Assembly (NCBI GenBank): GCA_014905635.1
Contig: JABVCE010000007.1
Location: 1,178,001-1,242,000 of the forward strand
Direction: 5' to 3'
Source: Scenedesmus sp. PABB004
Lineage: Eukaryota
Length of the DNA stretch: 64,000 nt
A model generated the notes under the pieces. That model searched no databases. It was not told the DNA's origin and was given only the letters and a program-made list of their open reading frames with translations. Shown here piece by piece: positions 1 through 64,000 of the stretch (the first letter of the stretch is position 1; each line of letters starts with the position of its first letter). A program made the position numbers and the translations under genes.

Positions 1-165
1 GGGCCGTTGCTGCGCCCGTCACCGTGCGCGCCGACCGCGCCCGGCCGCCCATTCTCGCGCATGATCGGCCCACGCCGCCTGGGCGCCCGCTGCCTCACCG
101 CCCTGCTCTCTCGCGCACTCGGCAACCCCTCCCTCGCCCCAAGCTGCTCCGACCCCTCCCGCAGC

Positions 166-3100
166 ATGGCGCAAGTCAGCCTGCAAGTGCGCAACAGCCT
201 GGACCTGGCCTCGGCGCGCTTCAAGGGTGCGCCGGCGCGCCGACGCCGGCGCGCGCGTGGGCGCGGACGCGGGTTGCCCATCCCTCTGCCGCGCCTCACC
301 GCGCCTCACCGCGCCCGCGCCGCAGGCGACACGACCATCAGCTATGAACTCATTCTCGAGAAGTTCCGGTCCATTGAGAAGCCCATCGACAAGTACCTGA
401 CGCTGCGCGACCTGCTGCGCCTGGCGCCCAAGGTGTACTACGACCTGCTGCTGAAGCACACCGAGGAAATCCTGCCCTACATCTACACGGTGGGCGAGCG
501 CCGGGGCCGCGCCGGCGCCGCCGCGGTCGCCGCGCCCGCGCGCCCGCGCGCCGCCGCTTCCGGCCGACCGCCGACGCGCCGCTGCGCCTGCGCGCGCCGC
601 GCCCCGCGCAGCCCACGGTCGGCGAGGCGTGCGAGCTGTACCACAAGCTGCCGCTGAAGACGCGCGGCCTGTACATCACGCTGCACGACAAGGGCGCCGT
701 CGCGGCCAAGCTCGCCGCGTGGCCGGTGCAGGACGTGCGCGTCGCGGTCATCACCGACGGCGAGCGCATCCTCGGCCTCGGTGCGCCGCCGCCGCCGCCG
801 CGCCCGCCGCGCCTGCTGCTGCCGCGCCGCACGCCGCCCGCCGCGCGCTGCCAGCCCCCCGCGGCGCGCGCGCCCGCGCGCCCCGCGCCTGCGCCGACCC
901 GCGGCGCCGCGCCGCCCTCTCCCCTCTCCCCTCTCCCCTCCCCGCCAGGCGACCTGGGCCGCAACGGCATGGGCATCAGCGAGGGCAAGATCACGCTCTA
1001 CACCGCCGCGGCGGGCGTCAACCCCATGCAGGTCCGCGCGCGCGCCGCGCCGCGCCGCGCCTGCCCTCCGCGCCTGCGCCCTCCGCACTCCCACGCTCCT
1101 TTCCTCCCTCACCGTGCCTCTCCCCGCCCGCCGCGCCCGCCCCGCGCCCGCGCCGCCGCCAGTGCCTGCCCATCTGCGTTGACATCGGGACCAACAACCC
1201 CACCTACCTGGAGGACCCCGAGTATCGCGGCATCAAGGCGCCACGCGTCACCGGTGCGCGGGGTCGGAGGCGCCAGCAGGGGCGAGCAGGGGCGAGCAGG
1301 GCGAGCAGGGGGCGGCAGGGGCGAGCAGGGGGCGGCAGGGGCGAGCAGGGGGCAGCAGGGGCGAGCAGGGGGGCGGCAGGGGCGAGCAGGGGGGCGGCAG
1401 GGGCGAGCAGGGCCGGCAGGGGCGAGCAGGGGCGGCGCGGCGCGGCGCAGGCGGCAGGGGCGGCAGGGGCAGGGGCAGCCGCGGCGGGCAGCGAGCCCCC
1501 CGCACCCCGCTCACGCCGCTCTCCCGCTGTCCCGCCGCGGCTGCCGCGCTGCGTGGTCAGGCGCTGAGTTTGATGAGTTCATGGGTGAGGTCATGGAGGC
1601 CCTGGCCGCGTGGCAGCCGCACATGCTGGTGCAGTTTGAGGACTTTGGCAACAACAACGCATTCAGGTGCGTGTGTGCGTGTAGCCAGGGGCGGGGGCAG
1701 CAGCGGGAGCAGCGGCGGCGGCGGGTTGGTGGCGCCGGCGGCGCGGCGGGCGGGCCAAGCGAGAGAGAGAGGGGGGGGGGAGGAGAGCGTCGTCGCGGGC
1801 GCGGCGCGGGCGGGGCGCCGGCGGCCGCGGCCGAGCGCGGCGCGCCCGCGCGCGCGCCGCAGGCTGCTGGAGACGTGGCGCCACAAGATGTGCGCCTTCA
1901 ACGACGACATCCAGGTGCGGCCCACCCCCCCCCCCCCACACACACACACACACGCTGCTGCGGCGGCGCGCGGCGGCGCGGCGGCAGCGCCGGGCGGCCA
2001 GCGCGGCGGCTGGCGGCGGCAGTCGGCGAGCTCGCGGCGGCCGCTGCGCGGCCCCCTCGCCCGGCCCGCCCGCGCCCGTGCCCGCCCCCCCCCCCCCCCA
2101 CCGCACCCGCGCGCCGCCGCCGCCGCGTCCGCAGGGCACCGCGTGCATCACGCTCGCGGGCCTGCTCTCGGCGGCGCGCGCGACGGGGCGGCCGTTCAGC
2201 GAGCACCGCGTGCTCTTCCTCGGCGCGGGCGAGGCGGGGACGGGCATCGGGGAGCTCATTGCGACCTACATGCACCTCCGCCACGGCCTCACCATGGAGG
2301 AGGGCCGCCGGCACTGCTTCTTCCTCGACTCGCGGGTGCGGCGGCGCCGGCGCGGGCGGCGGGAGGAGCGCCGCGCGGGGCGGGGCGGGGAGCACGGGGC
2401 GGGGAGCGCGGGGCGAGGGCGCCGGCGCCGGCCGCGCCGACCCCGCGCCGCGCGGCGCGCGGCCGTGCGCAGGGCCTGGTGTGCAGCAGCCGCACCAACC
2501 TGCAGCACCACAAGGTCCCGTTTGCGCACGACGTAGAGTTCTGCCCCAACATCAAGGCCGCGATCGCGGCGCTCAAGCCCACCGCGCTCGTGGGCGTGTC
2601 GACGATCGCCAAGGTGGGCGCGCGGCGCCCGGGCGGCGCTGCCGCGGCGGGCGAGTGGCCGGCGCCGGGCGGCGCGCACGCCCGACTCGCCCAGCGCGCT
2701 CAGCGCGCTCGGCACACCTCACGCCCGCCCACCGCGCGGCGCAGGCATTTGACCGCGAGGTCGTTGAGGCCATGTGCGCGCTGAACGACCGCCCGATCAT
2801 CTTCCCGCTCTCCAACCCGACCTCCAAGAGCGAGTGCACCTACGACGAGGCCTTCGAGTGCGCGCCGCGCGCCACAGCACAGCGCACAGCGCAGCACAGC
2901 CCACAACACACAGCACAGCGCAGTCGCCGGCTCCGCCCCGCGCCCCTGCGCGGGCAGGCGCTGACGCCGCGCCGCGCGCGCCGCGCCCGCGCCCCGCAGG
3001 TGGAGCAAGGGCAAGGTGCTGTTTGCGAGCGGGTCGCCGTTTGACCCCATCACCGACGGCGCCGGCGTGACGCACCACCCCGCGCAGGCGAACAACGCCT

Positions 3101-3723
3101 ACATCTTGTGCGCGCCGCGCCGCCGCGGGCCGCGCCGCGCCGCGCCAGGCCCCGCCGCGCCGCTCCGCGCCGCGCCCCGCCGCGCGCCTCCTCACCCCTC
3201 CGCCGCCCCCGCCGCCGCCCCTCCTCACCCCGCCCCTCCCCGTCCGTCCCCCCGCGGCGCCGCGCGCAGCCCCGCGGTCGGGTACGCGGCGGTGCTCGCG
3301 CGCAGCAGCGAGATCACGGACGAGATGTTTGTTCTGGCGGCGGAGGAGCTGGCGGGCATGACCGACATGGAGGAGCTCGAGCAGGGGCGGTGCGTGCGGG
3401 GCCGCGGGCTCGGGGGCCGCGGGCGGCGGGCGGGGCCCGCGGCGGGGCCCGCGGCGCGGGGGGAGGCCGCGGCCGTGCGAAGGGGGGGGGGGGGGGCGCC
3501 GCCGCGCGGCGCCCGCGCCCACGCGCCGCGCCCACGCGCCGCCGCGCCGGCCGCGCGTCGCAGGCTGTTCCCCGCGTTCCAGAGCATCCGCACGATCAGC
3601 AAGGTGCTGAGCGCGCGCGTGGCGGAGCACATGGTCAAGGCGGGGCTCGGCGCCGCGCCCGAGGGCGTGACCGACTGGGAGGGGTACGTCGCGGCCAACA
3701 TGTGGACCGCCGAGCAGCTGTGA
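166..3723 (+). CDS. Malic enzyme (NAD(P)-dependent, decarboxylating), multi-exon
   Basis: Joined exons give PYIYT|PTVGEAC, VITDGERILGL|GDLGRNGMGISEGK, CVDIGTNN, QFEDF, FNDDIQ|GTA, FLGAGEAGTGIG, FPLSNPTSKSEC, FASGSPF and QANNAYI. ATG at 166, TGA at 3721-3723. No obvious transit peptide. Confidence 0.95.
1274..1432 (+). repeat. G-rich minisatellite (GGGGCGAGCAG / GGGGCGGCAG units) inside a malic enzyme intron
   Basis: Directly visible tandem 10-12 nt units. Confidence 0.85.
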
Positions 3724-4432
3724 GGCCGCGCCCGCCGGCGGCGCCGCCGCGAGGCCGGGGCGCGGCGCGGTGCGGTGCGTGGCGCCGCAGCAGCGGCAGA
3801 CGCTGCGCGGGCCGCGGGCCGCGGCGCGCGCCCCGCGCGGCGCGAGCCGCGTGCAGGCTGGGGGTATTGCGTCGGCACAGCGCGCGGCGATCGCGTGCCC
3901 GGTGCGTGTGCGTGTGTGTGTGTGTGTGTGGTTGCAATTGCTGACTGGCGTTGTGCGCGCGCGCGCACTCCGCGCGTGTGCTCGTGCCTCGCTGCTGCGC
4001 AGCAGCGTACTTGCGGCACTTGTTGCTTGGCCGCCCCTCGCGCCGGCGCGGCGCTGCTCGCCGCGGCGGCAGCCTGACGGCGGGCGAGGCGGCGGCGGCG
4101 CCTTGACGGGGCGGGGCGGGGCGCCGACTCGGTCGTCAGTGACGGGCAGCATGGCATGGCGTTTCGCAGCAGCAGCGGGCCGTGGAGCGGAGGGGCGAGG
4201 GCGCGGACGGCGTACACACTGCACAGCGGCGCCGTGTGTGGTTTGTGGCCGCGGAGGCTCTGCACAAAACGCGACCGGCGGCACGCAACGGCCCGCGTTG
4301 GGCCCAGCTCCGGCGCATTTTGACGAGCAGTGGTGAGGGCTGCAGGCTGCAGGCTGACTGAGGCCGGAGGACTGGCGCCGCTCAACCCAGTGAGCGGCGC
4401 GCGCGTGCGCAGCGGGCGGGCGGGCGCGTGCG

Positions 4433-4437
4433 TGTAA
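4433..4437 (+). promoter_or_regulatory. TGTAA polyadenylation signal (malic enzyme)
   Basis: Chlorophyte-type TGTAA downstream of the stop and just before the convergent gene. Confidence 0.6.
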
Positions 4438-4510
4438 CCAACCAGCACTCTCTGCGGGGTCGTGATGTGCCGCAGCCGCCCGTCGCGCTCTCCCCGCGCG
4501 CGCGCAACCC

Positions 4511-7500
4511 TCACAGGCCCAGGCCGCCGCCGCGCCGCCGGTGCGGGCGCAGCTCGCCGGTGGGGCCGACCATGACCTCGTTCCCGTCGGGGCCGACGAT
4601 GACCGGCTCGCCCGCCGGCCCCACCACGGGGCGGCCGTCCGACCCGAGCACCACCGACAGCCCGCCGCCGCCGCCCGCGAGCAGGCCCTCGAGCGCCTCC
4701 AGCCCGTCCAGCCCGTCGGCGCCGCCGCCGTCGAAGCCGGCCGGGGGGTAGTCCGCGTCGAGGCCGGCCAGGCCGGGCGGCAGGCCGGCGGCGCCGCCGG
4801 CGCCGCCGCGCGCGGCCGCGGCCGCGGCGAGCGCGTGCTGGCGGCGCGTGTCCTGCATGTCCGCCTCCTGCTGCTGCAGCGACTGCGCGGCGGGCGCGCG
4901 GCGCGGCGCTCGGCACACGCGCGCGCCGGCCGGGCGCGGCGCGCAGCGCAGCGCGCTGCGGCCGCCCCGCTGCCGCCGCCGTACCCACCTTGAGCTCGTC
5001 CCGCGCCTGGCGGTTGTTGGGCTCGGCCGCCAGCACGGCGCGGAAGTCGGCGCGCGCGCCGCGGCCGTCGCCTTTGTGCATGCGCGCGGTGCCGCGGCGC
5101 AGCAGCGCCTTGACCCGGTCCCCCGCCGCCAGGCCGGGGCTCGACAGCGCGCGGTTGCAGTCCGCCTCAGCCGCCTCGAAGCTGCGCGCGCGAGCGCCCA
5201 CGGCGGCGGCGGCGGCGGGCGGTCGGGCGTGACCGGCCGCGCCCGCGGCGCCCGCGCGCCGCGCGGCGGCCGTTGAGGCGCGCTGCTGCGCCAAACTGGC
5301 AGCCTCGCGCGAACCGCACTTGAACATTTTGAGGTAGGCCATGGCGCGGTTGTTCGCATACACGGCGTTGCCGGGGTGCAGCCCCAGCGCCTCGCTGTAC
5401 GCCTTGGCCGCCTCGGCGTAGCGCCCCGCCTTGAACGCCTCGTTGCCCCGCGCCTTGGCCCGCTCCGCGCGCTCCGCGCGCTTCGGGTCGACCTGCCGGG
5501 CGGGGCGCGAAACCCCCGCGCGCTCGGGGCCTGCGCAGCCGCGCAGCAGCCGGCAGCCGGCGCGCGGCGGCCGCCGCCGACCGGGTGCGCGTGCAGGCGC
5601 CCGCCCACCTCGGCGGCCTTCTCCTGCGCCGCGCCGGCCGCCTGCCCGCCTTGCCGCGCGCCTTGCCCTTGCCCATGGCGCCGCCGCCCGCCGCCGCCGC
5701 CGCCGCCGCCGCCGCGGCTGCCTCTGCAGCCGCCTGCTGGCGCAGCTTCACGACCTCGGCCTGCGGCGCGGCGGCGGCAGCGGCGACGGGGCGCGGGTCG
5801 CGGGCCGCGCGAGGGAGGCGCGTGCGGCAGCCGCGGGCGCGGGCGCCGACCTGCACGTGCGGCGCGAGCTTGTCCGCGACCGCCAGCAGCCGCTGGTCAG
5901 TGCGCGCCTGCCCAAACAGCGCGAGCCCGAGCGGCCCGCCGTCGGGCAGGCGGCCGACGGGGAGCACGACCGCGGGGCAGCCGCCGAGCGCGGTGAGCGC
6001 CGCAAACGCGTGGCAGCGCGCCAGCCACGACGCGCACGCGGCGGGCGGCGCGTCGAGCCTGGGCGGCGCGGCGGGCACGACGGGGACGACCACCACCACG
6101 TCCTTCTTGACGGCGCCCTTGAGAATGTCCTGCGCCGCCGCAGCGCCGCGCCGCGTGCAGCGGTCGGCGGCGGGCGGCGCTCGGTCTCTCTGGCCCGCGC
6201 GGCCCGCCGCGGCGCGGGGCAGCAGCGCCGCGCCGCGGCACGGTGCAGCAGCGGGGTCCGCCGCCGCCGCACCTGGACCTCGCGCGCGACGTCCCGCGCG
6301 ACGCGCATCTGCTCGTCGCCCGCGGCCGCCGCGTCGGCCAGCGCGGCGCCGAGCTCCGGCGGCAGGCCGCTGACGCCGCCGCCGTCCGCCAGCAGCGCGG
6401 CCGCGTGGCGCTGCGCGAGGTCATCGCCGTACAGCAGCGTCGCGGCGCGCGCGATGGCACGGAGCACGTGCGGCATCGGGCGGCCGGGGCCGCCCGCGTC
6501 TGCGGCCGCGCGAGCGGGCGGGCGGGCGCGCGTGGGGCCACGCCGCGGCCGCGGTGGGCGGCCCCGGCGGCGTGCACGGCGGCGGCGGCCGCCCGCGGCC
6601 CGCGCGCACCAGGCGGCAGCGTGAGCTGGCGCCAGCTTGCGGTGTTGGCTTCGAGGAACTGCAGCAGCTGCACGCTGCCCGCCTGCTCGTTGCCCGCCCA
6701 CGCCAGCACCGCGCGCTTGACAGCCAGAATGCCTGCCGGCGGCGGCAGCGGCGGCGGCGGCGCGGTGGGGCGCCGCGCCGCGCGGTGGGGCGCCGCGCCG
6801 CGCGGCGGGGCCGCGTGGCGGCGCCGGGCGGGCGCCGCGCGGCGGGGGTGGCACGGGCGCGCTCCTGCCGCGCGTGCCTGGGCTCATCTCCAGCTCGCAC
6901 AGCTGGAACAGGTCCTCCGCGACGACCACCTGCGTGAGCTCGTGCCGCAGGCTCGCCGCGCCCGGCACGCCGAGGCACGACGCGACGCGGCACAGCAGCG
7001 GCAGCTCCGCCGCGACAAAGCCGGGCGCCTCGAGCCCCGCCGCGCCGCCCGCGCCGGCGCCGCCCGCGGAGGCGCGCCCGCCGCGCCAGCTGCCCGCGCC
7101 GCCGCCGGCGCCGCCGGCGCTGGCGCGCGCGCTGCCGGGCGCGCCCGGGTCGGGGGGCTCGGCCGCGTCGCTGCCGCGCGGCGTGCGCGCGTCGAGGCCG
7201 CCGAGTGCGCCCGGCGTGGCCACATAGGCGCAGAGGCCCATGCACGCCGCTGGCAGGCGCAGCGAGCCCAGGAAGTCCGAGCCCAGCGCGAGCTCGGCCT
7301 CGCCGAGCGCGACCGCGGCGGCGGCCCCCGTCGCGCCGCCGCCGGCCGCGCGGCCGCGGCCCGCGGGGTTGCGCACGTTGTCGCCGAGGGTCGGGAAGTT
7401 CAGCGGCTGCGTGGAGCCCTGCCCCGCGACGCCCACGCCGAGCGCGAGCAGCTTGCGCACGAGCGGCGCGTGCTCCGCCGCGACGGGGCGGCCCGGCCAG

Positions 7501-8064
7501 AGCTCGGGCAGGCCGCAGCCGAGCGCGGCGCCCTGCGGCGGCGGGCGCGGCCGTGTGCGGCGGTGCAACGCAGCCCGAGGGCAGGCGCGGCGCGGCGCGG
7601 CGCGGCGCGGCGCGGCCGCGCACCTGCACCGCCACGTGCTCCGCCACCACGCAGCGGACGCCCTCCGGGATGCCGCCGCGCGGGCTGCTGCCCGGCGCCG
7701 CGGGCAGCTCAAAGTCAGACGCATACACGGCCAGCGTCGGCTCCGGCTCCGCGACCTCGGCCGGCGCCGCCGCCGCCGCCGGCTGCCGCGGCCCGCGGCG
7801 GCGCAGCAGCCAGCGCAGCGCGGCGAGCGCGGCGAGCGCGGCGGCCGCCGGCAGCGCGACCGGCGCCGCGGACGCCCACACGCCGCGCGCGCCGCCGGCG
7901 CTCGCCGCCGGCTCTCCCTCGCTGCTGCCGCTCGTGCCGCTGGCGCCGCCGCCGGGCTCGCGCGCCGCGGCGCGCAGCTCCTGCGGGCTGTCCAGCTCGT
8001 CCTCGCTGTCCACGCCCTCGTCCAGCGCGAGCGCCACGGGCAGCTCCGCCGGCGCCGCCACGCG
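4511..8064 (-). CDS. Toc64/OM64-like protein: hydrophobic anchor, amidase-like domain and 3 TPRs; 5' exons unresolved (may extend to about 8840)
   Basis: Hydrophobic segment LPAAAALAALAALRWLLRRR. Amidase signature region NPAGRGRAAGGGATGAAAAVA..LGSDFLGSLRLPAACMG and GGCPAVVLP..PLGLALFG..DQRLL. TPRs KARGNEAFKAGRY..YANNRAMAYLK..KALLRRGTAR..EPNN. Stop at 4511-4513. Confidence 0.85.
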
Positions 8065-9248
8065 CTGGCCGGGCCGGCAGCGGGGGCCATGCTGCGGGCG
8101 TGCGGGCGTGGGCGGGAGATCGGCCGCGCCCGCTGCGGCTGCAGCACCGCTGCCGGCACCGCCGCCGCTGGCGCTGCGGCGGCCGCGCCCGCTGCGGCTG
8201 CAGCACCGCTGCCGGCAGCGCCGCTTCTGGCGCTGGATCGCAGCGCTAGCACGCGCCACGGTATGAACTGGCTGCCGGAAGCGTCCTCGGCAGCCAATGC
8301 AGGCCTCGAGATGCGGCTGGCGCCGCGGAGCAGCAGGATTGCGGCGGCGATGGCCGCGGCCGCGCGCGGGCGCGCGCCTTGCTACGCTCTCCTGACAACA
8401 CCACGCACCTTGACGATTAATCTAAAGATCCAGGCCTACGGGGAGCTGCGTGCGTCCGTGCTGCTCGCAGCAGCGGCGGGCCGCGCAGCGCGCTGTCGCT
8501 CGCGTCTGCCCGGCGGCGGCCGGCGCGCACACCGGCGGGCGCGGTACGGTGCAGCGGCCACGGCAGCGCTGGGTAAGAGTTGCGCCGGCTCGCTGAACCA
8601 CAACCGCCGCAACCGCCGTCACTGCCGCGGCCGAGCCCGACCCCCAGCCCGCGCGCCCGCTCGCTCTTTCGCCCACCCACCCGCCCTCACCGCCACCCGC
8701 CCACCCCCAGCCCCACACGCCCGCGCTCTCACTCGGCTCTCCGAAACGCCCCGCCGCGCGGCAGGCAGGCAGGCAGAGGCGCAGGCGCGCTCGACCTGCG
8801 GCGCGGGGCCGAGCAGCAGCAGGGCGGGGCGCGCGCCATGCACACGCACACCCGCACGCCGCGCACGGGCGCGGCGCGCGCGGCGCAGTACCACCGCCAG
8901 CCGCCACGGTCGGGCACACATCAACGGCCAGGCCTGAGATTGCAAGAGTGAGGGAGCGCCCGACGCGTGCACCGTGGCCTGCCGGGCGACATGGTGTGCG
9001 GCTCACAGCGTCACACACGTGCGCGCCGCCGCCCCCTGCTGCAGCCCCGCCGCCGCCCTCGCCGCCCGCCGCGCCCGGGTCCGGAACCAACCTTGCGGCG
9101 GCGGCTGGCTCGCGCGCGCGCCAGCGCTTGCGGCCGCTCCTCGCGCCCGGGGCCACCATGGACGCCTGCAGCGCGCCGCGGCCTCAGGGCGGGCTGGCGG
9201 CACCGGCACGCAGCGGCGCGCGCTGTCGCCGCCGCCGCTGTCGCCGCC

Positions 9249-9305
<57 letters not shown>

Positions 9306-9645
9306 GGGGAGCTACTCCCTGGGGTGCCGCCGCCGCCGCCGCCGCCGCCGCCACGGCCACCGCCGCCACGGCCGCCGCCGTCGCCAGAGCGCCGGCCGCC
9401 GCCGGCCCGCCAGGTGCCTCGGGGCGGCACCTGCGGGGCGGCGCGCGCGCTGCTCCGGCCGTCCGCCGCTTGCACCTGTGAGCGGCGCGCGCGCCCGCTC
9501 CCTCTCCGGCCGCCGCCCGCCTCGCTCCAGCACCGCCGCGTCCACACGCCCGGCGCCGCCGCGGCCGCCCGGCTCCCGGCCTGCGTCCGGGCGCGCGCGC
9601 GCGCGCGCGGGCGCGCGGCCGCCGTTGGTGCCGTTGCCGCCCCGT

Positions 9646-12746
<3,101 letters not shown>

Positions 12747-13799
12747 GGCGTCAGCTACGCGCGCCGCCCGGGACGCTGCGTGAAGGGGGCGGACGAAGGT
12801 GCGAGGCGAGCGCCGGCGCTGGGGCTGCACGAGGGGGGGGGGCGGGGCCGATGGGCTGCGAGCAGCAGACGGCGGGCTGGGTCTGGTGCGCTGATCGCCG
12901 GCCGGCTAGCGCAGGAGCGAGCGCGGTGGCTCTGTAGCCGCCGGTGGCAGCGGGGCGGCAAACGTCGCGTCGCGCGGCGGGGCTCAGGAGCGCTGCGCCG
13001 CCGCCGCCGCCGCGGACGGCCGCGCCAGCGCTCGCTCAACGCTCGTTGTTTCAGGCCCGAAAGGGTTGCACAGCCCGAGTGAGATTCAAACCGCTGACGT
13101 TGGTTTGCTGCGCGGCCGCCGCGCCAGGCAGTGGCCCGGGCGCTCGACCCCGCCCGCCCTCGGACGCCGAGCACGTCAACCGACGGCCACCGCCTGTGGT
13201 GTTCTGTCAATCAATAACTTCTTCAGTGTGATGCACTGGTCAAGCTTCTTCCGGCTGCCAAACTCTAGCTCTGTCAACACTAAGGGGCCGAGCACGACTA
13301 GTCTGCTGGGTTGGGCGGGCTAGCGAGCCCGCCTGCCGCCTGCCTGGGAGGACGACGAAAGGGAGGGATTGGGTGGTGCTAACGCAACACACACGCGCAC
13401 ACACCCCACGCACACAAACACGCGCACACACGGAAGATTATGATTCAGCACGCGGCCGACGCACGGCGGCGTGGCGCCAGCGCACGCGCGGGGGCGCCCG
13501 CGCGGCCAGCCCCGCGGCCCCCCGCAGCTGGCAAGGGGGCCCCGGCGCTGTCCGCGCCGCGGGATGCAGCGTGCACATGCGCGCGCCTTGCGGCGCGCGC
13601 CCAGCAGGTGCATGCGGCATGCAGTTCTTGCAGCGGCCGCCGGCGCGGCGGCGGCAACGCGCCGCGCCGCGCCGGGGCTGCACTGGTCACGCCCGCCGCT
13701 CATGCAGCGGCACCGCCCACTCGCCCACCCAGCCCGCGCCCCGCCGCCACCGGCCCTGCGCCGCGGCGGCGGCGGCGGCGCCTGCGCGCCGCCGCGCGC

Positions 13800-15722
13800 C
13801 TAGCCGTTGACGGCGCGGTTGAGGTCGAGCAGCTGCCGCTGGATGTCGCCGTCCCCAAACCCGCCGCGCGCGTTCTCCGACACGGGGTGCACCGCCATGA
13901 CGTCCCACGTGCCGACCGACCACACGTACAGCCCCGCGACGCGCCACGCCGGCCCGCCGCCCGCGCGCAGCCAGTCGGCGAGCGCGGTGAACACCTGGCG
14001 CCGATAGTCGCGCAGGTCGCCGCGCAGCCAGGGGTCGCTCGAGGCGTCATAGTCCATCCACTTGCCGTGCTGCGTGCGGGCGCGTGAGCGTGCACGCGCG
14101 TGCGTGAGCGGCGCGCGGCGGGCGCGGGCGCGGGCAGCGGGCGGCGGGCGCGGGCGCGGGCGCGGGCGCGAGCGCGGGCGCGGGCGCGGGCGCGGGCGCT
14201 CGCGTGCGCGCGCGGGCAGCGCGCGGGCGGCGCGGCCGCCGGCGCGCGGCGCACCACGGGGAAGCGCCCCGCCTCGTAGCTGTTGGCGGCGATGCCGCCG
14301 TAGGTGCGGCCCGAGCCGCCGAGGCCCCACTCGCTGAAGACGAGCGGCTTGTCGCGCACAAGGTCGCGCAGGCTGATGCCCCAGAAGCTCAGCTCGTGCG
14401 CGAGCGTGAAGATCGCGGTCTCAAAGTCGGCCGGCTGCACGCCGCTCGGCGGCAGCACGCCGTAGCCGGAGAGGCCAATGAAGTCCATTCGCTCGAGGAG
14501 GCGCTTGAAGCCGGCGACGTCGTACGCCTTCCACAGCTTGTCCTTGTTGGCGCTGAACACGGCGGCGTAGGTCTCGTTGTAGCGCACGGGGTCGCGGTCG
14601 GCCGAGCCGGTGCAGCCGCAGTGGCGCGACCAGTTCATGCTCACGCCCACGAGCAGCCGCGCCGGCGCCATGCCGCCGCCGCCGACCGCCGCGCGCACGG
14701 GGCCGACCAGTGACATGTACGTCCTGCGCGGCGCGGCGCGCGGTGCGGCGCGGCGCGGCGCGGTGCGTGAGGGCGCGCGCCGCGCGCCGCGGGGCCCGCC
14801 CGCCGGCGCCGGCGCCGCGCTGGCCCCGCCCCGCGCTGGCCCCGCCGCGCCGCGCCGGCTGACTTTGGGAAGGTCAGCAGGCTGCGCGTCATCTCGCCGG
14901 CGAGCGCGAACTCGACCGTCACGCCCGGCCGCATCGCGGCCGCCATCGCGCGCGCCGCGGGCATGAGCACGACGTCGGAGTAGCTGTAGCCGCCGTACTG
15001 GCGCACCGGGTCGAATACGAGCCCGTTGCGCCAGAGGCCCGAGGGGTCGTCGAGGTGCGGGAGCACGTGGATCGTCGTGAAGCCTGGCCCCGCGGCGGCG
15101 GCGGCGGCGGCGCGTGAGCGGCGGTGGCGGCGCGTGAGCGGCGGCGGCGGCGCGTGACTGGCGCGCGCGCGCCGCGCGCCGCGCGCACCCGCGGCGGTCG
15201 CGGCCTTGAAGCACGCGGTCAGCCCCGCCTGCCAGCGGCGCAGCAGGTCATCGTTGACGCGCTGCTGCCCGCCCTGGGCGTCTTTGATGGTGTAGTACTC
15301 CACGCCGCGCCGCCCGCCCGCCCAGTGCGCGGTCGGGACCATGCTGATGGACTTGCTGCGCCACTTCGCCGCGCCCGCGACGACCGCCTCGCACTGGCGC
15401 TGCCACTTGCCCTCCACCTGGCTCGGCTCCACGTCGGCCAGGGAGACCATGATCACGCTGTTGCTGATCTCGGTCCTGCGGCGGCGCGGCGGCCGCGGTG
15501 CGTGGCGGCGACGCGCGCGCGTCGAGCGGGGGCCCCGAGCCCCGGCGCCGCGCGTGCCGCCGCCGCCGCGCGTGCCGGCGCCAGTGCCGGTGGTCGCCGC
15601 GGGAGCCTTTCTCACCCGGCGGCGGCGCGGCGCGGCGCGGCGGCGAGCAGGCTGACCGCCAGCGCGAGCAGCGCCGCGGCGGGCCGGCGCCGCGGCGCGC
15701 CGCCGCGGGCGGCTGCCGCCAT
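13800..15722 (-). CDS. Secreted TIM-barrel glycoside hydrolase-like protein (clan GH-A, GH113-like motifs)
   Basis: Signal peptide ..[22 protein letters not shown]. Exons join in phase. Motifs VLPHLD..WR, FALAGEM, MDFIGLSGY, KPLVFSEWG and AGLYVW resemble clan GH-A barrel strands. Confidence 0.7.
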
Positions 15723-16443
15723 GCTGCCTGGCGCGTGGGTGGGGGCCGGGCAGGGCAATGGGCCGGCTGGCGCGGCCTGAACTGGCCCGTGGAGGCCGCC
15801 GCGGCGGTCGCACCGCCCGAGCAAAAACCGCCCGCGCCGTGCGCCGGCCGCCGGCCGGTCAGGGAAGACGCTGGGCTGTGCGTCGACGCGTCGCCGGCGA
15901 GCGTGGGCGCTGAGAGGGCCGCGGTCGGGCGCTCTCCTGCCCGCGGCCCTGGAACCGAGACCGCGCCTGCGACCCCGCCCACGCCGTGAACAACGCTAAT
16001 TTGAGCTCTTTGAGCGGGCGGAGGGGCGGGCTGACCGGCACGCAACGGTTGGCTTGCCCGCGTCACTGCTCGCTCCTCGCGCCCTCCCGCGCGGCGCCTC
16101 GCCCGCGCGCCGCTCCACGTCGCTCCGCCACAGCCTACCTTATCTCACACACGCAGCGCGCTGCCAAATAGCTCCGATCGGCGCGACTCACCGCGGCTGC
16201 TGCTCGCGGCTTGCTGTGCGCAGGTGGGTGGGGGCCGCGCCGGGCGGCCGGGCGCGCCGCTGATTCGCTTGAGCCGCCCCGCCGCGCGCCACGTGGGCGC
16301 CGGGGGCGCCGCGCGGGCGCGGGGAGCAGCCGCATGGCGTCAGGCCTGGCACTGCGGCCAGCCCAGGCGCCCGCGCCGCGTGGTGCCCGGCGCGACCGGC
16401 TTCGCGCCCGCGCGGCCGCCTTTTCTGCCCCGCAGGCGCCGCC

Positions 16444-17473
16444 ATGGCGCGCGCAGCGCTCGTGCCGGGCGCGGTGGCCGCGCTGCTGCTGGCGCTGCTG
16501 GCGCGCGCTGGCGCGGAGTCGACGATGCGCACGGACAGCAGCCCCATCTGTCAGTCAGTCCTGCCGCAGTGCGAGGCCAAGTGCCGGCAGGGGCAGGAGT
16601 ACATGTTCGTGTGCTCGGCCGGCAACGGCCCCAATGGCGGCCCCTACATGCTCTGCCAGTGCGTCGCGCCCGCCCTGCCCGTGGGCCCGCCCTCGCAAGG
16701 TGCGCAGCGCGGCGGCGCCGGCGGCGGCACCGGCGGCGCGCGCCCGGCGCGCCGCGGCGCAGCGGCGGCGGCCGCCCGCGCCCGCGCGCGCGTGGTCCAG
16801 GCGCCTGCCAGCAGCTGGGCGCGCACAGCGCGCCGTCGGCGGCGGCGGCGGCCTCGCGGGCGCGCCGCGTGGCGGGAGCGGCTGCCAGCTGCCGCGACCG
16901 ACCCTTCCCGCGCCCGCGCGCCCGCGCGCCCGCCCGCGCGCGCATGCAGTCGCGCGGCTGCAGCTGTTCCAGTGGCCCGGCTCCAAGGCCTGCAACGACA
17001 AGACCTGGCTGAACGACTGCACGTCGACGATGACCGCGACGGTCAACGGCACGAGCGTGCTCTTCACGCCCGCGGTGTCGTCGGCGTTCAACGAGGCGTG
17101 CGACCCCGCGCCCGGCATCGTGATCGGGCCCAAGGGCATGCAGGCGGCGGTCTCGTTCCCGCAGTACCCGATCGGCCTGACCAGCACGGGGCCCGACGGC
17201 ACGCTCAGCATCGACTTTTCGTCGACCGCGGGCGACGACCCCAACCAGATGGACTGGAGCCAGTGCATCGTGACCTACAAGATCCTCAGCGGCACCTTCA
17301 TGAACCCGCAGCTCGCGATCGCGGCGCAGCAGGGCACGATGGCGGCGCTGCAGCAGCGGCAGATGCAGCAGACGGCCGCCGTGTCGGCCGCGGGCGGCGC
17401 GGCGGCGCCGGCCGCGGCGGCGCGGCTGCTGGCGGCGGGCGCGCTGGCGCTCGGCGCGGCGCTGGTGCTGTGA
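16444..17473 (+). CDS. Secreted, probably GPI-anchored Cys-rich protein; exons 16444-16699 and 16950-17473
   Basis: N-terminal signal peptide, 6-Cys module, beta-rich middle region, and small-residue spacer plus hydrophobic C-terminus ..RLLAAGALALGAALVL*. Phase-1 GT-AG intron joins in frame. Confidence 0.8.
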
Positions 17474-18333
17474 GCGCGCCACGCGGCGCGCCGCGGGCTG
17501 GCAGCGCGCCCGCCGTGCACGGCGCGTGCCGCAGCAGCGCACCTGCACACGCCGCGCGGGGCGCGCCCCGCCGACGCCGCACGCGGCGGCCGGCGCGCGT
17601 CCCGGGGGCTGTGCCAGCGCGGGCGGCGCGCGCCGGCGGCCGGGCGCGCGCGCAGCTTGGCGTTGGCCGAGGGCCGCGGGCGCGCCCGCCCGCGGCCCCC
17701 GGCGTGGCCCTGCTGCTGCTGCTGCTGAGGGAGCCGTCGATTGGTTGACGTATCGGTCGCGACACACCAGCTCACTAACAACGCCTGCCGGCGCACGCGC
17801 GCTGGCTGCCAGGCGGCCCGGACGCGTGCCACCCGGCGGCGCCCGCCGCGGGCCCCGCGCGGGCGCCCGGGGAGCTCGCCAGCCGGCGTGCCACGGGAGC
17901 TGCGTGTGTGCGAGAGAGAAGAGAGTGCAACGCGTGGCCGCGCCCTGGCGCCGCGCCGCAGCCCGGCTGGCTGCCGGCTGCCGCGCGGCGCCGGCGCGCC
18001 GCGCCAATTCATCAGACTTGACGCACGCTGCTCTGCCGCCCGCCGCTGGCGGGGAGCCCGTGGCTTGCGGCAGCAGCGCGGGCAGCAGCGCGGGCGGCGG
18101 GCGCCTGCCGCTGCGGCGCGCGGCGGCGGACACCCAACGCGCCGCCAGCGCGGGCGCGCTGCAGCAATGCATGCGGCGTGCACTTGGTGACCTCGCAGTG
18201 TGCACGCGCACGCACGCGTGGGCATGCCTTGACCCACACACCCAAACCCAACCCTGCCTCGTTGGCGGCTGCCGCGCAGCCAGCAGCACTTGTGACACTG
18301 CAGACTCGCTCGCGTGGCGGCCGGGGGCGCGCG

Positions 18334-18338
18334 TGTAA
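18334..18338 (+). promoter_or_regulatory. TGTAA candidate polyadenylation signal
   Basis: First TGTAA noticed downstream of the GPI-protein stop. Confidence 0.4.
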
Positions 18339-20079
18339 CTTGGAGGACGCGCGTCCAAGGAGGACAGCGCGCGCAGCACGCGCCCGGCTGGCTGGCGGTG
18401 CCCCGTTTGCCAGCGGCGGCGGCAGCGCCTCGCGGGTGCTGCGCCGGCACGGCCTGCAGTCTGCGGCGACCGAGCCCGGTCACGCGGGGCGTCCTTTGCG
18501 AAGCCGATCGGCGCTGGACGAGGTTAACCGCTGCAAGCGCGGCGGCGTGACAGGCGCACGCCCCTCAGCGGCGGGCCGCCGACCACGCCCTCAGCGGCGG
18601 GCCGCCGACCACGCGCTGGCGCGGCGCCCCCAGTGCCGACGCGGCGGCCCGCTGCGCGCGCCCCGCGCTCCTGCTCCTGCGGCTCAAACCGTGATAGGCG
18701 CCGCCGACCTTTGGCAAACAAGCAAACGTGCAGCGCTCCTGCGCGCAGGCGCGTGCACTGGGCGCGGGCTGCACGGGCGCAGCAGCAGCGCCGTGCAGGC
18801 ATGCAGACAGCAGGGCAACACCAACAAGTAAAGGGAGGCCGCCCGGGGGCCGCCCCACGTGTATGCCGGGGTGCGTTGTGAGATTACTGCAACGGGTTCC
18901 GCGGTTGCATTGACTGCGACGGGGCGGCTGCTGCGGCGCCATCGCCGCGGCGCCGCCCCGCCGCAAGCAAGAGAGGCGACACTGACTGACTGGATGGCCA
19001 TGCCGGCGTCCGACGGACTGAGAAGGTGGCTCGTGCAGGTGCTGTTGTAAAACGAACAACCATCAAGCGGCGCGCGCGTGCCCCGACTCCGCACCACCCG
19101 CTCCCCAATGCGGGCGCCGTGGTTTGACCGACGGACCGCGCGACGCGGGGCCCACGCGCGCGGCCCGCCCGCCCGCACGCGGCCCAACTCGTCCCAGTGC
19201 ATGCACGGCACGAGTGCCGAATCCACGGGCCCCGGGGCAACAGTCAGGGTCCGGCGCCTGGTGGGGTCCAACCGCTCGCGGCTGGACAGACTGACGCAAT
19301 CGACAACCATGCGCGTGTGTAAGTGCCCAGTCCAGCGCTTCAGCAGTGCTCGACACGCTCAAGCCGCAGCGCGCAACTCAGCGCAAATCAACTCGAGCGC
19401 AGACCGACCGACCCCCGCCCCAGCCAGCACGCCGCGCGCGAGGCGGCGCGGGCGCGGCGCGCAGGCGCGAGCGGCGCGGCCCACAGCACGCCGCGCGCGC
19501 GCGCAGCAGCGGCTGGGGCTTCTTGTCGGCGAGCGCGCGGCGCAGCCTGCGCCGCGCGCGCCCGGGGTGCCGGGGGCGCAATCCTGAGCGCCGCAGCCCG
19601 CCTGGCGGCACGTGCCACGAGCAAAGCCCCCTTCTCCCCCGGCCCTTTTTCTGGTCCTGGTCCCCGGCACACCCTCCGGCACAGCGCGGCTTGACAGGCG
19701 TGCAGCCAGCGCTGGCCTGAGCCGGCTGTTTGAGCAGCAGGGACCCCCCCCCCCCGCACCAAACACACCCGCCCGCCGCACACGGCCCGGCCCGGCCGCG
19801 TGCGCCACACGTTGCGGTTTTGTGCCAGCGCGGTGTTGTTGTGCAGTGCCCTACGCCCGCGAGTGAGTGAGCGCGCCAGCGCGGCTCTTTCGACTGCTGC
19901 GACACACACAAGGCGGCGGGGTGCTCAGGCGCTGCGCCGGCGGCCCCAGGCGGGGCCGGGCCGCCGCCGGCGCAGGCAAGAATGCAGGCCGGTCGTGCGA
20001 TGGATGCCACGTGCGAAGCAAGCTGCCAGGTTGGTCATACCGCGCGCGCGCCGCAATCGGCAGAGTCGCCGCGCGCCGC

Positions 20080-22193
<2,114 letters not shown>

Positions 22194-22849
22194 GCTGCTG
22201 CTGCTGCTGGCGCGTCTACCGAGCGCCCGGCCGCGCGTCTGCGCGCTGCGTCGGCGGGCAGCAGCGCGCGCGGCGGCTCTGGGCCCTGTCTGACCGTGGC
22301 GCCGCTGCCCCCGCCAATGCACCCACGTACACGCGCAACGGGAGCGGCGGGAGGCCGGGCGCTGCCCTGGTCATGCAGGTTGCGCCGTCAACGACGACTG
22401 ACATCACCCCACAGCAGCTCTCTCGCGGCCCGCCGTGGCGGGCGAGCACAGCCGCCGGCCCAGCGCGACCGCCGCCACCGCCGTGTGCCGGCCGTCGTCG
22501 GCGCGCGCCGCCGGGGCCGCTCTGCGCGCTGCGCGCCGCGGCTCTGCGGAGCCGGGGTAGGGACCCGGCGCGGTCTCAGCAGAATTGTGGCTGCACACCT
22601 GGGCGGCTGGAGGGGGGCCTGCGCGCACGGCGCGGGCACGGGGCGGGCGTGAGCCCGCCGGCGCGCCGCGCGCGCGCCCGCGCGCGCTGCGCCCGCCCGC
22701 CCACCTGCGGCGGCGCGGGCGCCGGGCTTGCGCGCCCCAGCCACGCCGCGCGGCGCGGCGCGCCGCCGCGGCCGCTGGTCGCTGGTGTCTGCCGCCGGCC
22801 GCCGCCGCCGCCGGCGCGCGCGCCGGTCGGGGCGGCGCGCCGGCCGTCA

Positions 22850-23186
22850 TCAGCCGGCGTCGTCCGCCCACATCGCGCGCACCGCGGCGCGCAGCCGCGC
22901 GCGGTTGGCGGCCGACAGCTGCGCGTGGCGCGCGGCGACCGCGTTCTCGTGCACCTTGAGCCAGTGGGCACCGGGGTAGTGGCGTAGGCCGGCAAAGCCC
23001 ACGGCGAGCTGCACCAGCTCGGCCCCGCTGCAGCCCGGCAGCAGCGGCAGGCTGGCCGTCGCGAGGCCGCGCAGCGCCGCCGCGTGGGCCGGCTCGCGCG
23101 CCCAGCCCGCCGCCGTGGGGTAGAGCAGCCGCGGCAGCGCCCACACGGTGGCCGCGACCTCGGCCGCGCGCGCGCGCCCGCGCGGC

Positions 23187-23222
<36 letters not shown>

Positions 23223-24616
23223 AGCAGCTGCAGCTGGCGCGCGAGCAGCAGCGCGACCCAGTGCGGGCCCTGGCTGCTGAGCTGCTTGGCGAGGCCGCAC
23301 ATGATCGTCGCGACGTGGCGCGGCCCCAGGCGGCCCAGCTCCGCCTGCACGGCGCGCCGGAACCACGACAGCCAGCGACCGTCGCCCGGCGCGAGGCGGA
23401 GCGCCGCGAGCGAGCCGGCGATGCAGGCGAGCTGGTCCGGCCCGACGCCGCCGCCGGCGCCGGGCCGCGCGCGCAGCGCGGCGCCGCTCGCCGCAAACCA
23501 CGCGCGGCACCAGCCCGCGCTGGGGCGGTAGCGCAGCTGCGCCAGGCCCCACACGCAGTTGGCGAGCTGCGTGCCGCTCAGCTGCCGCGCCGCGAGCGCG
23601 GGCGCCAGCGCGTCGAGCAGCGCCGCCAGCCAGGCCGCGCGCGGGCGCTTGCCGAGGCGCCCGAGCGACCACAGCAGGCTGGTCAGCTGGTGGCGGTTGA
23701 AGCGCCCCGCCGCCAGCGCGCCCTCGCCCGCCGCCGCGTACCAGCCGTCGAGCCAGGCGGGCTCGGGCGCGTGGCGCAGCACCGCCAGCGCCCACAGCGC
23801 GTTGGTGAGGCCCGCGGCCGGCAGGCGCGCCAGCGCGGCCGGCCGCAGCGCGCCCAGCAGCGCGGCCAGCAGGCCGGCGCTCGCCGGCATGCCCAGCTTG
23901 GCCGCCGCGTAGAGCAGGAGCGAGGCCTGCCGCGGCGCGAGGCGCGGCGCGAGCGCCTCCGCCTGCCGCAGCAGCGAGGCCCAGCGCTCGGCGTCGTCCC
24001 AGGCCGCCCGCCCGCCGGCGCGCGCCGCGGCGGCGGCGGCGTCGCTGCCAGCCGCCACCACCGCCGCCGCCACCGCTTCGTTTCGCTGCCGCAGGATTGC
24101 CGCAAACTCAGCGGCCAGCTGCGCGCAGGTCGGCAGCTGCGCGTCGTCGACGTTGCGGGCCGGGCCGTGCTCACGCTGCTGCTCCTGCTGCTGCTGCTCC
24201 TGCTGATGCTGCTGCTCCTGCTCCTGCTGCTCCTCCTCGTGCTGCTGCTGCTCTTCCTGCTCCGGCTGCTGCTGCCCTGCCTGCGCCAGTGGGTGGCCAG
24301 TCGGTGGGCCGGCCGCCGGCACCGTGGGCCAGGCAGCGGGCCGCGCCGAGCGCCGCGACCGCGGCGCCAGCAGCCCTGGGGCCTGATGCTGGACGGCGGC
24401 ACCCTGCCGTGCCGGCGGCGGCGCCTCGCGCGCGGCGCGCGGCTGCACGGGGCGCAGCAGCAGCTCCGCGCCCGCCGCGTCCGGCGGCGGCGCCGCCGCC
24501 GCCTGCCGGCTGCTCAGCGAGGCCGACACGCGCCAGGGCTCGCGGCTGGCGCCTGCCGCCGGCCTGGCTGCGGCGGGGCGCGGCGCCCCGCGCCAGCAGC
24601 CGGGTCGGCCGCTCAT
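22850..24616 (-). CDS. Octotricopeptide repeat (OPR) organellar RNA-binding protein, single exon
   Basis: Repeats of about 38-40 aa: LTNALWALAVLRHAPEPAW, LTSLLWSLGRLGKRPRAAW, LANCVWGLAQLRYRPSAGW. Arg/Ala-rich transit-like N-terminus. Confidence 0.85.
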
Positions 24617-24933
24617 GCCGCGCCCCCCTGGCCCCGCCGGGCGCGCCACGGCCTCCAGCGCGGCGCCGTCATCACTCCTCTACGCCCGCGCCCGCCGCAT
24701 CACGCCTGCACGCCCGCACGTCCGCACGAGCTGCTTGTTGAGGCGGCGCCGGTGCCAGCGCCGGGCTCGCGGCGGCGTGGCTCGCGGCGGCGGCGGTGCG
24801 AGCTCGCTGTGCGTGGTGCTGGGCCGAGCGAAAGTGTGCGGCGGCTGAGCCGGCCGCACGGGCTGGGTGGTGGTTTGCACCGGCGGCAGCGGCGGTGAGC
24901 CCTGCGTGGCCACGCCCCGACGACGACGCTACT

Positions 24934-24938
24934 TTACA
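24934..24938 (-). promoter_or_regulatory. TGTAA polyadenylation signal (SHMT)
   Basis: TTACA on the + strand, about 60 nt past the SHMT stop. Confidence 0.6.
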
Positions 24939-25000
24939 CGCGCAGCCGGGCGCGCTGCCGCGGCCGCCGCACAGCACGACGGGCTCCCCGCTCGCCGGCC

Positions 25001-28000
25001 TCACAGGCCGGGCATGGGGAAGGCGGTCGCGAGGGCCTCGACCTCGGCGCGCAGCGCGGCGACGTCGGGCCGCGCCGCGCCCTCGCCGGCAAGGTAGGCC
25101 TTGAACTCCTTCAGCTTGCCTGCGACCGGCGGCGGCGGCGGCGCGGGGCTGGCGTGGGCGGCGGTCGGGCGGGAGCGGCGCGCGGGCCAGGCCGGCGCGG
25201 CGGCGGGCGCCGCAGGCGCCGCGGCGCGGGCGCGGGCGCGCACCCGGCGCGGGCGTCTTGGCCTGGCAGTCCTTGGCGATCTTCACCGCGCGGTCAATGA
25301 AGTCGGCGACCTGCAGGGCGGGCGGGCGGCAGCGGCGGCGGCGGCGGGGGGCGTGAGCCCGCGGCGCAGCGCTTCGCCCCGGGCGCCGGCGGCTGGCGGC
25401 GCGCGCGCGGCGCCGCGGCGGCGGCTGGCGGGCCGCGCGTGCAGGGCGCGGGCGCGGCAGCGGGGCACGCGCCTGCACAAACTCGGCCTCCTTGAAGCCG
25501 CGCGTGGTGAGCGCGGGCGTGCCGATGCGCATGCCGCCGGGCACCATCGCGCTCTTGTCGCCTGCGCGCGGGCGTGCGCGGCCGCTGTCGTCATCGGCGG
25601 CCGCGGCGCGGAGGCCGCACCGCCCGCCGCCCGCCGCCCCCCGTCCACGCTGCCCGCTCCCCGCCCAGCCACCGCCCGCCGCCCGCCCGCCGCCCGCCCG
25701 CCGTCCGCCCGCCGCCCGCCGCAGGTCTCTCCCTCTCACCCGGGACGCTGTTCTTGTTGAGCGTGATGGAGACGAGGTCCAGCACGCTCTGCACGCGCGC
25801 GCCGTCGATGCCGTTGGGCTTGAGGTCCACCAGGATGAGGTGGTTGTCGGTGCCGCCTGCGCGGGTGGGTGGGTGTGGGTGCAGGTGAGGGGGGGGGGTG
25901 CGTGGGTGGCTGGGTGGGTGGGTGGGTGGGTGGGTGGGTGGGCATGGGTGAGGGTGTGGGTGGGTGGGTGTGTGTGGCGTGGAGAGGGGGGGGGGTGCGG
26001 TTGAGGCGCGGCGTGCGAGGGGTGAGGGTGCACGCTCCACGACCACCATCACCAAAGCCCCCGTGGCGCGTCTCACCCGACACGATCGCGTAGCCGAGCT
26101 GCTGCATGCGAGCCGCCAGCGCCTGGCAGTTGGCCACGACCTGGCGCTGGTACGTCCCAAACTCGGGCGTCTTGGCCTGCCTCAGCGCGACCGCAAGCGC
26201 GCTGATGGTGTGGTTGTGCGGGCCGCCCTGCAGGCCCTGCGACGCCGCGCGCGCGGGCGGGACGGGCGGGCGGGCGTCGGCGCGCCGCCGCCGCGCCCAT
26301 GGCGCCTGCTGCCGGCATCCGCCGCGCCCTCCGCGCCTGCTGCGCCCCCCTCCACCCCCCCCTCTCGCACACCCACACCCCAAACACCCCGACGCCCCCA
26401 CACAAACGCACCGGGAAGACCGCAGAGTCGATGGCGTCCTTGAGGTCGCGGCGATAAAAGACCATGCCGCCGCGCGGGCCGCGCAGGCTCTTGTGCGTGG
26501 TCGTCGTGACGACGTGCGAGTCGGCAAACGGGCCCGGCACGACGCCCGCCGCGACGAGGCCGCTGATGTGGGCCATGTCGCTCATGAGGTACGCGCCGAC
26601 CTGGGTTTAGGGGTGCAGGGGTGCAGGGGTTTAGGGCGGGCGGCGGCGGGGCGGTTTAGGGCGCGGGTGGGCGGGTGGGCGGGTGGGCGGGTGGGCGGGT
26701 GGGTGGGAGGGGCCGGGAGAGGAGGCAGGAGCCCGGCGCGTGCGGCGGGAGGGGCGCGCGCGGCGGGAACGGCGGCGGCCGCGGCGGCGGCGCTGCGCGG
26801 CGGCGCTGCGCGGCGGCGCGCGCGGCCGCACCGAGTCGGCGATGGCGCGCATGCGCGCGTAGTCGATGTTGCGGCTGTATGCGCTCGCGCCCGCGATGAT
26901 GAGCTTGGGCCGGAACAGCGCCGCGCTGCGCTCGAGGGCGTCGTAGTCGATGTAGCCCGTGGACTCGTCCAGCCTGGGGCGCACGCGCGGCGGGGCGGGG
27001 GCGGGCGCGTGAGCGCGTGAGCGTGTGCGTGGCTGGGCGGCCGCGGCGGCGCGCCCTCGCGCCCCGCCTGGCGTCCGAGCGCGCACGCCACGCACCCACG
27101 CACCCACGCACCCACCCACCCACGCACCCACCCACCCACCCACGCACCCACCCACCCACCCACCCACCCCCCCCCCCCACACACACACACCCACACACAC
27201 ACCCACACACACCCACACACACCCACACGCCACCCCTCCCGCTCACCGGTAGGGCATCGACTCAAAGTAGATGCTGGTCGCGCTCACGCGCTTCTTCGCC
27301 GTCATAAAGCCGTGCGTGAGGTGGCCGCCGTGCGGGAGGTCCAGGCCCATGATGCGGTCGTGCGGCGACAGCAGCGCGGTGTACACTGCGGCGCGGCGGC
27401 GGCCGCGGGCGCGGCGCGCGGGCGCGGCGTGTGGGTGCGGGAGCGGCGGCGGGCGCGGCGTGTGCGTGCGGGCGCGGCGAGGCAGAGGCGCGGCGCGGCG
27501 GCGGCGCGCACCCGCAAAGTTGGCGGGCGAGCCCGAGAGCGTCTGCACGTTGACGCCCCACTCGGCGGGGTCGAGGCCAAACAGCTCCAGCGCGCGCGCC
27601 TCGCAGAGCTCCTCCGCCTGGTCGATGAACTCGTTGCCGCCGTAGTAGCTGCGGCGGCGCGGCGGGCGCGCGCGCGCGTGCGGGCGCGGGCGCGTGGGTG
27701 CGCGCGGGGGCGTGTGCGGGGGGTCCGCACACAGGGGGAGAGGGGGGGAGGCCTGCCGGCTGGCGCCGCCGGCGGCGCGGCGCGGCGTGCCGCAGCCGCC
27801 GCAGCGTGCCGCAGCCGCCGCGGCGGCGGCGGCGGCGCACCGCGCGTGGGGGCGGCCCTCGCTGTACTTGTTGGTCATGCATGACCCCAGCGCCTCCATC
27901 ACCGCACGCGACGTGAAGTTCTCGCTCGCGATGAGCTCCAGGCCGCGCACCTGGGCGCGTGGGCGGAGCGCCGGCGCGTGTGGCGGCGAGCGGCGGGCGC

Positions 28001-28395
28001 GCCGACCCGCCGCCGCCGCCGGGGGCCGCGCCGGCTGCGTCCGGGGCTCACCTGGCGCTTCTTCTCGTTGCTGATGATGGCCGCGATCTCCGGGTCCACC
28101 TCCGAGAGGGGGCCATCATACTGCAGCAGCTCCTTCTTCGCCGCGCCTGCGCAGGGGGCCGGGCGGACGCCGGGGACGTGAGGCGGCCGCAGCGGCCAGC
28201 GTCACCACGCGCTGCGGCGGCCTGGCGGGCGCGGGGCTCGCCGCGGCGGCGGCCAGACGCCGGCCGCGCATCGAGCTGCCGCGGCGCGGCCACACCTTGC
28301 GGCGCCACGACCGCGGCGCGCGTGACGGCCCGGGACCGCGCCACGCGCCCGGTGGCGAGGCCGCTGCGGGCCTGGAGCCTGCCCTGGACCTGCAT
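25001..28395 (-). CDS. SHMT: Serine hydroxymethyltransferase with organellar (probably plastid) transit peptide
   Basis: [54 protein letters not shown] (PLP Lys), [16 protein letters not shown] and [12 protein letters not shown]. Confidence 0.97.
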
Positions 28396-28480
28396 GGCGA
28401 CTGCTGCTGCCGGAGGGCAAGCCCTCTCGCGCTGGGGCGGGCGGAGGCGGGGCGGGGACGGGGCGTGTGCGACAGCGCGT

Positions 28481-29473
28481 GTGTGCGCCGGCGGTGGGCG
28501 GCGGGCGCGCCTGTGGCGCGCGGGCGCGGTGTCCGGGTCGTGGCGTGCGGCGTGTTGTCATTCACGCGCGACGCGGTCGCCGGCGTCGCGCACGCCCTGA
28601 GGCGCCGCCGCGGCGCGGGCGCGCCGCGGACATCGACGGCTCAGCGGCAGCAGCCCGGCGTGCGCCAGCGGCGTGCGGCGCGCGGCGTGCAGCGTGCGGC
28701 ACGGCGGCGGCGCTGCGAGCCGCCCCGTCCCAGTGCGTGACGCCTACCCGGGCACGAGGCGCGATGCGACGACCCCCGCACCCCCGCCGAGCTCTGGCCG
28801 CTCGCCCGGTGGGTCCGCGCGCTGACCGTCGCGGCGTGCCGGCCCCGAGCAGTCGCAGCGCCGAGCCCCGCCGGGCGCGCCAGGGGCGCTCAGGGCGAGC
28901 CCAGGCCTCGACCTGCGGCCTGGCACGGCGTCCGGCACGCGCCCCGGCCGGCCGGCGCGCGGTTGACCGCCGGCCGACTGCGCCGCGCGGCGGCGGCGCG
29001 CGCGGCTCCGGGCGCGCCGCCCGCGGAGGGCGGGCATGGGTTGGGAGAGACGGCAAGGGTTGAGAAAGCCGCGGCCGCGGCGTGGGGCTTCAAAACACAG
29101 CTCCGCGCGCGCCCTTCGCGCGTGCCAGCGCGCTCGCCAGCGCTCGCGGCGGTGCTCTCGGGACGCACGGTGGCGATCTGCGCGCTTCCGAGAAGGTTGG
29201 TGTATGAGCTTCGCGCGCGGAGAAACCCAGCTCCTGGCGCCGCAAGGCCTGCCCGGCTGCGGCGCCGCTGCTGGCCAGCGCCCCAGCACGCACCCGGCGC
29301 CCACCGACCGCCGCGCGACGCCGCCCGGCCAGGGAGCAGGCCACCCCGCGGACCCGCCTCCGGCGCCTCGCCCGCGCCTCTCGCGCGCCACGGCCAGCGC
29401 CACACGGACCCAGTCGGCGTGCGCGTCTCCACGCAGCAGCGCGCGGCGCAGCAGCCTCAGCGGCGGCTGAGCG
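28481..29473. repeat. About 1 kb direct repeat, copy 1
   Basis: Matches 29712-30714 apart from a 10-bp indel; the ORF track shows identical translations offset by 1241. Confidence 0.95.
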
Positions 29474-29711
29474 CCGGCGCTCAACCGCGCGGCGCCGCGC
29501 TGCACCCGCGCCGCCCGCGCCGCATATGTGGCCGGTGGAGGGGGTGAGCCGTGCGGTCACCGCACAGCGGTGCGGGCGGCCCGGGTGCGGCGCAGCGCGC
29601 CCTCCGCGCGGGCGGCTCCGCGCCCTGCTCCGGCGGCTCGGCGCCCTGTGGTTGGCGCGGCGGGCACGGCCTCAGCGGCGCAGAGCCACCACGGCGGGGG
29701 TGAGCGCGGGC

Positions 29712-30714
29712 GTGTGCGCCGGCGGTGGGCGGCGGGCGCGCCTGTGGCGCGCGGGCGCGGTGTCCGGGTCGTGGCGTGCGGCGTGTTGTCATTCACGCGG
29801 TCACGACCGCGACGCGGTCGCCGGCGTCGCGCACGCCCTGAGGCGCCGCCGCGGCGCGGGCGCGCCGCGGACATCGACGGCTCAGCGGCAGCAGCCCGGC
29901 GTGCGCCAGCGGCGTGCGGCGCGCGGCGTGCAGCGTGCGGCACGGCGGCGGCGCTGCGAGCCGCCCCGTCCCAGTGCGTGACGCCTACCCGGGCACGAGG
30001 CGCGATGCGACGACCCCCGCACCCCCGCCGAGCTCTGGCCGCTCGCCCGGTGGGTCCGCGCGCTGACCGTCGCGGCGTGCCGGCCCCGAGCAGTCGCAGC
30101 GCCGAGCCCCGCCGGGCGCGCCAGGGGCGCTCAGGGCGAGCCCAGGCCTCGACCTGCGGCCTGGCACGGCGTCCGGCACGCGCCCCGGCCGGCCGGCGCG
30201 CGGTTGACCGCCGGCCGACTGCGCCGCGCGGCGGCGGCGCGCGCGGCTCCGGGCGCGCCGCCCGCGGAGGGCGGGCATGGGTTGGGAGAGACGGCAAGGG
30301 TTGAGAAAGCCGCGGCCGCGGCGTGGGGCTTCAAAACACAGCTCCGCGCGCGCCCTTCGCGCGTGCCAGCGCGCTCGCCAGCGCTCGCGGCGGTGCTCTC
30401 GGGACGCACGGTGGCGATCTGCGCGCTTCCGAGAAGGTTGGTGTATGAGCTTCGCGCGCGGAGAAACCCAGCTCCTGGCGCCGCAAGGCCTGCCCGGCTG
30501 CGGCGCCGCTGCTGGCCAGCGCCCCAGCACGCACCCGGCGCCCACCGACCGCCGCGCGACGCCGCCCGGCCAGGGAGCAGGCCACCCCGCGGACCCGCCT
30601 CCGGCGCCTCGCCCGCGCCTCTCGCGCGCCACGGCCAGCGCCACACGGACCCAGTCGGCGTGCGCGTCTCCACGCAGCAGCGCGCGGCGCAGCAGCCTCA
30701 GCGGCGGCTGAGCG
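29712..30714. repeat. About 1 kb direct repeat, copy 2
   Basis: Matches copy 1, with an extra GTCACGACCG near 29800. Confidence 0.95.
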
Positions 30715-30961
30715 GCGCGTGCGGCCGAAGCCCTCGGTCAGGTGGGCGCGGCGGCCGCCAGCGCGCGCGCCGGCGCCTCGACGGGCCGGGGGTGGTTGGG
30801 GCTGCACGCACGCGCGTGGCGGGCGCGGCGCATGGCCGCGGGGGCAGCGTGGCCCTTGGATTTGAGGGAAGGCCCGTGTCCTCCCCGCGCCCGCGCGCCG
30901 CCGGCTCGCCCCACGCGCCCGCCCTCACGCGCGCCCGCCCCGTCCGCGGCGCCGCAGAGCC

Positions 30962-31257
30962 ATGAAATGCGCGGCGGGGCAGCGCTGCGCCGCGCCGGCG
31001 GCGTGCAGCAGTAGCAGCAGCAGGGCGGCGGCGTGCCGGCCCGGCGCACCGCTCGGCCTGCCGGCGCTGGCGCGCCCCTGCTGCCGGCCGGCCGGCCTCG
31101 CCCCGCGCCCGGCGCTGCGCGGCGCGCGCCCCTGCAGCGGCAGCGGCGCGGCGCCGTGCGGCGGCGGCCTCGCATGCAGCGCGGCCGCGGGCGACCAGCA
31201 GTTTGCGGCCGCCGTGCCGACCGCCGCGGCCGCCGCCGGCGCGGGCGCGGCGCAGCT

Positions 31258-31288
<31 letters not shown>

Positions 31289-31816
31289 TCGCAGCAGCGC
31301 GCCGGCGCCGGCGCCGCGCCGTTTGCGGCGCTCTCGCGCGTGCTGCTCAATGCCAACGGCGGCGTCTTCCGCAACGCGCTCAGCGGCAAGCGCCAGCCCG
31401 TGAGCGGGCCCATGGGCCTGCTGCTCTTCCTGCTCACGCTGCTGGCGGCGAGCTTTGCGGCGATCCGCGGCGCGCTGCTCAAGCGCACCAAAAAGTGCCG
31501 CTCGTGCCGCGGCTTTGGCCTGCAGCGCTGCCGGCTCTGCCTCGGCTCCGGCCGCGTCGACTGGGCGGCCAAGCTGAAGCACTTTGACGTCTGCCCGCTC
31601 TGCATGAACCGGCGGTTCATCGTCTGCGCCGAGTGCGGCGGGCACTACCACCGCCCGATGTTCAGCCACCGCCGCCGCACGGCGGGCGGCGCGCTCGAGC
31701 CGAGCGCGCAGCAGCCGAGCGCGGCGCCGCCGAGCGTCGAGGGGCCCATCGTGCTCACCGCCGCCATGGCGGGCGCGGGCGCCCCGGGGCAGATCCTGAG
31801 CGCCCTCTCTGACTGA
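30962..31816 (+). CDS. DnaJ-type Cys-rich zinc-finger protein with transit peptide and a TM helix, no J-domain
   Basis: TM segment MGLLLFLLTLLAASFAAI, then CRSCRGFG, CRLCLGSG, CPLC and CAECGG. Confidence 0.8.
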
Positions 31817-32846
31817 GGCGTCGACCACCGCGCGGGGGGCATGTGTGTGTGTGTGTGTGTGTGTGTGGCTGCGCACGAGGGACCCGCGCACGTGCACGCG
31901 AGGGGGGCGGCGCGCTGCAGCAGCAGCGCCTGGGCGAGGAGGGGCGTGCTGGCTGGGGCGGCGGGCGGCTGCAGGCGCAGGCCCACGTGCGCGCTGTCGC
32001 GCGCGCCAGGCCCGCCACCAGAGCTTGTGAGCTTGCGTCAGACGTTGTTGCGCCAGCCGCTTGTGACGGCCTCGCGTCCCGAGGCGCGTGCGCTCCGAGA
32101 ATCAACGGGCCGCGGCTGCCTGTCTGGCGTCTGCTGCCGCTGGCTGGGCGGGGTGTCATCATTTTGGGCACGTGCGGTTGGTCGCATTTGCTTTGCTTTG
32201 CTTGCTCTCTCTCTCTCTCTGAGGAAGAGGAACCCAACCGCCCCGACCGCCTCGTTCTCCCGGCCGCCCTCGATCGCGCACGCATGCAGTCAAAGCGATC
32301 AGCGCGCGCAGGCCAGAGTGCAGCCGCCGCGCAAGTGTGGGCGGTTCCACACGCAGGGTCCGCGCGCGCGCGCCGCGCGCGCTGGCGACGTTCACAGACC
32401 AACCAAGTTCGGGGCCGCAGGCAGCGGCAAAAAACAGAGGCGGCGCCATCCGCCGCCAGCCAGCGCGCGGGTGGGCCCGGGCGCGGCGGCGACGGCGGGA
32501 GAAGGTGGTGCGATGCAAAGGGGGCGCGAGGCGGGTGGTGATCAAGGCGTGCGCACGCAGTCCAGCGGAGCAGAGGTCAGTCGGGAGTGCTGCCACGGGC
32601 ACCCTGGGGCAGTGAAGAAGGCACTCGCGTTCGTGAGAATGGTGGTGGTGAGGCCGTGGGCGTTGGCCCAACACAAGACAAGGCAGTGATGCGAGGGGAC
32701 CGCCCCGGCGGTCGTCAGCTGCTGCGCTTATATGGCAAAGAAGAGCGCTCGCGTCACACCGCGCCGCTCCCTCGCTATCTGCTGCCGCGGCGCAGCCCGC
32801 GCGCGCGGCGGGCCGCGCCGCGCCGCCCCCGCGCGCCGGCGCCGCA

Positions 32847-33640
32847 TCACTCGCAGCCGCCCGCCGCCGCGACCAGCACGTCCTGCCAGAGCTGCTCCAC
32901 GCGCGCGTGCTGCGCCTGCGCGGCCGCGAGCGCGCGCTTGATGGGGGCCGCCGCCGCCGCGGGCACGGCGGCTGCCTGGCCGAAGCCGCGGCAGATGGCA
33001 AAGAGCGCCGAGGTCGCCGCGACGAGCTCGCTGTGGTAGCACGCGCGCAGCTGCTGCAGCGCGGCGCCGATGGGATCGGCGCCGCCGGCGCGCGGCGCGC
33101 CGGCGCGCGCGCCGGCCGCCGCGTCTGCGACGGCCGCGGCCGCGGCGCGGAATGCGCGCCCGACCGCGGCGTGCTTGGCGTTGCAGTTGCTGAGCACCTG
33201 GTGCTGCAGCTGCGCGCGCGCCGTGGGGTCGAGCAGCAGCGCGCCGCCGGGCGCCCCGGCGCCGCCGTCGGCGCGCGTCGTGCGGCCCGCGACCTGGCAG
33301 GCGCGGAGCATGAGGTGCATCTCCTGCCGGTACTCCGCGTGCAGCCCCGGCAGCAGGCGGAGCTGCAGCGCCCGCACGCCCGGCTCGCCGGCGTCGCCGC
33401 CGGCGAGCGGCGCGTCGGCCGCGGCGGCGCCGCCGGCCGCGCCACGCCCGCCGCCGGCGGCACCAGCTGCTGCACGTCAAAGGGCGAGCGCCACGCCGGC
33501 GAGTGCCCGGCAGTGAGGAGCTGGCCCAGCGGTGCGTGCTCGCCGCCGCCGCCGGGGTGGCGCGGCCGCTTGGTGCCCCAGGCGACGTCCGCCGCGCTGG
33601 GCGCGGCCAGCTCGCCCGGGGCGGACGGTGGACGTTTCAT
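32847..33640 (-). CDS. Small helical protein with NLS-like motif and two PBC-like repeats; exons 33640-33544 and 33469-32847
   Basis: ATG at 33640. A 74-nt GC-AG intron (GCGAG..TGACGTGCAG) joins the two ORFs in phase 1. Confidence 0.6.
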
Positions 33641-35459
33641 CCGTCGACCCGAGCGCTGCAACTGGTTGATGTCACGTCCGGCAGCTCCAGGCGGGCGGGC
33701 AGGAGCTCAGGCGGCTCGGCCGCGGGAGGGCCCGGTCACGATGCCCGGGCACGATGCAGGCCGCGCCGCGCGGCGCTCGGCCACGGTGCGCCTGCGCCGG
33801 GCACGTCGTCACGTGTGAGTTGGGGCCGGCCGCTTGTGCGGCCGGCGACGGCCCGCGCGGCGCACTCGGCTCGCGGCACGCACCTCGCGGTCCTGGCCCT
33901 GTGTCGGTGGCGCCGGCGCGCCGTCGGTGCTCGGTCTGCGTGCCTGAGAGCTCTGGAACCGGGTCGCGGAGGTCGTTCAGCTGTGCCGCCGCTCGTCAGG
34001 CAGCGTGCTGGCGACGCGCCGGGCAGGCTCGCGACCTGTCAGCTGCGTGTCTCCCGGTGACGCGCATCCCAGCGCGCTGCCCCGCGCGCCGGCCGCTCCG
34101 TCCAGCGCCGCACGCGAGCCAGCCGCGCACGGCTGCGAGCTTGGGCCGCCCAGGCGCGCCGGGCGCGAGCGCGGACGGGTGCGCGCGCCGCCGCCCCGCG
34201 GGCGACCGGCCGGCGGCGGCGGGGACGGCGCTGCGCAGGCGAGCACGCCGGCGCGCGGCTACAGCGCTCAGTCGCGAGCACGAGCACGCGCGCCGCTGCG
34301 GTCGGTCGGTCGGCCGGCGGGACCTCGCGTGCTCAGCGAGCGCGGCGCGTCCCAAGGCGGTGCGCGGCCGCGCGCAGTGTCGGGGAGGCGGTGCCATCCG
34401 TCAAGTCACAGTGGGGGGGCAGTCGAGGGGTTTGTGGTGTCATGCGGGTTCATGGGCCGTCGCGTTGGCAGGCGGCCTGCCCGCCGTGGCGAGAAGAATC
34501 GGAGCACGCACGCGCCTTCAATTGGTCAGGCGCGCGGGCCTCGCAGCGTCAGCGTGACCAGCATCACCATCAAATGCTGCGCCCGCCCAGTCAGCACACA
34601 CGCCCCCAAGCCCCTGCACATTCAAGCTCAATCCATGCGCGCGCGCGCGCGCGCCCGAGTGCGTGCGTGTCCCCACGCAATGACTGTTTTGAAGACCACG
34701 ACCCAGAGACCTGCGTGCCCCGGTGTGCGCCGCAATGTGCCGACCCTGCGTGCCTCCAGCTGCTGCTACAGCCCCAACCCTGGTGGTGCGCCGCCGCGGG
34801 CGCCGCGGCGGCGCGTGCCGCAGCGCCCGCGCCGCCCCCCTCCTTCCTTCCCCTGCACCGCGCCTGGCATTCGCCGCCAGAGCCAACTGCAGGCGGGCGC
34901 TGTGGGCAAGGAAGGCTGTTGTGTACAAGCGCCGAAAGCCCGTGCGTGGGCCGTGCGGCCGCAGCCACGGGCGCGCGCACGCGCGGGGCAGGGCGCCGCG
35001 CCGCGGCGGGGTGGTCGCCGCGCCTGCCCGCACGCGCGCGCGCCCCCGCGTGGCCAGCGCCGGTTCCGAGATGGAGAGTGCTTCGATGCGTGCGCGCGCG
35101 TGCCGTGCCTGCCCGACTCGCGCTGGTGTTGCGCTTGGTGACAAAGTGATTGGTGAGGGCTCGGCAGGCGAGCCTGCTGCTGTCCAGCCTGCGTGCACGC
35201 TTGACGGACACAGCGCCGCGCGCGGGGACACAGCGCCGCGCGCGGGGGCCGCCGCACGCACGGGCGCCTGCCTGCAGCCCGCCGGCCTGTGGCCTCGACG
35301 GCGCCGCGGCCTGGCGGCCGCGCGCGACCGCCCCAAGCATCCCGGCGACGACAGAGTGGTGCGCCTGCCTGGCCCTGATCTGTTCTGACCGCCGCCCCCC
35401 CCCCTCCCCACACACCCACACACATCGTGCGCCGTGCGCCGTGCGAGGGCAGCCGCGGC

Positions 35460-38400
35460 TCAGCCGTGCAGCACGCTGAGCTGCGCCGGGCTCTCCGCGT
35501 AAGATTCGTGGTGGCGGGTGAACTCAAAGCTCAGCCCCCGCGAGCCGCACGGCGGCGGCGAGCCGGCCACGCCGCGCTGGCCGGCGCCGCCGTGCTGGCT
35601 GTCGCTGCTGCCGTGCAGGCTGCCGCCGTGCAGGCTGCTGTCGCCGTGCAGGCTGTCGCCGCGCAGGCTGCCCTCGGCGCCCGCCTCGTCCAGCAGAAAC
35701 GCGGCAAGGCTCTGGTCGTCGTCAAACGACCGCACCAGGCCTGCGGCCGACACGGCGACGCCGTGCTGCGACGCATCCTGCACGCCCGCGCCGCCGCCGT
35801 CGGCGCTGCCCGCCGCGTGCTGCGCGCGCACGCGCTCCAGCTGCTCGCTCAGCGTCGCCAGGAAGCCGCTGCCGGCCGCCGCCGAGGCGCGCGCGCCGGC
35901 GCCGGCCATGAAGCCGCCGGGCAGCAGCTGCGGGCTGCTGCCCGGCGTCGGCGCGGGCGACTCCTGCAGCGGCGGCAGCGGCGCCGACTTCTGGCGCTTG
36001 GCCATGAAGGCAGGCAGGCCCCCCGCGTCGGGCGCCGCCGGCGCGTCGCTGGCGGCGCTGCCGCAGCTGCCGGCGAGGTCGCCGGCCGTGCTGCTGCTGC
36101 CCGCGCTGCTGGGCGGCGGCTCGGCGCCGGCGCTGCTCGCCGCGCTGGCCGCCGCCGCAAAGGCAGAGGGGAAGGCCACCTTGGCAAACTGGATCGCGCT
36201 GCTGCGCCGCGCCGCGGCGCCGCCCCAGGCGCGGCTGCTGGTCCAGGCGTCCACCGCCGTGCCGCCTCCGCGGCGCGGCGCGCCGCCGCTGCTGCCGGCC
36301 GAGTGCGCGTGCTCGCGCGCGCCGCCGCCGCCGTTCACGCCGTGCGGGCCGCACGCCTGGCGCTCGCCATGCTGCAGCTGCGCGCACGCCGCCCCGCGGC
36401 CCGGCTGCGTCGGCGGCTGCGCCGGGCCGCCGCCGGCCTCGTCCGCCAGCCAGGCGTCGCCCGCGCCGCCCGGCGAGCAGGCTGGCTCGCCCGTGGGCGC
36501 GGACGCGGCGAGGCGCACGCGCGTGAACGAGCCGGACGCCATGCGCAACACCTGGATGCCGCCCGGCGCGCCGCCGCCGCACGGCTGCGGCCGGGGCAGC
36601 GGCGAGCCGGCCGACGCCAGCCCCGGCTGCTGCCGCCCCGCCGGCGAGGGGCTGCCAAGGCCGTCCGCACTGAAACTGCCCCCCTGGTCCGGGCTAAAGC
36701 GCCCGCTGCCGCTGCGGCGTGCCGCGGGCGGCGGGCCGCTGGGGCTGGTGCAGCAGGAGGGGCCGTCCCCGTCTTCGCCCGCCGACGACGTGAACGACAG
36801 GCTGGGCAGCAGCATGCTTCCGGTCAGGCTCTGCGCAGCGGCGGGGGGCGCGCGCGGGGTGAGCGGCGGGCGGGGGCGGCGGGCTCGCGACGCGCCGCGC
36901 GCGTGGCTGCCCCGGCCGGCGCGCACGCACCAGGCTGCTGCTGCGCTTGCCGCCGTGCATCTGCCCCTCCAGCGCCTCCTCGCCCAGCTCGCCGCCGTGC
37001 ACGGCGCCGTCAGAGTCCTGCGACAGCAGGCCGCCCGAGCCCTGGCGCGCCGCGCCCGCGATCGCCACTGGGTGGCTCCCGTCGGCGTCGGCGTCGGCGC
37101 CGCGCCGCTGCGGCCGCGCCGCGCCGCCGCCCTGTGCGGAGGCGCTGAAGCTGCTGTCGAGGCTCGAGCCGCGGCTGCCGGCGCCGCTGCTGCTGGCGCC
37201 GCTCAAGCGCTTCGCCAGCAGGTCGCCCGCGCTCTGGCTCACGCGCGCCCCGCCGCGGTGCAGCTTCAGCTGCCGCATGGCGCGGCGCACGGCGCTGGGC
37301 ACCGCGATGCCGCGCGGCGGGCTGGGCGGCGCGCCGGCGGCGGCGCCGCCGGGCTCGGCCGCGGGCGCGCCGCCGGCTGGCGGCGCGCTGGCGCCATCCC
37401 AGCTCGCGCGCGGCGCGGCGGCGGGGCCGCACAGCGCGGCGCGCACCGCCGACACGGCGGCGGCGTCGAACGCAGCGTCCGCCGCCGCGCGCTCGGCCGC
37501 CAGGGAGGGCAGGTCGGGGCTGGACACCGCGGCGCGCGCCAGCCGCGCCGCCTTGTGCCGGCCGCCACGCACCGCCGCCTCGAGCTCCGGCGCGCCGTCT
37601 GCCCAGGCCACGCGGCCGCCGGCGCCGCGCGCGTCGGCCGGGAGCGCATCGTCGCTGGAGTGGCGCGGCCCGAGGCGGCGGTCGCACGCCACGCCCTGCC
37701 GCACCTTGCCCTCGCAGCCAGGCTCGCCGCCCAGCGCCGCGAGCGCGGCGGCCACGGCCTGGTCGTGGCTCGCCGCCGCGGTCTCGCGCTCCTGCGACAC
37801 GCGTGCGCTGCTGCGCTGGTCGCGCGAGACGCCGCCGCGGACCTTGCCCTCGCGCTGCTGCGCGACGGCCAGCCCGGGCACGTCGGCGGGGCAGCTCAGC
37901 GGCATCGCCACGCCGCCCGCGCCCGCCGCGAGCAGCAGCAGGGCGCCTGCGCTGGGGATCGCGCTCGTCGACGACGCGCCGCGCCAGCCCCGCTCGAGCA
38001 CTGCGGCGCCAGGCGCGGCCGCGGCCGCGGCCGCGGGCGCAGGCGCGGCGCCGCCGTCGGCGCCGGCGCCGGCGCCCGGCGCCGGGGCGTCGCCGGTCGC
38101 TGCCGAAGCGGGGCGGTACGCCGCGGCCGCGCCGAGGCGGCGCGCGGTGCCGTCGCCGGCCGCCACAAAGTGGCCGCCCGCGCCCGCGAGGCCGGGCAGG
38201 CCGGCGCTGCCCAGGCTCGTCGCCGCGTGCAGCGCCGACAGCGCCTGGTAGGAGCGCGCCTTCTTCACGCGGCCGTCGCTCGCGTACTGCTGCTGCTCGG
38301 GGTCGGCCTCCGGCGCGGCGCCGCGCCGCAGCGGCGGTGCGGCGGCGCCCCACAGCCCGCCGCTGCCCGCCGCCAGGTCGCGGCCCCAGCTGCCGCGCCG

Positions 38401-40824
38401 GCCCTCGGCGGCGGCGACCGCGTCGTGCAGCGCGCCCTGGCCGCCGCTGCTGCCGCTGCCGCTCAGCCGGCCGTGGCCCGCCGCGAGCGCGCCGATGCTG
38501 ACGCTCGCGCTGCGCCGCGGCGGCGCGTGGAGCTCGGCGCCAAACGGGAAGCGCGCCGACGCGCTGCGCGACGGCGCGCCGCCGCTCGGCGACAGCGCCT
38601 CGGCCGAGGGCCAGCTGGCCATGCTGCCCGAGGGCCGCAGGATGCGCGCGACCGTGGTGTCGGGGCGCAGCGTCGTGGCGCTGCCGAACAGCAGGCTCTC
38701 CAGCTCGCACGGCCCCGCCAGGCGCACCTTGTGCACGATGACCGACTGCGGCTCGGCGGGGCTGTCCGGCTGCGCGAGCCCGCCGCCCGGCGCGCCGCAC
38801 TCGCCGCCGCCGAGGCAGCCGCAGCTGCCGTGCGAGTGCGAGAGGTCGAGCTCGCAGCTGTGGCGCGAGCTGAGCGCGAATGCGCAGGAGCGCGCGCCGC
38901 AGCCGCCGGCGCCGCCGCCGCCGCACGGCAGCGGGCGCGCGCCGGCGGGGCGCAGCACGCCCGCCGCCTCGGCCGCCTCCTCAAACGAGAGCCCGCTGCT
39001 TGACGCCAGGCTGCTGGCCCGGGCCGACAGGCTGCTGCCCCTGGCCGAGCCGAAGCCCTTGCTGTCGGAGCGCGCCACGCTCACGCGCGGCGGCGCGACC
39101 GGCGCCGACACGGCCGGCGCGCGCACGCTCTCGTAGCAGGGCCAGAAGGTGGAGGGCCAGCAGCTGCCCGCGACGCTGAGCACGGGCAGCAGGCAGCTCA
39201 GCGCGGGCGCGGGCGGGCCCGCGAGCGCGCGGTCGCAGCAGAAGCAGCTCGCCGCCCAGAGCGCCTGCAGCGCCTGCGCCTCGGTGGCGGAGCGGCACGC
39301 CCTGGCGGTGGCGGCGGCGGTCGGCAGAGGCGGCGGCGTCGGGCGGCCGCGCCAGCCGGCACCGGGGCGCGCGCGCTGCGCCCTGCCCGCCCCTCTGCTG
39401 CTGCCAGCGCGCCGGCGCCCCGCGCGGTCCGCGCCGCGCACCTGGTGACGCTGGAGAGCTCGGCGTTGAGCTTGACTCGGTCCACGTCCACGCCGCGCAG
39501 CGGCGGGCTGGCTTCGAGCAGCAGCACGACCGCGGCCACGCTCGGCACCGCGCCCGCCGCGGCGGGGCTGCTGGGCCCCGGGCAGAGCCCAAAGAGCCGG
39601 TCCATGAGCCGCAGCTTGAGCCGCTCCTGCGCCTCCAGCGTCAGCAGGTCGCCCACGCCCACGCCCTCGCCGCCGGCGGCGGCGGCGCCGGCAACGGCGC
39701 CGGCCGCCGCGGCCTCGGCGGGCGCGGGGCCCGCGCCCGCGCCCGCGCCCGGAGGCGGCGCTGCCAGCGCGCCGCTCGCGAGCGCGGCGGCGACGTAGTC
39801 CACGACCTCGGCCGGCGACATGGCCTCCCACAGCGCGGGCGAGCCGAGGACGACAAAGCTCTCGCTGCCGTTGAGCCGCCAGCTCGTGACGACGGGCGCC
39901 GGCACGACGCCCGCGCGCGCCGCGCCGGCAAAGCCGAGCAGCCGCGTCGCCGAGACTCCGGCCAGCAGCGCGCCGTCCGGGCCCAGCAGCACCGCCTCCT
40001 GCTGCTCGCCGGGCGGCGCGGCGGCGGCGCCGGCGCCGCCGGGCGCGCCGCTCGGGTGCGCGGGCTGGGCGTACGCGACGACGCTGCCCGCCGCGTCGAG
40101 GCGCGCGGTCTCGGTGGGGTCGTGGCCGAGCGCGAGGCGCGGCGTGAGCTCCATAACGGTGAGGTCCCCCGCGGGCGAGCTGCGCGCGAGCACCGCCTTG
40201 CTCAGCCCCGCGGACGCGACGAGCAGGCGGCCGCCGGCCTGGTCGAGCGCGACGGCGAGCGCCGACGCGCCCGACGTGACCGCGTCGAGCGCCGGCGCCG
40301 GCTCCTGCCCCGGCGGCGCGCGCGCGCGCGCGAGCAGCTGCTCCTGGCACTGCTGGAACGCCGCCTCGACGGCGGCGGGCACCTGCGCACGCGGGGCGGC
40401 GGCGGCGGCGGCGGCGGCGCGCGTGGGCGCACGGCGCCGCGGCCGGCGGGCCGGCGCGGCCGCGGCCCTCCGCGCGTGCTCACCAGGTCGCCGCCGCCGC
40501 CGTCGAGCCACCGTCCCGCGAGCGCGTCCGTGAGCAGCTGCCGCGCCGCGAGCGCGACGCGCGCGCCGTCCGGGCCGGCGCCGCTGAACAGCGCGGCGAG
40601 CTGCCGGCCGGCGGCGCCTGCAGGCAGCGGGCAGGGAGGGGACGGGGGCGCGGGACGGGGCGTGAGGGCGGAGCGGCCGCCGCCGCTGCGCGCCGGCGGC
40701 GCCCGGCGTGCGCACCCGCTCGGCAGACGGCATCCTCGCTGCAGGGCTGCAGCAGCGCCGCGCGATCTGGCTGCGCCGCGGCAGGCCAGGCGTAGCTGGG
40801 GCGAATGCAGACGCGCTCCTCCAT
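35460..40824 (-). CDS. PP2C-fold pseudophosphatase with a very long low-complexity C-terminal region
   Basis: PP2C motif order is preserved but degenerate: CSEDA, ALFSGAG, SGASA, LLVASAGLSKAVL, ETARL, SATRLLG, VVPAPVV, FVVLGSPALWEAMS. Confidence 0.75.
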
Positions 40825-41961
40825 TGTGCGGGCAGCCTCCTCCGGCGCAGCCGCTCAGGCGCCCGCCGCCCTCGCCCGTAGCTCCTGGCACGGCTGTAGG
40901 GCGGCAAAAAGCGGGTCGGCGCGCGGTCGGAGGGGCGCGGTACGCAGGGACGGCCCACGGGGGTGCGCGTGGGCAGCACCCGTCCGCACCAGCCCGCGCG
41001 CGGCCGGGCGACGGCGCCCGCCGGCCGCACGCGGCGGCTTCGGCCTCGCGGCGCGGCGGCGCCGGCGCGCGCTGTCGCCCGCCCCCAGGATGCGGTGCGC
41101 CCCGGCGCGCTGAGCGCTGCGTCGCTGCTGCCCGGCGCTCCCCGACGCCGCTCGCTCGCTCGTCTCTGCACGGCGCACCTGCATTCGGCCGCGCAGCAGG
41201 TGGGGCTCCGGCGGTGCACCAAAGCCGTCTGTTGCAGGCGCGTTGCGGTGCGCCGCGCGTGGCCCGTTGGTGCGGAGCTCCAGGGTCAAACGCTAAGCGT
41301 CGTGCGCGCGAGCAGGGCGCGCGAGGGCCAGGCGGGCGTGCACGGGACCCACGTGGTGACAGTCGGTGGGTTTAGGCCCGCGCCGCGGGCAAACAATGCC
41401 CGACTGCGCTCCGCCCGCGCGCGCACACAGCGGTCAGCTGCCGGCGCTCCGGTGCGCGTTCTGGCGGCAGGCCGCTCAACGCCGCCGCCGCCGCCGCCGC
41501 CGCCGCCGGTGGCACGCGGCGAAAGCCAAACCCACGCAACCAACCCTGCGCCGGGGGGTTGTGTGGCGCGCGGCGGGCTCTGCACAGTGCGGCGCGCCAG
41601 CAGTGCCCGAGGCGGCGCTGCGGCGCCGCGCTGTGTCGCGCTGACTCTCGCGCGCCACCGCGCCACACTCCGCGCCGCGCTCATCGGCCGGGTGGCGAGC
41701 CGGCGCCCGCGGCGGCGCCGCGGCGCACGACGCCCCCCTATGCTAAACCCCGGCGCGTGGCGCGATTTGACGAACAGCGTGGGATTTTGTCGGCACCGCG
41801 CACGTGCCCCTCCGCACCACCGCTGCCGTTGCGGCAGCCCGCGCGCCAGGTGGAGCCGCATGCGTCGTCCCGCCGACGGCAGCAGCTCGGGCGCCGCACA
41901 GCGCCGCGCAGGCCGGCCGCCCATGGGCGCATCGCAACGGGTGAACTAGAAGCCTCGTGAC

Positions 41962-44900
41962 ATGGACGTGGACGGGTGCGGCTGGGCGCGCTCAGCGGCG
42001 CGGCAGCAGCAGCGCGCCGCGCTGCTCGCGGCCGCCGCAGCGCGCCGGCTGAGCGGGGCGGGCTGGTGCGCAGGGAAAACACGCTGCGCATCATGGTCTC
42101 CACCGACAACCACCTGGTGCGCCCGTGGGGCGCAGCGCGGGCCGGCCACGCGCGATGCCCGCGAGGCGCAGCAGGCGCAGCAGCAGCGCGCCTGCGCGTC
42201 GTGGGCCGGCACCTGGCGGGCCGGTTGCGCAGGTGGCATGCGCGATCACCTCCAGCGCGCCGTGGCCGCGCGTGGGCGCCATGCGCGCGCAGCTGGCGCC
42301 GCCGCTGCTGCAGCCCGCCTTTGGCTGCCCCGCGCCAGGCGCGGCCCGCCCGGCCCCGCAGCCGCCGTGGCGGCTTCAGCGCCCCGTTGCCCTGCCCTGG
42401 CCCGCCGCTGGGCGCTCGATCGGGGTCCCGCCGCGGCGCCGCCGTGCTGCGCCGCTGCTCCCGCGCGGCGCGGGCCCCGCCGCCCGACCGCCCGCCGCCG
42501 CCGCGCGCTGCCGCCGCCGCCGCGCGCTGCCACCACCGCCAGGGCGTGTGGGAGAAGGACGAGGACCGCAAGCACGACTCCTTCCGCGCGTTTGAGGAGG
42601 TGCTGCAGCTCGCGGTCGAGCGCGGCGCCGACATGCTGCTGCTCGGTGGCGACCTCTTCCATGACAACAAGCCCAGCCGCGCCACGGTCATCCGCACAGT
42701 CGAGCTGCTCCACAAGTACTGCCTCGGCGACCGCCCCGTCGGCCTCAACGTGCTCAGCGACCCCGCGCAGAACTTTGTCAGCGGGTGCGGCGGGCAGCAC
42801 ACGCGGCCGCGGCGGCGGCAGCGCGCTCGCGCCGCGCCGGCGACGACGCGCGCCGCACGCCGTGCGCTGGCAGGCGTGCCAACTTTCTGAGCCCCGACAT
42901 CAACATCGCGCTGCCGGTGTTCACGATCCACGGCAACCACGACGACCCCGCGGGCCAGGACAACCTCTCCGCCGTCGACCTGCTCTCCAGCTGCGCCCTG
43001 GTCAACTACTTTGGCAAAGTGGTGCGCGCGCGGCGCGCACCCGGGTACTCGCCCGCGTGCCGCAGCCCGCCCGCCGGCAGCACCCCACCGCGCCCGCCGC
43101 GCCCGCCGCGCCCGCCACCGCAGCTGCTGGCGGGCAACAGCATCGGCAGCATCGACCTGGCGCCCGTCCTCATCCAGAAGGTGCGCGGGAGGGACGCGCG
43201 CACGCATGCCCGCCCGCCCGCCCGCCGCGCGGCTGCCCGGCCGCGCGCCGCGCGCGCGGGGCCGCCGCCCGGTCGCCGGCCGCGCCTCCCACGCACGCAC
43301 GCGCGCGCGGGCGCACACGCACGCGCGCCCACGCGCCCCGACGCGCGCACGCGCGCCCCGCCAGGGCACCACCAAGCTCGCGCTCTACGGCCTCGGCAAC
43401 GTGCGCGACGAGCGCCTGGGCCGGCTCTTCCAGACGCCCAACTGCGTCAACTGGTGCGCGCCCGCGCGGCGCGGCGCGGCCGCCGCGCGCGCCCCGGGCG
43501 CGCCGCCCAGCGTGCCGCGCGCGCGCGCGCACACGGTCATACGCACACGCGCGCACGCGCACACGCACGCGCACACGCACGCGCACACGCGCGCAGGATG
43601 CGGCCCGCCAGCACGCCCGAGTACCCGCTGGAGGACTGGCTCAACATCTTTGTGCTCCACCAGAACCGCGTCTCGCACGGCGCGGGCGCCAAGAACTGCC
43701 TGCAGGTGCGGCGCGGCGCGGGGCTGCGGCGCGGCGCGCTGTGGACCCGCTGCGGCGCGGCGCGCGGCGTGTGACGCGGCCGCGGCGCGCAGGAGCGTCA
43801 CCTGCCGGCGTTCATGGACTTGATCATCTGGGGCCACGAGCACGAGTGCATCACCGAGCTGCAGGCATGGCGCGCGGCGTGGCCGCGCCTTGCAGGGCAG
43901 CGGCCCACGGCGGCCGCGCCGCAGGGCGCCGCGCGCGCGCGCGGCGCCGCGCCTGCGCGCGAGCCCACGCCCTCTTCCCGCCGCCGCCGCGCAGCCGCTG
44001 CAGGGGCTGACGGACGAGGCGCGCGAGTGCGTGGTGCTGCAGCCAGGCTCGTCCGTCGCGACGGCGCTGAGCGAGGGTGCGCGGCCGGCTGCGACCGTGC
44101 GCAGCGCGCCGGGCCGGCGACGGCTGTGCGTGTCCCCCGCGCGCGCCGACGCCGCGCCGCGCCGCGCCGCGCCGCGCCGCGCCGCGCAGGCGAGTCGCGG
44201 CCGAAGCACGTGTTCCAGATTGACCTGCGCGGCACCGAGTGGCGCTCCGTGAAGCTGCCGCTGACAACGGTGCGGCCGTTTGTGTGGGACACGGTCGCGC
44301 TCGCGGCGGCGCAGCCGCCGCTGGAGCCGGAGGACGCGGAGGGCATCAACGCCCACCTGGAGCGCAAGGCGAGCGCGCGCGTGTCGAACTGCAGGGGGCC
44401 GCCGCCCCGCGCCGCGCGGGGCCAACGCGCGCCGCGGGCCGCCGCCCACTCGCCCGGCCCGCGTAACACCCAGCGCAGGTCGCGGCCATGATCCAGCAGG
44501 CCGCGCGCGACGCGGCGCAGCAGCAGGTCACGCTGCAGGAGCGCGCCGCCGCCGCGCGCGGGGCCGTGGACGGCGGCGGCGGCGGCGGCGCGGCGCCGCC
44601 GCTGCCGGCGCTGCTGCCGCTCATCCGGCTGCGCGTGGACTACACCGGCTTTGGGACCATCAACAGCCAGCGCTTCGGCCAGAAGTTTGTGGGCAAGGTC
44701 GCCAACCCGCACGACATGCTGCTCTGGGCAAAGGCGTCCGCGCGGCGCGCCAAGGACGGCGGCGGCGCGGGCGCGCGCGACGCGGCCGAGGCGGGCGGCG
44801 CCGCGGGCGCGCTCGGGCTGAGCTCGCTGCGCCCGGAGCAGCTCGACCAGGTGCGGCGGCGGCGACGACCCGGGGCGCCGCCGCCGCCGCGCGCGCCGCG

Positions 44901-46713
44901 CACGCGCGCCTCTCCGCGCCCGTGGTGCGCCCGGCCCCGTCCCCACCAGCGCACCGCTCCACTCGTCGCCCGCGCGCGCGTTACAGGCGCGCATCGAGGA
45001 CCTGGTCGCGGCCAACCTGACGGCGCGGCTGGACATCCTGCCGCCTGACGAGCTCGCGCTCGCGCTGCACGACTTTGTGGAGAAGGACGAGCGCGCGGCG
45101 CTCGCGGCGTGCGTGAGCACCGTGCTGACCGAGACGCAGGCCGCCGCGGTGCGTGAGAGGGGGGAGCGTGCGTGTGCGCGCCAGGCGCGGCGCCGCGCGG
45201 CGCCGACCGCGGCGCCCACGGCGCCCGCGCGCCCACGGCGCCCGCGCGCCCGCGCGCCGCAGGTGACGCGCCCGGGCGCCGACCTGGAGGACGCCGCGGC
45301 GGAGGGCGCGGTGGACGGCGGCGGGCCCGCGCCGGCGCGGCTCAAGGACGAGGACATAAGCAACGTGGTCAGCCTCTGCGTGCAGAGCCGGCAGGCCAGC
45401 CGGCTCAGCAGCGGGGCGCCGGGCGGCACACCGTCGGCGGCGCGCGGCGCGCCGCCGCCCGGCGGCTGGGCGCCCGACGGCATGGACGTTGACGGCGACG
45501 GCGGCGGCGCCGGCCGCGGCGCGGCGCGCGGCGGCATGCCGCCGCCCGCGCCGCGCGGGCGCCAGAAGCGCGGCGCCGCGGCCGGCGGCGGCGCCGCGCG
45601 GCAGGTCGGCCTCGCGGAGGCGTTTGCGCGCGGCTCGCAGCAGGCGGGCCCCACCTCGCCGGTCGGCCGCACCGGCAGCAACCTGGACGGCGTCCTCGCG
45701 CCCGGCGACGGCGGCGGCACGCCAAGCCAGGGCACGAGCCGCAGCCGTGCCGCGGCGAGCAGCGCGCGCGGCGCGCGTGGCCGCGGCCGCGGCCGCGGGC
45801 GCAAGGCCGCCCCGGCAGCGCTCGACTCGGAGGAGGAGTTTGAGAGTGAGGAGGGAATCTCCGACGACGACGACGACGACGAGCCGCCCGCCAAGCGCGC
45901 GCGCGGTGGGCCCGGGGAGGGGCAGGGAAGGGAGGGGCTCTGCGGGCGCGCCAGGCCCCCTGCCGCAGCCCGCTCGACGTGCCGCCGCGCGGCCGACGCG
46001 CGCGTGCCTGACGCGCGTGCGCCGCCGCCGCCGCCGCCGCCGCCGCTGCGGCCGCAGCCTCGCCGCGGCCCAAGCGCGGCGCGGCCAAGCGCGGCTCCTA
46101 CTCCGAGGCCGCCGACGGCGACGCGCCCGTGAGCGACGACGAGCAGCCCGCCGCGCCCGCGCCCGGCCGGCGCGGCGCCGCCCCTCCCGGCGGCGCGCGG
46201 CGCGGCGGCGGCGGCGGCAGCGTGTCGCGCGGCGGCACGCTGCCGCCGCCTTCGAGCGAGCAGTACAGCCTGCTGAGCGAGGACGAGGAGGAGGGCATCT
46301 CGGAGGCGCCGAGCTCTGAGCACGAGCCGATTGAGAGCGACTCGCAGGCGACCGCCGGCGGCCGCGCGGCCGGCCGCGCCGGCGGCGGCCGCGCGCGCGC
46401 GGGCGGCGGCGGCCGCGCCGCCGGCAGCCAGCAGACGGGCGGCCGCACGCGCGGCGTCGGGGGTGCGCCGGCCGCGGGCGTCGGGGGCGCGCCGGTTGCG
46501 GGCCGCGCGGCGCTGCGCCGGCGCGCACACGTCACGCGCAGCGCCCCGCTCGCCGCCGCAGGCCCCACGCCCTCGCAGGGCACGGGGGGCGCCTCGATCG
46601 ACGGCGGCTTCGTCGACAGCGACGACGACGCGGCGCCGCCGGTCGCGTCGAAGCAGAGCGCGGGCGGCCGGCGGCGCGTGCTGCCGGGCTCGCTCGCCGG
46701 CGGCCGCAAGTGA
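41962..46713 (+). CDS. MRE11: Double-strand break repair nuclease MRE11
   Basis: [84 protein letters not shown] and an RG-rich tail. Confidence 0.97.
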
Positions 46714-47151
46714 GCGTGAGGCGCGGCGCGGCGCGGCGCGGCGCGGCCGGGCCGTCGGGTGTGGCGTGACCCGGCGAGCAGCGGGGGCGTTGGCGGCGGC
46801 TGCGGGCGGCGCGCTCTGGCGAGGCCGGCCGCGGCGGCGCAGCTTGCAAAAGCGCGGTGCCGCTGCTCGCGCCGCCGCTCGATCTGCGGTCCCGGGAGCC
46901 GCCCGTCCATTCGTCGTTGCTCCAGAGCGCGCGGGGGTCTTTGCGATTAGCCTTGTCGGCGCGGGGTCCCCACGACGGACCCAAGCCGAGAGCGCCTCCC
47001 GAGCTCGCCATCATGCCGGAGCGCCCGCTCTGAGGCGAGGGCGCGTGAACCGCGTCGGTCGCGCAGCTGAGGCGCGACGCGGGGCTGGCCGGGTCGACTC
47101 GACATCTTTTTCTTTCGCCCCGCGCCTCCACTTCCGTTGCACCTCACCGGG

Positions 47152-50100
47152 ATGGCGGATCCCACCGCGCCGGCCGCCGTGATGCTACCGCGGAGCCGGC
47201 GGAGCCGGCAGCGCGTGCCGCCGGCCGGCGGCGCCGAGCAGCAGCAGCGGGGGGCGGGCGCGCCGCGCCGCCGGCGGCGCCCGGCCCGCGGCCTGGCAGC
47301 GCTGGCGCTGCTGGTGGCGGCGCTGGCGCTGGGCGCGGCGCCAGCGACCGCCGCCGCGGCGCCGGCGTCTGCGCCGGCCGCTGCGCCGCCCGGCACCGCG
47401 GCGCCGGGCACCGCGGCGCCGAACGGGTCGGCGACGGTGCACGTGAACGCGGCCTCGGCCGGCCTGCTCGCGGCGCTGCGCGACCCGCGCGTCGGCCTGA
47501 TCCTGCTGGACAGCAACTACTCGCTCGGCAGCGCCGAGTTTGACGCCATCAGCGCGGCCGCGCACGAGGACCGCGTGAAGCTCACGCGCAACGTCACCGT
47601 CGCGGGCACGGACGGCTCCATGCCGCTGCTCGACCTGGGCTTCCGGCGCAGCCTCGTGCACCTCTGCGGCGACTGCCGCTTCACGTTTGTGCGTCGCCGC
47701 GCGGGGGGAAGGGGGGGGGGCGTGCGCCGCCAGTGTCGCAGGTCGGCGTGCTGCTGCGCGTGCCGACGCGCCGCGCCGCGCCGGGCTCGCAGGAGAATCT
47801 GTCCATCGCCAAGGAGCGCCGCGGCAACGGCGCCGGCATCGACCTGCTGCAGGGTGCGCACGCGCCCGCCGCGCCGCGCACTCCGCCGCGCCGACCGCCC
47901 GCCGCGCCGACCGCCGCGCCCGCCGCGCCCGCCGCGCCGACCGCCGCCCGCGCCCGCCGGCCGCGCGCAGGCGAGCCCGGCAGCCTGGTGGTGCTCCGGA
48001 ACAGCTATCGCGTGCGGCCGGTGTGCACGAGCACCAACTCGACCATGGAGCTCATTCGCAAAGGCGCGCCACGGCCCGCTGACGCTGCGCGGCGCGGCGC
48101 GGCGCCCGGCGGCGCCGCGCCCGGCGGCGCGCGCTGACCCCCTTGCGCCCGGCGCCGCCCCCTCCCTCGCGCCGCCGCAGACCAGCACCGCTCGCCGCGC
48201 ATCCCCGCGCCGGACGGCAGCCTGACGCAGTGGCTGGGGTACGCCAACGTCACGTACCAGGGCACCACCTTCACCGACATGCTGCTGCTGCGGGACTACG
48301 CCTACGACGTGCCACCCAGCTTCCAGGAGGGCGAGGGGTCGCTGGGAGGCTACACGCTGGTGCGCCGCCGCGCTGGCGCGGCCGGCCCGCGTCGCGCCGC
48401 CGCCGCCGCCGCCGCCGCGCTGACGCGGCCGCCCCGCGCGCGCCCGCTGCGCGGCAGAACACCATCAACACCACGCGCCTGTGCAGCCACGGCGTGCCCG
48501 CGTCCTGCCTGGCGATCAAGTCGCCCGACGTGCGCGGGCGCGGGCGGGGGTCGGCGCGGCGCGGTGCCTGCCAGCGGCGGCAGGGCCAGCCCGCTGCAGC
48601 GCCTGCCAGCGGCAGGGCCCGCCCGCCCAGCAGCGCGCGGCTCACCACAGCCCCCTGCCGTGGCCGGCGCCGCCGCAGACGTGCGTGAACGAAGTGATTG
48701 ACCAGCTCCTGGCTGGAGAGCTGGACGCACGCCGCGGCCCGAGCGCGGTCGTGGTGGGGGTGGCCGTCTCGGTCGCCGTTGCGGGTGCGGCGCGCGCTTG
48801 GGCACGGCGCGGCGGCGGCGGCGGCGACGCGGGCGGGGCGCCGCCGACGCGCGTACGGCCGGCATCGGCGCAGGGGCGCTGGCGTCTGCTGGGCTGCTGG
48901 CGCTGTGGCTGCGCGCGCGCCGGCGGCGGCGCGCTGGCGCCGGCGGCGCTGGCGGCGGCGGGGGCGGCGGCGCCACCAAGGGCAGCGGGAGCTGCACTGG
49001 GACCAGCAGCGGCTCGCCGGCCGACCTCGAGAGCGGGTGCGCGCGATGGCGCACGGCTCCTGTGCTCTGCGGCGGCGGCGCCGCGGCGCGCCGGCCGCTC
49101 GCCCGCGCGCACGCAACAAGCACGTCGCCGCCGCCGCCGTCACCGCTGCCGCCGCCGGGCAGGCTTGGCGGCGGCCTCGCCCAGCCGCTGCTGCTAGAGG
49201 AGGCGGGCTGGACGGTCGTGAGCTCTCGCACCGCCCCGGGCGTCACAGGCGGCGGCGGCAAGATTCGCTTCGGCGCGTGCTTAGGCGCCGGGTCATACGG
49301 CCGCGTGTATTCCGGCCGCTGGGCGGGGCGCGACGTGGCGATCAAGGCGAGCGCCGCAGCGCGGCGCGCGCGGCGCCGGCCCAGCACCCACGGCGCCCTG
49401 CGCGCGCGCTGAGCGGCGCGCTGAGCGGCGCGCTGAGCGGCGCGCGCCCGCCCGGCGCGCCAGGTCATCGAGCACGACAGCGAGACCGCAGCGGCGGTGG
49501 AGAACGAGGTGCAGCTGATGCTGAGCTTTGCCGACAGCGCCCACGTGGTCAAGGGTGCGGCGCGGCGCGGTGTGGCTGGGGCGGCGCGTTCCGGGCAGCG
49601 CGCCGGGCGCAGCGCGCCGAGCCGCCGCGCCGCCCGCCGCGCCCGACAGCGTTTCACTACGTCACGTGGTCGTACAGCGGCGGCGACGCGGCCGGCAGCG
49701 ACGCGCCCAGCATCAGCGCCGGCAGCGGCGCGGCGCGGTCGAGCTACGCGCTGAGCGCCACGCCGCTGGCCCCGCGTTTGCACCTGGCGGCGCCGTCGTC
49801 GGGCGGCACGCCGCGGGCGGGCACGGGCGCGCCGGCGGCGGCGCCGCAGGTCAACGCGGGCGACAGCAGCGCGCCCCGCAGCAGCAGCAGCGGCAGCGGC
49901 TCGGCCGTGGCGCTGCACTCTGTGCTGGGGCAGTCCATGGTCGCAAGCGCGTCCGAGCTGCAGCAGCAGCAGGTGCTGGCACGGCTGGCGGCGCTGGCGA
50001 AGAGCGAGGGCGCCGGCAGCCCGCCGAGCAGCCGCGGCGCGAGCACGGACCTCACGCCGGCGCAGGTTGCGGAGCTGCTGGCGGCCGTGCAGCAGCAGGC

Positions 50101-50979
50101 GGCCGCCGGCGTGGCGCCGCCCACGGCGCCGCCGCCTGGCGCGGGGGGCTCCGTGAACGGCTGGGCGCTGGGCGCGGCGGGCGGCAGCGTCCACGGCTCG
50201 GCCGCGTCGTTCGGCGCGGCGCGCGACAGCTGGGCGCCCGGCATGGACCACCGCAGCTGGTGGCCGGGCATGGACACGACGCAGACCTCCGACGCGGGCC
50301 GCGCCGGCGGCGCGGATGTGCTGGCGGCGCGCACAAAGCGCAAGACGTGGATCGTCCAAGGCGAGGCTGCGCCGCGCGCCGCGCGCCGCCGCCACCGCCG
50401 CCGCCGCAACGCGCTCAGCTCGCGGGGGCCCCGCGCCTCGGCGCGCACGCCGCTGACCGCGGGACCCCGCCGCCGCCGCCGCCGCCGTTGCCGCGCACCG
50501 CCAGAGCTGTGCGACGCCGGCCAGCTGTGCGAGCTGGTGCCCCGCGTGGCGCCCGACCCTCGGACGACGCGCAGCTGCTGGTGCTGCTGGAGCTGCTGCA
50601 GGGCGCGGCGCGGGGGCTGATGGAGCTCCACGCCAAGGGCGTCGTGCACGGCGACGTGGTGCGCGCGCGCGCTGAGACTCGCCGGCGGCACCGGCGCCGG
50701 CGGCGGCGCGCCCGCCCACGCGCGCGCCGCCGCCGCGCCGCGCCGCGCGCGCCCAGAACGCGCGCAACGTGCTGTGCAAGCGGGTCCCCGACGGCGCGTG
50801 CGGCGCGGTGCCGTACGAGGTGAAGATCTCAGACCTCGGCCTCTCCCGCATCATCAAGCAGCACTCCACGCACCGCACCACGGTGCGCCGCGCGGCCGGC
50901 AATGGAGCGCGGGGGGGGGGGGGGGGGGGGGCAGCACGCGCCGCGCGGCGCGACGCTCGCGCGCGTGCGCTCACCTCTT

Positions 50980-51031
<52 letters not shown>

Positions 51032-52042
51032 GCCCGGCCGCCAGAACACCGTCGGTGAGCGCGCGCCGCGGGGCGGGGCGGGCGGGGCGGCGCGCGCCCG
51101 CCGCGGCGCCGGCCTGGCCCGGCGGCCGGCCCGCGGCCGACCCGCGCGCCGCGCACGCACGCGCAGGCACGCTCTCGCACATGTCCCCCGAGCTGCTGCG
51201 CTATGGGCGGCTGAGCCCCGCGGTCGACATCTTTGCATTCGGTGCGCCGCGGCGCGGCGCGCGCGCGCGCGCGTGCCCCCCTCGCCCCTCCCCCTGGCTC
51301 GGCGCGCCGCCGCCGCGCGCGCGCCGAGCGCCGGTCCCCGCGCCCCGCCCCCGCGCTCGCGGCAGGCGTGATGATGTGGGAGATCTTCACCGGCAAGGCC
51401 GCCTTCCGCAACCTGCAGTATGGTCAGTCGGCGGCCCGACCCGCGCCGCCGCACGCCGCCGCCGCCGCCGCCGCCGCCGCCCCGCCGCCGCCCCGCCGCC
51501 GCCGCCGCCGCCGCCGCGACGCCTCCGCCGCGCGCTGACGGGCCGCGCCGCCGCGCGCGCTCTGGCACACTGCGCCGGTCGCAGGCATGTTCTTTGAGCA
51601 GGTCGTGCTGCGCAACGCGCGCCCGCCGGTGCCGCCAGACATGCCGGACGACTACGCCTTCCTCATGACCAGCGCCTGGTGCGCCTGCGCGCGCGCCAGC
51701 AGCCTCGCGCGCGCGCCAGCGGGCGCTCGGCGGGGCGCGGCCCCGCCCGCGCGCGCGCGGCCGGCGGCCGGTGGGGGGGGGGGGGGCGGTGCTCCCCGCG
51801 GGCGCGCCGCGCGCCCACCGCCGCACGCCCCGCCGCCGCGCCACCTGCCCGCGCCCGCCGCCTGCGCCGCCAGGGCGACAGAGCCGGCCGACCGGCCGAC
51901 CGCGCGGCAGGTGCTCGACTGCCTCGCGCTCATGCTGCGCAGCCGCTTGAGCGGCACGCCCGCGCCCGCGCCCGCGCTGGCGCCCGCGCTGGCGCAGGTG
52001 CTGGCGCCGCCGGCGCCGCGCGCGCCCGCCGGCCACTGGTAG
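47152..52042 (+). CDS. Receptor-like tyrosine-kinase-like (TKL) protein kinase: signal peptide, ectodomain, TM and kinase domain
   Basis: LGAGSYGRVY, VAIK, NEV, HGDV|NARNVL, DLG, GTLSHMSPE, DIFAF|G and RPT. TM segment VVVGVAVSVAVA|GALASAGLLALWL. Apparent 1-nt frameshift near 50558. Confidence 0.85.
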
Positions 52043-52679
52043 CTGGGGGGGAAGGGGGGCCGTGGCGGGGGCTGCGCCGAGCGAACGGCGGCCGCCCCGG
52101 GATGCACAGGGGGCCTGGCGCGGCGGCCTCTGTGTGTGCACACGCACGCCGGCTGCTTTGAGCACGCAGCGCCGGTGGGTGGCGGCCAATCGCGGTCAGG
52201 GCATCAGCGTGAATATCAGACCGGGCAGCGGCGGCTCTCGTCTCAACGCGTGTTTGGGCGCCTTGGGCGCCTTGTTGCTGGCTGTTGGGTTGGCCTTTTG
52301 AATGATCACACACACTATTGCGTGGCCGGGCACAAACGCTGCGCGCGTTGACCGTCAGGCAAGAACTGCCTCGGTGGGCGTCAAGCGCCATTGGTTGGTC
52401 GGCATGCGGGCCCAGCCCTGGGTGGCGTGCCAGGCACGCAGAACGGGCGTGAGAACCACGGCATGGCGCACACGTTGCCGCGGCGTCTTTGGGTCAATTG
52501 CGGGGTTGACTGCGGCGGGAGCTCCCAGCATCCACCACCATCACCCGCGCGCGCCGCCGCTGCGCCTGCACGCGGGCGCCGCTCCCCGACGCCTGCCTGC
52601 TGGCGCTGGCGCTGCGTGTCGGTGGCGCCGCGGGAATGCGAAGTACTGCGTGCGTACGGTACGTTGCTTCTTCGTTGTG

Positions 52680-52684
52680 TGTAA
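52680..52684 (+). promoter_or_regulatory. TGTAA polyadenylation signal (kinase)
   Basis: TGTAA downstream of the kinase stop. Confidence 0.55.
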
Positions 52685-52745
52685 CGAATCACTGCGCGCG
52701 CCGAGGCCCCCCGCGCGCCGCGCCGCCGGTCGACCGGGAGTGACG

Positions 52746-54562
52746 TCACTCCCGGGAGGAGCTCAGGAAGATGCGGTCGAGGCTCTGCGCGCCGCCGCCG
52801 TCCTCGTCGCCGCCGCCGCCGCCGCCGCCCTCGGCGGCGCCCGCCTGCTCCCCGCGCGCCGCGCGCGCCGGCTCGCTGAGGTCGCTGAGCAGCTCGAGGC
52901 CCTGCCGCCCGAGCACGGCGACCTTGTAGGTGAGGAAACCAATCATCATGGGCAGCAGCTCCAGGTAGTAGCCCGCGCTCTCAGCGTACAGCGCGTTCCA
53001 GCGGTTGTAGCTCAGCGCGAGCACGACCGGGATGAGCAGCCGCGGCTGCCCGATCGCCGCGTTGGCGGCGCCGCCGTCGCCGACTGCGGCCGCGCGCGGC
53101 CGGCCGGCGGGCGCGGCGGCGGCGGGGCGCGGTGCGTGGGCGGGCTGGCGCGGCGCGGCGCGACGCGGGCCGGCGCGGCGCGGGCCGGCGCGGCGCGGCG
53201 CGGCGCGGCGCGGCGCGGCGCACCCGAGTCGATCGTGCGGCTCAGCAGGCGCAGGTAGGTGAGGCCGGCCGAGGCGCCGAGCGCGTAGCTGATCGCGGTG
53301 TCGCGGCTGTAGCTCACGTAGCACAGCGCGGTGCCGAGCGCGCCGAGGCCGATCGCCCAGGCCTGGAACTCGAGCTTCAGCTGCTCGTACCGCGCGGCCG
53401 CGACCGCCGCCGCCGCGGCGCGCGCGGCCGCCTCCTCGGGCGCCATGCCGCCGACGGCGGTCGTCGACGCGAGCTTGCCGCTGCTCACAGCTCGCGTCGC
53501 GCGCTGGAACCTGCGCGCGCGCGGGCGCGGGCGGGCGGCTGGGGCGGGCGGCGGCCGCACCGCGCCGCGCCGCGCCGCGCCGCGCCGCGCCGCGCGGGGC
53601 CGGCGGCCGGCGCGCCGGCGCGCAGCTCGCAGCCCCGCTGCCGCGCCGCCGCGCAGCGACCCACCTGCGCGCCTCGTTCTTGGTGGGCAGGTCTTTGTAC
53701 TGGTACGACGGCGACGACCCCGCGCCGCGCCGCGCGCGCGCCTGCGGCGCGGCCGCCTGCGGCGCCGCCGCCTGCGGCACGGCCGCCTGCTGCGGGCGGC
53801 CGTCGCCGCCGGCCGCGGCGGCCGTGGCGGCCGCGGCGGCCGCGGCGGCCGCGGCCTCGCGCGCGCGCTTCTCCTTGGCCGCGCGCAGCTGCGCGCTGAG
53901 GTCGGTGGTTATGTCGTCGAGCGCGCCGAGGCGGGCGAAGCTCACCACGCCCGGCCCCGTGCCGCCCGTGACGCCGCCGGCCGCCTGGCGCGCGCGGAAG
54001 TCGCGCTGCTGGCGCTCCAGGTCCTCCTGGCGCTTGAGCTGCTCCTGCCAGTTGGTCTGCCAGATGAACTCGGGCTTCCACCGGCCCCCCTTCTTGGCGG
54101 GGTCGAAGCGCTCGCCCGCCTTGGAGTAGACCTGGGGCGCCGGCGGCGGCGGGAACGGGCATGTTACGCGCGGCCCGGGCGCGGCACGCGCGGCAGGAGC
54201 GGCAGCGGCGCGCGCGGCGGCGGCGGCGCGCGGCGGCGGCGCGCGGCCGAGGCGGTCCGGCTGCAGGCCAGTGTCGTGGCGGTGCGCCGGCCCACCTCGG
54301 CGTTGGGGTCGGCGAGCGAGAGGTAGCCCGTCTTCGGCAGGTCGATGTCCAGGGGCGCTGCTGCGCCCGCCCCGGCCGCCGGCGCGCCGTCCGGGCCCGG
54401 CTGGGGCCTGGCCGCATCGGGGCGCTGCTCAGGCGCGGGCTCTGCCGCCCCCGCGCGCGCCAGCCTGGCGGGGCGAGCCCGGAAGGCGCGGCCGTGTCGC
54501 GCCGCGCTCATGGGAGCGCCACCCTGCACCCTCCATTGGGGCCGCGTGCCGGCCGCACGCAT
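52746..54562 (-). CDS. CGL160: CGL160 / Atp1(UncI)-like chloroplast ATP synthase assembly factor
   Basis: EFIWQTNW, YEQLKLE, AISYALGA..YLRLL, QPRLLIPVVL..NRWN and LELLPMMIGFLTYKVA. Confidence 0.88.
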
Positions 54563-55081
54563 GCGGCCGCACGGCGCGCGCTGGCGAGCCGGCGGGCGGC
54601 GGCGGCAGCAGCGGCGGCAGCAGCAGCGGAGCGGCGGCGCGGTGCGCGGCGGCGGCGACCACGTTTGGACGGGGAGAGAGTCTCTCTGCCGTGCCGGAGG
54701 GCGCGGGGCGGGCGCTCGTCGGCCGCCCCGCACCCGCCGGCAGCTCGGCGGACGCACGGGTCACCGCGGTCCGCGGCGGCCGGACGCGGCGCCCGCGCGC
54801 AAACGGCCTGTGAAACCGACGTGTCTGCCACCCGCGAGGTCAGCGGCTCTCTCCTGCACGCCCGCGGCTGTTCGGCGCCGGCCGGCGCGCAGTCGGGCGG
54901 CCGACGCGACGTACGCTCACCTACCTGCTGCTGTCACGGAGCGCCGCGGCGCGCCCACGGCCCGCCCAGGGACGCATGACGTTCGATCAGCGCCTCTCGT
55001 CCACGCCGTGAAGCCTGCTCGGCCCTCCTCGCTCCTCCTCGGCCTGCCCCATCCCTCGGCACCACGCCCATTGGCAGCAGC

Positions 55082-56216
55082 ATGGCCGTCGTGTTCACCT
55101 GCGGCGGAGTGGAGCTGACGGAAGTGCGCAGCTCACGCCGGCACCGCGGTCGCCGCGGCCGCGCCAGCCGGCCTCACGCCGGTGGCGCGCACCGCACCGC
55201 TGCTGCTGCACGCGCCGCCCGCGCCGGCAGGCGAGCGGGGAGTCCTTCTCGACGCTCGTCAAGGACGGCACGCTGACCATCAAGCGCGAGGGCGCCGCCG
55301 TGTCGATCGACGTGCGCGGCGGGCCCGCCGCGCCGCGCGCACGCATCGGCGGCCAGCGCTGGCGCCCGCGCGCGGGCCGCCGCCGCGGCCGCGCCGCGCG
55401 CCCGACCCGCGCGGCGCCGCCGGCGGCGCGCGCAGGTCGCCGGCACCGACGTGCCGTGGGTTGCGTCGGCGTCGGCGGGGCCGTTCAAGCGCATCGACAC
55501 GCGGTCTTGGCGCATCTCCACCAACGACATCATGTCTTACTTCACACTCACCCTGCCCAAGGGTGCGTGTGTGTAGCTCCGTGCGCGCCTGACGCACGGC
55601 TTGGCGCAGAGCAAGCTGGCGCACGCGGCGCGGGGCCTGCCTGCCGGCCGGCCGACCGTCGTGCGCGCGCCGGGCTGCCGTGCGGGCCGCGGGCGCAGGC
55701 GCGCACGCCGCCCGCTCGAGCGCGGGCGCGCGACGTGCCGCCGCCGCTGTCGCCGTTGCCGTCGCCGCCCGCGCCGCGCGCGCCGCCAGGCCTGCCCGAG
55801 GCGAAGTACGAGCACTGCGGCGCGGTGCTGACCGCGCTCAAGGACGGCGCGCCGGTGCCTGCGGCGGCGCCGCTGGCCGAGGCGGGCGCGCCGGCGGCGG
55901 CGGCCTCCGCGTCCGCGCCGGCGCCGGCGGCGGCGGAGGCGGGCGGCGCCGCGCCGGCCGGCGGCAACCCGGTGAGCCGCTCCGCCGCCGCCGCCGCCTC
56001 GCGCGGGCCGGCCGCTGCGCCCAGCGCCCCGCCACGCCGCGCGCGCCCACCCCGGCCGCACGCGCCCCGTCTCCCTCCGCGCGCGGTGCCCAGATGGACA
56101 TGCTCAAGGCCATCGCCGCAAAGGCGGCACACGACATCAACGTCGTCGGCGAGGCGATCAAGAACAAGGCCGCGCACGACATCAACGCCATGCAGAACCC
56201 GCCCAAGCCGGCGTGA
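55082..56216 (+). CDS. Small 5-exon protein with a predicted spartin/ERD7-type PH-like domain; exons 55082-55123, 55231-55311, 55436-55562, 55790-55971, 56094-56216
   Basis: All four GT-AG introns join in frame: MAVVFTCGGVELTE|ASGESFSTLVKDGTLTIKREGAAVSID|VAGTDVPW..YFTLTLPK|GLPEAKYEHCGAVL..|MDMLKAIA. The domain assignment is my inference. Confidence 0.7.
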
Positions 56217-56500
56217 CTGCGCGGGCGGTTTTTCGAGTCGTAACGGCCGCGGTTTTCTGCGCCCGCGGCCTGCCCCACGCGCCACCGCCTCTTGCCGGCA
56301 GTCTCGTGCCCCCCCGCGCCCCGCTCCCGCTCCCGCAGCGCCAGCAGCGCACGCGCGGACCCACGTCGGCGGCGACAACAGCAGCGGCGGCGAGGTCAGG
56401 CAAGAAGACCGCAGCCCCCAGCGCGCCCGCCAGGCCGGGGCCACCTAGTCACCCAGGGAACGCTCCCGCGGCAGCCCGCGGCGGGCGCCCGCCAGGCGGC

Positions 56501-57504
56501 ATGGCGCTCCTGTCCAGCGCCAGCGCGCAGGGCGCGCGGCAGGCGCCGTGCGGCGTGTCGGCGGTCCCGGCGGCCAGGTGCGACTCCCGGGCGCGTCGTC
56601 GGGCGCGATCGGGGCGGCCCGGCGCGGCGGGAGCGGGTCGCGATGCGCGGCCGGCCCCTGCGCCGCGCCTGCGGGCCTGCGCGCCGCGCGCGCTCGGCTG
56701 GCGCTGCCGAGCGCCGTGGACAGCCTCCCGGACCTCCGCCCCACCCGCCCTGCGGCCGCGTCGCGCCGGCCAACGCAGGGCGCTGCTCGCCCGGCGCCGG
56801 GCGGGCCCGCTGGCGCGCGCCAAGCCGCTGAACAACAACAGCTTTGACGCCGAGGACGACCTGGACAGCGAGCTGGCGGAGGAGCTGTCGCGCTTTCGCG
56901 GGCGCGAGGCGTGGAGCCAGGTCGCGCAGCACCTCGACCTGGTGTGGAAGGTCGGCCGCGTGAGTGCCCCCGGGGGGCTGCGACGGGCGCTGCGGGAGCA
57001 GCGGCCGCCGTGCGCCGCCGCGCGGCAGCGGCCGACGCGGTCGCGGCGGGGAGCGAGTAGCGAGCGGCGGCGGGGCAGCAGCAGCGGCGCCAACCGCCGC
57101 CGCCGCGCCCGCGCCCGCGCGCGCAGAGCCGCGGCAGCCGCGCGACGTGCACCTGCTGCCAGGGCAGCGGCGAGGAGGAGTGCGCGTGGTGCCACGGCAC
57201 GGGCGCGCTGATGGTCGGCGACACGCTCTTCCGCTCGGCCGCGGGCGGCAGCAACTGCCCCGTCTGCAAGGGCAAGGTGTGCGCGCGCGGCGCCGCGCGC
57301 GGCCGGGGAGCCGGGGCCCGTCCGGCGCAGCGCAGCGAGCGTCTTGGGGCGCGGCGCGGCGCCGCGCCGGCCGCCTCACGGCCTCACGGCCTCACCCGGC
57401 CGCCGCCGCTGCCACAGGGCCACGTCGCGTGCGAGAATTGCCGCGGCACCGGGTACCGCGCGGCGTGGCTGCAGGGCCCCGACCACTGCCGCAACCCCGT
57501 GTGA
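56501..57504 (+). CDS. DnaJ-type Cys-rich zinc-finger protein, probably plastid-targeted
   Basis: Four CxxCxGxG motifs: CTCCQGSG, CAWCHGTG, CPVCKGK|G and CENCRGTG, followed by YRAAWL. Confidence 0.85.
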
Positions 57505-58304
57505 GGCGGGCGGCGGCGCGCCGCGGCAGCGGGCGGCGGCGTGCCGCAGCAGCGAGCGGCGGCGCGCCGCGGCAGCGGCGCGCAACCCGTTCTGTCCCTT
57601 CGGGCGCCCAGCGGCGCGGGGCTTGTATCACCACTGGACCGGACGCGCGGGGGGCAGGGGCCCGGCGCGGGGCGGGGGCGCTGCTGAAACGCAGCCTGTA
57701 CGCTAGTACGCCTGTAGAGGGGGCTTGTGGGGGCTGCCCTTGCAGCCGCGGCCGGGGGCGCACGGCGGGGGTGCCGCGCGCCGACGGATGTGTATTGGTG
57801 ACTGTTTTAGCACCTCGCCTCGCACCGCGCGAGGCGCTGCATCGCGCGCTGTCAACAGCGCCGCCGCGCGACCTGGCCAGCGGGGCTGCGCCTGGCGGCG
57901 GGCGGGCGGGGCTCAGCCAGGCTGGCGCGAGCCCGGCATGCGACCTCGGTCGAGCGAGAGCGTAACCCTCCAGCCCGTGCGGCGGTTGCACCAGAGCTGC
58001 GTCACGCCCCTGCAGCGCGCGCCCCAGCGCGCCCGCTGCCATCCTGCGCGCGCCAGCGGCCAAGGTTCCGACATCGGTCCTGATCCGGACACCCCGCCCC
58101 CGCCCCAGCCGTGTGTCACACGAGCGGCTGCCGCCGCGGCGCGCCTCGCGACTCGGCCTGCCGGCCGCCGGGCCCCCGCCGCGCGGCGCCGGCGCGACGC
58201 GCCTCGGGGCTCGGCCGGCCGGCCCTCCCAGGGCTCGGGGCGGCGCGGGCGCTCAGCCCAAGGGTTCGGAGGCTCCGGAGCGTTCCGGTCACGCGGGCGG
58301 GGGT

Positions 58305-61300
58305 TTAGGGCTCGAGGCGCTTGGGGTCGCGTGGGAAGAGCGAGGTCTTGCGGATGTTGTTGAGCCCCGCGTAGAGCATGACCACGCGCTCCAGCCCCAC
58401 GCCGCACCCGCCGTGCGGCGACGCGCCGAGCTTGAACGAGTCAATGTAGGCCTGGATGGTCTCCAGCGGGATGCCGCACGCGCTCGCGCGCGCTGCGCGA
58501 GGGGAGAAGGGGGGCGTGTGGGCGCGGCGGCGCGTGGTGTCGTCAAGCGCGGCGCGCGGCGGGCGAGCGGGCGGCGGCGCGCAGTGCGCGGCGGCGCGGG
58601 CGGCGCGGGCGGCGCGCGGCGGCGCGGGCGGCGCGGGCGGCGCGTTGCGTGGGGCGCCGATCCGCGCCGGCGCACCCGCGAGCAGGTCTGCGTCGTGGAC
58701 GCGCTGCGCGCCGGAGATGATCTCCTCGCCGCGGATGAAGACGTCAAAGGAGTTGGAGTAGGTCGGGTCGTCGGGGCAGGGCATGGTGTAGAAGGGGCGC
58801 ACCTGACCGCACGAGCGCCGGGCGGCGCGGCGCGCGGTGCGCGGGCGGCGCGGTGCGCGGCGCGGTGCGTGGCGGCGCGCGGGCGGGCGTGTGGGCGGGC
58901 GCGGGAGTGCGTGCGGGCGCGTGGGTGGGTGCGGGCGCGTGCACAGGGCGAGGGCGGCGCCGCGCGGCGCGCGCCCACGCCGGCGCCGCGCCCGCAGGAC
59001 GCCGCCGGCGCCGCGGGAGGTGCGTGGGCGTGTGCGCGCGACGACGCGTGAGCGCAGGGGCGAGCGTGGGAGTGCGTGGGCGTGCCGGGGGGTGTGGGCG
59101 CACCGCTGCGGGGTAGCGGTGGAGGATGTAGAAGTCGGTGCCGTGCTTCTCCCTGACCAGGCGCCCCAGGCGGCGCTCGAGCTCGGTGTTGAGGTCGCCG
59201 AGCGGGTCGACGTCGGTCAGGCCGTCGTCGCGCAGCATCTGGATGCCCTCTGCACGGGTGGGCGGTGCATGGCGGTGCACGTGGGGCGCGTGGCGGAGTC
59301 AGTGGGCGGAGTCGGTGGTGCGAGTGCGCGGCGCCGTGCAGCAGCCGCGGCCCCCGCTGGCTCGACGCCGGCGCGCGGCGCGGCGCGGCGCGGCGCGCAC
59401 CCGCGAAGGTGAGGCGCAGCGGCTTGGCGGCGATCGGCTCGAACGGGTACTGCGCCGCCACGGCGGCGAGCTCGGGCGCGTAGCGCGTGGCGAGGCCGTC
59501 AAAGATGGCCATGAAGAGGCGCTCGATCACGTCCATGACCTGGTGGGTTTGATGGAGAGGCATCAGTGTTTGTTTGATGGTATTCGGTTGATGACCGCGT
59601 TGATTGAATAATGGTTTTGATTGAGTGTTGACCGGCGAGCGCGCGGCCGGGCGGCGGCCGGCGAGGGTGAGCCGGCTGGCGCCGCGCGCGGCGGCGGCGC
59701 CGGCACGCGCGGCAGGCAGGCGGCAGCGGGCAGCGCGGGCGCGCGGGCGCGCCTCTGAGTAGTGTTCGTAGATGGCCATCTCAAAGTCCAGCCCCGTGAA
59801 CTCACACAGGTGGCGGTGCGTGTAGCTGTTCTCGGCACTGCGGGGCGTGCGACCGGCGCGCGGCGCGGCGGGGTGGGGCGGGCGGGCGGGGCGGGTCGGC
59901 GCCGCCGCGCGCGCGCGCCACCGCCCGCCGCGCCGCGCCGCGCCGCCACCCGGCGGCCGTGCGCACCGGAAGACGGGTCCGATCTCAAACACGCGGTCCA
60001 TGTCGGCGCAGATGGCCATCTGCTTGTACAGCTGCGGGCTCTGCGCGAGGCAGCCGGGCCGGCCCATGTAGTCAAACCTGCGGCGCCGCGGCGGCGGCGG
60101 CGGTCAGCGGCGCCGGCCAGCGCGCCTGCCGCTGCCGCGCGCCGCTGCACGCCGCGCCGCGCCGCGCGCGGGCTGCGGCGCGCCTGAACACCGCCGCGCC
60201 GCCCTCGCTCGCGCCGGCGATGAGCTTGGGCGTGTGGATCTCCATGAAGCCCTGGCCCAGCAGCGCCTCGCGGAACAGCTGCGGCGGCGGCGGCAGCGGC
60301 GCAGCTGAGCGCAGCGGCGGCGCACGGCAGCGGGAGGCGGCGGCCCTGCCGCGGCGGGCGGGCGGGCGGCGGGGCGCAGCAGGCGCACCTGGCACACGCC
60401 GCTCTGCAGCCGAAAGATTGCCTGGTTGGCGGGCGTGCGCAGGTCGAGTGCGCGGTTGTCCAGCCGCACGTCCTGGCTCACCGTCACCAGCACCTCGCCG
60501 CGCTCCGCCGCCGCCGCGACCTCGGCCTGCGCGCGCGGTGCGCGGGCGCGGCGCGGCCTCTCGGCAGGCCGCCGCCGCCGCCGCAGCGCCACCGGCGCCC
60601 CGGGCGCCGTCGCGGGGCCGCGGCGCCAGGCCGTCGCGCGCGCCAGGTCGTGAGGTTGTGGAGAGGCGCGGCGTTGGCGACGCAACTCTATCAACAACCT
60701 CACGGCTTGGTGCGCGCGACGGGTCGCACCTCGCTGCGCGCCGCGTCGGTCAGCTCAAACGGCAGCGCCGCCGCGCGGCTGACCACGCGCAGCAGGTTGA
60801 CCTGCAGCTCCACCTGCGCGCGCACGCGGAGCCGGCGCCGGCGGCAGCGGCGGGCGGCGTCAGGCCATCGGCGTCCGCGCTGCTGGCCCCGCGCCGCAGC
60901 CCCGCGCCGCGCCGCAACCCCGCCGGGGCGCGCGCGCGCTCACGTCCTGCTGCGTCGCCGACTCGACGGGCGCCGCGGGCGCGACGACGACGCCGCCGAC
61001 GTCGACGATCGACTCCTTGGGCACGCCGCAGGCGTACTTGACCATGCCCTTGCTCACCGTCTCCTCGTCCGCAAACATCACCGCCTGCACAGCACGCGCA
61101 GCGCGGCGGAGCACGGGCGCATCGGCCGCCCGCGCCGCCAGCGGCGCTGCGCAGCAGCGGCGCTGCGGCGCCGCGCGGCCTGCGGGCGCGCCGCGCCGCG
61201 CGCGCCTGCACGGTCGCGGTGCGCTGCCGGATCATGAGGAACGCCGACTTGCCCTTGCCGCGCACGGTGTAGAGCCGGCCGCGCACGAGCACCTGCGCGA

Positions 61301-61872
61301 GCGGCGTGGGGCGCGGCTCGGGCGCCGCGCCGCTGGCAGCTGCGTGCCGCGCGTGCCGAGTGCCACGGATGCTGCGCGCCGCGCCGCGCCTCCTGGCCGA
61401 TGAGGTCGGGCGTGAGCTTGTCCACGGGCGTCCACTTGCGGCCGGTGACCTCGGTGCTCTGCACCATCGGGTAGTCGCCCCAGCGGCTCGCGCACGGGTC
61501 GTCCGCGTCCGGCTGCGTCGGCGCCGCCTGCTTCACGCCGCGCTGCGCCGCCTGCGCGCGCGGGTGCGGACAAGGGGGTCGCTTGCGGCGGCGCCAGCTC
61601 GCCGGCGCGGCGCTCGGCGGCCGTGCGCCGCGCCGCGCACCCGCTCTGCCTTGGCCGCCTCCTTGGCCTCCTTCTCCGCCTTCTTTGCGGCCTTGATGGC
61701 GGCCTTGTCCTGCGCGGCAGCAGGGCGCCGGTGAGCGCCCGCGGCGCGCCGCGGCGAGCGGTTGCGCCGCCGCCGCTGCTGCTGCTGCTGCTGCTGCCGC
61801 GCTGTCGGCTGGCGTCGCTGCGCCGGCTCTCACCGCCAGCTCCTTGGCCAGCGCTTCCTCCGTCGCGCTCAT
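58305..61872 (-). CDS. Cytosolic aspartyl-tRNA synthetase
   Basis: OB-fold [13 protein letters not shown]. Also [32 protein letters not shown], motif 2 [31 protein letters not shown] and motif 3 [11 protein letters not shown]. Confidence 0.97.
60631..60722 (-). ncRNA. Candidate intronic pre-miRNA hairpin
   Basis: 92-nt fold-back with about 30 paired positions in AspRS intron 60527-60729; the central arms are AT-enriched. Confidence 0.45.
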
Positions 61873-62221
61873 CGCGGCACGTGCGATCGATCTGGCGCGG
61901 CGCGCGGGCTGGCGGGCGCGGTGATGGGCGCGCCGGCGGCGTGCGGCCACGGCGGGCGGGCGGCTGCCGCTGGTGATGCAGTGCACGTCTCAAGAGCGAC
62001 ACGGACGCGGCGCAGATGATGCCGGGGCGCGCCATTGAGGCTAACACGCGCGCGCTTTTGCGCCTCGCGGGTGCAGCGCAGCCACGGGCGCGCTCACAGC
62101 GCCCCTCGCGCCCCCAGCCCGCGAACGCGCCTCGCACGGTGCGCCGGATCGAGCTGAGCGCGTGGAACCAGGCTCGCCCCCCCGCTGCAGGCCGCGGGCT
62201 GGCCCACACAGACGCGTGCCG

Positions 62222-63085
62222 ATGACCCTGGAGGGGGGCAGCGGCGCCGGCGGCGCGGCGGCGGCCGGTGCGGCGCCGGTGCCGGCGGCAGCAGCGCGCG
62301 GCAGCGGCGGCACCCGCGCCGCGGCGCCCCCGCGTCGCCAGCTCGCGGCGCGCGGGCCGGCAGCTGCGCCAGGGCGCGGCCAGCCCGCCCGGCAGCGCGC
62401 CGCCGCCCGCGCCGCCGCGCGCTCGGCGGCGCCGCGCCGCGCTCACTCGCGCGTCGCGGCCGCTCGCCCCCCCCCCCCCCCAGCGCCGCCGCCCAAGCCG
62501 CTGAACCACGGCTTCAGCGGCTACGCGACCACGGTGTTCGAGGTCATGTCCAAGCTCGCGGCCGAGCACGGCAGCGTCAACCTGGGCCAGGGCTTCCCCG
62601 ACGACGAGGGCCCGGCGGGCATGAAGGAGATTGCCTGCAAGGCCCTCTACGAGCACAGCAACCAGTACCCCAGCCTGCTGGGCGTGCCCGCGCTGCGCCA
62701 GGCGGTCGCGCGGCACTGCGCCGCGCACGGCGGCGTGCCGTGCGACTGGGCGAGCGAGACGCTCGTGACGGTCGGCGCGACCGAGGGCATCGCGTCCGCC
62801 TTCATGGGCCTCACCAACCCCGGCGACGAGGCGCGGCGCGCGGGGCGCGCGGGCGGACGCGCGGGCGGCAAGCGCTGCGGCGTCGCGGCGCGCGGCGCAC
62901 GCACGCGCCGTGCAGCGCCGCGCCCGGAGCCCCGCCCGCGCCCGCGCCCGCGCCTGGGACTGCAGGTGGTGGTGTTTGAACCATTGTATGACAGCTACGC
63001 CGGCATGGCGCAGCAGGCGCGCCGCCGCAGACGCCGCCGCCGCCGCCGCTGCCGCCGCGGCCGCCGCCGCCGCCGCCGCCGCCGC

Positions 63086-63134
<49 letters not shown>

Positions 63135-63967
63135 GGCCGGCTCCCCGCGCCGGCCGCCCGACCCCGCCCCGCCCGCCCGCCCTCGCCCCCGCGCCCGCCA
63201 CGCCCGTCCCGCACGCGCGCGCGCAGGCGGGCGTGAAGCTGGTGCCGGTGCAGCTGCAGCCGCCCGACTGGAGCGTGCCGCGCGACGCGCTCGCGGCGGC
63301 GTTCAGCGCCAAGACCAAGTTCCTGCTGCTCAACACGCCACACAACCCCACCGGCAAGGTGCGGCGGCGGCAGCGGCAGCGGCAGCCCACCGGGCGCGTT
63401 GGGGCCGCGCCGCGCGCCGGGGCCGCCGCCGCGCTCCACACACACCCGCCGCGCACCCGCCGCGCGCCGCACGGGCCGCGCGGCGCAGGTGTTCACGCTG
63501 GACGAGCTGCAGTTCATCGCGGGCCTGGTGGAGGCGCACAACACCTACGCGCTGCTGGACGAGGTGTACGAGCACCTCGTGCTGCCGCCGCACGCGCACG
63601 TCAGCCTCGCGGCGCTGCCCGGCATGGTGCGGCGCTGCGTGCGGCTCGGCAGCGCGGGCAAGACGTTTTCGTTCACCGCCTGGAAGGCGCGGCGCGGCGC
63701 GGCGCGGCGCGGGGCAGTGGGCGATGGCACGACGCGGCACGCGGCGGACAGTCGCGCGGGCCGGCGCGCGCACGCGCCCCGCGGCCCGGCGGCGACGCGC
63801 GCCGCCGGCGCCGGCGGCCGCCCGCGCGCGCAGGTCGGGTGGATGACCGGCCCCGCCGCGCTGCTGGCGCCGGTCATCAAGGCGCACCAGTTTGTGGTCT
63901 TCACCGTCGCCGCCAACCTGCAGCACGCGGTCGCGTACGGCCTGGACGAGGAGTCGGGCTTTTACCT
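62222..63967 (+). CDS. Class I/II PLP aminotransferase (kynurenine/glutamine transaminase, YbdL-like), 3'-partial
   Basis: VNLGQGFPD, NQY..G..LR, VTVGATEG, NPGDE|VVVFEP.YDSY, NTPHNPTGK, DEVYEHL and SAGKTFSFTAWK|VGW. The window ends inside an intron. Confidence 0.93.
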
Positions 63968-64000
63968 GTGAGACAGCGCGCGGGCCCGCGCGCGCACCCC

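Follow-up and report, generated by a model that had tools for sequence, protein, structure and literature searches.

The question raised by this locus is why part of an intron in the AspRS gene of Scenedesmus sp. PABB004 folds back on itself into a long stem, and whether that stem has a function of its own in small-RNA production, splicing or antisense transcription, belongs to a mobile element, or is carried along as a passenger. The whole stretch of DNA analysed, referred to here as the window, is 64,000 nucleotides long, and its composition agrees with the published 78.5% GC of this alga, whose genome is given as 39.8 Mb with 78.5% GC and 1.31% repeats in the portion of PMC12571836 used here. 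The features of the locus are collected in the table below. The assignment of the host gene is supported by protein similarity: the exon 7 translation matches a yeast AspRS chain in addition to the human one, and over the last exon there is 100% identity to an NCBI protein of 536 aa that carries the label IBI1 from Scenedesmus sp. PABB004. The homologues of Tetradesmus and Chlamydomonas run contiguously over the exon 6/7 junction, and intron 6 is therefore real.

Coordinates of the AspRS gene features and of the parts of the hairpin (positions in the 64,000-nt window; arms named in the sense of the AspRS transcript)
Feature	Position	Strand	Remark
Cytosolic AspRS coding region, 14 exons and 13 introns	58305..61872	-	Exact spliced match to a 536-aa protein
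AspRS exon 6, ending ...TDAARSE	60730..60813	-	
AspRS intron 6, 203 nt, GT-AG	60527..60729	-	Hairpin at intron positions 8-99
AspRS exon 7	60389..60526	-	Matches chain 6iy6_A, human cytoplasmic AspRS (E = 1.9e-10)
Foldback hairpin, arms and apical region	60631..60722	- (AspRS transcript strand)	92 nt; 37 predicted pairs
5' arm, with 11-nt lower-GC core CGTGAGGTTGT and 5'-splice-site-like GTGAGG	60688..60722	-	
3' arm, with ACAACCTCACG	60631..60665	-	
Apical 22 nt separating the arms	60666..60687	-	Self-paired in part (4 bp + 2 bp); 4-nt loop CCAA
Candidate 21-mer UGAGGUUGUUGAUAGAGUUGC, U-initiated	60682..60702	-	Predicted fold: 17 of 21 positions paired, 4 unpaired

The inverted repeat consists of two arms of 35 nt each, which are 86% complementary and spaced 22 nt apart. 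In the predicted fold of the transcript (minus) strand, 1x1 mismatches occur at hairpin positions 12, 16, 18 and 30 and a 2-nt bulge at 33-34, around an 11-bp core formed by CGTGAGGTTGT and ACAACCTCACG; the four mismatches and single bulge reported in the preliminary description of the hairpin are thus recovered. The structure is an unbranched single foldback, and its fold is predicted to be retained in a 263-nt intron-plus-exon context. On the plus strand, 38 pairs are formed, including three G.U and one U.G, with a 29-bp helix that runs uninterrupted from the base. The two folds reflect three transition differences between the arms, which appear as A.C on the minus strand and as G.U on the plus strand. 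The hairpin is separated from the donor of intron 6 by 7 nt and from its acceptor by 104 nt, so that it begins at intron position +8, just past the 5' splice site, as had been proposed. Were the intron retained, the reading frame of exon 6 would reach a TGA within the hairpin.

Before any function is considered, it has to be established that such a structure exceeds what base composition would produce. The GC content of the window is 76-82% throughout (about 79% overall), and absolute fold stability therefore tells little here: by raw minimum free energy the hairpin is unexceptional, its windows ranking 275 (plus strand) and 3249 (minus strand), counted from zero, among 12,782 windows of 100 nt. 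In a comparison with shuffled controls of the same dinucleotide composition, the check suggested when the hairpin was first noticed, RNAfold over 116 nt gives -69.9 kcal/mol on the minus strand (z = -5.8) and -81.3 kcal/mol on the plus strand (z = -8.3), and none of 200 shuffles equalled the hairpin on either strand. The ranking by free energy, which is uninformative at 79% GC, was replaced by a score in bits in which A-T pairs are weighted by their rarity. In this composition-weighted scan of the 64 kb the hairpin is the top inverted repeat, with 37.5 bits, followed by a GGGT microsatellite with 24.3 bits. The score was reached in 0 of 40 whole-window shuffles (maximum 30.4) and in 0 of 40 dinucleotide shuffles of 500-nt blocks (maximum 29.1). 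The inverted repeat is real, statistically outstanding and far from chance, and the view that its AT-enriched core sets it apart from mere GC-rich chance pairing holds up, with no shuffle among 80 as good.

The best explanation, held tentatively and with slightly less than even confidence, is that the hairpin is a passenger: a palindromic (foldback) insertion that is spliced out with its intron. We infer the insertion solely from length and composition. The gene's 13 introns range in length from 89 to 301 nt around a median of 129; intron 6 is 203 nt long, or 111 nt without the hairpin. The GC content of the hairpin is 68.5%, as against 90.1% in the remaining 111 nt of intron 6 and 84.8% in the other 12 introns, and only 0.6% of 21-nt windows are as low in GC as its minimum of 43%. 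Given this excess of length and the break in composition, the module resembles an addition to a normal intron. A single-copy palindromic module of about 92 nt would have joined an ordinary AspRS intron of about 110 nt, possibly by inverted duplication, by template switching or through the insertion of a small foldback element. Transcribed within the pre-mRNA, it would form a self-paired stem of some 37 bp that begins just beyond the core of the 5' splice site, at +8, leaving that site free; the extra 92 nt would be looped out, and the module would be excised and degraded along with the intron, presumably serving no dedicated function. The predicted accessibility of the donor suggests that the stem need not disturb splicing. 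The A.C transitions on the transcript could likewise be compatible with decay in the absence of selection on the pre-mRNA fold, and would not be expected under such selection.

Several features fit this account less readily. The persistence of a lower-GC core under strong GC pressure could instead reflect constraint, and an insertion landing at random would have little a priori chance of abutting the 5' splice site: by a post hoc estimate, some 1-3 positions out of about 70 that would be permissible. The lack of a target-site duplication and of a second copy in the window, as well as the low repeat content of the genome, all taken up below, also count against it. The passenger insertion has a close counterpart in the proto-miRNAs, young, lineage-specific hairpins arising by inverted duplication or template switching, which are discussed in PMC5511227. 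Like them, the AspRS hairpin is an imperfect inverted repeat of a few tens of base pairs, single-copy in the window, without conservation in the databases, located in transcribed non-coding sequence and probably neutral; young hairpins from inverted duplications are, according to the same portion of that source, common raw material and mostly neutral. The AspRS hairpin is a fresh instance of a known feature, the young intronic inverted repeat, and is apparently single-copy. If it is a passenger, the outcome thought more likely, it constitutes an ordinary example of inverted repeats arising in introns, and would be of use mainly as an insertion that is clean and datable, in a genome poor in repeats.

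Among the alternatives, the one that survives best is that the intronic hairpin is a precursor from which a Dicer-like enzyme would release small RNAs, be they a young miRNA or hairpin siRNAs, out of the AspRS pre-mRNA and with no need for splicing; we regard this as rather unlikely. By the annotation criteria used for plants and algae, a miRNA precursor folds back as one unbranched hairpin no longer than 300 nt in which no secondary stem interrupts the duplex, and its miRNA/miRNA-star duplex tolerates up to 5 mismatched positions, of which no more than 3 may lie in asymmetric bulges. The criteria further call for discrete reads of 20-24 nt from both arms, with precise processing and 2-nt 3' overhangs, and for a host that encodes Dicer-like and Argonaute proteins. 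On the structural side, the predicted fold agrees with this picture, being a 92-nt unbranched hairpin with 37 pairs. The U-initiated 21-mer UGAGGUUGUUGAUAGAGUUGC, said to lie on the 5' arm, is indeed present at 60702-60682; two of its four unpaired positions form an asymmetric bulge in the predicted fold, which would place the candidate duplex inside the limits for plant miRNAs. The hairpin is the sole one of its kind in the 64 kb, AspRS, as a housekeeping gene, is surely transcribed, and constraint could explain the lower-GC core.

The precedent for this reading comes from Chlamydomonas reinhardtii, in which, according to the excerpted text of Valli et al. 2016 (PMC4817775), nine high-confidence miRNAs, a small number, are intron-derived and processing does not need splicing. 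Since processing there is independent of splicing, a hairpin remote from the splice sites would be acceptable. As in those precursors, of which the cre-miR1157 intron is an example in the same excerpt, a short unbranched stem-loop lies in a chlorophycean spliceosomal intron of a protein-coding gene, with a U-initiated 21-mer available on the 5' arm. For the AspRS hairpin, in contrast, small RNAs, dependence on a Dicer-like enzyme and loading into Argonaute are putative. The preliminary description had drawn on Chlamydomonas as a premise; this premise does not hold, the host being Scenedesmus sp. PABB004, a member of a different, Sphaeropleales-like order. As algal miRNAs are, in the section of PMC5511227 consulted, not conserved even within the Volvocales, nothing can be transferred from Chlamydomonas miRNAs.

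The literature search weighs against the small-RNA reading, its listed matches including no miRNA, small-RNA or Argonaute/Dicer report for Scenedesmaceae or Sphaeropleales. No Scenedesmus miRNA study, and no paper joining Argonaute or Dicer with Scenedesmus, Monoraphidium or Raphidocelis, was among the matches listed; the combination of Argonaute, Dicer and Tetradesmus returned Chlamydomonas papers only, with Tetradesmus mentioned there for an unrelated intron, and the Dicers of Sphaeropleales are not treated in PMC11905391. The sequence of the arms points in the same direction, as all three transition mismatches disrupt the sense-strand stem, which mildly disfavours selection on the pre-mRNA structure. 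No plausible target of arm-derived 21-mers was found in the 64-kb window, a weak test at such a size, which covered 21-mers of up to 72% GC; the two target matches outside the hairpin, each with four mismatches, come from GC-rich apical 21-mers. In Rfam, no family, whether of intronic snoRNAs or of other curated RNAs, reached its gathering score: mir-592 and mir-1329 were matched at 20 bits, far under their thresholds of 67 and 101, and these matches are generic hairpin noise, leaving no similarity to any Rfam miRNA family above that level.

A more specific form of the small-RNA reading, also doubtful and held with slightly less confidence still, is that the hairpin is a genuine Dicer-like substrate, which would make it the first miRNA-like locus of intronic origin among scenedesmacean algae, with a core of 43-55% GC kept against the GC drive of a 78.5% GC genome by selection on the small RNA or on the stem. 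A bolder variant, with AspRS or an RNase III working on the stem so as to adjust the AspRS pre-mRNA, has no support, and its tRNA-mimic form was rejected, as described below. If the hairpin were diced, intronic small-RNA biogenesis would extend past the Volvocales into a compact alga of about 79% GC, and a natural scaffold for artificial miRNAs would become available in an industrially used group.

Processing as a tailed mirtron, which had been put forward as a further option, fails on geometry. In mirtrons, splicing itself makes at least one end of the hairpin. The AspRS hairpin resembles animal mirtrons and tailed mirtrons in lying in a short intron near one splice site. Unlike in mirtrons, neither of its ends coincides with a splice site, the distances being 7 nt to the donor and 104 nt to the acceptor; occupying positions 8-99 of a 203-nt intron, it would require trimming at both ends. 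The algal precedent, too, is splicing-independent.

A stem that modulates splicing is considered quite improbable. Such a stem could tune the adjacent 5' splice site, mask the decoy donor GTGAGG or shorten the distance between 5' splice site and branch point. The hairpin starts only 7 nt past the donor, and a good donor-like GTGAGG in its core would be buried in the predicted stem; from the coordinates, use of this motif as a donor would add 26 nt to exon 6, with a change of frame. Deletion of the hairpin in silico lowers the predicted accessibility of the true donor from 0.53 to 0.28. The same predictions, which are fragile in RNA of 90% GC, argue against sequestration of the 5' splice site, as an accessibility of 0.53 is the tied second-highest among the 13 introns. 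The remaining 12 AspRS introns do without such a stem. Because intron 6 is of ordinary length once the hairpin is subtracted, no bridging is needed, and a decoy donor would be removed more simply by a single point mutation than by a 35-bp stem. The suggestion of a splicing-regulatory stem has gained no support, as the predictions place the intron 6 donor near the top of the gene's 13 in accessibility.

It is slightly less probable again that the hairpin belongs to a family of dispersed MITEs or introner-like elements and landed in intron 6 by chance. MITEs, foldback elements and introners are likewise short, consist almost entirely of terminal inverted repeat and differ in composition from their surroundings, and the module, wholly terminal inverted repeat with a small loop, adds about 92 nt of unlike composition to the intron. 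Unlike such elements, it is without a target-site duplication, none of at least 2 nt being present at the repeat ends; the best direct match near them, of 4 nt, was obtained among 169 shifted boundary combinations and requires asymmetric ends. No second copy, even a diverged one, was found in the 64-kb window, where the hairpin, apart from itself, matches nothing better than 15 nt of CG-rich end sequence. The arms, at intron positions 8-99, do not lie at the intron ends as introner inverted repeats do, and an introner element was rejected on these three counts together. The literature search turned up no paper linking introners with Scenedesmus, nor anything of use about GC-AG introns of GC-rich algae. 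The low repeat content of the genome, 1.31% in the part of PMC12571836 at hand, lowers the prior for a mobile element.

Searches for relatives beyond the window speak against a dispersed family as well. When metagenomes were scanned for the two 11-nt cores separated by a gap, five loci of 53-73% GC with differing flanks were obtained, and these were set aside as unrelated palindromes. An exact 19-mer had one match in viral contigs and five in prokaryote genomes, with flank identities of 3-8/30 and 8-16/50 that correspond to chance; by our own arithmetic, about four such matches would be expected by chance in 596 Gb. The exact-word matches in viral, prokaryote and metagenome sequence are accordingly fortuitous, with unrelated flanks.

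The least probable reading, and one to which only a very small chance is given, is that the plus strand is functional, antisense to AspRS: an antisense transcript would contain a near-perfect helix of 29 bp and serve as structured RNA or as a dsRNA substrate. The plus-strand fold is the stronger of the two (-81.3 vs -69.9 kcal/mol, z of -8.3 vs -5.8), and all three transition differences are G.U on the plus strand and A.C on the minus strand, in agreement with the earlier remark, made in support of a possible antisense precursor, that three mismatches are G-U pairs on the plus strand. Under neutral transitions, however, three of three has a chance of 1/8 one-sided and 1/4 two-sided, and the gene-like plus-strand frames, judged by eye among the open reading frames of positions 57000-64000, are confined to the stretches below about 57,700 and above about 62,000.

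Mimicry of tRNA-Asp for autoregulation of the synthetase was rejected: such a mimic would present the cognate anticodon (GUC for Asp) in a 7-nt loop on a stem resembling an anticodon arm, and ARAGORN detected no tRNA-like feature in the hairpin, whose terminal loop has 4 nt (CCAA) and whose only GUC lies within the apical stem. As a minor observation, the 3' arm shows a weak similarity to the 3' end of intron 10, equalled by 30 of 1000 shuffles.

On the predicted protein model, on which the assignment depends and which is backed by homologues, 4 of the 13 introns of the cytosolic aspartyl-tRNA synthetase (AspRS) gene begin with GC instead of GT (G|GCGCG...). Shifting the boundaries of these four introns produced no GT-AG alternative with an identical mRNA. 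GC-AG introns usually account for ~1% of introns; if this gene is typical, their share of about 30% would lie far above that level in this 78.5% GC genome. A literature search on GC-AG introns in GC-rich algae yielded no relevant report. The features discussed here are collected in the table.

Features in and around the AspRS gene and elsewhere in the window
Feature	Position	Strand	Remarks
GC-start introns	within 58305-61872	-	AspRS introns 3, 4, 8, 10; predicted protein model mapped onto the window
Low-GC module, about 100 nt	59540-59650	-	3' half of AspRS intron 10
Inverted repeat, 37 nt, 84% complementary, pure GC	59858-59938		inside AspRS intron 9
GTGAGG, donor-like	60698-60703	-	within hairpin core
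Weak mir-9456 match	62490-62527	+	Rfam
Long microsatellites	9860-10103, 20436-20544, 3909-3954, 31841-31870		(GGGT)n adjoining (CA)n, (GA)n, (GT)n

Intron 10, the second long intron of the gene (213 nt), is sharply divided in composition, with 92% GC in its first 110 nt vs 48% in its last 103 nt, and the lowest 30-nt value in the low-GC module falls to 27%. This module is CA-rich and not palindromic, with recurring ATCAA(A)C motifs. Like intron 6, which carries the hairpin (the 92-nt foldback), intron 10 holds roughly 100 nt of low-GC sequence. The module and the 3' arm of the hairpin have the pattern GCCTCTCCA..CAA.CC.CAC in common, a weak similarity whose score was equalled in 30 of 1000 shuffles; within the window, the 9-mer GCCTCTCCA is confined to these two sites. 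An Rfam search of the module gave nothing except a snoRNA match at the noise level (19 bits).

The hairpin core also contains GTGAGG, a motif similar to the donors (GTGAG) that introns 1 and 5 of AspRS use. In the predicted fold this motif would be buried in the stem, and splicing there would add 26 nt to exon 6 and disrupt the reading frame.

The inverted repeat in intron 9 has a raw MFE (100-nt windows, no composition weighting) of about -88 kcal/mol, yet its composition-weighted score is only 20 bits; raw hairpin energies are therefore uninformative in this genome. The mir-9456 hit, whose 24 bits (E = 0.27) compare with a gathering score of 80, is probably noise. It shares part of its span with a 10-bp inverted repeat (62496-62522), and the surrounding + strand sequence looks like the beginning of an aminotransferase-like gene. 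The long microsatellites are among the few low-GC stretches of the window.
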